Below the pieces are notes generated by a model. That model saw only the letters and a program-made list of their open reading frames with translations. It ran no database searches and was not told where the DNA came from. Positions 1 to 64,000 of a stretch of 64,000 nt of DNA are shown in pieces (positions within the stretch are counted from its first letter, which is position 1; each line of letters opens with the position of its first letter). The stretch spans positions 1 to 64,000 of the forward strand of contig CAVZYA010000002.1 of the NCBI GenBank assembly GCA_963779415.1, written 5' to 3'. This stretch comes from an uncultured Acidobacteriota bacterium (GTDB lineage: Bacteria > Acidobacteriota > Thermoanaerobaculia > UBA5066). The translations under genes were made by a program, and so were the position numbers.

Positions 1-17
1 GGGTCCTCACCCCATTT

Positions 18-893
18 CTAGCCAGGTAGCTCTGCGAGTTTTCGGGCTTCGATCCGGTTCGCGTCCTCTGTTTGTCCGGCCCGGTACCGGGCCGGCGTTT
101 CGAGCCCCAGGCTGCTGTGTGGCCGCTCGTTGTTGTACTCCTCCTTCCACCTTCCGAGGATCTCCCGGGCATCCAGGAGGTCTCGGAACCAATGCTGTGA
201 GAGGCACTCTCGTCTGACCGTGGCGTTGAAGGACTCGGCGTAGGCGTTGTCGACCGGCTTCCCAGGCCTCGAGAAGACCAGCTCCACCTGATTCCAGTAG
301 GCCCAGGCGTCCAGCGCCTTCGAAGTGAACTCCGTCCCGTTATCAACCTGGATTCGCCGCGGAAGGCCGCTACGGGTCCTGCCGGCGCTTCCCAAGATCT
401 TCGCGACGTCACCTCCGCGGAAAGACGACGCCGCCTCGAGGGCGACACATTCCCGCGTGTACGTGTCGATGACGGTCAGGACCCTCAGACGGCCGCCGTC
501 GGCCAGAGTGTCGTGCATGAAGTCCATCGCCCAGGTTTCATTCGGCCTCTGAGGCTTCGGCTGCTCGACTCTCCGGGCCGCGCTCCGCCGCCTCTTCGGC
601 CGCTTTCGCCGCAGCCCCAGCCCTTCCTCGATGTAGAGCCGGTACGTCCGCTTGTGGTTGATCTTCCAGCCCTCCCTCCTGAGGTAGACGTGCAGCTGCC
701 GATACCCCGCGTGTGTCCGGGCCCCCGCAAGCTCCCGCAGTCGCCTTCTCAGCGGCTCCTGGTGTGGCTTGCGGCTTTGGTACCGCACGCTCGACCGATT
801 CACCGCCAAGAGCCGGCACGCCCGGCACTGCGAAACCCGGTAGGAGGACTCGGCCCACGCCACGACGGTCCGCCGTTGCGTGGGCCTCACCAT
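18..893 (-). CDS. IS3-family transposase OrfB (DDE catalytic domain), expressed as OrfAB by -1 frameshift
   Basis: Motifs WAMDFMHD, VIDTYTRE, VDNGTEF, PGKPVDNAYAESFN, YNNERPHSSLG. Confidence 0.93.
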   Translation of the reverse strand: MVRPTQRRTVVAWAESSYRVSQCRACRLLAVNRSSVRYQSRKPHQEPLRRRLRELAGARTHAGYRQLHVYLRREGWKINHKRTYRLYIEEGLGLRRKRPKRRRSAARRVEQPKPQRPNETWAMDFMHDTLADGGRLRVLTVIDTYTRECVALEAASSFRGGDVAKILGSAGRTRSGLPRRIQVDNGTEFTSKALDAWAYWNQVELVFSRPGKPVDNAYAESFNATVRRECLSQHWFRDLLDAREILGRWKEEYNNERPHSSLGLETPARYRAGQTEDANRIEARKLAELPG

Positions 894-900
894 TTTTTTC
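887..900 (-). other. Programmed -1 frameshift site (A AAA AAA)
   Basis: Minus strand reads CGA AAA AAA TGG TGA; A7 run at 893-899 where OrfA and OrfB overlap, typical of IS3. Confidence 0.85.
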
Positions 901-1153
901 GGAGGGCCTCCTGCAGGATCGTTCGGTCCAGCGTCAGGTCCGCCACGATCCCCTTCAGCTTCCGATTCTCCTCTCGAACCTGCCGCAGCTCCCGCAGCTC
1001 CGTCACCCCAAGCCCCGCGTACTTCTTCTTCCACCGGAAGTACGTCGCCTCGGCCACGCCCATCTTCCGGCAGATCTCCTCCACCGGCGTCCCGGCCTCC
1101 CCCTGCCGCAGGGCCACCGCGATCTGCTCCTCCGTGTACCGGCTCTTCCTCAT
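887..1153 (-). CDS. IS3-family transposase OrfA (HTH)
   Basis: MRKSRYTEEQI...EICRKMGVAEATYFRWKKKYAG...LTLDRTILQEALRKKW; GGAGG RBS upstream. Confidence 0.93.
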   Translation of the reverse strand: MRKSRYTEEQIAVALRQGEAGTPVEEICRKMGVAEATYFRWKKKYAGLGVTELRELRQVREENRKLKGIVADLTLDRTILQEALRKKW

Positions 1154-1258
1154 CGATCCGTCCTCCAGGCTCCTCCCAGAGCCTCAGAACGAACCGAAAT
1201 CTACGCCCCTTTACGAGAGTCGCCCTGGACTAAGAAACGGGGAGAAGACCCATCTGTT

Positions 1259-1374
1259 GTGGCAGTTTCACGCAGGCTCAGAGCATCTGGGGTCAACCCA
1301 TTCCAAGTAAGCAACCGCCATTGAATGAATCGGTTAGCTCGGGGCTCAGGTCACGCGCCTGAAACTGCCACCCC
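1259..1374. repeat. Two head-to-head copies of the distal half of the att-arm repeat
   Basis: GTGGCAGTTTCA (1259-1270) is the exact reverse complement of TGAAACTGCCAC (1360-1371); each half resembles the arm at 3250-3302 or 23265-23324. Confidence 0.7.
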
Positions 1375-1583
1375 ACTCCCCCACCTCCCATTTCGTATCG
1401 ACTATCTCGGGGCCGATCCTTCAGGTCCTGGTTCGAAGAGCGGCCTGACGGACCGTTACGACACTCGGAGAGCGGGGCCGGCGTCTGTCGACCTGTGCCC
1501 GCCAACCTATAAGGCGAGCTCGAACCGCCAGCCCGAGCGCGCCATGGAGTCGGGCGATTCCCGGCGCAGCCCCACACGATTTC

Positions 1584-1630
1584 TTGACACCTCTCGCCCG
1601 TTGTCATATATTGAGAATTAATCTCAGTAT
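1584..1630 (+). promoter_or_regulatory. sigma70-type promoter with adjacent Fur-box-like operator
   Basis: TTGACA (1584-1589)-N17-TATATT (1607-1612), then TGAGAAT-T-AATCTCA (1612-1626), a 7-1-7 inverted repeat resembling the Fur consensus TGATAATnATTATCA; AT-rich patch in GC-rich DNA. Confidence 0.72.
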
Positions 1631-1714
1631 TATGAGGACCAGCCTTCACATTCGATTCCGGACTCGACTCTGTAGCCCGGCGAAAGTCAACCCGCAACCG
1701 AGAAAGGAGACACC

Positions 1715-2017
1715 ATGGCAGGAAGAGGAGCCGCAGCGGCTTTACGTGGGATTCCGAGCGACGTGAAGGCTGCCATCGCGAAGCAGCTCATAGGCACCAG
1801 CCTCGAGAAACTCGGAAGAGTGCGTGTGTTTCCCAAGGGAATACCGTTTCCGGATGAGTGGTCGGTCAGCATCCTCCCGAGTTCGCCCGCAAACGCGAAG
1901 CGAATCATCGACGCCTTGACGGCGCGGCCCGGGCTCGGGCACTTCGAAGTCTTCCCGTACGGCATCGTCAATCCCGAGATCGGGCGCATCGAGATAGGCA
2001 TCGGCTCGAGAGGGTGA
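1715..2017 (+). CDS. 100-aa hypothetical protein with duplicated VFPxGIxxP(D/E) motif; candidate radical SAM substrate or partner
   Basis: AAAGGAG RBS; repeats VRVFPKGIPFPD and FEVFPYGIVNPE; stop overlaps next start (TGATG). Confidence 0.82.
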   Translation: MAGRGAAAALRGIPSDVKAAIAKQLIGTSLEKLGRVRVFPKGIPFPDEWSVSILPSSPANAKRIIDALTARPGLGHFEVFPYGIVNPEIGRIEIGIGSRG

Positions 2018-3096
2018 TGGTGGAAGGCGCGCACGCCGGGCAAGAGTGCGGCGGAATTCTGCAGGTACATCCGACGCGGCTCTGCAACCTGGCGTGCGCG
2101 CACTGCTACTCTTCGTCGTCCCCCGGAGCCCGCACAATGCTCCGGCCCGACCAGATCACCGGGGCGATCCAGGATGCCGCCGCGTTAGGGTTCAACGTCG
2201 TGTCCTTGTCGGGTGGCGAACCTCTGGTCTACGACGGCCTCGAAGAGGTAATCGACGCGGCGCACCAGGTGGGAAGCCGGGTCAATCTCGTCAGCAACGG
2301 AATCCTCATCCGCTCGCGCCGCTACGAGCGGCTTGCGGGCCGGTTCCGCATCGTGGCTCTCAGCCTCGACGGGTTACCCGAACGTCACAACGCCATTCGC
2401 GGCTCGGAGAAGTCGTTCGAAAGCGTCCGCGCGGCCGCCGAGGAACTCCGGCGTTCCGGTCAGCCCTTCGGGATCATTCACACCCTGTGCTCCGAGTCGA
2501 TGGGTGAGATCGAGGATCTGGCCGGAATCGTTTCGGACTGGGGAGCATCCCTCCTGCAGTTGCACCCCTTCGAGCCGGCCGGCCGCGGCACCTCTGCGGC
2601 CGGCATGACCGAGCTCTGCGACGACGAACGGCTGGACGCGCTGCTCATGGCAGCCGTCCTTCAGGAGGACTTCCCGAAACTCCGCGTCCAGCTCGACCTC
2701 GTTCACCGCGAGGTCGCGCGTCGAATCCCGGCCGCGATATACGGCGCTTCGCTGAAGGAGCCGATGGAACCACGTGAACTCGTGCTGCAGGACGATGGCC
2801 GGATCCTGCCGCTCACCTACGGGATGGACGGTGCGTGGACGGTCGCGGACCTGTCGAAAGAGCGGCTCTCCGCAGGCTGGACGGAGTTCATGGAGAACCG
2901 ATGGCTTGACCTGCGACGGTGCCTTCGAAGGGCGTGCGTCGCGGCCGCGCGCGGGCGCCACGGCGAAGTCGTCGCCTGGCATGCACTCATACGTCGCTAC
3001 GCTGAGTCGGGAGCCGCCCACACGGAACGCGCCTCGCGCTGGCCTGCCCAGACTCGTTCGAGCTCCTGTTCTTCGGCTGTGTCGCGACAGATGTAG
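2017..3096 (+). CDS. Radical SAM enzyme (PqqE/AlbA-like core, no SPASM cysteines)
   Basis: CNLACAHC (CxxxCxxC), SGGEP, SNG, SLDG, HNAIRG; start at 2017 inferred from the TGATG overlap. Confidence 0.9.
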   Translation: MVEGAHAGQECGGILQVHPTRLCNLACAHCYSSSSPGARTMLRPDQITGAIQDAAALGFNVVSLSGGEPLVYDGLEEVIDAAHQVGSRVNLVSNGILIRSRRYERLAGRFRIVALSLDGLPERHNAIRGSEKSFESVRAAAEELRRSGQPFGIIHTLCSESMGEIEDLAGIVSDWGASLLQLHPFEPAGRGTSAAGMTELCDDERLDALLMAAVLQEDFPKLRVQLDLVHREVARRIPAAIYGASLKEPMEPRELVLQDDGRILPLTYGMDGAWTVADLSKERLSAGWTEFMENRWLDLRRCLRRACVAAARGRHGEVVAWHALIRRYAESGAAHTERASRWPAQTRSSSCSSAVSRQM

Positions 3097-3345
3097 GGGC
3101 GCCACGGGACTTCTGAGGTCCCGTGGCGCGAAGAGACCAGCGTCACGCCTCGCGTAGGCGCTTGTTCGACCGGGTACGGTCCGCTACGCGAACCACGTTC
3201 TCGGGCCGAACAGAGAGCGGTCAACCCGTTCTCAGCCCCGAACCGCCTCCGAGTGAATGAGTTGACCTGCGGTGCGCCGAGCCGACGTGAAACTGCCACC
3301 CCACCCTTATTCGACGCGGGACCCTATGTCCATTGCACCGTTACA
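3092..3345. mobile_element. Non-autonomous TGT...ACA element enclosing one att-arm copy
   Basis: TGTAGGGGCGCCACGGGA at 3092 and TCCATTGCACCGTTACA ending 3345; arm repeat at 3178-3302 inside. Confidence 0.6.
3178..3302. repeat. att-arm repeat without tRNA core
   Basis: GGTCCGCTACGCGAAC...GTTCTCGGGCCGA...TCAACCCGTTCTCAGCC...TGAAACTGCCACCCC, collinear with 12784-12909. Confidence 0.8.
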
Positions 3346-3374
3346 GCAGCCATGAAACGCCGCCGCTGGTGCGC

Positions 3375-5219
3375 CTACAGAGACGGCTTCGAAGGGGCCT
3401 CGGACGCCTTCGGCGCATTCGACGCCCAAGCCACCTTGCCCGCGATGGCGAGCCAGTCGGCGCCGCTGTCGACCGATTCGATCGTGAAGGGAAGGTTCTC
3501 GGGCATCTGGAAGAGCGTGACGTCCGTGTACGTCTTCGTCAGGAGAGGGCCGATGACGTTCACGAACCAGCCGGCGACACCCTTGCAGCGCGGCTCGATA
3601 CGCACGTTGCGGAGGACGAAGCGGCGTTTCGGCGCATCGACGACGAGGTCCGCCTTTCCTTCCGTGTCGCAGATCTGCCGGAAGAGACGGCCTTTGGCCT
3701 CCTTCTTCTCCACCGTTACGCCCAGATCGACCACGAAGCAGGTTCCGCCGCAGGGGCTGAAGTGCCGCGGCTCGATCACGAAGTCGACCTTGCGCATGAG
3801 AGCCGAAATGTCCTGGCTCCACTTGGCCCGCAGAACCTCGAAGGCCGCCCGCTCGATGGGAGGCCACGGCACTTTGAACTGATACTCCCCTCGGACGACG
3901 CCCTCGTCGCCGCTGCCTGCGTCCTTCAGGTGGAGCGTCGCCGTGAACGGTCCGTGAAAGACGAGCGGGACGCGCCGCTCGCCGACCTCGGCGACCGGAT
4001 AGTTCACGACGAGCAGATAGTCGATGCGATAGTCGAACCCGAGCTCCACGTCGCCGGTCGCCCGGCCGTCGACGACCGTCGCCCCGTGCGTGCGCACCTT
4101 GAAGTTGCTCGCCGAGACAAGGGTTCCGCCCCGATCGAGGACGCCCGTTTTCCCGAACAGCTCCGCGTCGACGATCCCGGAGTAACGTCCGTCCGGCCGG
4201 ACGTGCAGATCGCGGACCGTGAAGTGCGAGGGCGTCTCGACGCCGATCTTCGGACCCCCGGGCAAGCGGAACTCTCCCGACGTCAGGTCGAGATCGAAGG
4301 CGCCGGCGGAGATCTCCGTCTGGAACTTCCCGTCGTCTCCGGATCGGACCTGGAACGCACTGTCCTTCAATTCGCCGTGCGAAAACGTACTGCGGCCCCC
4401 GACAAAGGCGACGGACCCGTTCTCGACCTCTCCGTCGAGCCAGCCGGAGACCGTGAGCTGTGCCCGCTGGTCGCTCCGAGCCGGCCGGTAAACGCCCTCG
4501 TCTACCGCGACACGCGGGGGCCTGCCCGTCCTGGGCTGTACGGCGGTCTTGAACTCGACCATCTCGCCGAACTCCAGCGGGCGCCAGCCAAAGGCCGCGA
4601 ACTCCGAGTCGTGGATGCGGACCTCCCGGACGAGGTCGAGGAAGGTCGCTCCGGACGTATCCACGGTCTTCGACTCCAGGACCTCGCCGCGCACGACGGA
4701 GGGAACGTCTGTGTGAAGGTGGAGGTTCTGGAGCGCCGACATCGCGAGACCGTGAAAGATTCCGAGGATCGGCCTCCAGATCCCGCGGCCGCGGAAACGG
4801 GCCTCCGTGATTCCCTTCCCCTCCTCGAAATGGATGCTCTCGATGAAGACACGGGGGCGCAACCCTTTACCGCGCAGGAGGAGCTGGCCCTCGGTGACCG
4901 CGAAGTCGAGGCGCCGGACCCGTCCCTCGGCCGCATCGACAACGAGCGTCGCCTTTGGCGCTCCGATGGCTTCCACCGTCCATCCGGGAGCCGCCGGGGT
5001 ACGGCCCGCCGCGAGGTCGATCTCGAGATTCAGCTTGCCGCTGTCCACGCACGCGGCGATCTGATCGAGCAGGATCCGCGGGTCCGGCGCGGCGGAAGTT
5101 CCCGACGAGCGGACCGCGGGCGCTGCGGGAGCGGGCGGAGGCCCCGGCGCCTGCGCGAAAGCAGGCGCAGCGACGAGAACCAGGACGAGCGGGGTCCCCT
5201 TACCGCGACGCGTCGACAT
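3375..5219 (-). CDS. Large exported hypothetical protein, beta-rich
   Basis: 614-aa ORF from ATG 5219; signal peptide ending AFA-Q, then Pro/Ala linker; protein-like composition. Confidence 0.75.
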   Translation of the reverse strand: MSTRRGKGTPLVLVLVAAPAFAQAPGPPPAPAAPAVRSSGTSAAPDPRILLDQIAACVDSGKLNLEIDLAAGRTPAAPGWTVEAIGAPKATLVVDAAEGRVRRLDFAVTEGQLLLRGKGLRPRVFIESIHFEEGKGITEARFRGRGIWRPILGIFHGLAMSALQNLHLHTDVPSVVRGEVLESKTVDTSGATFLDLVREVRIHDSEFAAFGWRPLEFGEMVEFKTAVQPRTGRPPRVAVDEGVYRPARSDQRAQLTVSGWLDGEVENGSVAFVGGRSTFSHGELKDSAFQVRSGDDGKFQTEISAGAFDLDLTSGEFRLPGGPKIGVETPSHFTVRDLHVRPDGRYSGIVDAELFGKTGVLDRGGTLVSASNFKVRTHGATVVDGRATGDVELGFDYRIDYLLVVNYPVAEVGERRVPLVFHGPFTATLHLKDAGSGDEGVVRGEYQFKVPWPPIERAAFEVLRAKWSQDISALMRKVDFVIEPRHFSPCGGTCFVVDLGVTVEKKEAKGRLFRQICDTEGKADLVVDAPKRRFVLRNVRIEPRCKGVAGWFVNVIGPLLTKTYTDVTLFQMPENLPFTIESVDSGADWLAIAGKVAWASNAPKASEAPSKPSL

Positions 5220-5327
5220 AGGCGGATGTCCTGGAACACCAGAAGCGCACGACCACAACGGGACACTCGTCTTTCATTCATGAGGATATCAAGTGAAATG
5301 AGGCGTCGCCCGCGACGGCGATTGATC

Positions 5328-5371
5328 GAGCTCGAGGAGCTCTTTGTAAGAGCTCTAGGAGCTCTTTGTAA
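5328..5371. repeat. 22-bp tandem duplication in divergent intergenic region
   Basis: GAGCTCGAGGAGCTCTTTGTAA / GAGCTCTAGGAGCTCTTTGTAA (21 of 22 identical). Confidence 0.8.
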
Positions 5372-5921
5372 TCCAGATCGTCGGCCGACATCGACGGGCG
5401 CTCTCCGTCGAATTGAACGAAAGACCATTTCATCTTGATTGAGTCCGTCACGTCTCATGAACTGCCTGCGATGCAAGCACTTGAGCTCTCTCGCCCCTCC
5501 TCGGTGGCCGGAACGCCCCTGTGGCCGCGCAGAGGCGAGGGGCGGCATGAGGCTCCGCGCCGGCAGAACAAGTGGCCGCCGAATTGCAGTGCTGCCTTCA
5601 GGAGTCTTCATGCCCAGCCCATTCTCCACGGTGCTCGCGGCCGACCAAACCGTTGAGCTTGGGGGCGTCCTGCCCCTCGACCTCTACCCGTGGATCGCCT
5701 GCCCTCCGGCCGGGGACTGCCACCCGGCCCCTTCCTTTCGGAGAACGGTATGACAGGTGACACCTATCACGAGGCGGGGTTGGGGAAAGCCAGGGGGAAG
5801 GTCGGCGCGGCCCTTACGGGACTCGGCAAGGCTATCAAGAGATAAGAAGAACGTCGGGAACGTGACCGCCAGGCCCGGCGCAGCCGACAAGGGGCGGATC
5901 ACCCAAAGAAAGGGGGCCTCA

Positions 5922-6071
5922 ATGCTCTGGACCATCTTCGTCATTCTTCTCGTCCTCTGGCTGCTCGGACTGGTGACGTCGTACACCATGGGCGGGTTCA
6001 TTCACATCCTGATCGTCATCGCGATCGTCGTCCTCGTGATCCAGCTCATTCAGGGACGAAGAGTCGGGTAG
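5922..6071 (+). CDS. lmo0937/DUF5670-family small membrane protein
   Basis: MLWTIFVILLVLWLLGLVTSYTMGGFIHILIVIAIVVLVIQLIQGRR; AAAGGGGG RBS. Confidence 0.88.
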   Translation: MLWTIFVILLVLWLLGLVTSYTMGGFIHILIVIAIVVLVIQLIQGRRVG

Positions 6072-6222
6072 CCACTCACGACCTTGTCGGCGACGACAAG
6101 GTATCGGAATCAACGGTGATGAGCAGGTCGAGACGGCTTTCACGGCCCCTCACGGCAGGTTCGGGGACGGAAGTCTCGCGGCAATCGTTCTTGCAACGAA
6201 ACAACGAAAGGGAAACTCCGCC

Positions 6223-6537
6223 ATGAAGAAGCTGCATGTCCTCGTCCGCTACCTGATGCCGCTGGTGCTGGTCGCAAGTATTGCCGGCTGCACATCGACG
6301 AAAACACACGAGAGCACGGGACAGTACGTCGACAACACCGTCATCACGACGGAGGTCAAGACCGCCCTCGCCAGCGATGATCTTCTCAAGTCGTTTCAGA
6401 TCAGCGTGACGAGCTACAAGGACACCGTGCAGCTGAGCGGCTTCGTCAACTCTCAGGCGGCCAAGGACAAAGCCGGAGAGCTCGCCAGGGGCGTGAAGGG
6501 AGTCAAGGTAGTAAAGAACGATCTGATCGTGAAGTAG
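6223..6537 (+). CDS. BON-domain (OsmY-like) lipoprotein
   Basis: Lipobox SIAG-C; STGQYVDNTVITTEVK...VQLSGFV...VKGVKVVKNDL. Confidence 0.9.
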   Translation: MKKLHVLVRYLMPLVLVASIAGCTSTKTHESTGQYVDNTVITTEVKTALASDDLLKSFQISVTSYKDTVQLSGFVNSQAAKDKAGELARGVKGVKVVKNDLIVK

Positions 6538-6664
6538 GCGATCGTGACGAGGGCTGCAAGGGAACAGCTACCTTTCTGGAAGCGGAAGAATCTGAGGCAT
6601 CGAAGGGCAGCGGGGCGTTTCTCGGCGGAGCTCCGCTGCCCCATACGCGCGCGATAATGAGCTC

Positions 6665-7024
6665 ATGAAACTCCTGAACGCTCGTCTCCATGGCTTTCTC
6701 GATCTCGCCACCGTCGCGGTCTTCCTTCTCGCGCCGTTCTTCTTCGGGCTTGGTGGCTACGTGGCGGCCGTTGCTTGGGGGCTTGCGGTCGTCCATCTCC
6801 TGATGACTATTCTCACGCGCTTTCCGCTCGGCCTCGTGAAGGTGATTCCCTTTCCAATCCATGGGATGGTCGAGCTCGTCGTCGGAGTCGTCCTCGTGCT
6901 CGCCATGCCGCGTTTGATCGGCGCAAGCCTCGGCTCGCCTGCGCGAACGTTCTTCATCGGCGCGGGCGTGGCCATCCTCGTCGTCTGGGTGCTGACGAAC
7001 TACCGGGAGTCTCCGCAGTCCTGA
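6665..7024 (+). CDS. SPW-repeat-like small membrane protein
   Basis: Four hydrophobic segments; HGFLD...APFFFG and GLVKVIPFPIHGMVE motifs. Confidence 0.72.
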   Translation: MKLLNARLHGFLDLATVAVFLLAPFFFGLGGYVAAVAWGLAVVHLLMTILTRFPLGLVKVIPFPIHGMVELVVGVVLVLAMPRLIGASLGSPARTFFIGAGVAILVVWVLTNYRESPQS

Positions 7025-7093
7025 ATGGCGGGATGCGCTTCATCCCATTAATGAAGAGCCTGTCACCCGGCGAGGCCTCGCCCCGCTGGGCCC

Positions 7094-7365
7094 GTTAACC
7101 GCTTTCGGCCGCTCTCGATATTTCAGGCCACCAGAGAGCGGCTCCTCCGCGAATTCGGCTCCCCCGAGCGAGGCGATCGCGGGGTTCTTGTTGACCGCGA
7201 GCCTGCTAGAAGTTCGCGGGGGAAAGGAGTGGCTCCGCAGCCGATCCGCCACGCGAACTCGGTTTCCTGGCCGAACTGAGAACTTCGCAATGTTCTCAGG
7301 TCAGAACTCTTTCTCCTTCTTCTACTTCTGAGCCGGACCCGAATCTGATCTGAGACTGCCACCCC
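7094..7365. repeat. Complete att-like junction: arm + tRNA-Asn 3'-end core + arm
   Basis: GAGTGGCTCCGCAG (7227-7240) identical to 31876-31889; left arm matches 31644-31670 and 31826-31875; right arm ends TGAGACTGCCACCCC. Confidence 0.85.
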
Positions 7366-7474
7366 AGTGACCAGGCTGCACCAGCGTCTGCGGGGAAGGG
7401 CTGGCGAAGTTGTGGAGGCGCGCGGCGCGACCTGACCGCGGGGCCTTTCGGGCCTAAGCTGGACGGGAGACCCT

Positions 7475-9728
7475 GTGGCCCGACCCGACGCCCCCCCGCG
7501 GCTCCTCCCGGCACTCGCCGCCGCCGGCTTCGCGGCGACCGCCGCCCAGGTCCTCCTCCTGCGCGAGCTTCTCGTCTCGGCCGCGGGGGACGAGGCGGCG
7601 ATCGGCACCGGCCTCGCCGCCTGGCTTCTCGGCATTGCCGTCGGCGCGCTCGCCGCGCGGCGCTCCTCGCCGGAACGTCTTCCGCGCCTCGGCGCGCCGC
7701 TCCTCTCCCTCCTCGCGCTCGCGGGGGCGGCCGGCATCGTCGCGCTCCGCCTCCTTTCGCTCGCCGCCGCGCCGCCACCCGGCGAGCTGCCCGGCCTCGG
7801 GACCGTCCTCGTACTCGCCGCTGCGACACTCCTCCCCGCCGGGGCGCTCGTCGGCGCCTCGTTCGCGGCGCTCGCCGCCGCCGCCGCCCGGCAGCTGCCG
7901 CCAGGCGCGGCGCTCGCCCGCCTCTACGTCGCCGAGTCGGTCGGCTCCCTCGTCGCCGGGTGCGCCGCGAGCCTCCTCGTCGGGACGCTCCTCCGGCCGC
8001 TCCCCGCGGCCCTCCTCGCGGGGCTCGCCGCCGCGGCGCTCGTCGCCGCGTCGGGGCTTGGCGCGCGGCGCGCCCCTCTCGCCGCGCTCGCCCTCCTCGC
8101 CGCGGCGCTCGCCGCCGCCCGCCCCCTCGACGACGCGACGGAGAGAATCCGCTTCCGCGCCCTCGCTCCCGAGACTCCCCTTCGCGCCATCCGCGACACG
8201 CCGTACGCGCACCTCGCGCTCGGCGGCGACGGCCCGCTCGTCCTCTTCTCGAGCGGCGCCTACGCCGCGACCTTCCCCGATCCCTACACGAGCGAGGGGT
8301 TCGCCCACCTCGCCGGCTCCCTCGCCCCGTCGCCGCGGCGGATCCTCGCGACCTCGGACCTGGCCCTCGGGGCGCTCAGGTTCCTCCTCCTCCACGGTCC
8401 CGAACGGGTCGACCTCGTCGAGCCCGACCCTCGCGCCCTCGCCTTCGTCCGCGAGCGGCTTGGCGAAGCCGACCGTCGGGCCCTCCTCGACCCGCGTGTC
8501 CGCGTCGTCGAGGATGACCCACGCCGCTTCCTCGCACGCTCCGCGGACGCGTGGGACCTCGTCCTCCTCCTCGGCCCCGACCCGGTCACGCTCTCCCGCG
8601 CCCGCCTCCTGACCGAGGAGACGTTCCGCGCCGCCGCCGCGCGCCTCGCGCCGCGCGGCGTCCTCGTCGTCTCCCTCCGGACCTCCGCGGCCGCGCTCGC
8701 CGGCCCGACCGCGGCGCTCGGCGGCTCGGTCTGGGGGGCGCTCCGCTCCGTCTTCCCCGTCGTCCACGCGACGCCCGGCCCCGAGAGTCTCCTCGTCGCG
8801 GGCTTCGACCCGTCGGCCGTCACGCTCGACCCGGGCATCGTCGCCGGCCGCTTCCACGCACGGCGGATCGCCGCCGGGGCCTTCACCCCCGAGCTCTTCC
8901 CGCTCCTCCTCGAGCCGGGGAACGTCGCGCGCCTCGAGGCCGCGCTCGACGAGGCCGCGCGGCGCGTCCCGCCGAGCCGCGACGACCGCCCCGTCTCGCT
9001 CCTCTTCGCCCTCGCCCGCCGCGAGCTCGAGACGGCCAGCCCCGCCGCGCGCGCGTTCGGAGCCCTCGCGCGGCTGCCGGCGCCGCTCCTCGTCCTCCTC
9101 GTCCTTCTCCCGCCCGCCGCCGTCGCGCTCCGGGGCTTCGTCTCCCCCGCCTCCTGCGACCCGCGCGGCCGCAAGCGGCGTCGCCGCCACGGGCGCCGCC
9201 GGCATGGCCCTCTCCTTCCTCCTCCTCCTCTCCTTCCAGACGCGCGAAGGGAGGCTCTACGGCGCGCTCGGCGCGCTGACCGCGGCCTTCATGCTCGGCC
9301 TCGCCCTCGGGGCGGCCTGCGCGCGCCGGCTCGTCGCTACGCGCTCCGCGCCGCCGCGCCGCGGCCTCTTCGTCCCCCTCCTGGCAGTCGCCGGAGCTTT
9401 CGCCGCCGTCGCCCTCGCCCTCCCCGCCCTCGCGCGTCTCTCCTCCGCGCCGCCGGCGGCCGCCTTCGGCGCGCACGCCCTCCTCCTACTCGCTTCCGGC
9501 ATGGCCACGGGGTCGCTCTTCCCCTTCGCGACGGCCGTCCTCCTCGGGGAGGGACAGGGCGCGGGCGCTTCTGCCGCGGCCTTCGAGGCGGCCGACCACT
9601 TCGGGGCGGCCGCCGCGGCCCTCCTCGCGGGCGTCGCGCTTGTCCCCGCGCTCGGGATGACGGCCACCGGCCTCCTCGCCGCCGCGGTCGTCCTCCTCGC
9701 GGCCCTCGGCGCGGCGCGCCCCCGCTGA
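7475..9728 (+). CDS. Fused membrane/spermidine-synthase-like (SAM-fold) protein, with a +1 frameshift near 9135
   Basis: N-terminal TM region (AQVLLLRELL, LYVAESVGSLVAG); central VDLVEPDP, DPRVRVVEDDPRRFL, WDLVL; C-terminal TM region in next frame (GMALSFLLLLSFQ...AFMLGLALG). Confidence 0.8.
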
Positions 9729-9731
9729 CCT

Positions 9732-10887
9732 TCAGCTCCAGACGCCCGGGATCGCGCGGCCGCAGTCGGGGCAGGCCCCCTTCTTGAGCCGGTTCTCGAC
9801 CATCGCCATCCCGACGCGGTGGATGAGCCGCGCCTTGCAGCCGGGACAGTACGTCGACTCCCCCGGGTGCCCGGGGACGTTCCCGACGTAGGCGAACGGG
9901 AGCCCCTCGGCGAGCGCGATCTCCCGCGCCTTCTCGAGCGTCGCGACGGGCGTCGGCGGGAGGTTCGTCAGCCGGTAGATCGGCTGGAAGCGCGTGAAGT
10001 GGAGGGGCGTCTCGCGCCCCACCTCGTCCCTCACGAAGCGCGCGACGGAGCGGATCTCGGCGTCGGAGTCGTTGATCGTCGGGATGACGAGCGTGACGAC
10101 CTCGGTCCAGAGCTTCGCCTTCGCGAGCCTCCGGAGCGTGTCGAGGACCGCGCTTCAGCTCGCCGCTGCACATCTCGCGGTAGGTCTTCTCCGACCAGGC
10201 CTTCAGGTCGACCTTGTAGGCGGCGAGGACCGGGCAGAGTTCGCGGAGCGGCTCCTCGCGGATCGAGCCGTTCGAGACGACGACCGTCTTCAGCCCCGCC
10301 TTCCGCGCCGCGACGGCGAGGTCGAGGACGTACTCGGCGAAGACCGTCGGCTCCGAGTAGGTGCAGGCGACGAGGGGAGCCCCCCTCTTCAGGGCGAGCG
10401 CGGCGATCTCCTCGGGCGTCCGCGTCGGTACGGGGATCTCCTCCGGGCGCGACTGCGAGATCTCCCAGTTCTGGCACCAGCGGCAGTGGAAGTTGCAGCC
10501 GGCGGTCCCGAGCGAGAGCGCCGGGGTCCCGGGGAGGACGTGGAAGAACGGCTTCTTCTCGATCGGGTCGAGATTGAGCGCGACGGGGCGGGAGTGGACG
10601 AGCGTCATCAGCCGGCCGCCCCGGTTCTCGCGGACGCCGCACTCGCCGCGCTCCCCTTCCGGGATCTCGCAGCCGCGGAAGCAGAGGCCGCAGGCGACCG
10701 CCCGGCCGGGAAGCGGCGACCACCAGCGGGCCGGCTGCGCGGCGAGGCCGGGAGAGGGTGCCGCCGGTGTCCGCAGCGCCGGTGCGCGGTCCTCGTTCTG
10801 GAGGCACCAGGCGCACGCGAGCCGTTCCGTCGCCGCCGCTCCGGCCGCGGCGAGTGCCGAGACGAGGAGCTCGCGGCGCGTCTTCAT
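9732..10887 (-). CDS. amrS: AmmeMemoRadiSam system radical SAM enzyme, single-base frameshift near 10152
   Basis: CGLCFRGC...GECGVREN, DPIEKKPFFH, GCNFHCRWCQNWEISQ, TYSEP; continues in shifted frame VLDTLRRL...LHFTRFQP...YVGNVPG...TYCPGC...CPDCG; N-terminal TRRELL. Confidence 0.88.
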
Positions 10888-12518
10888 CGTTTCGGGAGCG
10901 GGGCCGCCCGGGCCGCCTCCTCGTGGAAGACCTGTCCGGTGAAGACGGAGAACTTCGCGCCGCTCCTCCACTCCCCTCGGGAGAGGCCTGCCTTCTCGGC
11001 CAGGGCGTCGAGCGTCTCCTCGACCGTCCAGCCCTGCTCCTGGGCGACCTGCGGGAGGAAGAGCGCGCGGTGCGCCCCCTTCTCGAGGACGATCCCGTGC
11101 GTCCCGATCCGGATCTCCTTCCAGGAGCCGATCGGGACGATCGGCGAGAGGACGGTCACCTCGACCGAGAGCCCCGGCAGCTCCCACGCCTCCACCCTGG
11201 GGAAGCGCGGGTCGCCGAGGGCCGCGTCGAGGGCCGATTTCACGACGGCGAGGTCGAGCGGGTAGGTCGGGACGACCTGCCCGATGCAGCCGCGCAGGTC
11301 GCCGAGCCGCGCGATCGCGGCGGGGTCCTTCCGCTTCAGCGTCACGAAGACCGCCTGGAGGGGGAGGGAGGCGCGCCCCTCGGGAAGCTCCCGGAGGGCG
11401 GCGTCGAGAGGGGCCGGGTCGCCGCGGAGTTCGGCGTCGAGCGCCCCGCGCGCGACCCGGACGAGCGCCCGTCCGACGGCGTCCGCGACCGGCGGGTCGC
11501 CTGCCGCCACCGCGGCGATCCGCGGCGGCGCGTTCATCGGCTCCCCGACGGACCCCTCCTCGCGCGCAAAGCAGAGCGAGACGTAGTCGACGGAGCTGTC
11601 GTCGGCGACGCCCGGCATCTCGCCCGAGGCCCAGTGCGCGAGGAGCGTCGCCTTCGCCCCGGGGGCGATCCGCCGGAGGAGCTCGAGCATCGTGACGAGC
11701 CCCGCCTCCCCGCAGATCGTCGACTCCTTCTCGCGGATGAAGCTCCGCCACCCTTCCGCGTCGAGCCGCCGGAGGAGACCGACGCCCAAGTCGTCGAGCT
11801 CGCGGACCCTCGCGCGCGCCCCGGTCGTCGGCCCGAACGGCATGTAGTCGAAGCGCGGCCCGTAGTGCGTGAAGTCGGACGAGAAGACGAAGAGCGTCTT
11901 GCCGTCGTCGAGCCGCGCGAGCTTCTCGGCGAAGGCCTTCTCGGCCGCGGCGTCGACGCGTCCGACGAGGATCGGGACGAGGGTGAACGAGCCGAGCGCC
12001 GCCTGCAGGAACGGAAGCTCGATCTCGACGGCGTGCTCGGGCCCCGTCACCCCCGGAACGACGCGCGCGAGGCCGGGCGCCTCGAGGTCGCCGACGGCGG
12101 CGCGCGCGAGCGGGATCTCGCCGAGCGGAGTCCGGTAGGCCGCGGCGTCCTCGAGAGCGTAGCCCGCAAAGGCCGCGTGGTGCGAGGGGGCCATCACGAC
12201 GATGCGCGTGAAGGAGCCCGGCTTCAGGATCCGGAAGGCCGCCGCGGCGACCGTCCCCGAGTAGATCCAGCCGGCGTGCGGGACGGCGAGGGCGACGGGA
12301 CGGCCGTACGGCATCGGCGCCGCCGAGGCCTGGCGCATCAGGCTGCGCGCGGTCGCGAGGAGGAGGGCCGGAGAGCCGGGGTACCAGGAGCCGGCGAGGG
12401 CGGGGGGCCGGACCGTCCCGGCGGGCGTCGTCGCCACCGGCGCCCCTACGCCGGGGCCCGTCATCGCCGAGCCTCCGATGAGAAGCCCGAGCGTCGCGAG
12501 ACGCGCACGGCGGATCAC
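10884..12518 (-). CDS. amrB: AmmeMemoRadiSam protein B (Memo-like) fused to protein A (AMMECR1-like)
   Basis: Memo motifs AGSWYP, PHAGWIYSG, SHH, EHAVE, SSDFTHYG, TICG; AMMECR1 motifs VFVTL, LRGCIG, DPRFP, LFLPQVA. Start GTG 12518 (alternative ATG 12554); ATGA overlap with amrS. Confidence 0.92.
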   Translation of the reverse strand: MIRRARLATLGLLIGGSAMTGPGVGAPVATTPAGTVRPPALAGSWYPGSPALLLATARSLMRQASAAPMPYGRPVALAVPHAGWIYSGTVAAAAFRILKPGSFTRIVVMAPSHHAAFAGYALEDAAAYRTPLGEIPLARAAVGDLEAPGLARVVPGVTGPEHAVEIELPFLQAALGSFTLVPILVGRVDAAAEKAFAEKLARLDDGKTLFVFSSDFTHYGPRFDYMPFGPTTGARARVRELDDLGVGLLRRLDAEGWRSFIREKESTICGEAGLVTMLELLRRIAPGAKATLLAHWASGEMPGVADDSSVDYVSLCFAREEGSVGEPMNAPPRIAAVAAGDPPVADAVGRALVRVARGALDAELRGDPAPLDAALRELPEGRASLPLQAVFVTLKRKDPAAIARLGDLRGCIGQVVPTYPLDLAVVKSALDAALGDPRFPRVEAWELPGLSVEVTVLSPIVPIGSWKEIRIGTHGIVLEKGAHRALFLPQVAQEQGWTVEETLDALAEKAGLSRGEWRSGAKFSVFTGQVFHEEAARAAPLPKR

Positions 12519-12659
12519 CCTTCCCTCGATCGGCCCTCCCCGGAGAGCCACCATGAATTCTAGTCCCGTGGGAGGCGGAGGGGGTCGGGGGCACCACCGG
12601 GACTGTTTCGGAAAGAAGAGCGATCCCCAGGAGGACTCTCGGGAGCGACCGCGTCATGT

Positions 12660-12909
12660 ACTCGACGACGGATTTCTGCTGACTGGTTCAGGCTTAGGCG
12701 CGAAACCCCGCGAGGTCTTCGCGGGGTCGTTTTGACCGCAAACCGGGAGCCGATTCACGGAAGAATGATGTAGCTCCGCAGTCGGTCCGCCACGCGAACT
12801 GCGTTCTCGGGCCGATCAGAGAACATTCAACCCGTTCTCAGCCTGGAACCATTTCTTGAATCAATGGGTTGCTTCGTGGTGCGCGGAGCCTCCGTGAAAC
12901 TGTCACCCC
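12660..12909. repeat. Complete att-like junction: arm + tRNA-Asn 3'-end core + arm
   Basis: CGAAACCCCGCGAGGTCTTCGCGGGGT (12701) matches 31808; core GTAGCTCCGCAG 12770-12781 (11 of 12 vs tRNA end); right arm ends TGAAACTGTCACCCC. Confidence 0.85.
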
Positions 12910-13063
12910 ACTCTTCCATTAACGGTATCGTTTTTCATTGTAAGGACTGAGACTGGCTGCCGTGGTGATCGCGTCACGGGCCTCACTCTGCAGGAGAGGT
13001 CGGTTAAACATCGACCAGACCGGATCACCCGAACGTCACGAACGAGTCCGAACGTCTACAGCC

Positions 13064-13564
13064 TCACTTGACGGCGGCGATTTCCGTGACCGGATGAACC
13101 TCCCAGTTCGTGCCGCGCGGGTACTTGACCGGGTTCACGTCGTAGTAGAGCCACCCGGTCACACGGACCTTCTTGCCCTCAAGAGCCCACAGCTTCGCCG
13201 GGGCGAGCCCGGTGGATTTCGCCATCCAGGCGGGTGTGACCTCGACAATGACCCACTTGCGGGTGTCAGTCTCCTCCGGCCTGGAGGCCAGGTAGAGCCG
13301 AATGTCGTCGTCTGAGCTCTTGATCACCTGTATGACGTGGCCTTCGATCACGGCGCCCTTCGACGTGGACCAGTCCCCAGGCTTTGACCTGGCCAGGAGC
13401 GAGTCGAGAGTCGCCGTCTTCTCGATGTCCGTGGCTTTCGGCGCCGTCGCCCTGGCCTTCAGGTCGGCGTCGGATGCCGACGACTGGGCCATCAGGCTCG
13501 GCCCGAGGGCAACTGCCGCCACGGCAGAGATGCCTCCGAGCCACCTCGTGAATGTATGTGACAT
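13064..13564 (-). CDS. Exported hypothetical protein, probable OB-fold
   Basis: GGAGG RBS; signal peptide; GKKVRVTGWLYYD...WEVHPVTEI. Confidence 0.72.
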   Translation of the reverse strand: MSHTFTRWLGGISAVAAVALGPSLMAQSSASDADLKARATAPKATDIEKTATLDSLLARSKPGDWSTSKGAVIEGHVIQVIKSSDDDIRLYLASRPEETDTRKWVIVEVTPAWMAKSTGLAPAKLWALEGKKVRVTGWLYYDVNPVKYPRGTNWEVHPVTEIAAVK

Positions 13565-13748
13565 GAATTCATACCTCCACTCGTTTGTCGCCGCACGAGA
13601 CGTGCCAATCGTACGACTGCGCCGGGCATGCGGAAAAGGTCGCCAATCGACACTTGCAGTCGTCGTGGCCAGCGGTGACGTGGTAGGGATTTCAGCGGGT
13701 CGTGAAAACGCTTCCTTCCGGGCCAAAGCTCTATGCTTCACGGAAGAG

Positions 13749-13928
13749 TGTGGGGGGCAATGGGATCTGCGTCTCTACAACTATGTGCACTTCCGCCTGA
13801 AACGAGGTCAGGCCAGGTCGGCGGAGGTTCTGAAGCGGCCGACGTGTGGGCGCCGAGTCGAGAGAGCGCCGGCGAATCTCTGGTCTCTGCACACCGGCGT
13901 GCACCGCAATTCCCTTTGCACCGCTACA
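13749..13928. mobile_element. 180-bp MITE-like element, TGT...ACA family
   Basis: TGTGGGGGGCAATGGGATCTGC ... GCAATTCCCTTTGCACCGCTACA. Confidence 0.7.
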
Positions 13929-14002
13929 GCTGAGGTCAGGACCATGGCCCGCCACGTGCGGCGGGCCACCCCTGGTCCCGCTGGAAACCTCGAACGGCGA
14001 TC

Positions 14003-16114
14003 TCAGTTCGGCCCAAGCCAGAGATGCACGCCCGCGAAGACCTGCGCCGTCGGTCCGGGAAAGTACGAGTTTCCGTCCGGGTCCGGCTCCGTCCAGGCGA
14101 TGTACTTCTTTCCCGTCAGGTTGAGAAACGCGAGGGTGGCCTCGCCCCTGTGCCAGCGCACTTTCCAGTTGTAGGCGACCTTCGCGTTCAGAATCGTGTA
14201 GCCCCCCGCCCACGTCGTGTTGGAGGCGTCGACGTAGGAACGCGTCTGAAGCGCCACGCCGAATCCCAGGACCAGGTTCCGGATCGGCGCCACCTGAAGG
14301 TTCAGATAGAGCTGGCTCTCCGGCGCGTTGGGCATGTAGACGTTGTAGTACGTCCCGTTAAGATCCTGGGCCTCCGTGTACATGAAGTGCGAGTAGGTGT
14401 ACGCCAGCTGGGTCGAGAAGACTGGCGAAGGGGACCAGCCGGCTTGCAGCTCGACGCCGTAACGGTCGCTCGCGCCGAAATTCCCGTAGAAGGTCTCGAG
14501 GGGTCGTGACTCAACGCGGTACCTCCCGAAGTCGTGCTTGGTGTAGAGGCCGAAGCCGACCACGTCCCACGAGAGGCTCTTCGAGAAGACGCCGCGGGCC
14601 CCGACCTCCCACCCCTGCGACGTGGCAGGGACGAGGTTCGTGTTGAAGCCGCCGAAGGCTGCCGGGTTGCTGTCCAGTTCTTCGGTCGCGGGCGGAATGA
14701 AGCCCTGTCCCCAGCTCGCGTAGAAGCCGAGGTTCGGCTTCGGATTCCAGGTCACGCCCACCCGTCCGGTCGGCTTGTCGTAATTCGCCTCGCCCGACTG
14801 GTCGATGCCGCCGGCCATGAGGTTGTCCGTAAGTTTGTTCGTGGTCCGGTCCCAGCGGACGCCGAGAACCGCACCCCATTGCGGGCCGAAATCGATGCGG
14901 TCGAGAAGGTAGACGCCAAGACCGCTCTGGCGGATGGTCTGGTCGGAGACGACGAGAGCCCCCTCCTGGGCCCCGCCGAGATTGGGACGCTTCGAAGACG
15001 CGATCGTCTGGCCGTCGACGTCCAGGCCGAGGCTGAGATGGTTCTTGATCGCCCCGCTCCCGAGGTTGATCCTGTACTGGACGTAGGCACCGGGCGTGTC
15101 GAGAGTGCGGTACTCGACCGTGTCGGGGACCGCCTCCGTGTACTGAGTGACGCGGTAGTAGAGGGCGTACGCGAGTTCCTGATTCGCCCCGAGCGCCGTC
15201 TGGCCGCTGACGCCCCAGGTCGCGCGGCGGGTCTGCTGGTATTCGTTGAACGTGCCGGAGTCGGGGTTGGCCATCCGCGGGTTCTCGGCCACCTGCTCCT
15301 GGTTCAGCCCCTCGGGGTTCTCGTTGAAGTAGCTCGTCGCCGCGACGATCGCCGTCAGGTGCGTCGAGGGCCCGGCAGCGATTCCGAACTTGCCGTAGAC
15401 GTTCGTCGCGAAGTACGCCGCGTGATCGCGATAGGCGTTCCCCATCGTCCGGGAGGCGGAGACCCGGTAGCTCACCGGCCCCTCGACGCCGCCGGTCTCG
15501 CCGCCCACCTTCCAGAAGGCGTCCGTGCCGACGCTTCCCGCGATTTCGCCGGGATCCTGATCCTTCTCCCCGTCGCGCGTGACGATGCTGATGACGCCGC
15601 CGGCGCCGCCGCCCCCCCAGAGGGCGGAAGTGGGCCCGCGGAAAACCTCGACGCGCTGGACCGTGGCCCAGTCGACGTCGAAGAGATCCGGCGCGAAGCC
15701 GGACGGGTCGTTGAGAGGGAGGCCGTCGAGGAGGATCTTGATCCCCCGGACTCCAGTCTCCGTCAGGAGGCCCTGCCCGCGAATGGAGAGATGCACCCGC
15801 TCGCCGTCGGCCTGGTTGTCGACCTTCACCCCCGGCACGAGCTTCAGCGCCTCGTCGGCCGCGATCGACTTCGTCATCGTCTTGTCAATCGTCTCGGCGC
15901 CGACGACGCTCGTCGCGCCGGGGTTCTCACGGAGGGGGATTTCCATCCGCGGAGCCGTGACCATGACCTCCGCGCTCGCGGGGGGAACGGCGGGCTGATC
16001 GGATGGCGTTTCGGAGGAGGTCTGGGAGAGTGCAGGCCTGCCGGCGACTCCGAGGAGCGCCATGGAGACGGCGCCTGCACGAAGTGTCCACGAGAGGACA
16101 TTCAGATGATTCAC
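14003..16114 (-). CDS. TonB-dependent outer membrane receptor
   Basis: AAAGGAG RBS + GTG; signal peptide; EVMVTAPR TonB box; LSIRG, LLDGLP, RVEVFRGPTSALWG plug motifs; barrel with NLTGKKY. Confidence 0.93.
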   Translation of the reverse strand: MNHLNVLSWTLRAGAVSMALLGVAGRPALSQTSSETPSDQPAVPPASAEVMVTAPRMEIPLRENPGATSVVGAETIDKTMTKSIAADEALKLVPGVKVDNQADGERVHLSIRGQGLLTETGVRGIKILLDGLPLNDPSGFAPDLFDVDWATVQRVEVFRGPTSALWGGGGAGGVISIVTRDGEKDQDPGEIAGSVGTDAFWKVGGETGGVEGPVSYRVSASRTMGNAYRDHAAYFATNVYGKFGIAAGPSTHLTAIVAATSYFNENPEGLNQEQVAENPRMANPDSGTFNEYQQTRRATWGVSGQTALGANQELAYALYYRVTQYTEAVPDTVEYRTLDTPGAYVQYRINLGSGAIKNHLSLGLDVDGQTIASSKRPNLGGAQEGALVVSDQTIRQSGLGVYLLDRIDFGPQWGAVLGVRWDRTTNKLTDNLMAGGIDQSGEANYDKPTGRVGVTWNPKPNLGFYASWGQGFIPPATEELDSNPAAFGGFNTNLVPATSQGWEVGARGVFSKSLSWDVVGFGLYTKHDFGRYRVESRPLETFYGNFGASDRYGVELQAGWSPSPVFSTQLAYTYSHFMYTEAQDLNGTYYNVYMPNAPESQLYLNLQVAPIRNLVLGFGVALQTRSYVDASNTTWAGGYTILNAKVAYNWKVRWHRGEATLAFLNLTGKKYIAWTEPDPDGNSYFPGPTAQVFAGVHLWLGPN

Positions 16115-16211
16115 GTGTTCACTCCTTTCCGGCCAGGTCCAAGACGGACCAAGCCGAAGGGCCCGGGTGAAGTTCGCTGAGATTCTTCGGGAGCGGGCGA
16201 ACGCCCGGGTC

Positions 16212-16874
16212 TCATTCCCTCGCGGGAACGATCCCGGCGGGGACGCCCCGTGCGCCCAGGTGGAGATCACGTGCGCCGTCGACTCTTCCGCGCGCCGCGG
16301 CCACCAACCGTCCGGATTGAGCGTCCGCGCAGGGACGCCCCTGGGACGACCGCGGCAGGGCTGGTCTGTCGCTCCCCTGACGAGACTCGACCGTCACCGG
16401 TCCGGAGAGATCGCAGGCCGCCGAAGGGAGACAGTCGTCCGGAGCGATCCACAGCTCGCCATCCCGGTGAAGAAGCGGTGCCATGCCGAAGCAGGGAGAA
16501 ACGGAGATGGAGAACGGCTCACCCGGCTCGCCGTCGGTCTCCCGCCCCTCCCGGCCGTACCGGATCCGGAGCCGCGCCGCGGAGACCGCGATGCGCGGAA
16601 CATCCCACTGGAAGGATCCGGCCTGCGGGTCGATCTGCGGCGTCAGGCGGATGGAGGCGGCATCCAGGCCGTCGACCGACAGGAGCAGTTCCATCTCCTC
16701 CACGTCTTCGGGCAAGGGCGACCAGCGGATCTCCACGGACGTTCCCGAGACGAGGGTCTCGCCGGCTCGGGGGAAGAGGACTCGTCCCCCTTCGGACCCG
16801 CTCGCACGAAGCGGGAGCCTCCATAGGAGAGCCACGACGGCGAGTGAGACAAGACGGAGCCACGGCCACCGCAC
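16212..16874 (-). CDS. Exported hypothetical protein (Ig-like N-domain, low-complexity tail)
   Basis: Signal peptide; FPRAGETLVSGTSVEIRW...ELLLSVDG...FQWDVP; co-oriented upstream of the TonB receptor. Confidence 0.65.
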   Translation of the reverse strand: MRWPWLRLVSLAVVALLWRLPLRASGSEGGRVLFPRAGETLVSGTSVEIRWSPLPEDVEEMELLLSVDGLDAASIRLTPQIDPQAGSFQWDVPRIAVSAARLRIRYGREGRETDGEPGEPFSISVSPCFGMAPLLHRDGELWIAPDDCLPSAACDLSGPVTVESRQGSDRPALPRSSQGRPCADAQSGRLVAAARGRVDGARDLHLGARGVPAGIVPARE

Positions 16875-17013
16875 CGGCGGCCGACTGGAAAGCCCGAGCC
16901 CGGTGAATCGGCTCTTCAGGATCCCGGTCCTTTCACGAGGAGAAGACGAGCACGATTCTATCCGTTCCTCGCCTGGTCTGGCTGAGCTTCTCGTCTGGTT
17001 AATAGAACGATTG

Positions 17014-17130
17014 TGTAGGGGCGCAATGGGAATTGCCGGGGGCTGTCTCGCCTAGAAGGTGCGGTTCTGTCCTCCGGCTTCCTCAGTTCCGTTCGGCCAG
17101 ACTGGCATTCTGCCCGGGCTGGGGCTCTCC
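17014..17130 (+). mobile_element. Left end of TGT...ACA element
   Basis: TGTAGGGGCGCAATGGGAATTGCC followed by TCTCGCCTAGAAGGTGCGG...CTGGCATTCTG, shared with 20335, 21493 and 27557. Confidence 0.8.
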
Positions 17131-17213
17131 GGTACCCGGCTGATTCTGCCGGTCCTGGTTCGAAGTGCCGCCGGAGATCCCGTTCCGAAGCTCAGAGCCA
17201 GGTGCTCGAGGGG

Positions 17214-17707
17214 TGTCGATCGCCAGAATCGCGTCGTCCCCGAGAGTCGGGTGGGGACCGGTCTCGACGAGGCCAGAAAGATGCGGTAACGATGTCGACC
17301 GAAGGCCCTGCGACCGGCGGAGTCCGTAGTCTTCGTGAAGAGGGAGCAAACCCTCGGGATCCGGACGTAGTCCGACGACATCGCAGAGGCGCCGAGGTGC
17401 TCCCCCGGATATGCCGCGGCTTCAGGCTGCGCGGCGGGTGTACCGGTGATGAAGCCCACCGAGGCGGATGAGCGAGATGACCTCGATGTGATCGAAGAGT
17501 TCGCGGCGGATGGTCCCGATGAAGCGCTCGACGTAACAGTTCATCTTCAAGGCGCGAACAGCGGTCGTGATGGCTCGGATGCCGAGCATGCCGACAGGCT
17601 ACGGGCCCATGACCGATCAGAGGGGCCGGCCCGGGGAGCGCAGGAACCACAGTCGGCGGAGGCACCTATGCCCCCATTCGGACACCTCATGGGATTCTGG
17701 CGAGGCA
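17214..17707 (-). pseudogene. Internally deleted IS with integrase-core (rve-type) transposase remnant
   Basis: IRs TGTCGATCGCCAGAATC / GATTCTGGCGAGGCA; minus-strand NCYVERFIGTIRRELFDHI...LGGLHHRYTRRAA* ending at 17422. Confidence 0.75.
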
Positions 17708-17888
17708 CCCCCCCCGGTGCTAGCATCCCGACGCCCTTGGGGGAGCTCCGATTCGATCCTGTCGGTGACTGAGGGCCGGTACGCGCTGCGTCATCGCGAG
17801 CTAATCAAGTGACGACCACGGGAAGAGAGCCACCTCCCAGAGCTTGATCTCCCGATCCAGTTCGCAACCTGCGACAAGAAAGCGCTCC

Positions 17889-20285
17889 ATGACCCGGAAA
17901 CGAAGCGGCACGAAGATTCGCACCCCGGATGAGCCCGGGCGCGCCAAGCCCCGTGCGGAAAACTCCGTACCGACCCGGCGTTACCCTGAACGGACGGCCG
18001 CCCTCCAGCGTGCTGTCCGTGCCATCCGGCCGAGAACCTGGAAAGTCGCTCTGGCTGCGCTCCTCGTCCTGGTCCTGGGATTCTTCACTCTGAAGCTCCT
18101 TCGCGTCCACGGTGCCGCCGCTCGCCGCACGCCGGTCATCCTCATCTCCATCGACACGTTGAGGGCTGACCGATTGCCGACCTACGGCTATGGAAAGATC
18201 AAGACGCCCGCCATCGACGAACTGGCCCGCAGCGGCGTCGTCTTCGAGAACTGCTACACCCACGTTCCACTGACGCTCCCGGCCCACGCATCCATTTTCA
18301 CCGGATTGCTGCCTCCTGTGCATGGAGTGCGAAACAACATTGGTTTCCAGCTCGCCAATGGCGCCAGAACGCTGGCGACGGAATTGAAGCAAGCCGGCTA
18401 TTCCACGGGCGGGGCGGTTTCCGCGTACGTGCTGCACTCATCGACGGGAATCTCCCAGGGTTTCGAGTGGTTCGACGATGACATGAAAGCGACCGATGCC
18501 CAGGTTCCCGTCACGGAGATCCAACGAGACGGAATGGAGACCCTCGGCCGGGCGCTGGCGTGGTTGACCCAACAATCCACGGGATCCGGATCCCCGGTGG
18601 GCAAGAGGGGTCCCGTCTTCCTGTTCGTGCACTTTTACGAACCTCACACGCCGTACAAGCCACCCACGCGATTCCTGCGACCGGACAGGGCTCCCTACGA
18701 CGGGGAAGTCATGTACAGCGACGAAATCGTGGGCAACCTCTTTGCGGGGCTACGGAAGCTGGACCTCTACGATTCGAGCCTGATCGTCCTGCTTTCGGAC
18801 CATGGCGAAGCCCTGGGGGACCACGGTGAACCCGATCACGGAGTCTTCCTGTACCGGGAGGTGATGCACGTCCCGCTCATCATCAAGCTTCCCGGGAGCC
18901 AGAATGGCGGGAGTCGCATTCAGGTTCCGGTGCAGCTCATCGACGTCGCACCGACCATCTTCGAGTGGGCTGGTCTCCCGCCGAATTCGCAGCTTCCCGG
19001 GAAGTCGCTGATTCCGGCGCTTCGAGGCCAGGAGTTCCCCGAAGACCGCCAGATATATGCGGAGAGCCTGTACGGTCGCCTGCACTTCGGCTGGAAGGAA
19101 CTCTTCAGCCTGACGAGCTCTCAATACAGCTTCATTCTCGCTCCCCGGCAGGAGCTCTACGACGTCCGGCAGGACCCGGGAGAGGTCCACAACCTGCTCT
19201 CCCAGGGCACTTCGGTCGTGTCGACGAGCGCGGGGCTTTCCAGGTCCGTAGCCTTCGAGTACGAGAAGATGCACAGGAGGTTGAGGACCTACGTGGGGCA
19301 AACGGTGCTCAAGGCCCCGGGCACCGTCGACGAGGAACAGGTCAAGAAGCTCCGGGCCCTCGGCTATATCGGCTCCGGAACGCTGGATTCCCTCGGGGAC
19401 GACGCAGCTCCCGATCCGAAGGATCGGATCGGCGATCTGGTCCTCTACCGGCAGGCCATGAGGATGAAGAGCGTCTGTTTCTTTACCAAGGTGGCCGGGA
19501 TTCTTCAGAAAGTCCTGGCAGGCAGTCCACGAATGATCGACGCGTGGGACGAGCTGAGCGAAACATACCGGCGTCTTGGCGACCTCGACAAGGCAGCGGA
19601 CGCGCTGAAACAAAGCCTTCTGATAGCACCGAAGAGAAATCGGCAACGCTTTGATCTCGTCGACATTCTTCTTCAGCTCCATCGTTTCGACGAAGCCAGG
19701 AAAGAGCTGGAATTAGCCGCCTTCGAAAAGCCGGATGAAGCAGAGGCCCGACGCGCCCTTCTGGAAATCACCGAAGGGCGACCCGAAGCCGCCCGAGAGG
19801 CGGCAACTCGAGCAGCGCGAGGCCTTCCCGCCGCCGTTCCGTTCATAGAAGGGGTACTGTCGTATCGAAACCGGGAGTATTCGAAGGCTCTTCCCTTGTT
19901 CCAGAAAGCCCTCGATGGACTCCAGGGGCGTTCCCCCCGGACCTTGCCTTACATCCATTTCTACCTGGGAGCCCTTCTCCTTCAGGATAGCCGCAACATC
20001 GAAGACGAAGCCGGGCGGACCCGGCTCCGGCAGGAAGCGGAACGGCACCTCCTGACGGAGTTGACCCTCAACCCTACGAATGCGGATGCCGCCACGTCGC
20101 TGTGTCTCCTTCATGCCCTGGGACACGATTTGCAGAAGGTCCATGAGGTCCTCAACGAATTCGCGAGACAGAACCCGTCCGTAGTGACTTACAAGCTCAT
20201 CGCCGATCTCTACGGCAGGATGAAATTGGATAGAGATGCGGCCCGATGGAAAGAGCGAGCGCGCCTGGGGGTAAACGGCAGCTGA
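17889..20285 (+). CDS. Sulfatase-like (alkaline phosphatase superfamily) hydrolase/transferase with C-terminal TPRs
   Basis: TM anchor; ISIDTLRADRL, PLTLPAHASIFTG, HFYEPHTPY, LSDHGE, VPLIIK, ELYD...DPGE; helical TPR-like C-terminus. Confidence 0.9.
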   Translation: MTRKRSGTKIRTPDEPGRAKPRAENSVPTRRYPERTAALQRAVRAIRPRTWKVALAALLVLVLGFFTLKLLRVHGAAARRTPVILISIDTLRADRLPTYGYGKIKTPAIDELARSGVVFENCYTHVPLTLPAHASIFTGLLPPVHGVRNNIGFQLANGARTLATELKQAGYSTGGAVSAYVLHSSTGISQGFEWFDDDMKATDAQVPVTEIQRDGMETLGRALAWLTQQSTGSGSPVGKRGPVFLFVHFYEPHTPYKPPTRFLRPDRAPYDGEVMYSDEIVGNLFAGLRKLDLYDSSLIVLLSDHGEALGDHGEPDHGVFLYREVMHVPLIIKLPGSQNGGSRIQVPVQLIDVAPTIFEWAGLPPNSQLPGKSLIPALRGQEFPEDRQIYAESLYGRLHFGWKELFSLTSSQYSFILAPRQELYDVRQDPGEVHNLLSQGTSVVSTSAGLSRSVAFEYEKMHRRLRTYVGQTVLKAPGTVDEEQVKKLRALGYIGSGTLDSLGDDAAPDPKDRIGDLVLYRQAMRMKSVCFFTKVAGILQKVLAGSPRMIDAWDELSETYRRLGDLDKAADALKQSLLIAPKRNRQRFDLVDILLQLHRFDEARKELELAAFEKPDEAEARRALLEITEGRPEAAREAATRAARGLPAAVPFIEGVLSYRNREYSKALPLFQKALDGLQGRSPRTLPYIHFYLGALLLQDSRNIEDEAGRTRLRQEAERHLLTELTLNPTNADAATSLCLLHALGHDLQKVHEVLNEFARQNPSVVTYKLIADLYGRMKLDRDAARWKERARLGVNGS

Positions 20286-20334
20286 GGGAGAGGGTGCAGC
20301 TCCGGGTCGTTCGTCCGGGACTATCGTCAGGGGC

Positions 20335-20553
20335 TGTACGGGCGCAATGGAAATCGGGGGGCTATCTCGCCTCGAAGGTGCGGTCCTGTCCTCCGGCTTC
20401 CTCGATCCCGCCCGGCCGGACTGGCATTCTGTCCGGACGGGGGTTCTCTATGCGTTCCTTCCAGTACGCTCGGCTCCGGTGTCCCGGCGATCCCGTCGTA
20501 CGCCGTTCGGTCCATCCTGCAGCGCTTGCCGCAACTCCCATTGCACCCCTACA
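20335..20553. mobile_element. 219-bp MITE, TGT...ACA family
   Basis: TGTACGGGCGCAATGGAAATC ... GCGCTTGCCGCAACTCCCATTGCACCCCTACA; both ends match 27557-28637. Confidence 0.85.
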
Positions 20554-20589
20554 CATTTCCCTTTCTTCTAAGGAACTCCGCGGGCCTTC

Positions 20590-20982
20590 TTACGGACTAT
20601 TGCATGACACCGATTCCACGATTACGTCGTCGATGGTAATCGTTTTGTCAATGATCGTCACATCGTGATCGTTCGACACGTTTACCTGAGTCCGTCCTTT
20701 GTCGATGGTGAACGGACTGGAAAGTCTATCGACGAGAATTTTCGACTGGACGTCGTCGTTATAATGAAACTTCACAGCAAACCGTACGAAACCTTCGCAT
20801 GGATAGTCTCCGCACCAACCCGCGTGGACGCTGAACATGAAGTTGTACTTGTTCCTCTCGACTTCATGGAAGCCGCGGGAGTCGGCTTCTGCCGAGCAGG
20901 GACCGGCGAAGGCGATCGAAGGCATGAAACAGGCTAAAAGTAGCAATATGCGATATCCGAAGGAAGAGAGGCGCTTGGACAT
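20590..20982 (-). CDS. Small secreted hypothetical protein (lower GC, several Cys)
   Basis: Signal peptide ending AFA-G; beta-rich mature part. Confidence 0.65.
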   Translation of the reverse strand: MSKRLSSFGYRILLLLACFMPSIAFAGPCSAEADSRGFHEVERNKYNFMFSVHAGWCGDYPCEGFVRFAVKFHYNDDVQSKILVDRLSSPFTIDKGRTQVNVSNDHDVTIIDKTITIDDVIVESVSCNSP

Positions 20983-21388
20983 ACGTTTTCTCTCAGGTGT
21001 CCGTAGCGTTGATGGTACGCTTGGGGTAGAAGGACGACGCTTTGCATCCACGTAACATGTTCATGTGAAGCGGTGCAATTCCAGGGGACTCTCCGTCTGC
21101 TCCGTCACGACAGAGGATGAGGGTTCGAGCCCTGAGTGCAGGGCAGCTGAGCATCGTTTCTCCAACCTGGAAGGCCAGGAGATCGTCCGGCACGATCTCG
21201 GCCGCTTCGGGATCGCGCCCGTCTCGGGGAAGGTGTCGTCGTACCCGATTTCATTCTGATCCCCCCTGTTCTTCTTGAACTTCTCCCGCATACCGATCTC
21301 CCTGAACACGACGTGTCATCACCTGCCGAAAGGAATCAGAGGCGGCCAAGGCAAGAAGAAACCGAGAGGCGCCGGATCAAACGTTTCA

Positions 21389-21417
21389 TGTATAGAGTGA
21401 GACGCACTCTCTGTCAA
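21389..21417 (-). promoter_or_regulatory. Putative sigma70 promoter with palindromic operator in the spacer
   Basis: Minus strand TTGACA-N17-TATACA; inverted repeat AGAGTG-N5-CACTCT at 21394-21410. Confidence 0.45.
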
Positions 21418-21492
21418 GGGCGGAAAGGAGGCCTTGTGCCTCCGAGGGACGAGACACGGTTTCAATTCGTCATGGTGTTCGGGCGTGTCGGG

Positions 21493-21715
21493 TATACGGG
21501 GGTGCAAGCGGAAATTCCGCGGGCTGTTTCACCCAGAAGGTGTGGTCCTGTCTTCCGGTTTCCTCCGCGCCGCCCAGTCCTATTGGCGTTCACGCCGGTG
21601 TCGGCCAGGGGGGAGCACAGGAATCTCGGCGGGCTGAGACAATTATGCCGCTTTTCGGACTCGTCATGGGATTCTGGCAAGGTAAAACCGGTCGCAATCC
21701 CATGGCACCATTACA
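21493..21715. mobile_element. Degenerate MITE, TGT...ACA family
   Basis: TATACGGGGGTGCAAGCGGAAATT...GAAGGTGTGGTCCTGTCTTCCGGTTTCCTC ... GCAATCCCATGGCACCATTACA. Confidence 0.65.
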
Positions 21716-21746
21716 CGCGCTCGCCTGAGCCGGTTATCCTCTCCAC

Positions 21747-22526
21747 ATGTTGAATCTCGTCGGGGCCGTTCTCACCTTCTCGATGGCCTCCCTCGCGATG
21801 CTCGTCTGCCTGGAGATCGGCAGGCGTGTCGGCCGCCGGTCCCTCGCCGGGGGCGAGACGGCCCACCCTGCGGGACTCGGGACCGTCGAGACCGTCGCGT
21901 TCGGGCTCCTGGGACTCCTTCTCGCATTCACGTTCTCGGGCGCCGCCACACGGTTCGACGTGCGCCGGGCCCAGATCGTCGAGGAGGCGAACGCCATCGG
22001 GACCGCATGGCTCCGCCTCGACCTCCTTCCACAGGCCGCTCAGCCGAAGCTGCGCGACGGGTTTCGCCGGTACGTAGACCTCCGGCTCGAGACTTACCGG
22101 TGTATCGCGAATTCCGACCTCGCGACCGCGCGAGCCACCTATGACCGTTCCACTGCGCTCCAGAACGAGATCTGGGCAAACGCCGTGGCGGCGTGCCGGG
22201 AGGCCCCCTCGCAGGCGTCGATCGTCCTCCTCCCGGCCCTGAACGCGATGATCGACATCACGACGACCCGGATGGCCGCCACCGAGATGCACCCGCCCCG
22301 AATCATCTACGTCGTCCTCGGGGTGATCTCTCTCGTCTGCGCCCTTCTCGTGGGATACCAGATGGGTGCCAGTCCGGTGCGGAGCTGGCTCCATGTCTGG
22401 GGGTTCGCGCTCATCCTCGCCTTCACCCTGTACGTGATCCTGGACTTCGAGTACCCGCGCCTCGGCCTTATCCGGATCGACGACTTCGACAAGCTCCTCG
22501 TCCAGGTCCGGGCCTTGATGAAGTGA
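21747..22526 (+). CDS. DUF4239-like (bestrophin-like) membrane protein
   Basis: GLLGLLLAFTFSGAATRF...EEANAIGTAWLRLDLLP...ILDFEYPRLGLIRID. Confidence 0.85.
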   Translation: MLNLVGAVLTFSMASLAMLVCLEIGRRVGRRSLAGGETAHPAGLGTVETVAFGLLGLLLAFTFSGAATRFDVRRAQIVEEANAIGTAWLRLDLLPQAAQPKLRDGFRRYVDLRLETYRCIANSDLATARATYDRSTALQNEIWANAVAACREAPSQASIVLLPALNAMIDITTTRMAATEMHPPRIIYVVLGVISLVCALLVGYQMGASPVRSWLHVWGFALILAFTLYVILDFEYPRLGLIRIDDFDKLLVQVRALMK

Positions 22527-22581
22527 CGTTCCTGACGTCACGGTCGGTCAATATGGAAGACTCTGCGAGCGTCGACTGACG

Positions 22582-22615
22582 AAAAAAAAGGCTGCCACAC
22601 GCAAGTCTGGCAGCC
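22582..22615 (-). terminator. Intrinsic terminator
   Basis: Stem GGCTGCCA/TGGCAGCC followed on the minus strand by T8. Confidence 0.75.
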
Positions 22616-22623
22616 GGATACGT

Positions 22624-22700
22624 AGTGGCTCCCCACTCGGTCGGCTGCGCGAACGGCGTTCTCAGGGCTGAAAGCCGAGACTCAACTCGTTTTCGGCCCC
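22624..22700. repeat. Divergent tRNA-3'-end-like core plus proximal att arm
   Basis: AGTGGCTCCCCA (minus: TGGGGAGCCA) then TCGGTCGGCTGCGCGAACGGCGTTCTCAGGG...TCAACTCGTTTTCGGCC. Confidence 0.65.
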
Positions 22701-22702
22701 GG

Positions 22703-22845
22703 TGTCGATCGCCAGAATCGCACCGTAGGCGAGAGTCGGAGCAGAACCGGTCTCGACCGGGACGGCGTGGGGACTGAAGGAAGTCCAGTCGGCCGAGCCA
22801 CGTACGCCCTCATTCGGACACCTTATGGAATTCTGCCGAGGCTCA
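22703..22845. mobile_element. ~145-bp miniature of the 17214-17707 element
   Basis: TGTCGATCGCCAGAATCGC...GAGAGTCGG...ACCGGTCTCGAC ... TTCGGACACCTTATGGAATTCTGCCGAGGC. Confidence 0.72.
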
Positions 22846-23215
22846 CGTGGCTCTCGCCCACGGCCGCCCCTGAAGCTGCTCGAGAAGGTACCCCTCGTAC
22901 GGTGTCAGCTTCCCCGGCCTCGCCGGCCCGGGCCCGTAGCTCTTCGGTACGGTCAGCATCAGAGCTCGCCGGACCGTCACCCGCGACAGCCCCGTCGTCC
23001 GGGCATTGTGCAGGACCGACATCCCCTGCCGAGTCAATGTCTTGATGTCCATCCACGTTTCCTGGCTGATCACGCGATGCCTCCGCAGCTTCGGCTCGCT
23101 CCGCTCGCCTTCGCGGCGGAGGCATCTCATCGCACTTCCTCCCCGGCGGAGCCCCACCCCGGGGTGGTCCACTTTTCAATGTTCCTTCTGGACCACTATT
23201 ACGTGTTCATCGACA
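22846..23215 (-). pseudogene. IS21-family left end and truncated istA
   Basis: Minus-strand end TGTCGATGAACAC... with repeated AGTGG(T/A)CCA; ISQETWMDIKTLTRQGMS...GLSRVTVRRAL...KLTPYEGYL; no DDE domain or istB. Confidence 0.8.
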
Positions 23216-23370
23216 GTATTTCCGGGCCGGACAGAGAACATTCAACCCGTTCTCAGCCCGGAACTGCCTCTGAATGAATCGGTTTCACCGGGAAGCGTGT
23301 CATCTCTGCTGAAACTGCCACCCCGCTCTCCATATCCGATGCGGGCCGCACTTCCCATTGCACCCCTACA
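23216..23370. repeat. att-arm repeat (proximal part lost at the IS21 end) followed by a TGT...ACA right end
   Basis: CAGAGAACATTCAACCCGTTCTCAGCC identical to 12817-12843; TGAAACTGCCACCCC 23310-23324; CCCATTGCACCCCTACA ending 23370. Confidence 0.8.
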
Positions 23371-23713
23371 GTGCCCGACAACGTCACGGCGACCAGGTCA
23401 CCTTCTAGACTCGGAGCCCGACCTGCGCCGTACCTGTCCCGGCCGTCCCCGGCTAGCGGCCGTCATCTGTTCCGGGAGGGCCGGCTCCCTCTCCCGGCGT
23501 CACTCGCGGGTCCTTGCGCCCTCCTCCCAACGCGATATCGTCAGGCCTCAGGGAAGGAGAGGGAAAACCGATGACGCCGGTTTTCACGTCTCTCGCGTGC
23601 CGTTCCGTACCGCACAACGCCTCGAGGTCTGCTCCGGCCGTCCGCCGGCCACGCGAAGTCCGTCCCGGTTCCCCGACGGTGACCCGGCGTGACTGCCTCA
23701 TGGGAGGCCCACG

Positions 23714-24733
23714 ATGAAACCGGGATTCCCGATCGCCGTCCTAGCCGTCGCCTTCGCGCTGTCTGAGTCCTCCGCCCGCGCCCAGAAGACAGCCACCCAG
23801 CCGCCGGTCGACTGCGCCGCCTTACAGCAGGACCTCTTCATCGACCTGAAGGAGGTCGTCAAGGCCGGATGCTCTCCCTCCGAGGCCCAGCTCATGAGGC
23901 TGCTGGAAAATCCCGTGAGTAACCTCGTGGCGCTTCCCTTTCAGTACGACTACATTCAGCTAAACGCGCCACGCGCCAACATCACGAAAGCCCTGCACAG
24001 GTTTCAGATCATGCCGACCTTCCCGCTCGGCCTGGGACCTGACTGGAACCTGATCAACCGAGTGGTCTTTCCGTTCCTCAGCGTGCCGATCAACGAGGGG
24101 TTCGGCGACTGTATCGGGCTGGGGTCGGGCTGGGTCAACACCTGCCCGAGCTTTCCGGACGCCCTGACCGACCCCTTCAAGCATACGTTCGGCTTTGGCG
24201 ACATGGTCTACGTGGGGTTGGTCTCACCAAAAAAAGTCATCAAGATCGAATCGACGGGCGCCGCGGTCATCTGGGGTCTGGGGCCCACCACGATGTTCCC
24301 GACGGCTTCAGACGAGGTGCTGGGGTACGGCAAATACGGCCTGGGACCTTCGGGCGTGGTCGCTTACCTCGGTTCAAAATGGTCGCTCGGCATCTTTGCG
24401 CAGCACTGGTGGTCCATCGCCGGAGACAGCAAGCGCGCCGAAGTCAGTCTCACCAATATCCAGTATTTCATCTACTACAAGCCTCCCTGGAATCCCGAAG
24501 CGCAGTGGCGCATCGGCATGAGCCCCAATATCTCCATCAACTGGAAGGCGAGCGGCGACAAGACGATCCTTCCGGTCGGGCTGGGCATCAGCAGAATGAT
24601 CCAGGTCGGCCCGTTGCCCGTGGAGATCTCGATCGAGGCCGACTATTCGGTCCTTCATCCCGACGACAAGCCCGGAAGCCGCTGGGACTTCCGCGTCTAC
24701 TTCGTTCCGGTGATTCCCACCTTCATGTTCTAG
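23714..24733 (+). CDS. Putative outer-membrane beta-barrel protein ('neuromedin U'-annotated/transporter-like family)
   Basis: GGGAGG RBS; signal peptide; NPVSNLVALPFQ, WNLINR, GFGDM, WGLGP...FPTASD...LG.GK.GLGPS, LPVGLG. Confidence 0.8.
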   Translation: MKPGFPIAVLAVAFALSESSARAQKTATQPPVDCAALQQDLFIDLKEVVKAGCSPSEAQLMRLLENPVSNLVALPFQYDYIQLNAPRANITKALHRFQIMPTFPLGLGPDWNLINRVVFPFLSVPINEGFGDCIGLGSGWVNTCPSFPDALTDPFKHTFGFGDMVYVGLVSPKKVIKIESTGAAVIWGLGPTTMFPTASDEVLGYGKYGLGPSGVVAYLGSKWSLGIFAQHWWSIAGDSKRAEVSLTNIQYFIYYKPPWNPEAQWRIGMSPNISINWKASGDKTILPVGLGISRMIQVGPLPVEISIEADYSVLHPDDKPGSRWDFRVYFVPVIPTFMF

Positions 24734-24780
24734 CGCAGTGAATCCGACTCGGGCTCGAAGCGATGAGCGGTTTGCCGGCA

Positions 24781-24999
24781 GGGTCCTCACGCCATTCCCA
24801 GCCCCTCAGCTCTGCGACGTTTCGGGCCTCGACCATCGTCCCGGCCTCCCATGCCTCAGCGCGATCGTGATCTGCTCTCCGGTGAATAGACTTCTCCTCA
24901 TTGACCCGTCCTCCCGGCTTATTCCGAAGCGTTCAAACGAACCGAAAACTACGCCCGTTTCCGAGAGCGGCCTCTGGCCAGGAAACGGGGATCAGACCC
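24781..24999 (-). mobile_element. ~220-bp internal-deletion derivative (MITE) of an IS3 related to 1-1252
   Basis: 24781-24832 resembles 1-52 and joins directly to a match of ~1090-1251 (OrfA 5' end, promoter region, IR). Confidence 0.85.
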
Positions 25000-25125
25000 T
25001 TCGCCCGTCTGCCCCGGGGTCCGCCAACCACGAATGCTCGAGTACGTACTTCTCCGTGTCGGCCCTGGTATCTCGGCATCCATTCAGCCGGGCCCGTTGC
25101 AGGCGTTCGTCTGAGGAGTGGAGCC

Positions 25126-25950
25126 ATGCGATTCGGGCTGTTTGGTCTCCTGACCTTCTGTGGGTTCGTCGTGTTCGCGCTTACGATGACCTTCGCGCCC
25201 GCCCTGCCGATGTGGTTCAACTACGCCGGACGTGGCGGCGTCCTCATTGTCTTCGGCGTTCTGTGGTGGAGCGCCCGCAGCAGCCAGCGGCTGGCGAACT
25301 TCCAGCCGGTTCTCTTCGCCTACTTCACGGCAGTCCTCGGCCAGTCGCTCGGGTTCTTCTTCGCAGATCCGATCATTGGGTTCCTGGGAGTGACGACCCG
25401 GACTCCCGCCGGAGTCGCACTCGCGAAATTCTCGCAAGCGTCGCTGATCGTCATCGGCGTGCTCGCCATGGCGAGACTCTGCGGAGAAAGTTTCACATCA
25501 CTCTACCTCCGGGCGGGCCGCTTGATGTTCGGGCTCGGCGTCGGCCTGGCCGGCGGCGTCGTGTGCCTCGGCCTGGCGTTCCAGCAACCGGCAGTGAGAG
25601 CACTCGGCGCGGCGAGGCTGCTGTCGCTAACTCCCTGGATACTGCTCTTCGTCGCCTCCAACGGCTTCATGGAGGAACTCCTCTTCCGGGGGCTGTTCCT
25701 CGGACGATACGAGACGGTCGTGGGGAAATGGCCGGCGATTTTTTCGACCGCCCTGGCCTTTACCCTGGCCCACATGCAGGTGTCTTACGCGCCCGACATG
25801 GTCGTGTTTCTCGTCGTGCTGCTCGGACTCTCGATCGCCTGGGGGTGGCTGATACAGAAGACCGGCAGCCTCTGGGGATCCGTCGTGTTCCACGCGGGCG
25901 CAGACTTGTTGATCATCCTGCCGATCTTCAGCAGTCTTGGCGCTGTCTGA
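25126..25950 (+). CDS. CPBP/CAAX (Abi) family intramembrane metalloprotease
   Basis: Multi-TM; EELLFRG, FTLAH, TGSLWGSVVFHAGAD. Confidence 0.9.
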   Translation: MRFGLFGLLTFCGFVVFALTMTFAPALPMWFNYAGRGGVLIVFGVLWWSARSSQRLANFQPVLFAYFTAVLGQSLGFFFADPIIGFLGVTTRTPAGVALAKFSQASLIVIGVLAMARLCGESFTSLYLRAGRLMFGLGVGLAGGVVCLGLAFQQPAVRALGAARLLSLTPWILLFVASNGFMEELLFRGLFLGRYETVVGKWPAIFSTALAFTLAHMQVSYAPDMVVFLVVLLGLSIAWGWLIQKTGSLWGSVVFHAGADLLIILPIFSSLGAV

Positions 25951-25967
25951 GGGGAAGTGACGAGGAA

Positions 25968-26110
25968 TGTAAGGGCGCAATGGGAATTGCCGGAGGCCGT
26001 GACGCGCAGAGGCTGGGGGCAGGAGTCAGCCCGGGGAGCGCAGGAACCTCAATCGGCTGAGGCTCGTACGCCTCCGTTCGGACACCCCTATGGGATTCTG
26101 ACGAGGCACA
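25968..26110. mobile_element. TGT...ACA left end fused to one end of the 17214-17707 element
   Basis: TGTAAGGGCGCAATGGGAATTGCC then CCCGGGGAGCGCAGGAACC...TTCGGACACC...ATGGGATTCTGACGAGGCAC (compare 17630-17708). Confidence 0.75.
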
Positions 26111-26114
26111 GGCG

Positions 26115-27542
26115 TCACCCCGCGATTCGCCGCAGCCAGGACAGGATCCACGCCACCTTCGCGGTGTACGGTGGGAAGAGCAGCTTGGTCGTCGGCCACA
26201 GCGTCTGACGCAGCACCGCGCGCGCGTGCGACATCGCCTCGAAGCCGTAGCGGCCGTGGTAGTTCCCCATGCCGCTCTCGCCGACGCCGCCGAACGGCAC
26301 GTACGGGTTGGCGAGGTGCACGACCGTGTTGTTGACGCAGGAGCCGCCGGCCGTGGTCGAGCGCAACAGCTTGTTGATGTTGCGCCGGCTGCCACTGAAG
26401 ACGTAGAGCGCGAGCGGCTTCGGGCGCAACCGGACCAGAGCGATCGCCTGATCGAGGTTGTCAAACTTGAGGATCGGCAGCACCGGCCCGAAGATCTCCT
26501 CGGCCATGATCGGGTTCGTCGGTGCGACGTCAGCGAGGATGGTCGGCGCCATGCGGCGGGTGGCGACATTGGCGGCGCCGCCGATGACCAGGCGGGCGCC
26601 CGCCTTCACGCTCGCGCGCACGAGGCTCTCGAGTCGCTCGCAGGAGCGGGTGTCGACGATGCTGGCGAAGCTGCCGCTGTTGAGGCGCGCCTCCTCGCTC
26701 GACCCGTAGAAGCGCTCGATGGTGGCACACATCGCCTCGGCGAAGCGATCGGCGACCGCGGCGTGCACGAGCGCATAGTCCGGGGCGACGCAGGTCTGAC
26801 CGGCGTTGATGAGCTTGCCCCAGGCGATGCACTCGGCGGCCGCCTGGATGTTCGCCGTCTCGTCGATGAAGACCGGTGACTTGCCGCCGAGCTCGAGCGT
26901 GACGGAGGCGAGGTGCTTGGCCGCGCAGGCCATCACCTTGCGGCCGGTGGCCGGGCTGCCGGTGAAGAAGACGTGATCGAAGGGGAGTTCGAGCAGCGCG
27001 TCGGCGAGCCCGCGGTCACCGAGGAGCACGGCCGCCTCGTTCCCCGGGAAGACCGAGGCGACGAGGTCGCGCATGAAGCGACCGGTACGCGGCGTCTTGT
27101 CGGACGGGCGCAACATGACGCAGTTGCCGGCGGCGATGGCAGCGATGAGCGGGTTGATGGCCAGCTGGAACGGATAGTTCCAGGGGGCGAGCACGAGCAC
27201 GAGCCCCTTCGGCTCGTACTGCACCACGCTGCGCGAGCCGAACAGCGTGATCGGCGTGCCCGCCCGGTGCGGCTTCATCCAGCGCTTGAGGTGACGGATG
27301 GCGACCGAGAGCTCTTCCACGACCGGGAGGATCTCGGTGAGCTCGGCCTCGACCGCGTGCTTGCCGAAGTCGGCGTGGATCGCTTCGCAGAGCTCCACTC
27401 GACGTGCCCGGATGGCATCCCGAAACTTGCGGAGCCTCGAAATGCGCTCGGCGGCGGTGGTGGTGGCCATCGCCCAACGGTTGGCGGTCTGTGCGTCGAA
27501 GATGCGCCGCGCCTCGGCGCGAGGGTCGCTCGTTGCGGTCAT
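26115..27542 (-). CDS. Aldehyde dehydrogenase (ALDH3/coniferyl-aldehyde-like)
   Basis: PWNYPF, FFTGS, LELGGKSP, NAGQTCVAPDY, EEIFGPVLP, PFGGVGESGMG. Confidence 0.95.
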   Translation of the reverse strand: MTATSDPRAEARRIFDAQTANRWAMATTTAAERISRLRKFRDAIRARRVELCEAIHADFGKHAVEAELTEILPVVEELSVAIRHLKRWMKPHRAGTPITLFGSRSVVQYEPKGLVLVLAPWNYPFQLAINPLIAAIAAGNCVMLRPSDKTPRTGRFMRDLVASVFPGNEAAVLLGDRGLADALLELPFDHVFFTGSPATGRKVMACAAKHLASVTLELGGKSPVFIDETANIQAAAECIAWGKLINAGQTCVAPDYALVHAAVADRFAEAMCATIERFYGSSEEARLNSGSFASIVDTRSCERLESLVRASVKAGARLVIGGAANVATRRMAPTILADVAPTNPIMAEEIFGPVLPILKFDNLDQAIALVRLRPKPLALYVFSGSRRNINKLLRSTTAGGSCVNNTVVHLANPYVPFGGVGESGMGNYHGRYGFEAMSHARAVLRQTLWPTTKLLFPPYTAKVAWILSWLRRIAG

Positions 27543-27556
27543 TTCTTCTCTCCTCC

Positions 27557-28637
27557 CGCAGAGGCGCAATGGGAATTGCCCGGGGCTATCTCGCCTCGAA
27601 GCTGAGGCCCTGACGGGGGCGTCCCTCCGATCACCCTGGCATTCTGTCCCTACGGGGGCTCCTCATGCGCCGTTTCTGGTCCCGTCGAGTCATGTCTCCG
27701 GGCGACTCCGCTGGAGGCCGGTCGGTCGACCCGACAGCTCTTCCGGCCCTTCGTCGGGCTACCCAGTTTCTCGGCCTCGCCTTTGGATCGGCCCTCGGTC
27801 GCCTGCGGGAGTCTGGCGCGACTGCGACGCGACTGTTTGAACCGGCTGAAGAGAGCGCCCTTCTCCTGAGGATGGCCCGTGAAGCTGCGGAGATCCTGGG
27901 GGCGCGGTGGGACAAGGTACCCGAGCGCCATCGCCCGCACTACCAGCCCGAGCAGCGCTACCGAATCCTCCGAATCAGGCATCTCCTCGGCCTCTCGCAA
28001 CGGGAGACGGCTCAGACTGTTTCGCGTGTCGATCGAGACGATCGCAAGGTGGGAGACGGATGCCGTGGCTGGTGACGGCCAGGACCAGCCGCCCCCTCGT
28101 GGCGCCGGTTCCTCCCGTTCGCCGTTTCGCCGATGTCGTCCGGGCCACCGTCAAGACAATGGAGCTGGCCGGCTTCGGGGGGAACGACCTGATCGCACGA
28201 ACGTTGGCCAGGGCAGGCTGGAAGCTATCCGCGAGGACCGTGGGGAGAATCCGGAAGGAACGGCGCCCGCCTCCCCTGCTGCCCGAAAAGGGATCGGCCA
28301 CGGGGAAGGCCGTAATGGCTCGGCGTCCGAACCACGTCTGGATGGTGGACCTGACGGACGTGAGAGGGCTGTTCGGGATCACGACCTTCAAGGTCGGGGC
28401 TGTCTTCGACGTCTTCTCCCGAATGCCTCTCTCCGCCAGGGTCTTTTCCCGGGAGCCGAACTCGGCCGAGGTCGCCCCCGGGAACGACCCGCGGTTTCGC
28501 CGTTTCGGGCCGCTTAGAGCCTAAACAGAACCCGGTCGGTGCGAGGACTCGAGCAGCTGAACGTGCATCCGCACGGGGGGTCCCTTCCACGCCAATCCCC
28601 TCTCTGCGCTTGCCGCAACTCCCATTGCGCCCCTACA
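27557..28637 (+). mobile_element. Defective TGT...ACA IS (IS481/rve-like) with frameshifted, truncated transposase
   Basis: Ends CGCAGAGGCGCAATGGGAATTGC / GCAACTCCCATTGCGCCCCTACA; ORF pieces 27665-28524 with HTH (LFRVSIETIARW, LSARTVGRI) and RPNHVWMVDLT...VFDVFSR; second D and E missing. Confidence 0.82.
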
Positions 28638-28700
28638 CGAACTGCGTTTTCAGGGTCGGAGGCAGAGATTCAACTCGTTCTCTGTCTGGAATTCACCTTG
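28638..28700. repeat. Partial att arm abutting the IS right end
   Basis: CGAACTGCGTTTTCAGGGTCGGAGGCAGAGATTCAACTCGTTCTC; compare 12795-12840 and 22650-22695. Confidence 0.65.
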
Positions 28701-28781
28701 AGAAATGGGTTTCAGAGTCCCTCCCTAGCGGGGGGTTCGCGTGGGACCCTACTCGAACGGACCAATCTTCACGGTAGTAAA

Positions 28782-28937
28782 AGACAAGCGAGGCGCCGAC
28801 CCCGGCCAGCACGGCCGCGGTCTCACCGGGGACCAGGAAGCCGATGAAGATCGCGTCCTCGAGGAAGACCGGCAGCACGGCGGTGCCGAGCAGCCAGAGC
28901 GGGCTGAGATGGAGGATGTTGTCCAGAACGCCGCACA
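28782..28937 (-). pseudogene. DedA-family 5' fragment
   Basis: VLDNILHLSPLWLL...VFLEDAIFIGFLVPGETAAVLAGVGAS, then similarity is lost. Confidence 0.65.
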
Positions 28938-28983
28938 CACCGGTCAGTCTGCCCGACGGTCCCCCAGCCGTAGAATCAGGCGC

Positions 28984-29802
28984 ATGACCGCATCCGCGAC
29001 CCCGAGCCGCGCGGCGGCGTTCCTGGCGATGCATCGACCCGGCGCCGGCTTCATCCTGCCGAATGCCTGGGACGGTGGCTCGGCACGGATCCTGGAACAG
29101 GCCGGGTTCGCCGCGATCGCCACCACCAGCGCCGGGATCGCCTTCAGCCGTGGTGCCGCCGACGGCACCATGGAGGGGCCGGAGATGCTCGACTGCATTG
29201 CGCGGATCGTGTCGGCTGTCGCGTGCCCGGTGAGCGCCGACCTGGAGTCCGGTTACGGCGCTACTGCCGACGACGTTGCAGCAACGGTCGCCGCTGCGGT
29301 CGAGCTCGGGGTGGTCGGAGGCAATCTGGAGGACGTGACTCAGCCCGGAGAACTGCTCCCGGTCGAGGCTGCCTGCGAACGTCTCGAGGCGGCGCGGACC
29401 GCCGCACCGGCCGGCTCGTTCGTGCTGAACGCGCGCACCGACGCCTACATGGTCAGGCACCCGGACGCCTTCGCCGAGACGGTGCGCCGGGCCGAGAGGT
29501 ACCTGGCTGCCGGAGCCGACTGCATCTTCGTTCCCGGTGTCAGCGCTGCCGAGGAGATCGGCAGACTGACCGCCGCGATCGGCGCGCCGGTAAACGTCGT
29601 GGCCGGGCTGGTCGAGCCGCTGCTGGACGCTGCCACCCTGCGCTCGCTCGGCGTCGCCAGGATCAGCGTTGGCGGCACCCTCACTCGCGCCGTCCTCACC
29701 CTGGTCGAGCAGGCCGCTCGGGAGATGGCAGATCACGGCACATTCGGCTTCGCCCGGGGCGCGATCCCGTACGCCGAGCTGCAGCAGCGCTTCAGCCGCT
29801 GA
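28984..29802 (+). CDS. Isocitrate lyase/PEP mutase family protein
   Basis: PNAWDGGSA, ATTSAGIA, PVSADLESGYG, GNLED, LNARTD, AGADCIFVPG, GVARIS. Confidence 0.92.
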   Translation: MTASATPSRAAAFLAMHRPGAGFILPNAWDGGSARILEQAGFAAIATTSAGIAFSRGAADGTMEGPEMLDCIARIVSAVACPVSADLESGYGATADDVAATVAAAVELGVVGGNLEDVTQPGELLPVEAACERLEAARTAAPAGSFVLNARTDAYMVRHPDAFAETVRRAERYLAAGADCIFVPGVSAAEEIGRLTAAIGAPVNVVAGLVEPLLDAATLRSLGVARISVGGTLTRAVLTLVEQAAREMADHGTFGFARGAIPYAELQQRFSR

Positions 29803-29819
29803 GCTGACATACCAGGCAC

Positions 29820-29839
29820 TGTAGGGGCGCAATGGGAAT
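29820..29839 (+). repeat. TGT...ACA left end immediately followed by an IS3
   Basis: TGTAGGGGCGCAATGGGAAT directly followed by the IS3 IR. Confidence 0.8.
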
Positions 29840-30893
29840 TGCTCCGCCCCCCATTTCAGCCAGACAGTTTTCGAGTCCAGAATGGGCTCAGAAAGGCTGG
29901 CTGTCATGGTGGAGTTTCTTCGGAAGGCGGATGGTCGGCAAGCAGGCGATGACCATCGAGATCCTCGGGGCGGCCCGGGAGGTAGTAAAAAGAAGTCCAC
30001 ACTTATTCAAAGGGTCCGGTCGGTGACGGACCGACCGATGGCGGCGGTCTGTCGGGCTCTGCAGGTGGCACGGGCCACGGGTTACCTTCGGCCCCGGCCG
30101 CGGAAGGGCGGCTTCTACGGGCGTGCCGAGGACACCGAGGTCCTCTACCAGATCCTCTCCGTGACGAAGACGCGAGCTTTGTACGGCTACCGGCGCACGT
30201 GTCGGCTCGTCAACCGCGAGCGGGAGGCCGGCGCGGAGACGCCCTACAACCGCAAGCGCATCCGGCGGATCATGCGGATCGCCGGCCTGATGCTTCCGGG
30301 GAAGAAGAGGCATCGTTTCGACCGGCCTCATACGGGGAAGGTCGAGATGCCCATCTCCAACCAGCGCTGGTGCTCCGACGGATTCAACATCCCTTGCTGG
30401 AACGGAGAGGTCGTCCAGGTCGCTTTCGCCGTGGACTGTCATGACCGCGAAGCTTTTGGACACGTGGCCCGCGCCCGGGATCTGCGCGGCGAGGACATCC
30501 GGCTCCTGCTCGATGAAGCCCTCTGGTCCTAATTCGGCGAACGCACGCTCACAGCTCCCGTCGAGATCCAGTGGCTCTCCGACAATGGCGGCCCCTACAC
30601 CTCGACGGACACCGTCCTCTACGCCCAGACTCTCGGTTTCCGCCCGGTGACGACCCCGGCCTACAGCCCCGAGTCCAACGGCATGGCCGAGGCCTTCGTG
30701 AACACCGTCAACCGCGACTATGTCTACGGTGCCGACCTCTCGGACGGGGAAACGGTCATCCGGCAGCTTCCCGAATGGATCGACGACTACAACCGAATCG
30801 CCCCCCACTCCCCCCTCGGAATGCTTTCCCAAAAGGAGTTTCGTGCCCTCAATCCTCAGACTTCATGTGTCTAGAAAATCGGGGGGCAGAGCA
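29840..30893 (+). mobile_element. Defective IS3-family element (OrfA mostly deleted, OrfB with internal TAA at 30530)
   Basis: IRs TGCTCCGCCCCCCATTTCAGCCAGACA / revcomp TGCTCTGCCCCCCGATTTTCTAGACA; YGYRR, SNQRWCSDG, VDCHDRE, WLSDNG, SPESNGMAEAFV, YNRIAPHSPLG. Confidence 0.88.
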
Positions 30894-31394
30894 CTATGGG
30901 TTCGGCTTCCTTAACCGGTGCGCGTAAATCTTGAGATCTTTGACCGTATCAAACGCATCCGGGCAGAGGCGCGCGGCTTTCCGCGCGGCGGCAACGTCCT
31001 CCATCCCGGAGCGCCTCGCCTGCAGGTAGGCGCGCGCCACCGCCTCCCGCTCCTTTTTCCGCAGCCGCCGTACTTCGGATGCCGGCGGGCCAATCCGCCT
31101 CTGAGGGTTCTCTCGCGCATAAGTCAGCTTTTCGCGCTGCCAGGCTTCGGCGAGGACCTTTAAAGCGGTAGGGCCGCCGTAACTACCGAGCGACTGCGCG
31201 AGGATGGCGACGTCTCCCCTCACCGTACGACTCAGGCCGTCGAAGATCCGGGCGGCCGCGCAGACGTCGTCGATCATGAATCGCTCAGAGTTCGCGACCG
31301 TGCAAGAGCATCCGAACCGCTTCTCGCATAGCGGGCACAGATGCTCGTGGGAGTGTGGCCCGTGGACTTCCGATCCTGCTCCTCCGATCTTCAT
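30894..31394 (-). CDS. Hypothetical protein with N-terminal His/Cys cluster
   Basis: GGAGGG RBS; HSHEHLCPLCEKRFGCSC; basic helical C-terminus; stop abuts the IS3. Confidence 0.5.
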   Translation of the reverse strand: MKIGGAGSEVHGPHSHEHLCPLCEKRFGCSCTVANSERFMIDDVCAAARIFDGLSRTVRGDVAILAQSLGSYGGPTALKVLAEAWQREKLTYARENPQRRIGPPASEVRRLRKKEREAVARAYLQARRSGMEDVAAARKAARLCPDAFDTVKDLKIYAHRLRKPNP

Positions 31395-31588
31395 TTGACC
31401 CCTCCCCGTCCCTCTCGCGCCGAGAAAGATCGCCTGGACGGCGCGGGAAGCGTCTTTGTATGGCCGTAATGACCCACTCCACGGCTGGCGACGGCCAGAT
31501 CAAAGTCTAAGGCTACCGGAGGTGACTTCCTCCCCGAAAACTGATCTACGCACGATCAGAGCTCCCGGGCTCTGAGCGCCAGCACGGG

Positions 31589-31613
31589 CCGCAATTCTTA
31601 TTGCACCCATATA
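31589..31613. repeat. Degenerate TGT...ACA right end
   Basis: CCGCAATTCTTATTGCACCCATATA vs CCGCAACTCCCATTGCACCCCTACA. Confidence 0.55.
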
Positions 31614-31643
31614 CGCCGCTGGAGGAACCCCACTGGCTTCCCT

Positions 31644-31878
31644 GTTAACCGCTCTCAGCCGCTCTCGACAAGAACCACCATCAGAGAACGGATCGAGGAC
31701 CCGAGGCGAGCTCTCACGCCGTGATGAGCGATATCAGTCCGCCCATTCCGACAGGAGTTGCCGCGGGGTCGACAAGGAAATCGTTTTGACTGATTGGGGT
31801 TTAGAGACGAAACCCCGCGAGGTCGTCGCGGGGTTCCCGTTAACCGCGAACCTGTTAGAGGTTCGCGGAGGAGAAGAG
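31644..31878. repeat. att arm immediately 3' of tRNA-Asn
   Basis: GTTAACCGCTCTCAGCCGCTCTCGACA; hairpins AACCCCGCGA..TCGCGGGGTT and CCGCGAACCT..AGGTTCGCGG; homologous to 7094-7228 and 12660-12769. Confidence 0.85.
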
Positions 31879-31953
<75 letters not shown>

Positions 31954-32004
31954 ATGTGAAAGAGCCGGCAGTCGCTGCGCGCAAGGACCGCGCGAAGGCC
32001 GCGA

Positions 32005-32033
32005 ATCGTACGGTCCGAAGCTCTCCGCGTCAA
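32005..32033 (-). promoter_or_regulatory. sigma70 promoter of tRNA-Asn
   Basis: TTGACG-N17-TACGAT on the minus strand, followed by a GC-rich discriminator. Confidence 0.75.
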
Positions 32034-32065
32034 GGTGCCGCGATTCAGCGGGTTAACCTCGTTCC

Positions 32066-33001
32066 GTGATCTCCGCACGCGCCTCGCTGCCCATAGGGCG
32101 GTTCGCGCCCTCCCCCACCGGCCCGCTTCACCTCGGGAGCCTCGTCGCGGCCGTCGGCTCGTGGCTCTTCGCGCTCGTCGGTGGCGGCACGTGGCTCGTC
32201 CGGATGGAGGACCTCGACACGCCGAGGGTCGTCCCCGGCGCCGCCGACGACATTCTCCGGACGCTGGAGCGGTACGGCCTGACATGGGACGGGGAGGTCG
32301 TCTTTCAATCCCGGCGCCTCGCGCATTACGACGCGGCTCTGGAGATTCTTCTTGGAAAGAGGATGGCATACGCCTGCGCATGCTCGCGGGCGGATCTCGC
32401 GCGTGTCGCCTCGGCGCCCGCTCGCGGCGACGAGGGCGACGCCGCGGGCGCGGCGGTCTACCCCGGCACGTGTCGCTCGGGACTCGCGCCCGGTAAGACG
32501 GCGCGCGCCTTCCGCTTCCGCGTCCCCTCTGGTCTCTTCACTTTCGAAGATCTTCTCTTTGGTTCCCTTTCCCAGGACGTCGAGAGGGCCGTCGGCGACT
32601 TCGTCGTCAAACGCGCGGACGGCCCGTACGCCTATCAGCTCGCCGTCGTCGTGGACGACGCGGAGCAGGGCGTCACGCAGGTCGTCCGCGGCGCGGATCT
32701 CCTCGATTCGACCGCGCGGCAGATCGCCCTCCAGCGCGCGCTCGGCCTCCCGACGCCGGTGTATGCGCATCTTCCACTCGTCCTCGCGCCGGACGGGTCG
32801 AAGCTGGGAAAACGCGACGGCGCGCTCCCTCTCGCGACGCTCGACGAGGGGCGCGTCCGCGCGACGCTCGCCCTCGCGCTTCGGGTCCTCGGGCAGGAGA
32901 CCGCAGAGGGGCCGCCGCCGGAGATGCTCGACGAGGCCCTCCGACACTTCTCGCCGCGCGAGGTGCCGCCGTTTCCTTACCGCCTGTCGGGGCCGGTCTG
33001 A
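32066..33001 (+). CDS. gluQ: tRNA glutamyl-Q(34) synthetase GluQRS
   Basis: [58 protein letters not shown]; no anticodon-binding domain. Confidence 0.95.
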
Positions 33002-34620
33002 AGAGCGAAGACGTCGATCGAGGTCCCCGCCCGAAAGAGAAGTCGCGCACCCGCGCTCCGTGCGGCCGCGACGGCCTCCGTTGCGTGCGGCACGCCTCCC
33101 GGATCGAGGGCCGATCCGGGGCCGACGAGAAGGAACTGGCGCGAGACGGCCAGAAGCGGCCGCCCCTCCAGCGAGCCGCCGCGCAGGAGATCGGTGGAGC
33201 CGGGAATCCGCACCTCCGGCTCGTCGCCGCCGAAGTAGGCGACGGCGAGATCGCCGCCGCGAAGGCCGCGCTCTTGAAGCTCATGGTCGAGCCGGATCAG
33301 GTCCTGCCCCCAGTCGAGGTTGGAATCGGCGAGCGCGGGCCGGGGGAAGAGCCGTGAGGCTATTCCTTCCCTTCCGATCGTCCGGCCGAGGGCGAGCGGC
33401 GCGAGGGCCAGGGCGGCGGTCACGAGAAGAGCGCGCGTCCCGACCCGGGCCGCGATCGTCGCCGCCGCTCCGGCCGAGGCGAGCGCCGCAGGAAGGAGAA
33501 CGTGCCGGACACCGATCCGGGGACCGGGGAGCGAGAGAACGAGGAGCACCGCGGCAGAGACGAAAAGCCGCCGCGCCCGCGGAGGCGCGCCCCGGCGCAA
33601 CGAGAGAACGGCTCCGACGAAGACGAGGAGAACCCAGACCGCCGGCGCCGTGACGAGGAGCGCGACGACGTGGTACGTGAAGGGCGGATGGCTCGTCGTC
33701 TCGCCGAGGAAGAAGGTCGGCCGCCCCGCCTCCGCCTGCCGGAGGTCCACCAGAAGTCCCGCCGCGTACCGGGCGGCGCCCGCGTCGACGCGCCCGATCG
33801 TCTGGACTCGCTCCCGGTCCTCGGGGGAGAGACGGTAGATCCGGGTCAGGAGCGACAGGTTCTCCGCGGCCGACGGAGGACTCCAGAGTCTCAGAAGCAG
33901 AACGGTCGCGAGAAGGGCGGCGAGAGGCACGCCGAGGGCGACAAGGATGCGCCTGCGGAGGTCTCCGCTCCCCGTCCGGGCCCCCGCGAGCAGAAGGAGC
34001 GCCGCCACCGGCAGGAGAAGCAGGCCGGTGAACTTCATCAGCGAGGCGAGGGCGAGAAGGAGCGCCGCGAGGAGGGCGCGCGGAGCCGAAGGCTTCTCCA
34101 GATGCTCGAGCAGCGTCGCCACGGCCGCCATGCCGAGGGCCGCGAAGGGGACGTCGGTCGTCGCCAGATGGCCGTGCGGGAAGAAGGCCGCCTGCCCCGC
34201 GACGAGCGCGGCGGCGAGAAGCCCGGCCCCCCCTCCCCCGGCCGCCGCGTAGGCCGCAACGATCAGAAGAACGAAGAAGCCGATCGTGACGCCGCGCGCC
34301 GGAAGGAGAACGGCGTCGGCGGAGATCCCGCCCCGATTCCGGAAGAGAACGTCCTGACAGCTCCGGTAAAAGGCCCGGAAAGAGACCGGGCCGTCCCGCG
34401 CTCCCGCGAGCCCCGCCGCCCGCCCGAAGAACTCCTTGGCGAGCGGCGGATGCTCGAGGTTCAGGCTCCACCCGCCATGGACGGCCTCGGCGAGGCCGGC
34501 CGCGATGTGCACCGGCTCGTCCGCCGTGGCCGAGTCGGTACGGGCATCCACGATCGACAGGACGACGACGAGAGCAAGGAGCGAAACGAGCCCGACGCGC
34601 GCAAGCCGGCCGGAGATCAC
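32977..34620 (-). CDS. GT-C fold (PMT/ArnT-like, GT39/83) membrane glycosyltransferase
   Basis: [42 protein letters not shown]; GTG start overlapping upstream stop. Confidence 0.85.
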
Positions 34621-35648
34621 CCGGCTTCTCCGAACGGCTCGGCGACGGACTCGGCGAGGACGGGGACGAGGAGCGCCACGACGAGGAACGCGATCCGGTC
34701 CCACGTCCACGTGACGAGCCAGGCGGGGTCGAGCTTCGTGAAGGCGAAGGCGGCGAGGAGAAGCCCGCTGAAGGCCGCCGTGCCGAGAAGGACTCCCTTG
34801 CGCCGCCGCCGGACTCCGGGCGCGGCGGCGAGGAGAACGGCGCCGCCGAGAATCCACCCGAGGTTCGGCAGGAGCGCGAGCGAAACGAACGCCTTCGCGG
34901 CGGTGGCGAGCGTCCCGAGCGAGAAGGCCGAGAGCAGATAGTCCGCCCGCGCCATCCCCGGGCCCTTCATCGCGAGAAAGAGGAGCCATGGAGAGAGACC
35001 GAAGAGGAGAGACGCGAGTGCGACGAGGAGACCTTCCCGCCGCCGCCCGGCCAGAAGGAGCCCCGCCGCGAAGATCGCCGCCGCGACGGTTCCTTCCTGT
35101 TTCGTCCAGCACGCCAGCACGAGAAAGAGCGCAAGGGTGACGGGCGCCCGCCGGGAGCTGTCGAGACGCTGCAGCTCCCCGAGGGCACCGAGGAGGAGAA
35201 CGGCGAGAAGCGCCTCGGCGTAGCCGGGATAGACGCGCCAGTACGGAAGGAGCGCGGCCACCGCGGCAGCGGCCGCTTTCGCCCACGGGGGCCCCGCGGT
35301 CGCCCGCGCGGCAAGGAGCGCGGCTGCGAGAGCGAGAAGAGGCCAGAGGAGACCGGCCGCGAGATCGTCGTACCGCCCCGTCAGAGCCCGGGAAGTCAGC
35401 GCGAGCAACGCCGGCCAGAGGGGCGGGTATTCCGGATGGGAGAAGGCCCCCACCGGATCGACGCGGAAGAGGGCCGTGAGATCGCCGGAGCGCGACAGCG
35501 CACGGGCCTTCAGCCCCCAGATCGCAACGTAGTCACCCGAGTTGAGCGGCTGCCTCACCGCGACGATCCCCGCCAGAAAGACTCCCCACCCGGCGGCCAT
35601 CACCAGAATCACCGTCGCGACGGCGCCGGCTCGTCCGGCGCGGGTCAC
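34617..35648 (-). CDS. Membrane protein, probable GT-C-like
   Basis: Multi-TM; DYVAIWGLKA, SHPEYPPL, GYAE, WTKQEG. Confidence 0.72.
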   Translation of the reverse strand: MTRAGRAGAVATVILVMAAGWGVFLAGIVAVRQPLNSGDYVAIWGLKARALSRSGDLTALFRVDPVGAFSHPEYPPLWPALLALTSRALTGRYDDLAAGLLWPLLALAAALLAARATAGPPWAKAAAAAVAALLPYWRVYPGYAEALLAVLLLGALGELQRLDSSRRAPVTLALFLVLACWTKQEGTVAAAIFAAGLLLAGRRREGLLVALASLLFGLSPWLLFLAMKGPGMARADYLLSAFSLGTLATAAKAFVSLALLPNLGWILGGAVLLAAAPGVRRRRKGVLLGTAAFSGLLLAAFAFTKLDPAWLVTWTWDRIAFLVVALLVPVLAESVAEPFGEAG

Positions 35649-36052
35649 GGCGCCTCCCGGGGAAGCGGACGGAACCGGAAGCGGGCGTCCGGGATCTCCG
35701 CGCGTTCGAGGACGACGCGCCGCGGCGCGAGGACGAGGCCCGCCACGCGCCGGCGGGTCTCCGCGCCGTCATCGGAAACCGCCGGTGGAAGAGTCAGGAG
35801 GACGTCGACGCCGAGGGGCCATCGCGCGTCGGCGGCCGCGACCGTTACCGCGAACTCCGTGTCGCCCCGGAAATAGGGCGCGTTGAGGAGCCGGCTCCGG
35901 TATCCCGCGCGCCAGAACTTTCCGGCGAGGGAAAACGACACCGAAAGCGGGGCGTCGGGTTGTGCGCGGAGGAGGAGGGCCAGGAGCCCCGCGGCCGCCA
36001 GCCCCGCGGCCAGCAGCTTCCGTGCTCTTCCCGAAAGTCGAGCCGGGCTCAC
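35645..36052 (-). CDS. Hypothetical membrane-anchored protein
   Basis: N-terminal TM; 4-bp overlaps with both neighbours. Confidence 0.65.
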   Translation of the reverse strand: MSPARLSGRARKLLAAGLAAAGLLALLLRAQPDAPLSVSFSLAGKFWRAGYRSRLLNAPYFRGDTEFAVTVAAADARWPLGVDVLLTLPPAVSDDGAETRRRVAGLVLAPRRVVLERAEIPDARFRFRPLPREAP

Positions 36053-36849
36053 GAGCGCCGGCCGAAGGCCTTTCGAAGCTCCCGGATCGTGGCGTCGAGC
36101 TGTTCGACCGGCTCGTGGAAGAGGAGCTTCCGGACCGAGCCCATCTCCCGCTCGAACTGGATGAGCGCCTCCTCGCCCTCCGGGTTTCCGGCCTGGATCA
36201 TCCGGGTCAGCTCGGATTCCTGATCGAGGATCGGCCCGATCAGCTCCACGAGGCGCCGGAACGACGTCGAGGCGCGGCCGTGGAGAGCGTCCGGGGCGAC
36301 CTCCATCGCGGCCAGCGCCGCGGCGGCCCCGAGGGCGAGGGCGTGAGTCAGCCCCATCGTCCGCGCGATCCAGGGGTCGTGCTCGGCGACGGGCATCGTC
36401 GCGATCCGGAGCCCCGACCCGTCGAAGAGGGACCTCGTCCGGCGCGCCGCCTTCGCGTCGCCGCAGTCGCAGACGATCAGGTCGTGCCCGCGAAAGCTCC
36501 GGATGGACGGTCCGAACATCGGATGGACCGAGGCGACCGAGATGCCCCGAAGACGCGCCGCCTCGAGGAGCGGGAGGAGCGGCGCCTTGACCGACGCGAT
36601 GTCGAAGACGAGGCCCCGCGGCTTTTCGGCGACGACGGCGGCGAACGCCTCGGCGGAGCGGGAGAGCGTGGCGGCCACGACGACGACGTCCGCCGAGGCG
36701 GCTTCGGAAAGAGGCGCCGAGCGGAAGCCCGGCACGGCCCCCTGCGGGTCGAAGATCGCGACGCGAAAACCGTTCCGGCGCAGCTGCCTCGCGAAAAGCC
36801 GCCCCATCCGCCCGGCCCCGCCGACGAGAAGAACGTTCTTCTTCTTCAT
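36049..36849 (-). CDS. tyrA: Prephenate/arogenate dehydrogenase
   Basis: LVGGAGRMG Rossmann motif, [21 protein letters not shown]; ATGA overlap with tyrS. Confidence 0.9.
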
Positions 36850-38090
36850 CGCTTCACCTTGATGAATCTCTTTCCCATTCGAAGGAAAATACCGTCGCCG
36901 GGGCCGACGCGAATCCGGCCCGCCGGAGAGTCCACCTTCGACCAGGTCCGGCCGTCCTCCGAGGTCGCCACGGCCCCTTCCCGCACCTTCTGCCGCGCCA
37001 CGTTCTTGCTCGGCGCGAGGCCCGCCTCGACGAGGATCTCCGCGATGCCGCACTCGGCACCGCTCTTCGCTCCGGAGAGGACGAATTCCTCCGCGACGAC
37101 CGCTCCCGAGGCGCCCGCGAACCGGCGCGCGAATTCCTCCTCCGCGCGTCGAGCCGCCTCGTCGCCGTGGAAGTCCGTCACGAGCCTCCGCGCGAGATCC
37201 ATCTTCACCCTCTTCGGGTGTGCCTTTCCTTCGGCCACCTCGGCCCTCAGCGCGTCGATCTCGGCCGGGCGGAGGTCGGTCAGGAGAGTCCAGTAGCTCC
37301 ACATCGCCACGTCCGAGACCGACATCACCTTCCCGTAGATCTCGTCCGGGGGCTCGGCGATCCCGATCTGGTTGCCCAGCGACTTCGACATCTTCTCCAC
37401 GCCGTCGAGTCCCACGAGGAGCGGGAGCGTCATGACGACTTGCGGCTCCTGCCCCCACTCGCGCATCAGGTCGCGGCCGACGAGGAGATTGAAGAGCTGG
37501 TCGGTTCCCCCCAGCTCCACGTCGCACGAGAGTGCGACCGAGTCGTACCCCTGGCAGAGGGGGTAGAGCAGCTCGTGGACGGCGATCGGCTTCTGCGCCG
37601 CGAAGCGCTTGGCGAAGTCGTCCCTCTCGAGAAGCCGCGCCACCGTGTACTTCGCGGCGAGGCGGATCATTCCGTCCGCGCCGAGGGCCCCGAGCCAGCG
37701 CGAGTTGAAGTCGACGATCGTCGACTTCGGGTCGAGGATCCTGAAGACCTGCGCCTTGTACGTCTCCGCGTTCGCCAGGACCTCGTCCCGCGTCAGCTGC
37801 GGGCGCGTCGCCCTCTTCCCGGTCGGGTCGCCGATCATCCCGGTGAAGTCCCCGATCAGGAAGACGACCTCGTGTCCCAGCTCCTGGAAGTGGCGCATCT
37901 TCCGGAAGACGACCGTGTGCCCGAGGTGGAGGTCGGGAGCCGACGGGTCGAACCCGACCTTCACGCGGAGGGGCTTCCCCGTCTTCTCCGACCGGGCCAG
38001 CTTCTTTTCCAGCTCATCGCGCTGGACGCAGCTCTCGATCCCTTTCAGGAGGAGATCGAGCTGCTCGGCGACGGGAGGAAAGGCCGGCAT
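36846..38090 (-). CDS. tyrS: Tyrosine--tRNA ligase
   Basis: [35 protein letters not shown]4-like C-terminus. Confidence 0.98.
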
Positions 38091-38124
38091 CCTCCGGATT
38101 GTAGGAGAGCCTTCCCCCGGAGCC

Positions 38125-38769
38125 TCAGGAAGAGAGCAGCCTCTCCAGCCGCGCGAAGAGGAACTCCATCGCGGCGGCGTTTTCGCCCCCTTCGGGGATG
38201 ATCAGGTCGGCCCAGCGCTTCGACGGCTCGACGAACTCGAGATGCATCGGGCGGACGGAGGTGGTGTACTGCTCGACGACGCTCTCCAGCGTCCTCCCCC
38301 GCTCGGCGATGTCGCGCCGGATCCGCCGGATGAGGCGGACGTCCGCGTCCGTGTCGACGAAGATTTTCACGTCGAAAAGCCTCCGAAGCTCCGGCTCGGC
38401 GAAGATGAGGATCCCTTCCACGAGGACGATCCGCTTCGGAAGGACGCGCCGCGTCCGGGGAGTCCGGCGGTGGACCCGGAAGTCGTAGATCGGCGCCTCG
38501 ATGGCCAGCCCCTGCTTGAGCGCCTGGAGGTGCCGGACGAGAAGCCCGGTCTCGAGCGAGTCGGGATGGTCGAAGTTCTTCCGGTCGAGGACGTCCTTAG
38601 GCAGGTCCGACCAGTCGCGGTAGTAGGCGTCGTGGAAGAGGACGGAAATCCGGTCGTCGCCGACGCGCCGGAGGATGGCGTTCGCGACGGTCGTCTTTCC
38701 GGACCCCGTCCCCCCCGCGACGCCGATGACGAAGGGAGCAGGCTCTCCCTCCGGACTACTTGAAGGCAT
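38125..38769 (-). CDS. udk: Uridine kinase
   Basis: [50 protein letters not shown]; exact start uncertain. Confidence 0.95.
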
Positions 38770-39697
38770 CCAGCATCTCCTTCGCCACGGCGGCGTCGGA
38801 GCCCTTCGGGTCGAGCCTCAAGTACTCCGTCAGGTGCTGCTTCATGTCGGGAATCTTGTTCAGATTCACGCAGGTCATCCCGAGGAGGAAATGCGCCCTG
38901 GCGTAATCGGGCTTCACCTCGAGGACCTTCCGGAGGATCGGCTCGGCCCCCTTGAAGTCGTTCTTGTTGTAGAGGTCGACCGCCTGGTTGTAGAGGATGT
39001 CGGGGTTGTCCGGATTCGCCGCGGCGTACTTCTTCTCGTACTCGGCCGCCTTCGCCTTGTCCCCCTTCGTCCGGTACGCCTCGACGAGAAGGCCGTCGAG
39101 GTCCGTCTGCTCGGGATCGAGCGAGAGCGCCTTCTCGCCGTATGCGATCGCCTTGTCCCACTCCTTCGACAGACGGGCGATCTTGGCGGCGAGGGCCCAT
39201 CCGCCGGCCTTCTCCGGACCGAGCTTCGTCGCTTCCTCGGCCAGGGCGAGAGCGCCGGGGAGCTCCTTGGCGTGGAACTTTTCCACGGCTCCGTTGAAGG
39301 CCTCCACGTACGGGTCCTTCCTGATTTCCGCCTTGCCGGTCGCGACGGCCTGCTCGGCCGTGTAGAGGACCGTCGAGAACTCCTCCGTCGAGCCGACGCC
39401 GACCTTCTTCGTCATCTCCCACGTGACGTGGCCCTGCTTCTCGAACTTGTAGGTGTAGGGGGGGACCGCATTGCCGAGGATCGACCCCCACTTCCCGTTC
39501 TTGTCGGTCACGAGCTCGAGCTTGAACCGTGTGAGGGCCGTCGTCGTGATGGTGATCCTCACCCCTTCGAGCGGGACTCCCTTGGCGTCCTTGACGATGC
39601 CCTGGACCCGGGCCTGCTGCGCCGAAGCCCCGCCGGCGAAGACGAGGGCCGCCGCGACGAGGAGCGCCCACGCGAGATGAGAGCGGCGAGTGCGCAT
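38756..39697 (-). CDS. Exported carboxypeptidase-regulatory-like domain + TPR protein
   Basis: Signal peptide; VQGIVKDAKGVPLEGVRI...TDKNGKW; TPR repeats. Confidence 0.85.
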   Translation of the reverse strand: MRTRRSHLAWALLVAAALVFAGGASAQQARVQGIVKDAKGVPLEGVRITITTTALTRFKLELVTDKNGKWGSILGNAVPPYTYKFEKQGHVTWEMTKKVGVGSTEEFSTVLYTAEQAVATGKAEIRKDPYVEAFNGAVEKFHAKELPGALALAEEATKLGPEKAGGWALAAKIARLSKEWDKAIAYGEKALSLDPEQTDLDGLLVEAYRTKGDKAKAAEYEKKYAAANPDNPDILYNQAVDLYNKNDFKGAEPILRKVLEVKPDYARAHFLLGMTCVNLNKIPDMKQHLTEYLRLDPKGSDAAVAKEMLDAFK

Positions 39698-39811
39698 GGA
39701 ATCCTCCGGCGAGCGCGGCCGGCACCGCGTCCTGCCGCGGTTACTCTACCCCCGCAACCCGGCTCGTCCGATCCTGCGCGTGCATCAGGGAGCCCCCCCG
39801 GCGGGCCCGGA

Positions 39812-40255
39812 TCAGTTCCGGCGGACGAGCGGGCGACCTTTCGCGTCCTTCATCGATCCGGTGGCGATGAGGATGATGTCGACGATCCACCAGATGAGGC
39901 ACCCGCCGAGCGTGAAAAGCTTCAGGAGGCCGAGGCCGACGTATCCCATGTAGAAGCGGTCCACGCCGAACTTTCCGAGGAAGATCGAGAAGAGCAGCGT
40001 CGTGAGCCAGTCCTTCGGCTCCCCGGAACCGGCCGGCGCCGGGGCCGTCGGAGGGGCCGGCTGCACCGGCAACGCCGCAACCTCGGCGATCGTCTCCTTC
40101 AGTTCGCCCCGCTCGCCGAGAGGCATCCAGCTCGCCTCGCCCGACCGGAACGAGAGACTCTGGGCGCCGACGCGTCCCTCCCGGATCCACTGTCTGAGGA
40201 CGGCCTCCTCGACCGGTCCGTACTGCTGGCCATTTGCGCCGATGACGTAGTACAT
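39812..40255 (-). CDS. GYF_2 (DUF4339)-like + TM2 domain protein
   Basis: GQQYGPV...W..EGR; [17 protein letters not shown]...[16 protein letters not shown]. Confidence 0.88.
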
Positions 40256-40369
40256 GGCGACGCCTCTTTCTCCCCTCCGATACGGAAAACGCCGGGGGGA
40301 GGTTCCCGTGGAGCTGTCCAGCCATCCTAACCGACAGGGTAGAGCGCTGGTATGTTGTATGGGGGGGTC

Positions 40370-41997
40370 ATGGCCGTCCGTACGTCGCCCGAAGCCCGCC
40401 GGAAGGCGCTGCTCGCCGCCGAGCGGCCGACCGAGGAGCTGACGCTTCACGGTCGGCACCGGATCGCCTTCGGCTTCCCGAACGCGTACGAGATCGGGAT
40501 GTCGAGCCTCGGCTTCCAGTGGGTCTACCGGCTCTTCAACCGCGAGGAGACGTGGCGTGCGAGCGCTTCTTCGTCGAGGAGGAGCTGGACCCTCGGGGCG
40601 TCCGGACGCTGGAGAGCGGAACTCCTGTCGGCCGGTTCCCGCTCGTCGCCCTTTCCGTCTCGTGGGAGATGGACTACGCGAATCTCCTCCGCTTCCTCCC
40701 CGCCGCCCGGATCCCGCTCGAACGGGAGGAGCGCGGTGAAGGGGACCCGATCGTCCTCGTCGGCGGCGACGCCGCGCGGATCAATCCCGCCCCCCTGACG
40801 CCGTGGGTCGACGTCTTCGCGATGGGGGACGGCGAGAAGCTCGTCCCCGAGATCGCCGACGTCCTCCGGAGGGATCTATCCCGCGAGGCGACGCTCGCGG
40901 CGCTTTCGGAGGTCAGGGGCCTCTACGTGCCGGCCCTCCACGGGCCCGGAGGAGAGACCGCCGGGGAGGGGCGGATCGTCGTCCAGCAGTTCAAGGCCGC
41001 CGAAGGAGCGGACCGGGAGCCACCGCACACGACGCTCCTGACCCCCCACACGGAGCTTTCCGACAAGCTCCTCGTCGAAGTGGCGCGCGGCTGCTCGGAG
41101 ATGTGCCGCTTCTGCTGGGCCGCCTACGCCATGGCGCCGCAGGTCCGGATCCCGGCGGAACGCATCCTTTCCGTGGCGACGCGCTGCCGGCCGCTCACCT
41201 CCCGGATCGGCCTCATCGCCACCGCGGTGGCCGACCACCCCGAGATCCTCCCGATCCTCCGCGGCCTTTCGGATCTCGGCTATCACATCGCCCTCTCCTC
41301 CGTGAAGATCGACGCGATCTCGGAGGAGATCCTCGCGATCCTGACGCGCCAGGGAGAGCGGGCGCTCGCGATCGCCCCCGAGGCGGGGAACGAGCGTCTC
41401 CGGCGGGCGATCAACAAGAAGGTCTCCGACGAGATGCTGCGCGAGAAGGCGCATCTCATCGCCGCCTCCGGGATCACGCAGCTGAAGCTCTACCTCCAGA
41501 TCGGGCTCCCCGGGGAGACGGACGAGGACGTCGCCGACCTCGTCCGCCTCGTGGACGACCTGCGCCGGATCTTTCTCGCCGAGGGACGAAAGCGCGGGCG
41601 GGTCGGGACGCTCGTCCCGACCGTGAACGCCTTCATCCCGAAGCCGCACACCCCCTTCGAGAACGAGGTTCTGGACGATCCCGAGAGCCTCGCGAAGAAG
41701 CTCGCTCTCCTCGGCGACGCCTTCCGGGCGATGCCGAACGTCGTCTTTCGCGGGATGCCGGTCGTCGAGGCGGTCTGGGAGGCCTACCTCGCGAAGATGG
41801 GCTTCGAGTCGGGGCCGATCCTCCGCGAGGCCGCCGCGGGGACGCCGATCCGCCGGATCGTGAAGGAGCACCGCGAGACGATCCTCTCCGTCATCCGCCC
41901 CCCCGGCGCCTCCGCGGCCGGCTCTCTCCTGGCGCGGGGCGTCTTCGACCCCCACGCGCGCGCCGCCTCCCCGTGGGGGTTCATCTCGAAGTCGTGA
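40370..41997 (+). CDS. Radical SAM protein (TIGR03960/YgiQ-like), single-base frameshift near 40549
   Basis: [18 protein letters not shown] in one frame, then ACERFF...[50 protein letters not shown]. Confidence 0.88.
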
Positions 41998-42470
41998 GAC
42001 GGCTCTTCCCGGTTCCCGTCCTCCTTGTCCTTCTTCTCTTCGCGTGCGAGACGCCCTCGGACGAAGAAGTCCTCCGGCAGACCTTCGCGGTGCCGCGCGT
42101 GGCGCGGCTCGTCTCGATCGAGGCGCAGCCGAAGAGCACCGGCGCCGACGGGCGCGAAGGGCTCACGATCGACGCCGTCTTCGGCTTCGGCCCCGACGAG
42201 CTGGAGGCCTACCGGGTCCGGCTGGAGAACGACCCGACGTGGCGCCCGCTCCCCCCTCCGGAAGAGCTCCTGGCCCGGCTTCCCGGCGGGGCGCACCCTC
42301 CCTTCGGCGCGGTGAGAGGCGCCTGGGCCTGCCGGACGGCGGGCGACGACCTGATGCGCGCGCGAAAGAGCGACTGCGCGGAGCGGACGGGAAAGCTCAA
42401 AGACGCGATGATCGCCGTCCTCGATCTCGACCGGCGGACGCTTCGCGTCCACGTCAGGACGGAATACTGA
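41994..42470 (+). CDS. Hypothetical lipoprotein
   Basis: GTG start overlapping upstream TGA; lipobox LLFA-C. Confidence 0.7.
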   Translation: MRRLFPVPVLLVLLLFACETPSDEEVLRQTFAVPRVARLVSIEAQPKSTGADGREGLTIDAVFGFGPDELEAYRVRLENDPTWRPLPPPEELLARLPGGAHPPFGAVRGAWACRTAGDDLMRARKSDCAERTGKLKDAMIAVLDLDRRTLRVHVRTEY

Positions 42471-42479
42471 CGCGCACCC

Positions 42480-43244
42480 TCATCCCTGCGCGGCGCTGAA
42501 GAACGTCTCGGCGCCCGCCTTGAGGAGCGCGCCGACGGAGTGAAGAAGGATCCGGTGCCCTTTCCCGACGAGGACCTTCGCCCGCTCGCCGGTCGGCGCG
42601 ACCGTCCCGACGAGGCGCCCGGCCGCCAGCGCCGCCTTGGTGATCCGGTCGATCGCCTCCTCCACCTCCGGATGTCCCGGTCCGTCCGCAAAGCCCATCG
42701 CCATCGAGAGATCGCGCGGGCCGATGATGAATCCGTCGACCCCGGGGACTCTCGCCAGCTCCGCGACATGCTCCATCGCCTCGACCGTCTCGATCTGCGG
42801 CAGGACGAGGGTCTCCGCGTTCGCCCTCGGAACCCAGGCGTCCTGCGCCTCGCCGCCGAGGAACCACCGGTTCGCCCGGACCGGCGCGATGCCCCGCTCC
42901 CCCTCGGGCGGGTATTTCACGGCGGAGACGAGGCGCCGGGCCTCCTCCACCGTCCGGACTCCGGGAAGCATCACTCCCTGCATCCCGGCGTCGAGGTACT
43001 GGAGGATCAGCTTCGGGTCGAGGCCACGCGGCCGGACGAGGGGCGCCATCCCGACGATCTCGCAGGCGCGGACGAACGCCTCGGCCTCGCGCGGCCCGGC
43101 CGGGCCGTGCTCCGTGTCGAGGATGAAGAGGTCGAACCCGAGGAGGCCCACCATCTCGACGAGAGAGCCGTCCGTGTCGGGCGAGAGGAGGCCGAAGAGG
43201 GCGTTTCCGTCTGCGAAGCGCTGGCGGAGGGTGGGGCGTGTCAT
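42480..43244 (-). CDS. HpcH/HpaI aldolase family protein
   Basis: LDTEHG, LDAGMQGVMLP, KYPPEGERG, PQIET, IGPRDLS. Confidence 0.92.
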   Translation of the reverse strand: MTRPTLRQRFADGNALFGLLSPDTDGSLVEMVGLLGFDLFILDTEHGPAGPREAEAFVRACEIVGMAPLVRPRGLDPKLILQYLDAGMQGVMLPGVRTVEEARRLVSAVKYPPEGERGIAPVRANRWFLGGEAQDAWVPRANAETLVLPQIETVEAMEHVAELARVPGVDGFIIGPRDLSMAMGFADGPGHPEVEEAIDRITKAALAAGRLVGTVAPTGERAKVLVGKGHRILLHSVGALLKAGAETFFSAAQG

Positions 43245-43254
43245 CCCTCCATTC

Positions 43255-44208
43255 TCAACCCAGCCGCCTGCCGAGCCGCCACGAGCCCCACCCGAGGAGG
43301 AAACCGGCGTAACCGTCCACGGCGTAGTGCCACCCCGTCATGAGGGAACCGAAAAACGTCAGAACGGAGCAGACGCCGAAGAGGAGCGACAGACGCGGAA
43401 GCCGCTTCCGGGCGGCGAATGCGAGGAAGACCTGTGCAGCGACGTGGAGACTCGGCATGGCGGCGATGCCGAAGACGGCGTTGAGCGAAGTCCCGGGCTT
43501 CATCCCCGACGTGACGACGCGGTACTGCGCGATCAGGAGGCGCTGCGTCTCGGTCTGGAGCGGCAGATGGGCCCGAACGGCCGCGTAGTCGTCGGGAAAG
43601 ACGTAGCAGGGCCCCAGCGACGGGAGCGCGACGTAGAGCCACGAGGCGGCGATCCAGAGGAGAGCGAAGCCCGCGGCGAAGCGGGCCCGCTCCCGAGGGT
43701 CGAGGGCCGAGGCGAGGAGGGCGAAGCCGAATCCCATCGAGAAGACGAAGCCGGCGTAGTAGACGTCGATGCCCCGAAGGAGCGCGGGGTACGGGAAGAG
43801 CTCGATCAGAAACCGGTTCGGGTTGATTCCGAGATGGAGCTTCATGTCCAGTGCCGCGAGGAGCGGATCGGTCACCCAGCGGTTCAGATGGGGGACGAAG
43901 ACCTTCAGCCACGAGTAGCTCCACGTCATGAGGCCGAGGACGACGAACATCCGCGCGAGGTCGAGAAGGCTCGCCGGACGGAGAAGGAGCCGCAGGTAGA
44001 GCCGGGCGCGCGCCGTGCCGTCCCGGGCGGCGACCGCGATCGCATGGAGAGCCGCCCCCGCGGCGACGAGGCCGAGGCCGAGCAGGAACGTCGAGGGCTG
44101 TGCCTCGAGAAGCGACCGGACCGGAAGGCCGACGCGTCTCGAAAGGAGGGTCGCGACGAGAAGCGTGTTCGCGAGGACGAGGATCTCGTAAGGGCGAACG
44201 CGCCTCAC
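43255..44208 (-). CDS. PAP2_3 (Aur1/IPC-synthase-like) membrane phosphoesterase or transferase
   Basis: LPSLGP, AAMPSLHVA, GWHYAVDG; multi-TM. Confidence 0.85.
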   Translation of the reverse strand: MRRVRPYEILVLANTLLVATLLSRRVGLPVRSLLEAQPSTFLLGLGLVAAGAALHAIAVAARDGTARARLYLRLLLRPASLLDLARMFVVLGLMTWSYSWLKVFVPHLNRWVTDPLLAALDMKLHLGINPNRFLIELFPYPALLRGIDVYYAGFVFSMGFGFALLASALDPRERARFAAGFALLWIAASWLYVALPSLGPCYVFPDDYAAVRAHLPLQTETQRLLIAQYRVVTSGMKPGTSLNAVFGIAAMPSLHVAAQVFLAFAARKRLPRLSLLFGVCSVLTFFGSLMTGWHYAVDGYAGFLLGWGSWRLGRRLG

Positions 44209-45359
44209 GCCTTCCGCCTCCGGGCCGCGGCGACGAAACGCTCCGCGGCCGCCTCCACCTCTTCCGCCGTCGTGAATCGGCCGAGGCCGAATCGGATCGA
44301 GGAGGCCGCCTCCTCCGCGCTCCGACCGATGCCGCGAAGGACGTGGCTCGGCTCCGGCGACGCGGAGGTGCAGGCCGAGCCCGCCGAGACGGCGACGTCG
44401 CGGACGTCCATCATCAGGTCGTCGGCCCGGAGGCCCGCAAAACCGACGTTCAGGTTGCCGGCGAGGCGCTCCGTCGGATGCCCGTTCACAAACGCGCCGG
44501 GGACATCCGAGAGGAGCCGTGCCTCGAGCCGGTCGCGAAGGAGGCGGACGCGGGCCTGCTCTTCCTCCCGCTCCTCGAGGGCGAGTCGCGTCGCCGCGCC
44601 GAGGCCGACGACGGCGGGAACGTCGAGCGTCCCGGGGCGGAGCCCCTTTTCGTGCCCGCCGCCGAAGAGGACCGGCTCGAGCCGCACTCCCGGGTTTCGG
44701 GCGCGGACGAAAAGCGCTCCGGCCCCTTTCGGCCCGCAGATCTTGTGGCCCGAGAGGGAGAGGAGGTCGACCCCCGCCTCGTGGATGGCGATCGGGACCT
44801 TTCCGAAGGCCTGTGCCGCGTCGGTGTGGAAGAGGACTCCCCGCTCCCGGCAGACCTTTCCGATCTCGCGTAGCGAATTGAGCGTTCCGATCTCGTTGTT
44901 CGCCGCCGAGAGGGAGACGAGGATCGTCCGCTCCGTCAGCGCCGCGGCGACGGAGGACGGAGCCGTGGCTCCGAACGGGTCCGGCGAAAGATACGTGACG
45001 CGAAAGCCTTCCTCCGCAAGCGCGCGGCAGGGGTCGAGGACCGCCCGGTGCTCGATCGACGAGGTGACGACGTGGTCCCCGCGCGTCCGGCCGGCGCGCG
45101 CGGCGCCGAGGAGGGCGAGGTTGTTCGACTCGGTCGCTCCCGACGTGAAGACGATCTCGCGCGGCTCGGCCCCGAGGGCTTCCGCCACCGCCTCGCGGGC
45201 GATCGTGACGGCGGCTTCCGCGCGGAGGCCGAAAGCGTGCGTCCGAGAGGCCGCGTTCCCGAAGTGCTCCGAGAAGAAGGGGAGCATGGCGGTGAGGACA
45301 CGCGGGTCGACCGGCGTCGTGGCGTGGTAGTCGAGATAGATCGGGAACTTCAGGGCCAT
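44205..45359 (-). CDS. iscS: Cysteine desulfurase (IscS/NifS group I)
   Basis: YLDYHATTP, FTSGATESNN, HTDAAQ, SGHK, RPGT, SAGSACTS, SIRFGLGR. Confidence 0.93.
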   Translation of the reverse strand: MALKFPIYLDYHATTPVDPRVLTAMLPFFSEHFGNAASRTHAFGLRAEAAVTIAREAVAEALGAEPREIVFTSGATESNNLALLGAARAGRTRGDHVVTSSIEHRAVLDPCRALAEEGFRVTYLSPDPFGATAPSSVAAALTERTILVSLSAANNEIGTLNSLREIGKVCRERGVLFHTDAAQAFGKVPIAIHEAGVDLLSLSGHKICGPKGAGALFVRARNPGVRLEPVLFGGGHEKGLRPGTLDVPAVVGLGAATRLALEEREEEQARVRLLRDRLEARLLSDVPGAFVNGHPTERLAGNLNVGFAGLRADDLMMDVRDVAVSAGSACTSASPEPSHVLRGIGRSAEEAASSIRFGLGRFTTAEEVEAAAERFVAAARRRKA

Positions 45360-45422
45360 CCGCCGTTTCACCCCCCCGGGGGTTTCATCGTGGCGGGACT
45401 CCGGTCAGAATTCAAGGACGCC

Positions 45423-45704
45423 ATGCGCCACGTCCTCGTCGCCACCACCCGGAGACACCAGCTCGCCGACGAGCTGCGCGACGTCGCCGACGGCCGGACG
45501 ACCTTCGTCTCCGTCCACGGGGTCGAAGCGACGCTCGAGCGGATCGCCCGGTCGGCCCGCCTCGACGCCGTCGTCACCGACGATCCCGGGGTCTACGCGG
45601 CGATCCGGAGCGAGATCCCGGGGAACATCCCCCTCCACCTCGTCGCCGACGACGAAGGCCCGCACGCCGTCCTCGAGGCGCTCGACGGCGACGTCATGGC
45701 ATAG
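45423..45704 (+). CDS. Small hypothetical protein, possibly degenerate receiver-like
   Basis: AAGGA RBS; alternating beta/alpha pattern, LDAVVTD. Confidence 0.55.
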   Translation: MRHVLVATTRRHQLADELRDVADGRTTFVSVHGVEATLERIARSARLDAVVTDDPGVYAAIRSEIPGNIPLHLVADDEGPHAVLEALDGDVMA

Positions 45705-45731
45705 GGCAGCGGTACGATTCAGAACGAAAGT

Positions 45732-46004
45732 ATGAACGAACCCGAAGACCCGACCTTCGCTCCCGCCGACACCTCCCCCGAGGCGCGGGAGGTGCAGTTC
45801 GAGATCTACCGAAAGATGGGGACCTCGGGCCGCTTCCGCGCGGGGCTCGACCTCTGCGAGGAGGTCCGAACAGGTCTCTTGGCGGCCGTCCGCGCAAGGC
45901 ACCCGGAATACGACGACGAAACGCTCCGGCTTGCGACGGTACGGCTCCTCCTCGGAGAGGAGCTGTTCCGCGAGGTCTTTCCCGGCATCGAGGTCAGACC
46001 CTGA
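45732..46004 (+). CDS. Small helical protein paired with a nucleotidyltransferase
   Basis: DTSPEAREVQFEIYRKM...R...VRARHPEY; stop overlaps next start. Confidence 0.75.
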   Translation: MNEPEDPTFAPADTSPEAREVQFEIYRKMGTSGRFRAGLDLCEEVRTGLLAAVRARHPEYDDETLRLATVRLLLGEELFREVFPGIEVRP

Positions 46005-46561
46005 CATTCGAAGAATTCCTTCGGCTCGTCACGGGACGTCTCGAGACCTGTGGCATTCCCTACATGGTCAGCGGCGGCGTGGCGACACTGGCCCATGGCG
46101 AGCCACGGTTCACGGCAGATGCCGACATCGTCATCGCCCCCTCTCCGGAGCAGATCGAACGCTTCGTCGGCCTCTTTAAGGAGTCCGAGACCTACCTGAG
46201 TCGCGAGGCTGTCGCCGAGGCCCTCCGAGAGCGAACGATGTTCAACATCATCGACTCCCGCTCCGGCTGGAAGGCCGATCTGGTATTCCTGAAGGGCACC
46301 CCTTTCAGCCGGACGGAATTCGACCGGCGTCGATCCATCGAAGCTCTCGGCGTCCGTGTCACCGGTGTTTCCCCGGAGGACCTCGTTCTGAGCAAGCTCT
46401 CCTGGGGAAAGAAATCCGCTTCCGAGAAGCAGCTCCGCGACGTCGCCGGAATCCTTCGGATCCAGCGCGACGCGCTCGACCTCGACTATCTCCGCCGTTG
46501 GGCAAAGGAGCTGGGCGTCGAAGAGATCCTCGAGGAGCTGCTTAGAGAGACGGGCTCCTGA
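46001..46561 (+). CDS. Nucleotidyltransferase-superfamily protein (DUF6036-like), probable CTG start
   Basis: In-frame CTG at 46001 overlapping upstream TGA, GAGG upstream; GIPYMVSGGVA...EPRFTADAD...KAD...SPEDLVLSKL.W...LDLDYLRRWA. Confidence 0.8.
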   Translation: MTFEEFLRLVTGRLETCGIPYMVSGGVATLAHGEPRFTADADIVIAPSPEQIERFVGLFKESETYLSREAVAEALRERTMFNIIDSRSGWKADLVFLKGTPFSRTEFDRRRSIEALGVRVTGVSPEDLVLSKLSWGKKSASEKQLRDVAGILRIQRDALDLDYLRRWAKELGVEEILEELLRETGS

Positions 46562-46576
46562 CCCCGGCCCTCGACG

Positions 46577-48253
46577 TCAGCGGGGGGCCTCCTCCAGCTG
46601 TCCCCGCTTGTACTCGCTCCGCATCTCGGACTGGAGCCGGCCGAGGCGGTAAGTGCCCCGGTTGACGAAGCGCCCCCAGACCGCGAGCGACGGGTGGACG
46701 GTCTCGATCTGCCTCCAGATCTCCTGGACGAGGACCCGGTAGTCGGGGTGCCCCTGCGGCATCGAGCGCAGCTCGCAGAAGTGAATCGCCTCGCGGAGGT
46801 TCATCCGGACGGCCCAGCGCGTCCGGAAGGCGAAGGGGACGACGTACTGGGCTTCCCATGGGAACTCCCCCCGCAGCTTCTCGTGGAGGCTCGCAGCTTC
46901 TTCCATGCAGGCGTCAAAGAGCGGGCGGCCGCCGATCTGGTCGATCTCGGTCGGGACGTCCCAGCCGTGCGCCGTCGTGAAGAGCTGCCGCTCCTGCGAG
47001 AGGATCCGGTGCCGGTGAAGGTCCCGGTAGATGCCGAAGTTCCCGAGGAGATCGAAGGTGTAGTCGACCGCCTCCAGCGCCCGCGGCGGCTTGTCGCGCC
47101 GGTGACGGCGGAGGGTGGCCAGCTCCTCCATCCGGGCGGCGCGCTCCGCGGGGGGCATCGCGGCCACCCGCGAGCGGAGGAGCGCGAGCGGCGCCTCGGC
47201 GTGGGAGTAGAGAAGCGCGGCAAGGACCTTCTCTTCGGCGTCGGGGTCGTAGTCGAGGAGCTGAACCCGCTCTCGCGGAGTCGGCTCGGGGAGAGCGGAT
47301 CCCGGGACCGACCGGGCCATCGCTCCGGTTCGCTCCCTTAGCGCCTCGAGGTAGTCGCTCCGCCCGGCGCGCTTCACGAAGGCCGGGATCAGCTCGTCCA
47401 GCTCCGATTTCAACGCGCCCCCGAGGAGGTTCAGCTCCCCGAGCGGGTGCGAGAGGAGGCGGTCGATCAGGTGCTCGTACGCCTGCCCGGAAGCGAAGAC
47501 GCCGACGTTCGTCCGGGTGGCGCCCGGAAGGTAGCCGCGCATGACGTCGCAGGCGTGGGCACGGACCGTGGCGTCGTAGGCCCGCTTCGCCATCTTCAGG
47601 AGATCCTCGTCCCGGGTGACCTCGGCCCATGCCAGCGGTTCCCCGCTCCTCGGGTGCCGGACCTCGACCTCCTCGATCGGAAGAAGCTTCCGGATTCCCT
47701 CGAGCATCGGCTCGATCTGGGCGGCGTACGCCGAGAAGAGGCCGTCCATCAACGTCAGGAACGGATTGCGGTGCGGGGAGGCGCAGAGCCGCTCCTCGGG
47801 ATGGAAGAGCCAGCTTCCCTCGGCGTCCTTCCGGTCGAAGCGGACGTAGCGCGTCGACTTCTCGAGAAAGGCGATCCCGACCCGGCTGTCCTCGATCGCC
47901 TTGGCCGCCACGTTCGAGATCCCCTCGAGCGCCATGTGGGCGCCGCCGAGCTGCGCCACGGAGTCGTCGCCGTAGCCGACGAGGACGCGGTCGTAGAACT
48001 CGCGCGCCTTCCGGAGCGCGGAACGGCTCTCCGGCGTCCCGGGCCCTCCGGAGAGGAGCCCGGCCGCCAGCCCATCGCCGCCGCGAAACTCGTCGAGGAA
48101 GATGCGCCGAAGGCTCTTCGTCGTCCGGCTGTAGCGCGAGAAGAGCGCGCCGGCCACTTCCTGCGGGAGCTTGAGCCCGAAGACGTCGCGGTCGGTATTG
48201 GTGAAGTAGGGAGAGAGAGCGCGCCGCTCGGTCTCGAAAAAAGCCTCGGCCAT
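46577..48253 (-). CDS. thyX: FAD-dependent thymidylate synthase-like protein with tandem Thy1 domains
   Basis: LFSRYSR, GYGDDSVAQL, LEKSTRY, RGYLP..T.TN; second domain RDLHRHR, NLREAIHFCELRS..QGHPDYR. Confidence 0.85.
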   Translation of the reverse strand: MAEAFFETERRALSPYFTNTDRDVFGLKLPQEVAGALFSRYSRTTKSLRRIFLDEFRGGDGLAAGLLSGGPGTPESRSALRKAREFYDRVLVGYGDDSVAQLGGAHMALEGISNVAAKAIEDSRVGIAFLEKSTRYVRFDRKDAEGSWLFHPEERLCASPHRNPFLTLMDGLFSAYAAQIEPMLEGIRKLLPIEEVEVRHPRSGEPLAWAEVTRDEDLLKMAKRAYDATVRAHACDVMRGYLPGATRTNVGVFASGQAYEHLIDRLLSHPLGELNLLGGALKSELDELIPAFVKRAGRSDYLEALRERTGAMARSVPGSALPEPTPRERVQLLDYDPDAEEKVLAALLYSHAEAPLALLRSRVAAMPPAERAARMEELATLRRHRRDKPPRALEAVDYTFDLLGNFGIYRDLHRHRILSQERQLFTTAHGWDVPTEIDQIGGRPLFDACMEEAASLHEKLRGEFPWEAQYVVPFAFRTRWAVRMNLREAIHFCELRSMPQGHPDYRVLVQEIWRQIETVHPSLAVWGRFVNRGTYRLGRLQSEMRSEYKRGQLEEAPR

Positions 48254-48271
48254 TTCCCGTGATCTTATCCG

Positions 48272-49237
48272 CTACTTCGCTAGGATCCGTACGGCGAGGA
48301 CCGGAGCGTAGACGCCGCCGGGCGGGACGGGGCCCGGCTCGGCGAAGAGAACCGCGTAGTACGACCCCGGGCCGTGGTCGAGCGGGATCCGGGCCTCGAT
48401 CCGCCCCCCGGAAGTCGCGAAGTCCCCGACGCCTCCGTTCGTATAGTGCAGCCCTCCCTTGAGGATCGGGAGGAGCCGCCGGATCGGAGGGGGAAGACCA
48501 TAGGACCCCCGGCGATTGACCTCCTCCCGCGTCAGCGGAACCGGCTCCGGGTCGTGAGCAACTTCGATCGACCCCGCCGACCATTCGGCGGGAAGCTGCA
48601 CCCGGATCGAAGCGGCCGAGCTTGCGGGGACGGGCCCCGCGGGGATCTCTACCCACTCGGCCGCGCGGCGGACGAACTCCTCCGTCATCCGGAACTCGCC
48701 CCCATTCCACGCGACCCCGATCCCGACGTGCGTCCACCTCGGGTCGAGGATCGCCCGGCGATGTCCGTCCTCCGGCGGCTTCTCCGACATCATCCGTTCC
48801 TGCGACTCCAGAAGGAGCTTCGCGATCTCCTCCTCCCGGACGACCCATCCCGTCCGAGTCACCGAGGCGGCGTTTTCGCCGTGGTAGTCGACGCCCCCGG
48901 CGAGAGCCCATCGGAGGTACGGGGGGCGGCCCGCGAGGTCCCAGTGCCCCAGGAAGCGTCCTTGCGCGGCTTCGAGGCAGAACTCGTCTCCCACCTTCGC
49001 CGCGAGAAGGTCGTACCCCAGCCGGGGAAGGCCGCGGGCCTCGCGATCCGCGTTGAGACGGCGGAAGAGCTTTCTCTTGGCTGCCGCGGCCCGCTCGACG
49101 TACGCGATCTCGTCCCGGTCGGGACCGAGCCGCCGGAATCCGGACGGAACCGCCGGCGATCTCCCCGGCGCCCCGCCACATCCCGCGGCGAGGAGGGCCA
49201 CGATGCCGGCCACGGCTTCGCGTTGAGGCTTCCGCAT
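48272..49237 (-). CDS. CAP (SCP) domain lipoprotein
   Basis: Lipobox LAAG-C; [37 protein letters not shown]. Confidence 0.85.
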
Positions 49238-49331
49238 CACTTCCCGGGACTCTCCGCCCCGTAGAATCACGCCGCTCGTCCCTCCGCCGCAAGCGCGGGA
49301 AGAAGAGCCGAAGCCGGAAGAAGGAGACGCC

Positions 49332-50603
49332 ATGTACGCGATCGAAAGCCTTCATGCCAGGGAAATCCTGGACTCGCGGGGAAACCCGACGATCGAGGTG
49401 GAATGCATTCTGGAAGGGGGCTCGTCGGCCCGGGCCGCGGTCCCGTCGGGCGCGTCGACGGGGAGCCGCGAGGCGCTGGAGCTTCGCGACGGCGACAAGA
49501 AGCGCTACGGCGGCAAGGGAGTCCTCGGCGCCGTCCGGAACGTGAACGACATTCTCGCCCCCGAGCTGATCGGGATGGACGCGCGTCAGCAGGCCGAGAT
49601 CGACCGGACGATGATCGACCTCGACGGCACCGAGACGAAGTCGAAGCTGGGCGCGAATGCCCTCCTCGGCGTCTCGATGGCGGTCTGCCGCGCCGCGGCG
49701 GAGGCCTGCGCCCTCCCGCTCTTCCGCTACGTCGGCGGGCCCGGCGCCGTCACGCTCCCCGTCCCGATGATGAATGTCCTGAACGGAGGGGCGCACGCCG
49801 ACAACCCGCTCGAGCCGCAGGAATTCATGCTCTTTCCCGCGGGCGCTCCCTCCTTTCGGGAGGCGCTCCGCGCCGGCGCCGAGGTCTTCCACGCGCTGAA
49901 GGGCCTCCTCAAGTCGGAAAAGCTCGCGACCGGCGTCGGCGACGAGGGGGGTTTCGCGCCCGACGTCGCGACGTCGCGGCAGGCCCTCGACGTCATCGTC
50001 GAGGCGATCGGAAAGGCGGGATACAAGGCCGGGAAGGACCTCTTCATCATGCTCGACCCGGCGGCGTCCGAGTTCTTCGAGAGCGGCGCATACGCGCTCG
50101 AAGGGAAGAAGCTCTCCCCCGCCGAGATGGTCGCGTTCTGGGAGAGGCTCGTCGCCGACTACCCCATCGCCTCCATCGAGGACGGCTGCGCGGAGCAGGA
50201 CCGCGAGGGGTGGAAGCTCCTGACGCAGAAGCTCGGCACGAAGATCCACCTCATAGGCGACGACAACTTCGTCACGAATCCGAAGATCCTCGCCGAGGGG
50301 ATCCGGGACGGCATCGCGAACGGCCTTCTCGTGAAGTTGAACCAGATCGGGACGATCACCGAGACGCTGAAGGCCGTCCGGATGGCGCAGACCGCGAAGT
50401 ACGTCACCGTCCTCTCGCACCGTTCCGGAGAGACCGAGGACACGACGATCGCCGACCTCGCCGTCGCCGTGAACGCCGGATTCATAAAGACCGGCTCTCT
50501 CTGCCGGAGCGAGCGGATCGCGAAGTACAACCGCCTCCTCCGGATCGAGGAGGATCTCGGCGAGGACGCCGTCTGGCCGGGGCTCTCCTCCCTGAAGGCG
50601 TAA
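49332..50603 (+). CDS. eno: Enolase
   Basis: [54 protein letters not shown]. Confidence 0.99.
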
Positions 50604-50664
50604 CGCCAACGGCACGGAGGTTTCACGGGGGTCCGCTTGACTCCCGTGCTAGCCTCCGCGCTTC

Positions 50665-51336
50665 ATGTTTGGCCCCCTCCCCCTCCTTTTCGCCGTCTCC
50701 GCCGCGCTTGCCACCCCTGTTCCGCACGACGTGGCGGCCGTCGCCCGCCTTGCCGAGGCGGCCTCCCGCTTCGAGGAGGACGCCTTCGCGGGCGAATACC
50801 TCCGGACGACACGGACGCAGATTCTCTCCCTCTCGGGCGCGGTCCTCGGCGAGGACGTCGAGAAGGTCCGCGTCCGGATCCACGACGGGCTGGTCGAAGT
50901 CGAGCTGATCCAGGCTCTCGACCGCGGGCACGACGTGACCGACGAGCGGAAGAAGACGTTCCGCTCCGTCCCGCCCGCGACGGAATCCGGCACCGGGATC
51001 CCTCTCGCAGCGAACGGGACGGGGCTCGTCTTCACGCCGATCCCGCTTCCGTCGGGAGAATGCGGCGCGGCGTTCGCACCGGTCGTGACGGGATCTTCGG
51101 GAGCCGAAGGGCGCTTTGCGTGGGACTGCAACACCCTGACGCCGCTCTGGGCGGAGCTCAAGCCGACAGACGCCCCGGCAGCGCTTCGCGAGCCTCGTGC
51201 CCGGCTCGATTTCGCGCGAGAGGGCGACCTCATCTACCCCGCGCGCTACACGCTCGAAGGGCTCGTTGCCGACGGCGAGACGACCGTCCGTATGAGGCTC
51301 GTCCTCGAGATCTCGGACCTGACGCTCCGGACCTGA
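50665..51336 (+). CDS. Exported hypothetical protein
   Basis: Signal peptide ending ALA; beta-rich; lies between eno and ftsB. Confidence 0.65.
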   Translation: MFGPLPLLFAVSAALATPVPHDVAAVARLAEAASRFEEDAFAGEYLRTTRTQILSLSGAVLGEDVEKVRVRIHDGLVEVELIQALDRGHDVTDERKKTFRSVPPATESGTGIPLAANGTGLVFTPIPLPSGECGAAFAPVVTGSSGAEGRFAWDCNTLTPLWAELKPTDAPAALREPRARLDFAREGDLIYPARYTLEGLVADGETTVRMRLVLEISDLTLRT

Positions 51337-51392
51337 CCTCCCGCCCTAGCCCGCCTGTCGCGCGCGGCGACGGCGCTCTGCGACAATAAGAC

Positions 51393-51899
51393 GTGCGCGT
51401 CACGCGAATCGTCGGTCCGAGAGGCGGCCGTTCGGGCGTCATCGACATCCGCCGCGCGACAGCCCGCTTCGCTGACCGGCAGAACATCTCGAGGCCCGAG
51501 GAGCCGCCCGACGAGCCCGCCCCGCGCGCGCCCGGCGCGCGCCCCGAGCCGACAGCGGTCAGGCCCGCTTCGTATTTCCTCGTCTCGCTCGTCTTTTCCG
51601 CGCTTCTCTTCGCCCTCTTCTTCGTCGGAGACCGCGGCCTCCTTCAGGCCCGGCGTCAGCGCGTCGAGCTTCGCGCGGCGCAGGAGGAGGTTGCCCGGAT
51701 CTACGCCGAGAACCGGAAGCTGGAGACGGAGGTGGCCGCGCTGAAGAACGACCCGCGCGCGCTCGAGAAGGTGGCCCGCGAGAAGCTCCAGCTCGTCAGG
51801 CCGGGCGACGTCGTCGTCGTCCTTCCGGAGGGGTGGGAACGGCGTGTCCGGCCGGAGGCGATGAAGCCCGCGCCTTCTCCCGTTCCGACGCCGCGCTGA
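51393..51899 (+). CDS. ftsB: Septum formation initiator FtsB/DivIC family
   Basis: TM then GDRGL, coiled coil, LEKVAREKLQLVRPGD; downstream of eno. Confidence 0.85.
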   Translation: MRVTRIVGPRGGRSGVIDIRRATARFADRQNISRPEEPPDEPAPRAPGARPEPTAVRPASYFLVSLVFSALLFALFFVGDRGLLQARRQRVELRAAQEEVARIYAENRKLETEVAALKNDPRALEKVAREKLQLVRPGDVVVVLPEGWERRVRPEAMKPAPSPVPTPR

Positions 51900-51911
51900 G
51901 CACGGGAGTCG

Positions 51912-52373
51912 TCAGGGGACGTTCTTCAGCTCTTCCAGCACCTCGGCCGCGTGCTTCGACGGGGTGACTTCCTCGTAGATCTTCGCGATTCTTCCCTTCG
52001 AGTCGACGAGAAAGCTCTTCCGCTTCGCGATGCCGAACGCGAGGTCGACGCCGTAGCGCTTGATCACTTTGCCGTCCGCGTCCGCAAGGAGCGGGAAGGA
52101 GAGGCCGTTTTTCTTGGCGAACTTCTCCTGCGCCTCGACGGTGTCCTTCGAGATTCCGATGACGGCGACGTCTTTCGGGTACTTCGGGCCTTCGTCACGG
52201 AAGGCGCAGGCTTCGATCGTTCACCCGGGGGTGTCCGCCTTCGGGTAGAAGAAGAGGACGACGCGCTTCCCCTTCAGCCCCGAGAGCTTCAGCTTCTCTC
52301 CGTGCTGGTCCTTGAGGTCGAAGTCGGGGGCGGCGTCGCCCGGCTTGAGAGAGGTGGAAGAGAGAAGTCCCAT
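51912..52373 (-). CDS. bcp: Peroxiredoxin Bcp/PrxQ, probable selenoprotein (Sec51)
   Basis: MGLLSSTSLKPGDAAPDFDLKDQHGEKLKLSGLKGKRVVLFFYPKADTPG-TGA-TIEACAFRD...VIGISKD...FPLLAD...RKSFLVDSKGRI...HAAEVL; TGA (52221-52223) sits at the peroxidatic Cys position. Confidence 0.9.
52188..52223 (-). promoter_or_regulatory. Candidate bacterial SECIS hairpin
   Basis: UGA, 15 nt, then stem GCCUUC / loop CGUGAC / GAAGGC. Confidence 0.6.
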
Positions 52374-52427
52374 ACCGGCACTCTACGCCGCGGCGCGAAA
52401 GCCGGATCTCTGAGTCGCCCCTTCGCC

Positions 52428-52456
52428 TTGACGGCCATCGGGCGGCGCGGTATCTT
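52428..52456 (+). promoter_or_regulatory. sigma70 promoter of tRNA-fMet
   Basis: TTGACG-N17-TATCTT, 12 nt before the tRNA. Confidence 0.75.
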
Positions 52457-52468
52457 GCGCATCCCTGA

Positions 52469-52545
<77 letters not shown>

Positions 52546-52554
52546 AAACAACAC

Positions 52555-52597
52555 GAAGGGCGCCAGTCACTTACGACCGGCGCCCTTCTTGTTTTCT
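52555..52597 (+). terminator. Intrinsic terminator after tRNA-fMet
   Basis: GAAGGGCGCC..GTC / GAC..GGCGCCCTTC stem followed by a T-rich tail. Confidence 0.8.
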
Positions 52598-52680
52598 GAA
52601 TCCGTCGAGACAGCTCTGAGCGCGTGGGTCTCCCCTGCGCGGGCCGGTCTCGGGACCTACATTACCCGTGGAGGTGCGTT

Positions 52681-52869
52681 ATGGAACTCACCTTGACTCC
52701 CCCGGAAAGAGAACTCCTGGAAGGAATCCTCAAGGACGCGCTGGGAAGCCTGCGGGAAGAGGTCTACCACGCCGAAGAGGCGCGGTTCAAGGATGACCTG
52801 AAGGCCGACGAGGTCGTGCTGCGCCGCATTCTCGAAAAGCTCGCGCTCCCCGCGGTCAAGATCGCCTGA
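52681..52869 (+). CDS. Small helical hypothetical protein
   Basis: GGAGG RBS; MELTLTPPERELLEGIL...LREEVYH...LRRILEKL. Confidence 0.75.
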   Translation: MELTLTPPERELLEGILKDALGSLREEVYHAEEARFKDDLKADEVVLRRILEKLALPAVKIA

Positions 52870-53006
52870 GGCCGTCCCGCGGACGCGGCGCGGCTCGGGC
52901 CCTGATATCGTCGAGAGGGATCGACGGGAATGGACGAGACGTCGCGAGAGATCATCCGGCAGATGCTCGGGTCCCTCCGGTTTCCTCTCCGCGGCGAGGC
53001 ATTGCC

Positions 53007-53540
53007 GTGACCCGCTTCCCCGCCGCGCCGTGGCCGACCTTCCTCAAGCTGACCTCGTGGATCGCGACGGCCTTTCTCGCCGCCGCCAGCTACGTTCTCT
53101 TCCAGTCCATTCCCCAGGGGACGCGGGCCCCGTTCGCCGAGACGTTCGGAACGCTCATGGCCTTCGTCCCGTTTCTGATTGCCCTGATCGCCCTCCTTTT
53201 CGTCGTCACGGGCTATGAAGTGGACGGTGCGGAGCTTCGAGTCCAGCGTCTTCTCTGGAGCACCCGGGTGCCGTTGGAGGGCCTCTCGCGCGCCTGGCAC
53301 GACCCGGAGGCCCTGAAAGGCTCGATCCGGATCTTCGGGAACGGCGGACTCTACTCCGTGACGGGGCTGTTCCAGAGCCCCCGCCTCGGCCGGGACCGGG
53401 TTTTCGTCACGGACCCTGCGCGCGCGGTCGTGCTGAAGCTCCCGGCGCGGACGGTCGTGATCTCTCCCGCCGACCCCGCGGCGTTCCTCCAGGTCCTTCC
53501 CTCGCTGGCCCCCGGGGTCAGGACCGAAGCCGCCCCCTGA
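53007..53540 (+). CDS. Membrane-anchored bacterial PH-domain protein
   Basis: Two TMs; GYEV..ELRVQR, SIRIFGNGGLY..TG.F, VFVTD...VISP.DP. Confidence 0.8.
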   Translation: MTRFPAAPWPTFLKLTSWIATAFLAAASYVLFQSIPQGTRAPFAETFGTLMAFVPFLIALIALLFVVTGYEVDGAELRVQRLLWSTRVPLEGLSRAWHDPEALKGSIRIFGNGGLYSVTGLFQSPRLGRDRVFVTDPARAVVLKLPARTVVISPADPAAFLQVLPSLAPGVRTEAAP

Positions 53541-53617
53541 CCCTCTCGTCTGGTTCATTCAGATCAGAGGCGACCTGGCGTTCCCAGGGGTAGATTCGCG
53601 CTTCGGAGGAGACGCCG

Positions 53618-55345
53618 ATGAAGTCCACCAGAGCGAAGCCCGGAGCCAGGAAGCCACCCGCCAGGAAGAAGTCTCCGGCGAAGCCAAGAGCCGCCAGGAG
53701 GCCCTCCGCTCCGAAGGACGGCTTCGTCTACGCGAACCCGTTCCCGCATGGTGAGGACACCGCGAAGTACCGGCTCGTGAGCCGGGAGCACGTGCGGCGC
53801 GGAACGTTCGCCGGAAAACCGGTCCTCGTCGTGGATCCCGAGGCTCTGACGGTGCTCGCGGCCACGGCGATGCGCGACGTGTCGTTTCTCCTCCGCCCGA
53901 AGCACCAGCGACAGGTGGCCGCGATCCTGAAGGACCCCGAAGCCTCGCCGAACGACCGGTTCATGGCGACGACGCTCCTCCGGAACGCCGTCGTCTCGTC
54001 GAAGTTCGAGCTTCCCTTCTGCCAGGACACGGGGACGGCGACCGTCGTCGCCTGGAAAGGCCAGCAGGTCTGGACCGGGGCCGACGACGCTGCGTTCCTC
54101 TCGAAGGGGATCTGGAAGACCTACACCGAGGAGAATCTTCGTTACTCGCAAACCGCGGCGCTCACGATGTACGACGAGGCCAACACCGGAAACAACCTTC
54201 CGGCGCAGATCGACATCTACGCGACCCCCGGCATGGAGTACAAGTTCCTCTTCGTGGCGAAAGGAGGGGGCTCGGCGAACAAGTCGTATCTCTTCCAGGA
54301 GACGAAAGCCCTCCTCAACCCGTCCAGCCTCGAAGCCTTCCTCGTCGAGAAGATGAAGAGCCTCGGCACCGCGGCCTGCCCGCCGTACCACATCGCGATC
54401 GTCGTCGGCGGGACGTCGGCCGAGGCGTGCCTGAAGAGCGTCAAGCTCGCCTCGACCGGCTACTACGACTCGCTCCCGACGACGGGCGACAAATCGGGAC
54501 GGGCGTTCCGCGACCCGGAGCTGGAGGCGAGGCTCCTCGAGAGAGCCCAGAAGCTCGGGTTCGGAGCCCAGTTCGGCGGCAAGTACTTCGCCCACGACGT
54601 CCGCGTCATGCGGCTCCCGCGGCACGGAGCCTCCTGCCCGGTCGGCCTCGGGGTCTCCTGCTCGGCCGACCGGAACGTCTTCGCGAAGATCGACGCAAAG
54701 GGGCTCTGGCTCGAGGAGCTGGAGCGGCATCCGGAGACGCTCCTTCCCGTCCAGACCGGCGCCAGGGAACATGCGGGGATCGTGAAGATCGACCTCAACA
54801 AGCCGATGAAGGAGATCCTCGCCGAGCTGTCGAAACACCCCGTTTCGACGCCGCTCGCCCTGACCGGGCGCCTCGTCGTGGCGCGCGACATCGCCCACGC
54901 AAAGCTGAAGGGGCGCCTCGACGCCGGGCAGGAGCTCCCGCAGTACTTCAAGGACCACCCGGTCTACTACGCAGGCCCCGCCAAGACGCCGAAGGGAAAG
55001 CCGTCGGGCTCGTTCGGCCCGACGACGGCCGGCCGGATGGACTCGTACGTCGACCTCTTCCAGTCGAAGGGGGGGTCGATGGTGATGATCGCCAAGGGGA
55101 ACCGGAGCCCGAAAGTAACCGAGGCGTGCAAGAAGTACGGCGGCTTCTACCTCGGGTCGCCGGGGGGTCCGGCCGCCCTTCTCGCGGAGGAGAACATCAA
55201 GAAGGTCGACGTCCTCGAGTACCCGGAACTCGGGATGGAGGCGATCTGGGCGATCGACGTCGTCGACTTCCCGGCTTTCATCCTCGTCGACGACAAGGGA
55301 AACGACTTCTTCCAGCAGCTGCCGCAGCTCCCGACGCTCCGCTGA
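53618..55345 (+). CDS. fumA: Class I (Fe-S) fumarate hydratase
   Basis: [82 protein letters not shown]. Confidence 0.96.
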
Positions 55346-55359
55346 CGGCCGGTTCCCGG

Positions 55360-58359
55360 CTACCTCTTCACCGGCCCGAGGTACTTGTCCAGCCAGTCGA
55401 GGCTTTCCCGGATCAGATCCCTGGCCGGCACCATGTGGCCGGACTCGTAGATGACCTGGCGCTTGTCCTTCTCGGGCGTCCCAAGGAGACGAAAGAGCGG
55501 AAGCTGCGACGACTCCACCGGAAAGAAGAAATCGTACCGGCCGTTCAAGAGGAGCGCGGGCGTCTTCATTCGCGTCACGAAGTTGATCTGGTCGACCTCC
55601 GGCAGTGTCCTCTGGAACTCCAGGCCGCCCACCCCGAGAATCGCGACCCGGACCCGGTTATCGACGGCGAGCAGGATCGGTGCGATCGCGCTCCCCCAGC
55701 TGAACCCGAAATAGCCCAGTTTCGCGGCGTCGACGTCTTTTCGCGATTCAAGATAATCGATCGACCGGCCGAAGTCCTTCGACCACGCGATCGTGTGATC
55801 GCGCCAGAGGGCGGTGGGCTCCGGCGTATCACCCTTCAACCCGTCCCTCCGTTCGTAGGTGCTCTTGTAGATGGGGAACATCAGAGCCCGGCCGCTCTTG
55901 GGGACGAAGTCCCAGATGAATGCCTGTGCGTCGTCGAACTTGTCCTCGAAGATGGCATTCGAGCCCGGAAAGTAGACGACCGTCTGGAAAGGCGGGGACG
56001 CGTTCTTCGGCAGATAGAGGTAGGCGATGACACGCTCATTGCCGTACGCCGCGTTGAAGCTGACCTTCTCCCGGGTCCAGTCCGGTGCGCTTAGCGTCTC
56101 CTCGACGCGCGCGTTCAGCTCTCCCTTGTCGTAGGCGTAGAGCCCCTTGTAGGCCCGGAAGACCTCGTCGGAGACCGGCTTCTCCTTCGCGTAATCCCGG
56201 AAAGCGGACTCGAGCTTGGCGGTCGCGGCCGGCGGTGGCGGCGAGGAGACCTTCACGCACCGGAATCCGAAGTTCGGCATTCGATCCCACGGTGACTGCG
56301 CGTCCTTGTCGACGAACATGTATTCCGGTTCGCCAAAGCCCCCGCCGAGGATGAATCGCTTTCCTCCCGTGCTCTCGTTCCAGCACCATTCCTTCACGTT
56401 TCCCGCCATGTCCGTCGTGCCGAAGCCGCTCAGGGCTCCCGGCTCTCCGACGGGTCGCGTCCCGCCGGACCGGAAGTTGCTCCCGGGAAGGATCAGGATT
56501 CCGTACCAGGGCTGCGCGGCCAGATTCCAGTGGTAGACGGTGGGGAGGCTCTTGCCCGCGAAAGCGGCATACGCCGCCGCCTCATACCAGCTGACGCCCG
56601 CGACCGGGTGCTTCTCCAGACCTTTCGGGAAGGCCCCGACCTCCCACGTTGCCGGGCCGGGGCGGCCGGTTGTGTCGCGAAAGACGGCGATCCCCTGTTC
56701 CCACGGGATCGTCCGCCCGTCCCGGACGAAGGGCTCCTTCCAGAATTCCCGGTTCTCATAGCCGCCCGCGTCGACGAACTTCCTGTACTCCTCGTTCGTG
56801 ACCTCGTGCCGGTCGATCAGGTAATCGTCGAGCTTGACCGGGGGAGCCTGATCGAGACCGGGCATGTAGAGCCCGACCTTCTCCTCCCCCGGCACCCGGA
56901 GCATCTCGGGGGGCAAGCTCGCGTCCGGGTCGAGGCGGAGTTTCCGCTTCAGGCCGCGCAGAGTGATCGTGTAACTGGCGCGAAAGCCCGGCTTCGAGAT
57001 CTTCCAGACGTAGTAGTCGCGGGGCACACGGACCTTACGAAGCGGCGTCTGTCCGAGGGATTCCCAGAGATCGGGGTTCCCGCGGTAGAGCCGGATCGAG
57101 ACGTCGGCGCCCGGCGGGTCGCTCTCGACGGAGCATTCGGATGTCGCGTCCCTCCAGAGCTTCTCGACCGCCGCGTCTCCCGGCAGGACGGCACGGACTT
57201 CCCGCAGCTTGGCGGCCGCCTGTGGGAACTCCCCCGCACTCACGAGGCGCGCAATCTCCGGCAGGGCCTCACGCGCGCGCCGCGTCCGCGCGGCGCGCCG
57301 CCACGTCACGGCGCTGAGCGCCACGGCGACGACGACGGCAACGACGAGGAGGATCCGGGATTTCCTCGAGAGTCCACCGGTCCGCGCCGGAGCCATCGCC
57401 GTCTGCTGGGCTCGCAGGGCTTCGAGGAGCTGCTCTGCGCTTGCAAACCGGCGGGACGGGTCCTTCTCGAGGAGCCTTCGGACGATCCGCTTGAGCTCTT
57501 CCGGGACCGGCTGCTGGCCAAAATTCCGCGGCTCGGCGTGGAGGATGGCGTCGGCCACGGCGACGGTCGTGCTCCCCTCGAACGGAAGCCGCCCCGTGAC
57601 CATCTCGTAGAGAACCACGCCGAACGAGAAGAGGTCGCTCCGGCGGTCGACCGCCTTGCCGAGGAGCTGTTCGGGCGACATGTAGCTCAGCGTGCCGAGG
57701 GTCGTCCCCTCCCGCGTCAGCGCTGCCGGCGCCGAGTCCGCGGAGCCGGACTCGGTACCGAGCCGCTTGGCGAGGCCGAAGTCGAGGACCTTCACCTGCC
57801 CCCGGGCCGTCAGCATCACGTTGCCGCTCTTGACGTCGCGGTGGAGGATGCCGGCTCGATGCGCTTCGGCGAGCGCGTCCACGACCTGGATCCCGATCGG
57901 AAGCGCCTCCGTCACGGGAAGAGGCCCCTTCGCGAGCGCCGCGTGAAGCGTCTGCCCCTCGACCAGCTCCATGACGATGAAGGTCTTCCCACCCGATTCG
58001 TACAGGTCGTGGACCGTGCAGATGTTCGGGTGATTCAGCGCGGAGGCAGCCATGGCCTCGCGCCGGAACCGCTCGCGCCTCTCGGCCTCCCCTCCGAAGG
58101 CCTCGGGCAGGACCTTCAGCGCCACCATCCGTCCCAGCCGGAGATCCCGGGCCCGGTAGACCTCGCCGAAGCCGCCCCGTCCGAGAAGCTCCAGAACCTC
58201 GAAGTGACCGACCGTCGTTCCGCTGATCGAGGACGAAGGACCCTGCCGCGCCGGCACCGCTCCGGGCGAGGGCGCCGCCGTCAGCTCCGCCGAGAGGTCT
58301 TCGGCACGACCTTGCTCCGGGCGCTTCCCGGCCCCCGGGTCCTCGGAACGTTCGGCCAT
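55360..58359 (-). CDS. Ser/Thr protein kinase fused to FGE-sulfatase-like and alpha/beta-hydrolase domains
   Basis: LGRGGFGEVY, VALK, HRDVKSGN, DFGLAK, YMSPEQ; TM; IDRHEVTNEEY, HPVAGVSWYEA, DMAGNVKEW, GFRC; GFSWG, NGRYD, ESGH. Confidence 0.93.
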   Translation of the reverse strand: MAERSEDPGAGKRPEQGRAEDLSAELTAAPSPGAVPARQGPSSSISGTTVGHFEVLELLGRGGFGEVYRARDLRLGRMVALKVLPEAFGGEAERRERFRREAMAASALNHPNICTVHDLYESGGKTFIVMELVEGQTLHAALAKGPLPVTEALPIGIQVVDALAEAHRAGILHRDVKSGNVMLTARGQVKVLDFGLAKRLGTESGSADSAPAALTREGTTLGTLSYMSPEQLLGKAVDRRSDLFSFGVVLYEMVTGRLPFEGSTTVAVADAILHAEPRNFGQQPVPEELKRIVRRLLEKDPSRRFASAEQLLEALRAQQTAMAPARTGGLSRKSRILLVVAVVVAVALSAVTWRRAARTRRAREALPEIARLVSAGEFPQAAAKLREVRAVLPGDAAVEKLWRDATSECSVESDPPGADVSIRLYRGNPDLWESLGQTPLRKVRVPRDYYVWKISKPGFRASYTITLRGLKRKLRLDPDASLPPEMLRVPGEEKVGLYMPGLDQAPPVKLDDYLIDRHEVTNEEYRKFVDAGGYENREFWKEPFVRDGRTIPWEQGIAVFRDTTGRPGPATWEVGAFPKGLEKHPVAGVSWYEAAAYAAFAGKSLPTVYHWNLAAQPWYGILILPGSNFRSGGTRPVGEPGALSGFGTTDMAGNVKEWCWNESTGGKRFILGGGFGEPEYMFVDKDAQSPWDRMPNFGFRCVKVSSPPPPAATAKLESAFRDYAKEKPVSDEVFRAYKGLYAYDKGELNARVEETLSAPDWTREKVSFNAAYGNERVIAYLYLPKNASPPFQTVVYFPGSNAIFEDKFDDAQAFIWDFVPKSGRALMFPIYKSTYERRDGLKGDTPEPTALWRDHTIAWSKDFGRSIDYLESRKDVDAAKLGYFGFSWGSAIAPILLAVDNRVRVAILGVGGLEFQRTLPEVDQINFVTRMKTPALLLNGRYDFFFPVESSQLPLFRLLGTPEKDKRQVIYESGHMVPARDLIRESLDWLDKYLGPVKR

Positions 58360-58433
58360 TTCGCTCGGGTTCTCGGCCTCTCGCGATTCTTCGTTGAGAC
58401 CGATTCTACTTCCTGGCGAGTAGACTCTCGGCC

Positions 58434-59549
58434 GTGACCGACAGAGGATACGACGAGGCGCGTCTCCACGAGGAGGCGAGGATGCCAGCGGAGCCCCACG
58501 GCCGCGCCCAGGCCGAGACCGGGCCGACGCCGCTCGTCCGCCTGCGCCGAAGCGGGCTCTTTTTCGCCGTCTGTGCGCTCGCGGGCGGACTCGTCGGCTT
58601 CGGAGCCTCCGCGCTTCGGGCTCCGCGCTACCGGGCCACCGCGACGCTCCTCGTCGTGGAGCCGCGGGGCGCTCCCCCGGGCTCGGTCGACTACCAGCTC
58701 ACCCCGATCCGTTCCTACACGGCCCTTCTCGGGTCGCCCGCCCTCGCCGCCTCCTGCGCGGCCGGCGGACCACTCCCCCGCGTCAAGGTGCGGATGCCCG
58801 AGAGCACGCGCCTTCTCGAGATCTCGGCCGAAGGAGAGGACGCCGCCGCGGTCGCCACCTTCGCCGGTTGTCTCGCCACTCGCGCGGTGGAGGAGAACCG
58901 CCGTCTGAACGCCGATGTGGCGCGCCGGGGCGAGTCGCAGGTGGCCGCGGCCCTCGAGGCCGCGCGGACAGAAGTCGAGAAGCAGGCTCTGGAGCTCACC
59001 CGCCTGCGGATCGCCTCCCTCGTGGAGCTGAGGCACTCCCTCCTGAAAGCGGCTTTGAGCCAGATTGCGGCCGCCACGGACGAGGAGAGACTCGCCCGGC
59101 AGCGCGTCGAGGAGGAGGAGGCCCGGAGCAAGAGCTTCGAGGAGAGCACCAAAACGCAGCCCGATGCGAAAGAGATGGCCGAGGTGGGCGCCGCCAGAGC
59201 GCAGGCAGGCGCCGCGGCGGCCCGGGCGGCGGTCACTGCCGCGTCGAAAGCGCGCACCGCCGCCGAGGCCAGCGCCGCCCGGCTCGAACGCGAGATCATC
59301 TCTCGCGAGGAGGAGCTTCTCCAGCTCAAGCGCCGCGTCGAGGACACGGCCGCCGGCGTGACCGAACTCGAGAAGCGGGCGGCACTGGCACCGCTCGAAT
59401 CGGCCAGCAAGGCCTTCGACCTTCAACTCGTGGCGCCGCCTTCGCCCGTGGCGCCGCGTGTCGGCCCTTCTCCCCTGCTCGTGGCCGCGATCGGGGCGCT
59501 CGCCGCGGTCTTTCTCGGGGCGCTCGTCGTCCTCTCACGCTCCGAGTAG
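58434..59549 (+). CDS. Wzz/GumC-like polysaccharide chain-length determinant
   Basis: TM, PRYRATATLLV, TRLLEIS, long coiled coil, PP.P...VGP, TM. Confidence 0.78.
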   Translation: MTDRGYDEARLHEEARMPAEPHGRAQAETGPTPLVRLRRSGLFFAVCALAGGLVGFGASALRAPRYRATATLLVVEPRGAPPGSVDYQLTPIRSYTALLGSPALAASCAAGGPLPRVKVRMPESTRLLEISAEGEDAAAVATFAGCLATRAVEENRRLNADVARRGESQVAAALEAARTEVEKQALELTRLRIASLVELRHSLLKAALSQIAAATDEERLARQRVEEEEARSKSFEESTKTQPDAKEMAEVGAARAQAGAAAARAAVTAASKARTAAEASAARLEREIISREEELLQLKRRVEDTAAGVTELEKRAALAPLESASKAFDLQLVAPPSPVAPRVGPSPLLVAAIGALAAVFLGALVVLSRSE

Positions 59550-59556
59550 GGGGAGC

Positions 59557-61062
59557 GTGGACCCGGCCCGCCCTCCCCGCCCCGCGCTCTACGTCTTCAT
59601 GGTGGCCGGCTCCGCGTGCGCCGCGCTGCTCGGGTTCGGGCGCGAGGCGACACTGGGGGCCCTGTTCGGGGCCAGCCGTGCCAGTGACGCCTTTTACGCC
59701 GCCCTCGCCATTCCGTTCACTCTGTCGTACTTCATCGTGGGGGGGGCGCTCGCCCCCGCGCTCACGGCCGCTCTCGCGGGGCGTCTGGAGGGGCGCGAGA
59801 CCGACGCGGCGCGCCTTCTCGTCCGGAACGCGCTCGCCGTGATCGGGGCCACAGGGGGCGCTCTGGCCCTCCTCCTCGGAATCGCGAGCGAAACGATCGC
59901 GCGGCTTCTCGTCCCGGGCTTCACGCCCGACCAGGCGCGGCTCACCGCGGTTCTCCTTTGCGAGCTTCTGCCCTACGGGCTCCTCACCGCCCTCGCGCTC
60001 CTCGCTGCCGCGGCGCTCAACGCGGCGGGAATCTACGAGACGCCGGTCGTGGCGGTCCTCGCGGCCAACGCCACGTCTTTCGCGCTGCTCCTCCTCTTCG
60101 GGCGAGCGACGGGAATCCACGCGGCGGCGTGGGCCCTCTCGGCCGGAAGTCTCCTCCACCTCCTGATCTCCCTGATTCGCCTCGTCGGGCTCGGTCTCCT
60201 TTCGCGCCCCGCCGGGCCCCACTCGCTGGCGTCCCTCCCCTGGCGTGATTCGGCCGTCCTCGGGCTCTCGCTCGGCCTGGCGGGAGCCGTGGACCTCGCC
60301 GAGCGTCTGTTCGCCTCGGCTGCCGGCGTCGGAGCGATCGCGCTTCTGGCTTTCGCGTCGAAGCTCATCCACCTGCCGATGCGGCTGTTCGCGGCTCCGC
60401 TGACGGCCGTGGCCTTCCCGCGTCTCGTGCGCGCCCGGCGGAAAGACGGTGCGCCGACGACACGCGAGTCGGACTCCACGGCACGGCTTCTCCTTCACCT
60501 TCTGCTCTACGCGGCCAGCGTCGCGGCGGGAGCCTCCGGACCGCTCGTGGCTCTCACGATGGGGCGGGGACGCTTCGACGCCGCTTCCGTCGACGCCCTC
60601 TCCCGATTGCTTCTCGTTCTCTCGCCGGCGATCGTCGCGATCGGATTCGTGGAGACCGGCTCGAAATACCTTCTCGCCGGCGGCCGCACGGGGGCGATCG
60701 CGTGGGCGCAGGCCGCGGGGCTCGGCAGCTACCTGCTCGCGGCGTCGCTTCTCACCCGTGAGGGGATCGTGGGCCTCGCGGCGGCGCGGGACATCGGATG
60801 GGGCGTGTCGGCGCTGGGCCTCATGCTGCCGCTTCTCCTCGCGCGTAAGGACCGACCCGCCGCCGGCAGCCTCCTCACGCCCTTTCTCGCCGCCATCGCA
60901 TCGGCGCTTCTGGCCGGGCTCGCCGTGCGCCATGCGCAGGGCGGCTCTCTGGTCCGCCTGGCCGTGGCCGCGCTCGCGGCTGCGGCCGCTTTCGCCCTCC
61001 TGACCTGGCTGGGACGCCTGGCGGCAACCGCAACGAAAGCTGCCCGTCCCGACGAAACGTGA
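59557..61062 (+). CDS. MurJ/MviN-like flippase
   Basis: LLGFGRE..LGALFGASRASDAFYAALAIP, LVPGF, KLIHLP..LF, GRGRFD; many TMs. Confidence 0.85.
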   Translation: MDPARPPRPALYVFMVAGSACAALLGFGREATLGALFGASRASDAFYAALAIPFTLSYFIVGGALAPALTAALAGRLEGRETDAARLLVRNALAVIGATGGALALLLGIASETIARLLVPGFTPDQARLTAVLLCELLPYGLLTALALLAAAALNAAGIYETPVVAVLAANATSFALLLLFGRATGIHAAAWALSAGSLLHLLISLIRLVGLGLLSRPAGPHSLASLPWRDSAVLGLSLGLAGAVDLAERLFASAAGVGAIALLAFASKLIHLPMRLFAAPLTAVAFPRLVRARRKDGAPTTRESDSTARLLLHLLLYAASVAAGASGPLVALTMGRGRFDAASVDALSRLLLVLSPAIVAIGFVETGSKYLLAGGRTGAIAWAQAAGLGSYLLAASLLTREGIVGLAAARDIGWGVSALGLMLPLLLARKDRPAAGSLLTPFLAAIASALLAGLAVRHAQGGSLVRLAVAALAAAAAFALLTWLGRLAATATKAARPDET

Positions 61063-63446
61063 TGCGGGGCCGATCCCTCGACCTCCCCTTCGCCGCGGCG
61101 GCATGTCTCGTGGCGGCGTCTTTCTTTTCCGGCGTGGCCGTCCCCGTGGGGACGCTGGAGGTCCGGCCGGAGCAGGTCGTGCCGCCGCTGGTCCTGTTGG
61201 TCTTCCTTGCCCGCCCGCTGGGACCGTTCCCTCGCGCGGGAATTGCCGTCGGCCTCTGGGTCGCCATCGGTCTCTTCAGCGCCCTCGGCCAACCAATCCC
61301 CGAGCGCGCGGCGGTCCATACGCTTCGCCTCCTCGTGACGTCTCTTCCGGTCCTTCTTCTTCCCGCACTTCTCCGCACGCGCGAGAAGGCCGAACGGGCC
61401 TGGGATCTCTTCCTGGCCCTGGCGTGCGCCGAAGCGGCCGTGTCGCTGGCCGCCCTCGCCGCGCACGGGGTTCTCGGCACCTCGTGGGGGGTCTTCGTAG
61501 AGAACCAGCTGCTGTTCGTCCACCCGATGGGAACCCTCCTCGAGCCCAACGTCCTGGGAATCGTCACGGCAGCCGGTGCGCTTGCATTTCTCCTCAGGCT
61601 TCTTTCGCCTCTTCTCGCACCGGCCCGGAGAGTCCTCTCCGCGCTCGGTGCACTCCTTCTGCTCGCCGCTCTCGGAGCGAGCCTGACGCGGACCGCCTGG
61701 CTGGCTCTTCCCGTCGGGCTTCTGGCCACACTTGCCACGGGGGGAGCCGGCGGGCCCCGGCCGGAAGGGTCCCACCGCACCGCGCTGAGGGTCGCGCTCG
61801 CCTGCGGAGTCCTGGTCGCCGCTCTTGCCGGCACGGCCGTGGCGCTTCGCCTCCCGGAGCAGCTCGAGGCCAGAACCGGAGTCGTCAGCAGGCTCTCCAT
61901 GCTTCTCGACCCCGCGCGGGACCCGAACGTGCAGGTCCGCCTGCGCACCTATGCCACGGCGCTCTCCCTCTGGGGTGAGTCGCCTCTCGTCGGTGTGGGG
62001 CACGGGGCCATGGAACGGACCGCGGGCACCGAGGACCGGACGCTCGCCTGGGCCGGAAACCTCGAGGTCCATCTCCTGGCCGACACCGGAGTCCTCGGTC
62101 TCGCGCTCATTCTTGGCTTCGTCGCGCTCGTTCTCGCGCGCGTTCTCATCGCGGCCCGTCGCTCGTCCGGCGAGGCCCGGCGCCGCCACGCGGAGCGGCT
62201 CGGCGCGATCGTGGTCCTCCTCATTTGCGCACAAGCCACGGAGACGAGCTGGCTCGGATCCTTCTGGGTCCTCTTCGGGCTCGCCCTTGCGAGCCTTCCG
62301 CCGCCGGCGCGCGAACCGGGCCCCCTTCGAATTCTTTACGTCCATCCGTCCGATGAGCTCTACGGCTCCGACCGCGTCCTTCTGGATCTCGTCCGAACGC
62401 TCGACAGGCGACAGGTGGAGCCGCTCGTCGTCCTCTCCTCCGACGTCCCTTATGCAGGGCGCCTCTGCCGTCGCCTGCAGGCGCTCGGGATCCCCGTCCT
62501 GCGCATGCGGCTGGGTGTGCTCCGGCGCCGGGTCCTCACGTCGCCGCTTAGGCTCCTGCGATACGCCGCCGACGTGACCGTGTCCACCGCCCGGCTGGCG
62601 GGCCTTCTCCGCACCCGGCGCATCGACATGGTCCATGCGAACACCGTGACCGTCTTCCCGGCGGCCTTCGCGGCCCGCCTGGCCGGGTGCCGACTGGTGT
62701 GGCACGTCCACGAGATCGTCACCGACCGGCCCGGGCGATTTCTCCTGCACCTGATGGTGACCGCGCTCGCCGATCGGCTGGTCGTCGTTTCGGGCGCGGC
62801 CCGAGCCGCAATGACGCCGTTCGGCAGACGCGCGGTCATCGTGCCCAACGGTGTGGAGTCCCGGCCGTATCTCCCGCCGCCGGCCGACCCGCCGGTCGTC
62901 GCGTATGTCGGCCGCCTCTCCCGCCGGAAGGGTCCCGAGGTCCTTCTCGACGCTGCCGCGCTTCTGATCTCCAGGCACCCGCACGCCCGGTTCGTCCTGG
63001 CCGGCGACGAGTTCGGCGGCGGTGACGATCTTCGCCGGGACCTCGAGCAGAAAGCCGGGCGCCTCGGACTCGGCGGAAGCGTGGAGTTTCGCCCCTTTCG
63101 CGAGGAGATCGGGGACGTCTTCGTGGAAGCCTCCGTGGTCGCGAGCCCTTCCGTCCTCCCCGAGTCTTTCGGTCTCGGTCTCCTGGAAGCCATGTCTTTC
63201 GGACGCCCCGTCGTGGCGACCCGGCTGGGCGGACCGGCAGAACTCGTGCGGGACGGGGAGACCGGCCTCCTCGTGCCGCCGTCCGATCCGGCCGCGCTGG
63301 CCGCCGCCCTGGACCGGCTCCTTGCCGACGCGTCGCTGGCCAGCCGGATGGGCGAGGCCGGCCGCCGACGCAGTCTCGAGAGTTTCTCGCTCGCGGCACA
63401 GGCCGCAGCCTTCCACCGCCTCTACGACGAACTCTCGGTCCGCTAG
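61059..63446 (+). CDS. O-antigen ligase/Wzy_C-like membrane domain fused to GT4 glycosyltransferase
   Basis: GTLLEPN, SLTRTAWL, SPLVGVG.G, N.EVHLLADTGVLG; then LYGSDR, HANT, WHVHE, VGRLSRRKG, ESFGLGLLEAMSFGRPVVAT, GETGLLVPP. Confidence 0.88.
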   Translation: MMRGRSLDLPFAAAACLVAASFFSGVAVPVGTLEVRPEQVVPPLVLLVFLARPLGPFPRAGIAVGLWVAIGLFSALGQPIPERAAVHTLRLLVTSLPVLLLPALLRTREKAERAWDLFLALACAEAAVSLAALAAHGVLGTSWGVFVENQLLFVHPMGTLLEPNVLGIVTAAGALAFLLRLLSPLLAPARRVLSALGALLLLAALGASLTRTAWLALPVGLLATLATGGAGGPRPEGSHRTALRVALACGVLVAALAGTAVALRLPEQLEARTGVVSRLSMLLDPARDPNVQVRLRTYATALSLWGESPLVGVGHGAMERTAGTEDRTLAWAGNLEVHLLADTGVLGLALILGFVALVLARVLIAARRSSGEARRRHAERLGAIVVLLICAQATETSWLGSFWVLFGLALASLPPPAREPGPLRILYVHPSDELYGSDRVLLDLVRTLDRRQVEPLVVLSSDVPYAGRLCRRLQALGIPVLRMRLGVLRRRVLTSPLRLLRYAADVTVSTARLAGLLRTRRIDMVHANTVTVFPAAFAARLAGCRLVWHVHEIVTDRPGRFLLHLMVTALADRLVVVSGAARAAMTPFGRRAVIVPNGVESRPYLPPPADPPVVAYVGRLSRRKGPEVLLDAAALLISRHPHARFVLAGDEFGGGDDLRRDLEQKAGRLGLGGSVEFRPFREEIGDVFVEASVVASPSVLPESFGLGLLEAMSFGRPVVATRLGGPAELVRDGETGLLVPPSDPAALAAALDRLLADASLASRMGEAGRRRSLESFSLAAQAAAFHRLYDELSVR

Positions 63447-63536
63447 AGCTCTGTCGCCCTCCATCGCTCGCCACAGACGCCGAGGACGGCGCCAGGAGGA
63501 AGGACGTCTCTTGGCAGTCGAAGTCGTCGAGAGTCG

Positions 63537-64000
63537 CTATGGACGGCGCGGAGCCGCCGGAGCGACCTCGGGCGGGAGACCGTCGATCTCCAGCAGGTTC
63601 GCGGTCGCCTGCCTCACCGCGACGACGGCGAAGGTCAGGTCCGGGGCGATTCCGAAGGAATGAAGCTCCATCTCCGGTTCGAACGTCGCGAGCTTCCGCC
63701 GCGTCCTTTCCGTCTCCTCTCCGGGCACGACGTCCTGCACGTAGATCGCCGTTCCGGCCCCATCGCCGCCGAGAAAGGCGATGCGGCGTCCGTCGGGCAT
63801 CCACCGGTGCCGGCCGGCGATGAAGCCGCGCCCCGGCGGGGGGGCCGGAATCCGGAAAACGGGCGCTCCGTCCGCGAGCCGGACGACGTTGATCGCAAAC
63901 GTCCCCCCCTGGCTCACGAAGGAGACCCACGCCCCGTCCGGCGAGATCTCGGGCAGGATCTTCAGGCCCGGAGCCAGTAGCTTCGCGTTCGTCCCGTCCG
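63537..64000 (-). CDS. C-terminal part of a WD40/TolB-like beta-propeller protein (5' end outside window)
   Basis: PEISPDGAWVSF, RWMPDGRRIAF, FGIAPD repeats; open to the window edge. Confidence 0.8.
   Translation of the reverse strand, partial: DGTNAKLLAPGLKILPEISPDGAWVSFVSQGGTFAINVVRLADGAPVFRIPAPPPGRGFIAGRHRWMPDGRRIAFLGGDGAGTAIYVQDVVPGEETERTRRKLATFEPEMELHSFGIAPDLTFAVVAVRQATANLLEIDGLPPEVAPAAPRRP

Follow-up and report, generated by a model that had tools for sequence, protein, structure and literature searches.

A two-gene cassette pairing an internally duplicated 100-residue protein with a radical SAM enzyme that lacks auxiliary-cluster cysteines: a candidate protein-modification system

Radical SAM (rSAM) enzymes that act on ribosomally made peptides and proteins are a main source of new post-translational chemistry. 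To our knowledge, almost all the enzymes of this kind that have been characterised rely on auxiliary clusters of the SPASM or twitch type together with an RRE domain. SkfB, the maturase of the Bacillus subtilis sporulation killing factor, carries an N-terminal RRE-type domain together with a twitch domain that holds an auxiliary cluster. The PlpX-type spliceases are SPASM-domain rSAM enzymes whose substrates have a conserved Tyr-Gly, and in PqqA the Glu and Tyr residues that become crosslinked are spaced as Glu-X3-Tyr. BlsE, DesII and viperin act on small molecules, namely nucleotides or sugar nucleotides, and as far as we know they have neither auxiliary clusters nor an obligate small-protein partner. 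Domains that receive a glycyl radical are recognised by the fingerprint RVxG(F/W/Y).

The locus described here lies in a window of 64,000 nucleotides, the whole stretch that was analysed, from an uncultured Acidobacteriota bacterium. It consists of a gene for a small protein with two similar hairpin loops, followed directly by a gene for an rSAM enzyme. The cassette is probably an undescribed protein-modification system. We lean towards the reading that the enzyme modifies its small partner and that the two genes form a stand-alone protein-modification cassette. That the small protein is the substrate, which site would be modified and by what chemistry are all points that we infer, and other readings of the pair are weighed below.

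Layout and distribution of the locus

The small-protein gene (1715 to 2017, plus strand) encodes P0001, an internally duplicated helix-hairpin protein of 100 aa. Its TGA stop codon (2015-2017) overlaps the ATG of the rSAM gene at 2017, the overlap being TGATG, and the rSAM gene (P0002, 359 aa, 2017 to 3096, plus strand) is translationally coupled to it. Both reading frames are intact. The preliminary description of the locus had proposed a promoter, an operator, a strong ribosome binding site and TGATG coupling. The promoter, the binding site and the coupling are all where they were placed, and the operator comes down to a 5+5 palindrome. The sigma-70-like promoter TTGACA-17-TATATT (1584-1612, plus strand) agrees with the consensus at 11 of 12 positions; one site was found where 50 shuffles gave 0.2 on average. 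It is no more than a consensus match, and other loci do not conserve it. A Shine-Dalgarno sequence, AAGGAG (1704-1709, plus strand), stands 5 nt 5' of the ATG at 1715. A GGAG-type site just 5' of the ATG is the sole feature common to the upstream regions of 25 aligned loci, which show no other conservation. The palindrome, TGAGA-N5-TCTCA (1612-1626), is not conserved upstream in other loci. It is below the size range of the repeat finder, whose sole report was a 75%-complementary overlapping palindrome at 1639-1680. A search with Rfam for an RNA element in the leader (1100-3500) gave nothing near threshold, and the 5' UTR (1619-1720) folds no better than shuffles of it (z +1.02). Across the family, 34 of 36 loci have a possible rSAM start -4 to +43 nt from the stop of the small gene, values that are biased to short gaps because the nearest start codon was picked.

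An IS3-type transposase pair lies beside the cassette at 18-1153 on the minus strand. The DNA upstream of this element is out of view because the window starts at the first base of the contig. The other neighbours are a 627-aa ORF with no Pfam match, a DUF5670 protein, a BON-domain protein and a spermidine-synthase-like protein. As had been noted before, no RRE, protease or exporter gene adjoins the pair in the window, and none travels with it at other loci. GC content is 0.641 over the first 7.2 kb and 0.680 over the remainder of the window, and the first 12 kb contain no tRNA. Since this difference is small and a tRNA is lacking, horizontal transfer was not argued from composition. Metatranscriptome contigs from two libraries, about 95-96% alike to the stretch, span portions of the two genes, though DNA may be present in libraries of this kind. 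In the sequencing runs that contain the stretch its shares are all at or below 0.23, and among the four runs that were mapped, the two RNA libraries leave parts of it uncovered, gaps to which no meaning is attached.

The two genes were found to be strictly paired. An rSAM gene is directly downstream on the same strand at all 9 genome loci of the small gene, which come from Beta- and Gammaproteobacteria, Planctomycetota and unclassified bacteria. Among metagenome loci with a small-protein match at E<1e-8 and at least 150 nt of DNA downstream, 27 of 27 show the same arrangement. One of these (L055) was added by eye to the 26 found by script because its open frames overlap, and 4 more metagenome loci at E<1e-8 end too soon for the pairing to be judged. 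The pairing was also approached from the rSAM side, in a family of about 650 members, with 9 full-length family matches from which the search centres were left out. Five of them (L139, L140, L141, L142 and L145) have an HMM-detected partner upstream, one (L146) has a degenerate partner seen by eye, and three (L143, L147 and L148) are an outgroup that has the Cys triad and a different upstream ORF of ~105 aa. A small upstream ORF is present for all nine. The sister-clade proteins L143, L146 and L147 belong to no curated NCBIfam family. Cys-containing variant loops (L141, L142 and L145) were compared with extra cysteines of the rSAM proteins, and no consistent pattern tied the two together.

The preliminary description had regarded the locus as a self-contained two-gene system, and had taken rSAM homologues that usually lack the small gene as an observation that would speak against it. 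At the loci that could be judged the pair is always together; the FPxGI motif is kept in the family, and no other neighbour recurs across loci. The flanking genes are heterogeneous by Pfam and include those for a malic enzyme, a periplasmic binding protein, a PLD-like protein, a glycosyltransferase, a histidine kinase and a Kelch protein. Across phyla, the cassette occurs seldom and in a scattered way. It is present in 6 of 401 genomes of its own phylum; 401 genomes of the phylum Planctomycetota gave 5 full-length matches, the class of genome G455 gave one in 400, and 60 close relatives gave none. The best explanation, favoured to the same modest degree as the main reading of which it is part, is that the cassette is horizontally mobile and moves between phyla.

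The small protein and its enzyme

Two copies of a motif about 40 residues apart had been described in the small protein, and they are found with an offset of 41 residues. The first, VRVFPKGIPFPD, covers residues 36-47 (1820-1855, plus strand) and the second, FEVFPYGIVNPE, residues 77-88 (1943-1978, plus strand); each spans the end of a strand and a hairpin loop. The internal duplication was confirmed by hhalign, which aligned the profile of residues 12-56 with that of residues 57-100 at a probability of 97.3% and E 2.3e-11, and each half has a helix and a hairpin loop FPxGI(P)xP(D/E). The protein may be viewed as a tandem duplication of an amphipathic helix followed by a beta-hairpin with the loop (V/I)FPxGI(P)xP(D/E). 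Among 91 non-identical family sequences, strict FPxGI occurs twice in 75, once in 13 and not at all in 3, a count that leans towards the motif because the metagenome part was fetched with a DNA pattern demanding both motifs. The spacing within family sequences is 39-41 residues.

The Gly, Phe, Pro and Ile residues of the motif are conserved in these 91 relatives and the K/Y position is not. In 47 aligned sequences, G42 of motif 1 is invariant, with F39, P40, I43 and P44 conserved in at least 90%, and F80, P81, G83 and I84 of motif 2 are all invariant. Gly is the most conserved residue in both hairpin loops, and within the motif conservation is lowest at the K/Y position: loop 1 has K, L, I, R, Y, F or N there, and loop 2 has Y, K, L, R, F or W. 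All invariant positions of the small protein are Gly, Phe, Pro or Ile of the two loops; none is catalytic or metal-binding, and P0001 contains no Cys.

Relatives of P0001 number 34 at 59-82% identity, nearly all of ~100 aa and from several phyla, and remote relatives of ~100 aa were found among 1.84 billion representatives. A screen of 1582 candidates gave no fused or longer form at E<=0.001, although this is weak evidence. A 1267-aa repeat protein, P0168, gave a weak profile match and was dropped as a repeat protein that is unrelated by sequence. Near-identical environmental contigs show 13 listed differences within 1715-2014, of which 10 are at third positions of codons, as would be expected under purifying selection.

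The AF2 model of P0001 (pLDDT 67) has the order alpha-beta-beta-alpha-beta-beta, with a helix at residues 15-25. No family of Pfam, NCBIfam, PHROG or PADLOC was matched. Nothing was found in the PDB at E<=0.001 with Foldseek, nor below E 0.07 when the profile was compared with PDB sequences, and a search of the ESM Atlas gave no usable match. In a wide VIA fold search the best match was domain II of ribosome recycling factor (Z 7.0, rmsd 2.8, 67 residues aligned), followed by PulL, PilO and phage neck proteins. The fold is left unassigned because a best Z of 7.0 is at the level of a common arrangement.

P0002 is, by its motifs and domain match, a member of the radical SAM superfamily. PF04055 is its only Pfam domain (4.6e-23, 82.6 bits against a cut-off of 29.5), and the SPASM domain PF13186 was unmatched in the same search. 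The PqqE/AlbA-like core motifs that had been named are all present. CNLACAHC (residues 23-30; 2083-2106, plus strand) is the CX3CX2C motif for the radical SAM [4Fe-4S] cluster, and GGEP and SLDG are at residues 66-69 and 116-119. Among 63 aligned family members the sole invariant cysteines are C23, C27 and C30, and G66-P69 is invariant too. The absence of cysteines for an auxiliary cluster was likewise upheld, with none conserved outside CX3CX2C in either 26 close or 63 wider sequences. Only 22 residues precede CX3CX2C in the enzyme, and searches of Pfam and NCBIfam matched a PqqD-type RRE on neither protein. The C-terminal domain (~250-341; 2764-3039, plus strand) has a beta-hairpin, ELVLQDDGRILPLTYG, followed by helices, and it takes up a twitch/SPASM-like position without Cys ligands. 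In the AF2 model the strands are at E254-257 and E262-265 and the helices at 284-341, and DDGRILPLTYG is present at residues 259-269 as had been read.

The AF2 model of the enzyme is very confident (pLDDT 93.3), and in that model the nearest structural neighbours of the enzyme are RiPP and protein maturases. Among solved folds the top matches are SkfB (Z 26.2), SuiB (24.5), BlsE (23.8), anSME (21.7) and PqqE (21.7), with further matches to viperin (21.3), CteB (21.1), DesII (20.5) and the pyruvate formate-lyase activating enzyme (PFL-AE, 17.1). The alignments to SkfB, SuiB, anSME and PqqE extend through model residues 331-345. By sequence profile the nearest solved relatives are SkfB (2.8e-21) and YydG/EpeE (1.9e-12). 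The best explanation, again as part of the modestly favoured whole, is that the enzyme arose within the SPASM/twitch lineage of peptide maturases and that its auxiliary-cluster cysteines were lost.

No curated NCBIfam cut-off is reached by the enzyme. The maturase models score 74.3 against 625 (StsB), 61.2 against 300 (SkfB), 53.6 against 381 (PqqE), 52.3 against 850 (AlbA) and 70.7 against 265 (mycofactocin). The heme models score 93 against 515 (NirJ), 75.6 against 500 (AhbD) and 68.3 against 650 (AhbC), and their matches are limited to core residues 20-195. The possibility that the protein is a heme or other cofactor enzyme, which had been raised against the proposal, finds no support in these scores, and its neighbours are unrelated to heme synthesis. 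The viperin_w_prok model gives 63.6 bits against a cut-off of 180, and PADLOC pVip (1.3e-19) matches just residues 16-135 with a profile of 257 positions. In agreement with the preliminary description, which could not match the pair to a characterised RiPP class, neither protein is claimed by any curated family. A full-text search of the literature returned no description of the motif or the pair, a result that leaves room for a mention in a genome-mining supplement.

Predicted complex, possible reactions and alternatives

When the two proteins were co-folded with the 4Fe-4S cluster and SAM included, the score was 0.64 against 0.03 for the best of 3 controls. In calibration, a score of 0.64 was reached by 58 of 80 solved complexes and by 2 of 110 mismatched pairs. 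The runs share at least 27% of contacts, and the pLDDT of the small protein is at least 42. The prediction supports direct binding of the small protein by the enzyme. All contacts of the small protein that have an expected error <8 A fall within residues 5-33 (1727-1813, plus strand), an N-terminal helix region that is predicted to be a leader-like docking element, and the rSAM side of the interface is made up of residues 162-166, 203-214, 230-237 and 317-318. The FP(K/Y)G turns had been suggested as the site of action. The co-fold does not bear this out, as the confident interface is the N-terminal helix and not the loops, and no confident contact brings either FPxGI loop into the active site.

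A sequence of steps may be proposed for the reading in which the small protein is modified. The enzyme would bind the small protein's N-terminal helix at its own C-terminal face in a leader-like manner and without a separate RRE, as the predicted complex suggests. SAM would then be cleaved to the 5'-deoxyadenosyl radical, which follows from the motifs. The radical may take a hydrogen atom from an invariant loop residue in one or both hairpins, the likeliest target being the Gly at the hairpin tip or the adjacent Ile or Pro. The most plausible outcomes would be an epimerisation, a persistent backbone radical, or a redox-neutral rearrangement or crosslink. Such non-oxidative outcomes are favoured over an oxidative crosslink of the SPASM type because there is no auxiliary cluster to accept the second electron. 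Splicease-like chemistry on an XYG motif, which the preliminary description had brought up, fits poorly; the Tyr is replaced in loop 2 and rare in loop 1, and the enzyme has no SPASM cysteines. Because the K/Y position is the least conserved, Tyr-directed XYG chemistry is unlikely to be the common reaction of the family. The product would be an intracellular modified small protein because neither a protease nor an exporter travels with the pair.

Several observations count against the small protein being modified. A predicted alpha/beta fold of 100 residues is unlike a typical RiPP precursor, and no protease, exporter or RRE stands alongside the pair. The confident contacts of the co-fold bring no loop into the active site, and the fold of the small protein in it is uncertain (pLDDT 42). 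There is no conserved Cys to serve as hydrogen donor for an epimerisation of the YydG type, and nearly all the rSAM peptide crosslinkers known to us as characterised carry auxiliary clusters.

Could the small protein be an obligate partner of the enzyme and not its substrate? It may be a specificity, scaffolding or regulatory subunit, and the enzyme would then act on a small molecule, for instance a nucleotide or sugar nucleotide, or on a macromolecule encoded elsewhere. We regard this as doubtful, and it has several points in its favour. The C-terminal domain has no auxiliary cluster, like those of the small-molecule enzymes BlsE, viperin and DesII, the rSAM core resembles the pVip models, and a folded alpha/beta domain is predicted for the small protein. 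Docking by way of the N-terminal helix, as predicted, fits a partner as well as a substrate. An anti-phage or other conflict role would be possible for the cassette because it is rare, patchy and mobile, and an IS3 element adjoins it here. However, the small protein is unmatched in PADLOC, the pVip matches span only the generic rSAM core, the viperin model falls well below its cut-off and the flanks at other loci are not recognisable defence genes. The invariant residues are hydrophobic, Gly and Pro, with no obvious ligand-binding or catalytic set among them. In the sister clade, too, a small ORF precedes the rSAM gene, the usual layout of a precursor and its maturase.

A more specific form of the modification reading is improbable. 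It states that a single-cluster enzyme whose twitch domain has no cysteines abstracts hydrogen from G42 and/or G83, or from an Ile or Pro neighbour, in a folded protein with two-fold symmetry. If this were true, the product would bear a persistent backbone radical or an unprecedented modification of backbone or side chain, and the modified protein would itself be the functional end product. The pair would then be an activase and its target, unrelated to the known glycyl-radical enzymes or to any known RiPP class.

It is very improbable that the cassette makes a cofactor or peptide in the manner of PQQ or mycofactocin, with loop residues of a sacrificial scaffold being crosslinked and housekeeping proteases freeing a small diffusible product. 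PqqE is among the nearest folds, the NCBIfam matches include the mycofactocin and PqqE maturases and the would-be precursor gene is directly upstream of the rSAM gene. Motif 2 in the close family reads E-V-F-P-Y, i.e. Glu-X3-Tyr. However, both residues vary across the superfamily, E78 being replaced by R, V, S, H or K and Y82 by K, L, R, F or W. No PqqD- or MftB-type RRE, peptidase or tailoring gene is present at any examined locus, the enzyme lacks SPASM cysteines, and the curated cut-offs of PqqE and mycofactocin are missed. That a chance ORF merely precedes an orphan or decaying rSAM gene brought in by an insertion element, as the contig-start position, the adjoining IS3 element and the slightly lower GC of the first 7.2 kb might suggest, has almost no probability and is already contradicted by the sequence conservation. 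Both frames are intact, the two genes are always found together, the 34 relatives keep invariant motifs across several phyla, differences in environmental copies are mostly on third codon positions and the enzyme model is very confident.

Comparison with known systems

The best solved relative of the enzyme by sequence and fold is SkfB (PDB 6efn), with an rmsd of 6.0 over 291 aligned residues and a model range of 6-345. Both enzymes belong to pairs in which the peptide or protein partner is ribosomally made and encoded adjacent. The window enzyme differs from SkfB in that it has only the short stretch before CX3CX2C and no conserved extra Cys, and the substrate would be a Cys-free repeat protein of 100 residues. 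The C-terminal domains of SuiB (SuiA, streptide), CteB (SCIFF) and anSME superpose on that of the window enzyme. The predicted recognition of an N-terminal helix resembles leader-peptide recognition, and the SuiB-SuiA complex 5v1t is among the fold matches. Unlike these enzymes, the window enzyme has no auxiliary clusters because SPASM cysteines are lacking; it also has no RRE domain and reaches no curated cut-off. In the PqqE/PqqA/PqqD and MftC/MftA/MftB systems too, an rSAM enzyme acts on the product of an adjacent gene. They differ from the cassette, which has no gene for a PqqD- or MftB-type chaperone and no SPASM cysteines, and whose partner protein is ~100 aa long and internally duplicated.

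BlsE, viperin and DesII share with the window enzyme an architecture of a single cluster and a C-terminal extension, but enzymes of the window type are always accompanied by the small protein. PFL-AE, whose glycyl-radical targets include the small protein GrcA/YfiD, is a single-cluster rSAM enzyme that removes hydrogen from a hairpin-tip Gly of its protein substrate. Its likeness to the window enzyme is a match of the core, and in both hairpin loops of P0001 and its relatives conservation is highest at Gly. However, P0001 does not resemble glycyl-radical domains in sequence, with no such family matched in Pfam or NCBIfam, and its loop is FPxGI and not RVxG(F/W/Y). P0001 has no Cys to receive the radical, and the enzyme has an extra C-terminal domain. 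Activase models miss their cut-offs, NrdG2 scoring 56.6 against 131 for the L146 relative, yet the hairpin-tip Gly is invariant all the same.

The family can be annotated by two FPxGI hairpins 39-41 residues apart, followed by an rSAM enzyme of ~340 residues with the motifs HCYSSSSP and HP(F/L)ExxGR and the hairpin LVLQxDGxxxPLxYG. The cassette is easy to test because it has only two genes. If the partner is the substrate, the cassette would show what a cluster-less enzyme of the maturase lineage does to a protein and how recognition takes place without an RRE. If it is not, the two proteins would make up a two-component rSAM enzyme of a new type. Set against the known systems, this family has neither auxiliary clusters nor an RRE, yet it is strictly tied to one highly conserved, duplicated partner of 100 residues, and its gene adjacency and predicted leader-like docking are consistent with those of RiPP systems.

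Layout of the cassette and its surroundings

The cassette consists of two genes on the plus strand, one for a 100-aa small protein, P0001 (1715-2017, 100 codons), and one for a radical SAM (rSAM) enzyme, P0002 (2017-3096, 359 codons), whose ATG overlaps the TGA of the first. An AAGGAG ribosome-binding site (1704-1709, plus strand) precedes the small gene, and a promoter-like TTGACA-17-TATATT at 1584-1612 on the same strand matches at 11 of 12 positions (one site found vs 0.2 expected). These signals and the TGATG overlap agree with the preliminary description, as do the protein motifs it quoted, all found at their residues; its operator is just TGAGA-N5-TCTCA (1612-1626). The leader of the small gene has no Rfam match, is unremarkable in RNA stability (z +1.02) and is not conserved across other loci. 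Some 60-130 nt ahead of the small gene, the proteobacterial loci L010-L014, L016 and L018 have a common conserved block, GTCTACGTGAATA...GCGCTTGCG...CAAAGAATTGCGxCGCCGCC, which the window's copy lacks. At L010 a gene for a cNMP-binding (Crp/Fnr-type) protein lies just downstream; this neighbour and the block may reflect lineage-specific regulation.

The genome measures 4.36 Mb in three contigs, and the window is the initial 64 kb of contig 2. The contig begins at an IS3-type transposase pair on the minus strand (18-1153), orfA (887-1153, HTH_Tnp_1) and orfB (18-1034, rve/rve_3) overlapping in the usual frameshift arrangement. The visible upstream context ends there, and the IS3-family element probably caused the assembly break; its position places the cassette beside mobile DNA. 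Directly downstream and convergent is a 627-aa ORF of high GC3 (3375-5258, minus strand) with no Pfam match, which is not kept beside the cassette elsewhere in the loci compared; next come DUF5670, BON-domain and spermidine-synthase-like genes. The ORF at 7475-9787 encodes 770 aa with a spermidine-synthase domain. GC there is 77-81%, well above the window mean of 67.6%, and the numerous long ORFs that overlap one another on the two strands are composition artefacts.

Pairing of the two genes

The rSAM gene lies directly downstream of the small gene at 9 of 9 loci in species-representative genomes, from Betaproteobacteria, Burkholderiaceae, Gammaproteobacteria, Planctomycetota and one unclassified bacterium. 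Searching metagenomes with a degenerate DNA pattern that covers both motifs gave 119 stretches, 34 of which match the small-protein HMM (31 at E<1e-8). At all 27 loci with E<1e-8 and at least 150 nt of downstream DNA the rSAM gene follows on the same strand (26 by script, plus L055, outside the overlap rule, by eye); at the remaining 4 of the 31 the DNA runs out no more than 145 nt past the small gene. Measured to the nearest start codon, the intergenic gap ranges from -4 to +43 nt at 34 of 36 loci.

The pairing was also approached from the enzyme. Of 401 genomes from the phylum to which the window belongs, 6 match the rSAM family profile, A4, at E<=1e-40. Leaving out the window's own match, four of the other five are preceded by the partner (HMM E 1e-31, 2e-10, 3e-6 and 2e-6). 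The most distant, L143, is preceded instead by a different ~105-aa ORF, and the C-terminal part of its rSAM contains a Cys triad, HPCxxxVCNGxxCH. For the phylum of the Planctomycetota locus there are 10 matches in 401 genomes. Five of them (L149-L153) cover only part of the profile, ending near position 207 (four) or 297 (one), and were taken to be other rSAM families. The five full-length matches are the search centre (L144), one with an HMM-detected partner (L145), one with a degenerate partner seen by eye (L146) and two of the Cys-triad outgroup with their own small upstream ORF (L147 and L148). Two in-frame TGA codons were reported by the genome search inside the rSAM match of L145 (G537:C51, a Planctomycetota-phylum genome); its six-frame segment is nevertheless open across model positions 7-336. 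The 400 genomes scored from the class of G455 gave no rSAM match at E<=1e-60 beyond the search centre, and the small gene was not found in 60 relatives of the window's genome. One check set by the preliminary description, whether rSAM homologues usually lack the small gene, comes out in its favour: family-level homologues carry it.

No third gene recurs beside the cassette, near-identical betaproteobacterial synteny aside, and the flanking genes are functionally heterogeneous. No fused form was found, which is weak evidence. The rarity and mobility of the cassette would also suit the main rival explanation, in which the small protein is a non-substrate partner and the enzyme, perhaps as part of a conflict system, has a small molecule as its substrate. 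No defence-family match (PADLOC) or defence context was found at the examined loci.

The Cys-triad sister clade (L143:1007-2493, L147:973-2571 and L148:1423-3041) carries HPC(A/S)A(F/Y)VCNGxxCH just ahead of the C-terminal hairpin of its rSAMs. These are always preceded by the different ~105-aa ORF, with stretches such as ...TLKI(D/N)xxxLRKIAxSGRLE... and ...DDE(F/Y)GTGPRPPHW.... Neither protein has an NCBIfam match, and the two look like a further small protein-rSAM pair, likewise undescribed.

Metagenomes from wetland and soil contain contigs 88-99% alike to the cassette. Among them a DNA contig of 1475 nt aligns over 1648-3076 with 67 differences; ahead of 1648 the two sequences part. Ten of the 13 differences listed within the small gene fall on third codon positions (environmental contigs, manual count). 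Contigs ~95-96% alike from two soil metatranscriptome libraries of two studies cover parts of both genes (X16, 1677-1950 and 2343-2556; X20, 1725-2040 and 2228-2429), only a hint of transcription because RNA libraries can contain DNA.

The small protein and its repeated motif

P0001 has no family match in Pfam, NCBIfam, PHROG or PADLOC. A word-indexed search (52 candidates) found 34 relatives at E<=0.01, nearly all of 97-103 aa and 59-82% identical over the main alignments, in which W49, S52, L54, P55, E78, F80, P81, Y82, G83, I84 and P87-I92 are invariant. A profile search of 1.84 billion representatives gave 24 proteins at E<=1e-3; the remote ones among them are likewise ~100 aa long and retain (R/K)(V/I)FPKGIPxPD and (V/I)FPYGI. 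In the superfamily alignment of 47 sequences G42, F80, P81, G83 and I84 are invariant, the start Met aside, and conservation reaches 90% or more at F39, P40, I43, P44, Y82 and P87.

Residues 12-56 and 57-100 align with an hhalign probability of 97.3% (E 2.3e-11); the halves are homologous and the protein is thus a tandem duplication of a helix-plus-hairpin unit. The AF2 model (34 sequences) is of moderate quality (pLDDT 67), with helices at 15-25 and 58-70 and strands at 34-39, 48-55, 76-80 and 91-97, so that each motif would form a strand end and hairpin loop. Foldseek found no fold relative at E<=1e-3, and VIA gave a top Z of 7.0 with no convincing relative.

Among 91 non-identical sequences the strict FPxGI motif occurs twice in 75, once in 13 and not in 3, a count biased by a DNA pattern that demanded both motifs and supplied some of the sequences; the spacing is 39-41 residues. 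The variability of the x position is unaffected by this bias: K, L, I, R, Y, F or N in the first loop and Y, K, L, R, F or W in the second. In the FP(K/Y)G turns, on which the preliminary description proposed that the enzyme acts, the K/Y residue therefore cannot be the family-wide target. In the most divergent partners (L140, L141, L142, L145 and L146) the first loop decays to INRGTP, CAYGIC, CIYGIC or CPYGQP, with Gly retained. By inference, Gly, the sole residue kept even in degenerate loops, or the adjacent Ile/Pro would be the more likely common target.

Enzyme lineage and proposed activity

The only Pfam domain of P0002 is PF04055. Its best NCBIfam scores (score/cut-off: NirJ 93/515, pseudo-SAM/SPASM 91/525, StsB 74/625, mycofactocin 70.7/265, viperin 63.6/180) cover core residues ~20-195 only and are all far under the cut-offs; by every curated criterion the family is not one of heme or cofactor enzymes, which was the other check set by the preliminary description and likewise comes out in its favour. 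Among 8000 candidates scored, 652 proteins match at E<=1e-3, ~60 of them at 50% identity or more, followed by a long tail of ~340-aa proteins at 32-41% identity, from sources including Lysobacter, Sphingosinicellaceae, Lewinella aquimaris and Granulosicoccus. The tail carries the same landmarks as the closer members: HCYSSSSP, GGEP, SLDG...HN..R, HP(L/F)E.AGR, QLDLV and an LV.E.DG.VVP..YGF hairpin. Across an alignment of 63 sequences no cysteine is invariant except the three in CX3CX2C; Y31 and Y72 are also invariant.

The AF2 model of P0002 is confident (pLDDT 93.3), and the enzyme has no N-terminal RRE. SkfB is its top solved relative by both fold (Z 26.2, rmsd 6.0, 291 aligned) and sequence profile (2.8e-21, followed by YydG/EpeE at 1.9e-12). 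The next folds are SuiB (Z 24.5), BlsE (23.8), anSME (21.7), PqqE (21.7), viperin (21.3), CteB (21.1) and EpeE (20.1), and the alignments extend through the C-terminal hairpin-and-helix domain. Given these neighbours and conserved cysteines limited to CX3CX2C, P0002 belongs to the twitch/SPASM structural lineage and has lost the ligands for auxiliary clusters. Of the fold neighbours, BlsE, DesII and viperin are not known to carry auxiliary clusters either, which fits a small-molecule enzyme with a non-substrate partner; we consider that explanation the less likely one.

P0001 and P0002 were co-folded using both alignments, with 4Fe-4S and SAM riding along. The score was 0.64 (runs 0.61, 0.64 and 0.72) vs 0.03 for the best of three controls. 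In a calibration without custom alignments or riding ligands, 58 of 80 solved complexes attained the mark of 0.64, as did 2 of 110 mismatched pairs. Contact agreement between runs was at least 27%, and a small-protein pLDDT of at least 42 makes its own fold uncertain there. The confident contacts join small-protein residues 5-33 (first helix) to rSAM residues 162-166, 203-214, 230-237 and 317-318. This predicted contact looks like leader-peptide docking; the co-fold is uninformative on the position of the hairpin loops.

On balance we lean slightly towards the small protein being the substrate of the rSAM, because its gene is upstream and translationally coupled, the sister clade has the same layout, the enzyme's ancestry is that of a maturase, the predicted docking is leader-like, the FPxGI motif is duplicated and conservation is confined to non-catalytic loop residues. 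Because the enzyme has neither an auxiliary cluster nor a conserved Cys to offer, oxidative crosslinks of the sactionine or SPASM type are disfavoured, as is an epimerisation like that of YydG in which a Cys donates the hydrogen. If the small protein is modified, the reaction could be an epimerisation with another hydrogen donor (Y31 and Y72 of the enzyme are invariant), a redox-neutral rearrangement or the formation of a glycyl-type radical that persists.

At the level of listings and abstracts, no literature description of the rSAM family, the FPxGI partner or the architecture was found. The two-gene cassette is minimal and directly testable. Its general arrangement, an rSAM encoded next to a ribosomal partner, is already known; no curated family covers this rSAM family, its duplicated FPxGI partner or the architecture that dispenses with both auxiliary cluster and RRE.
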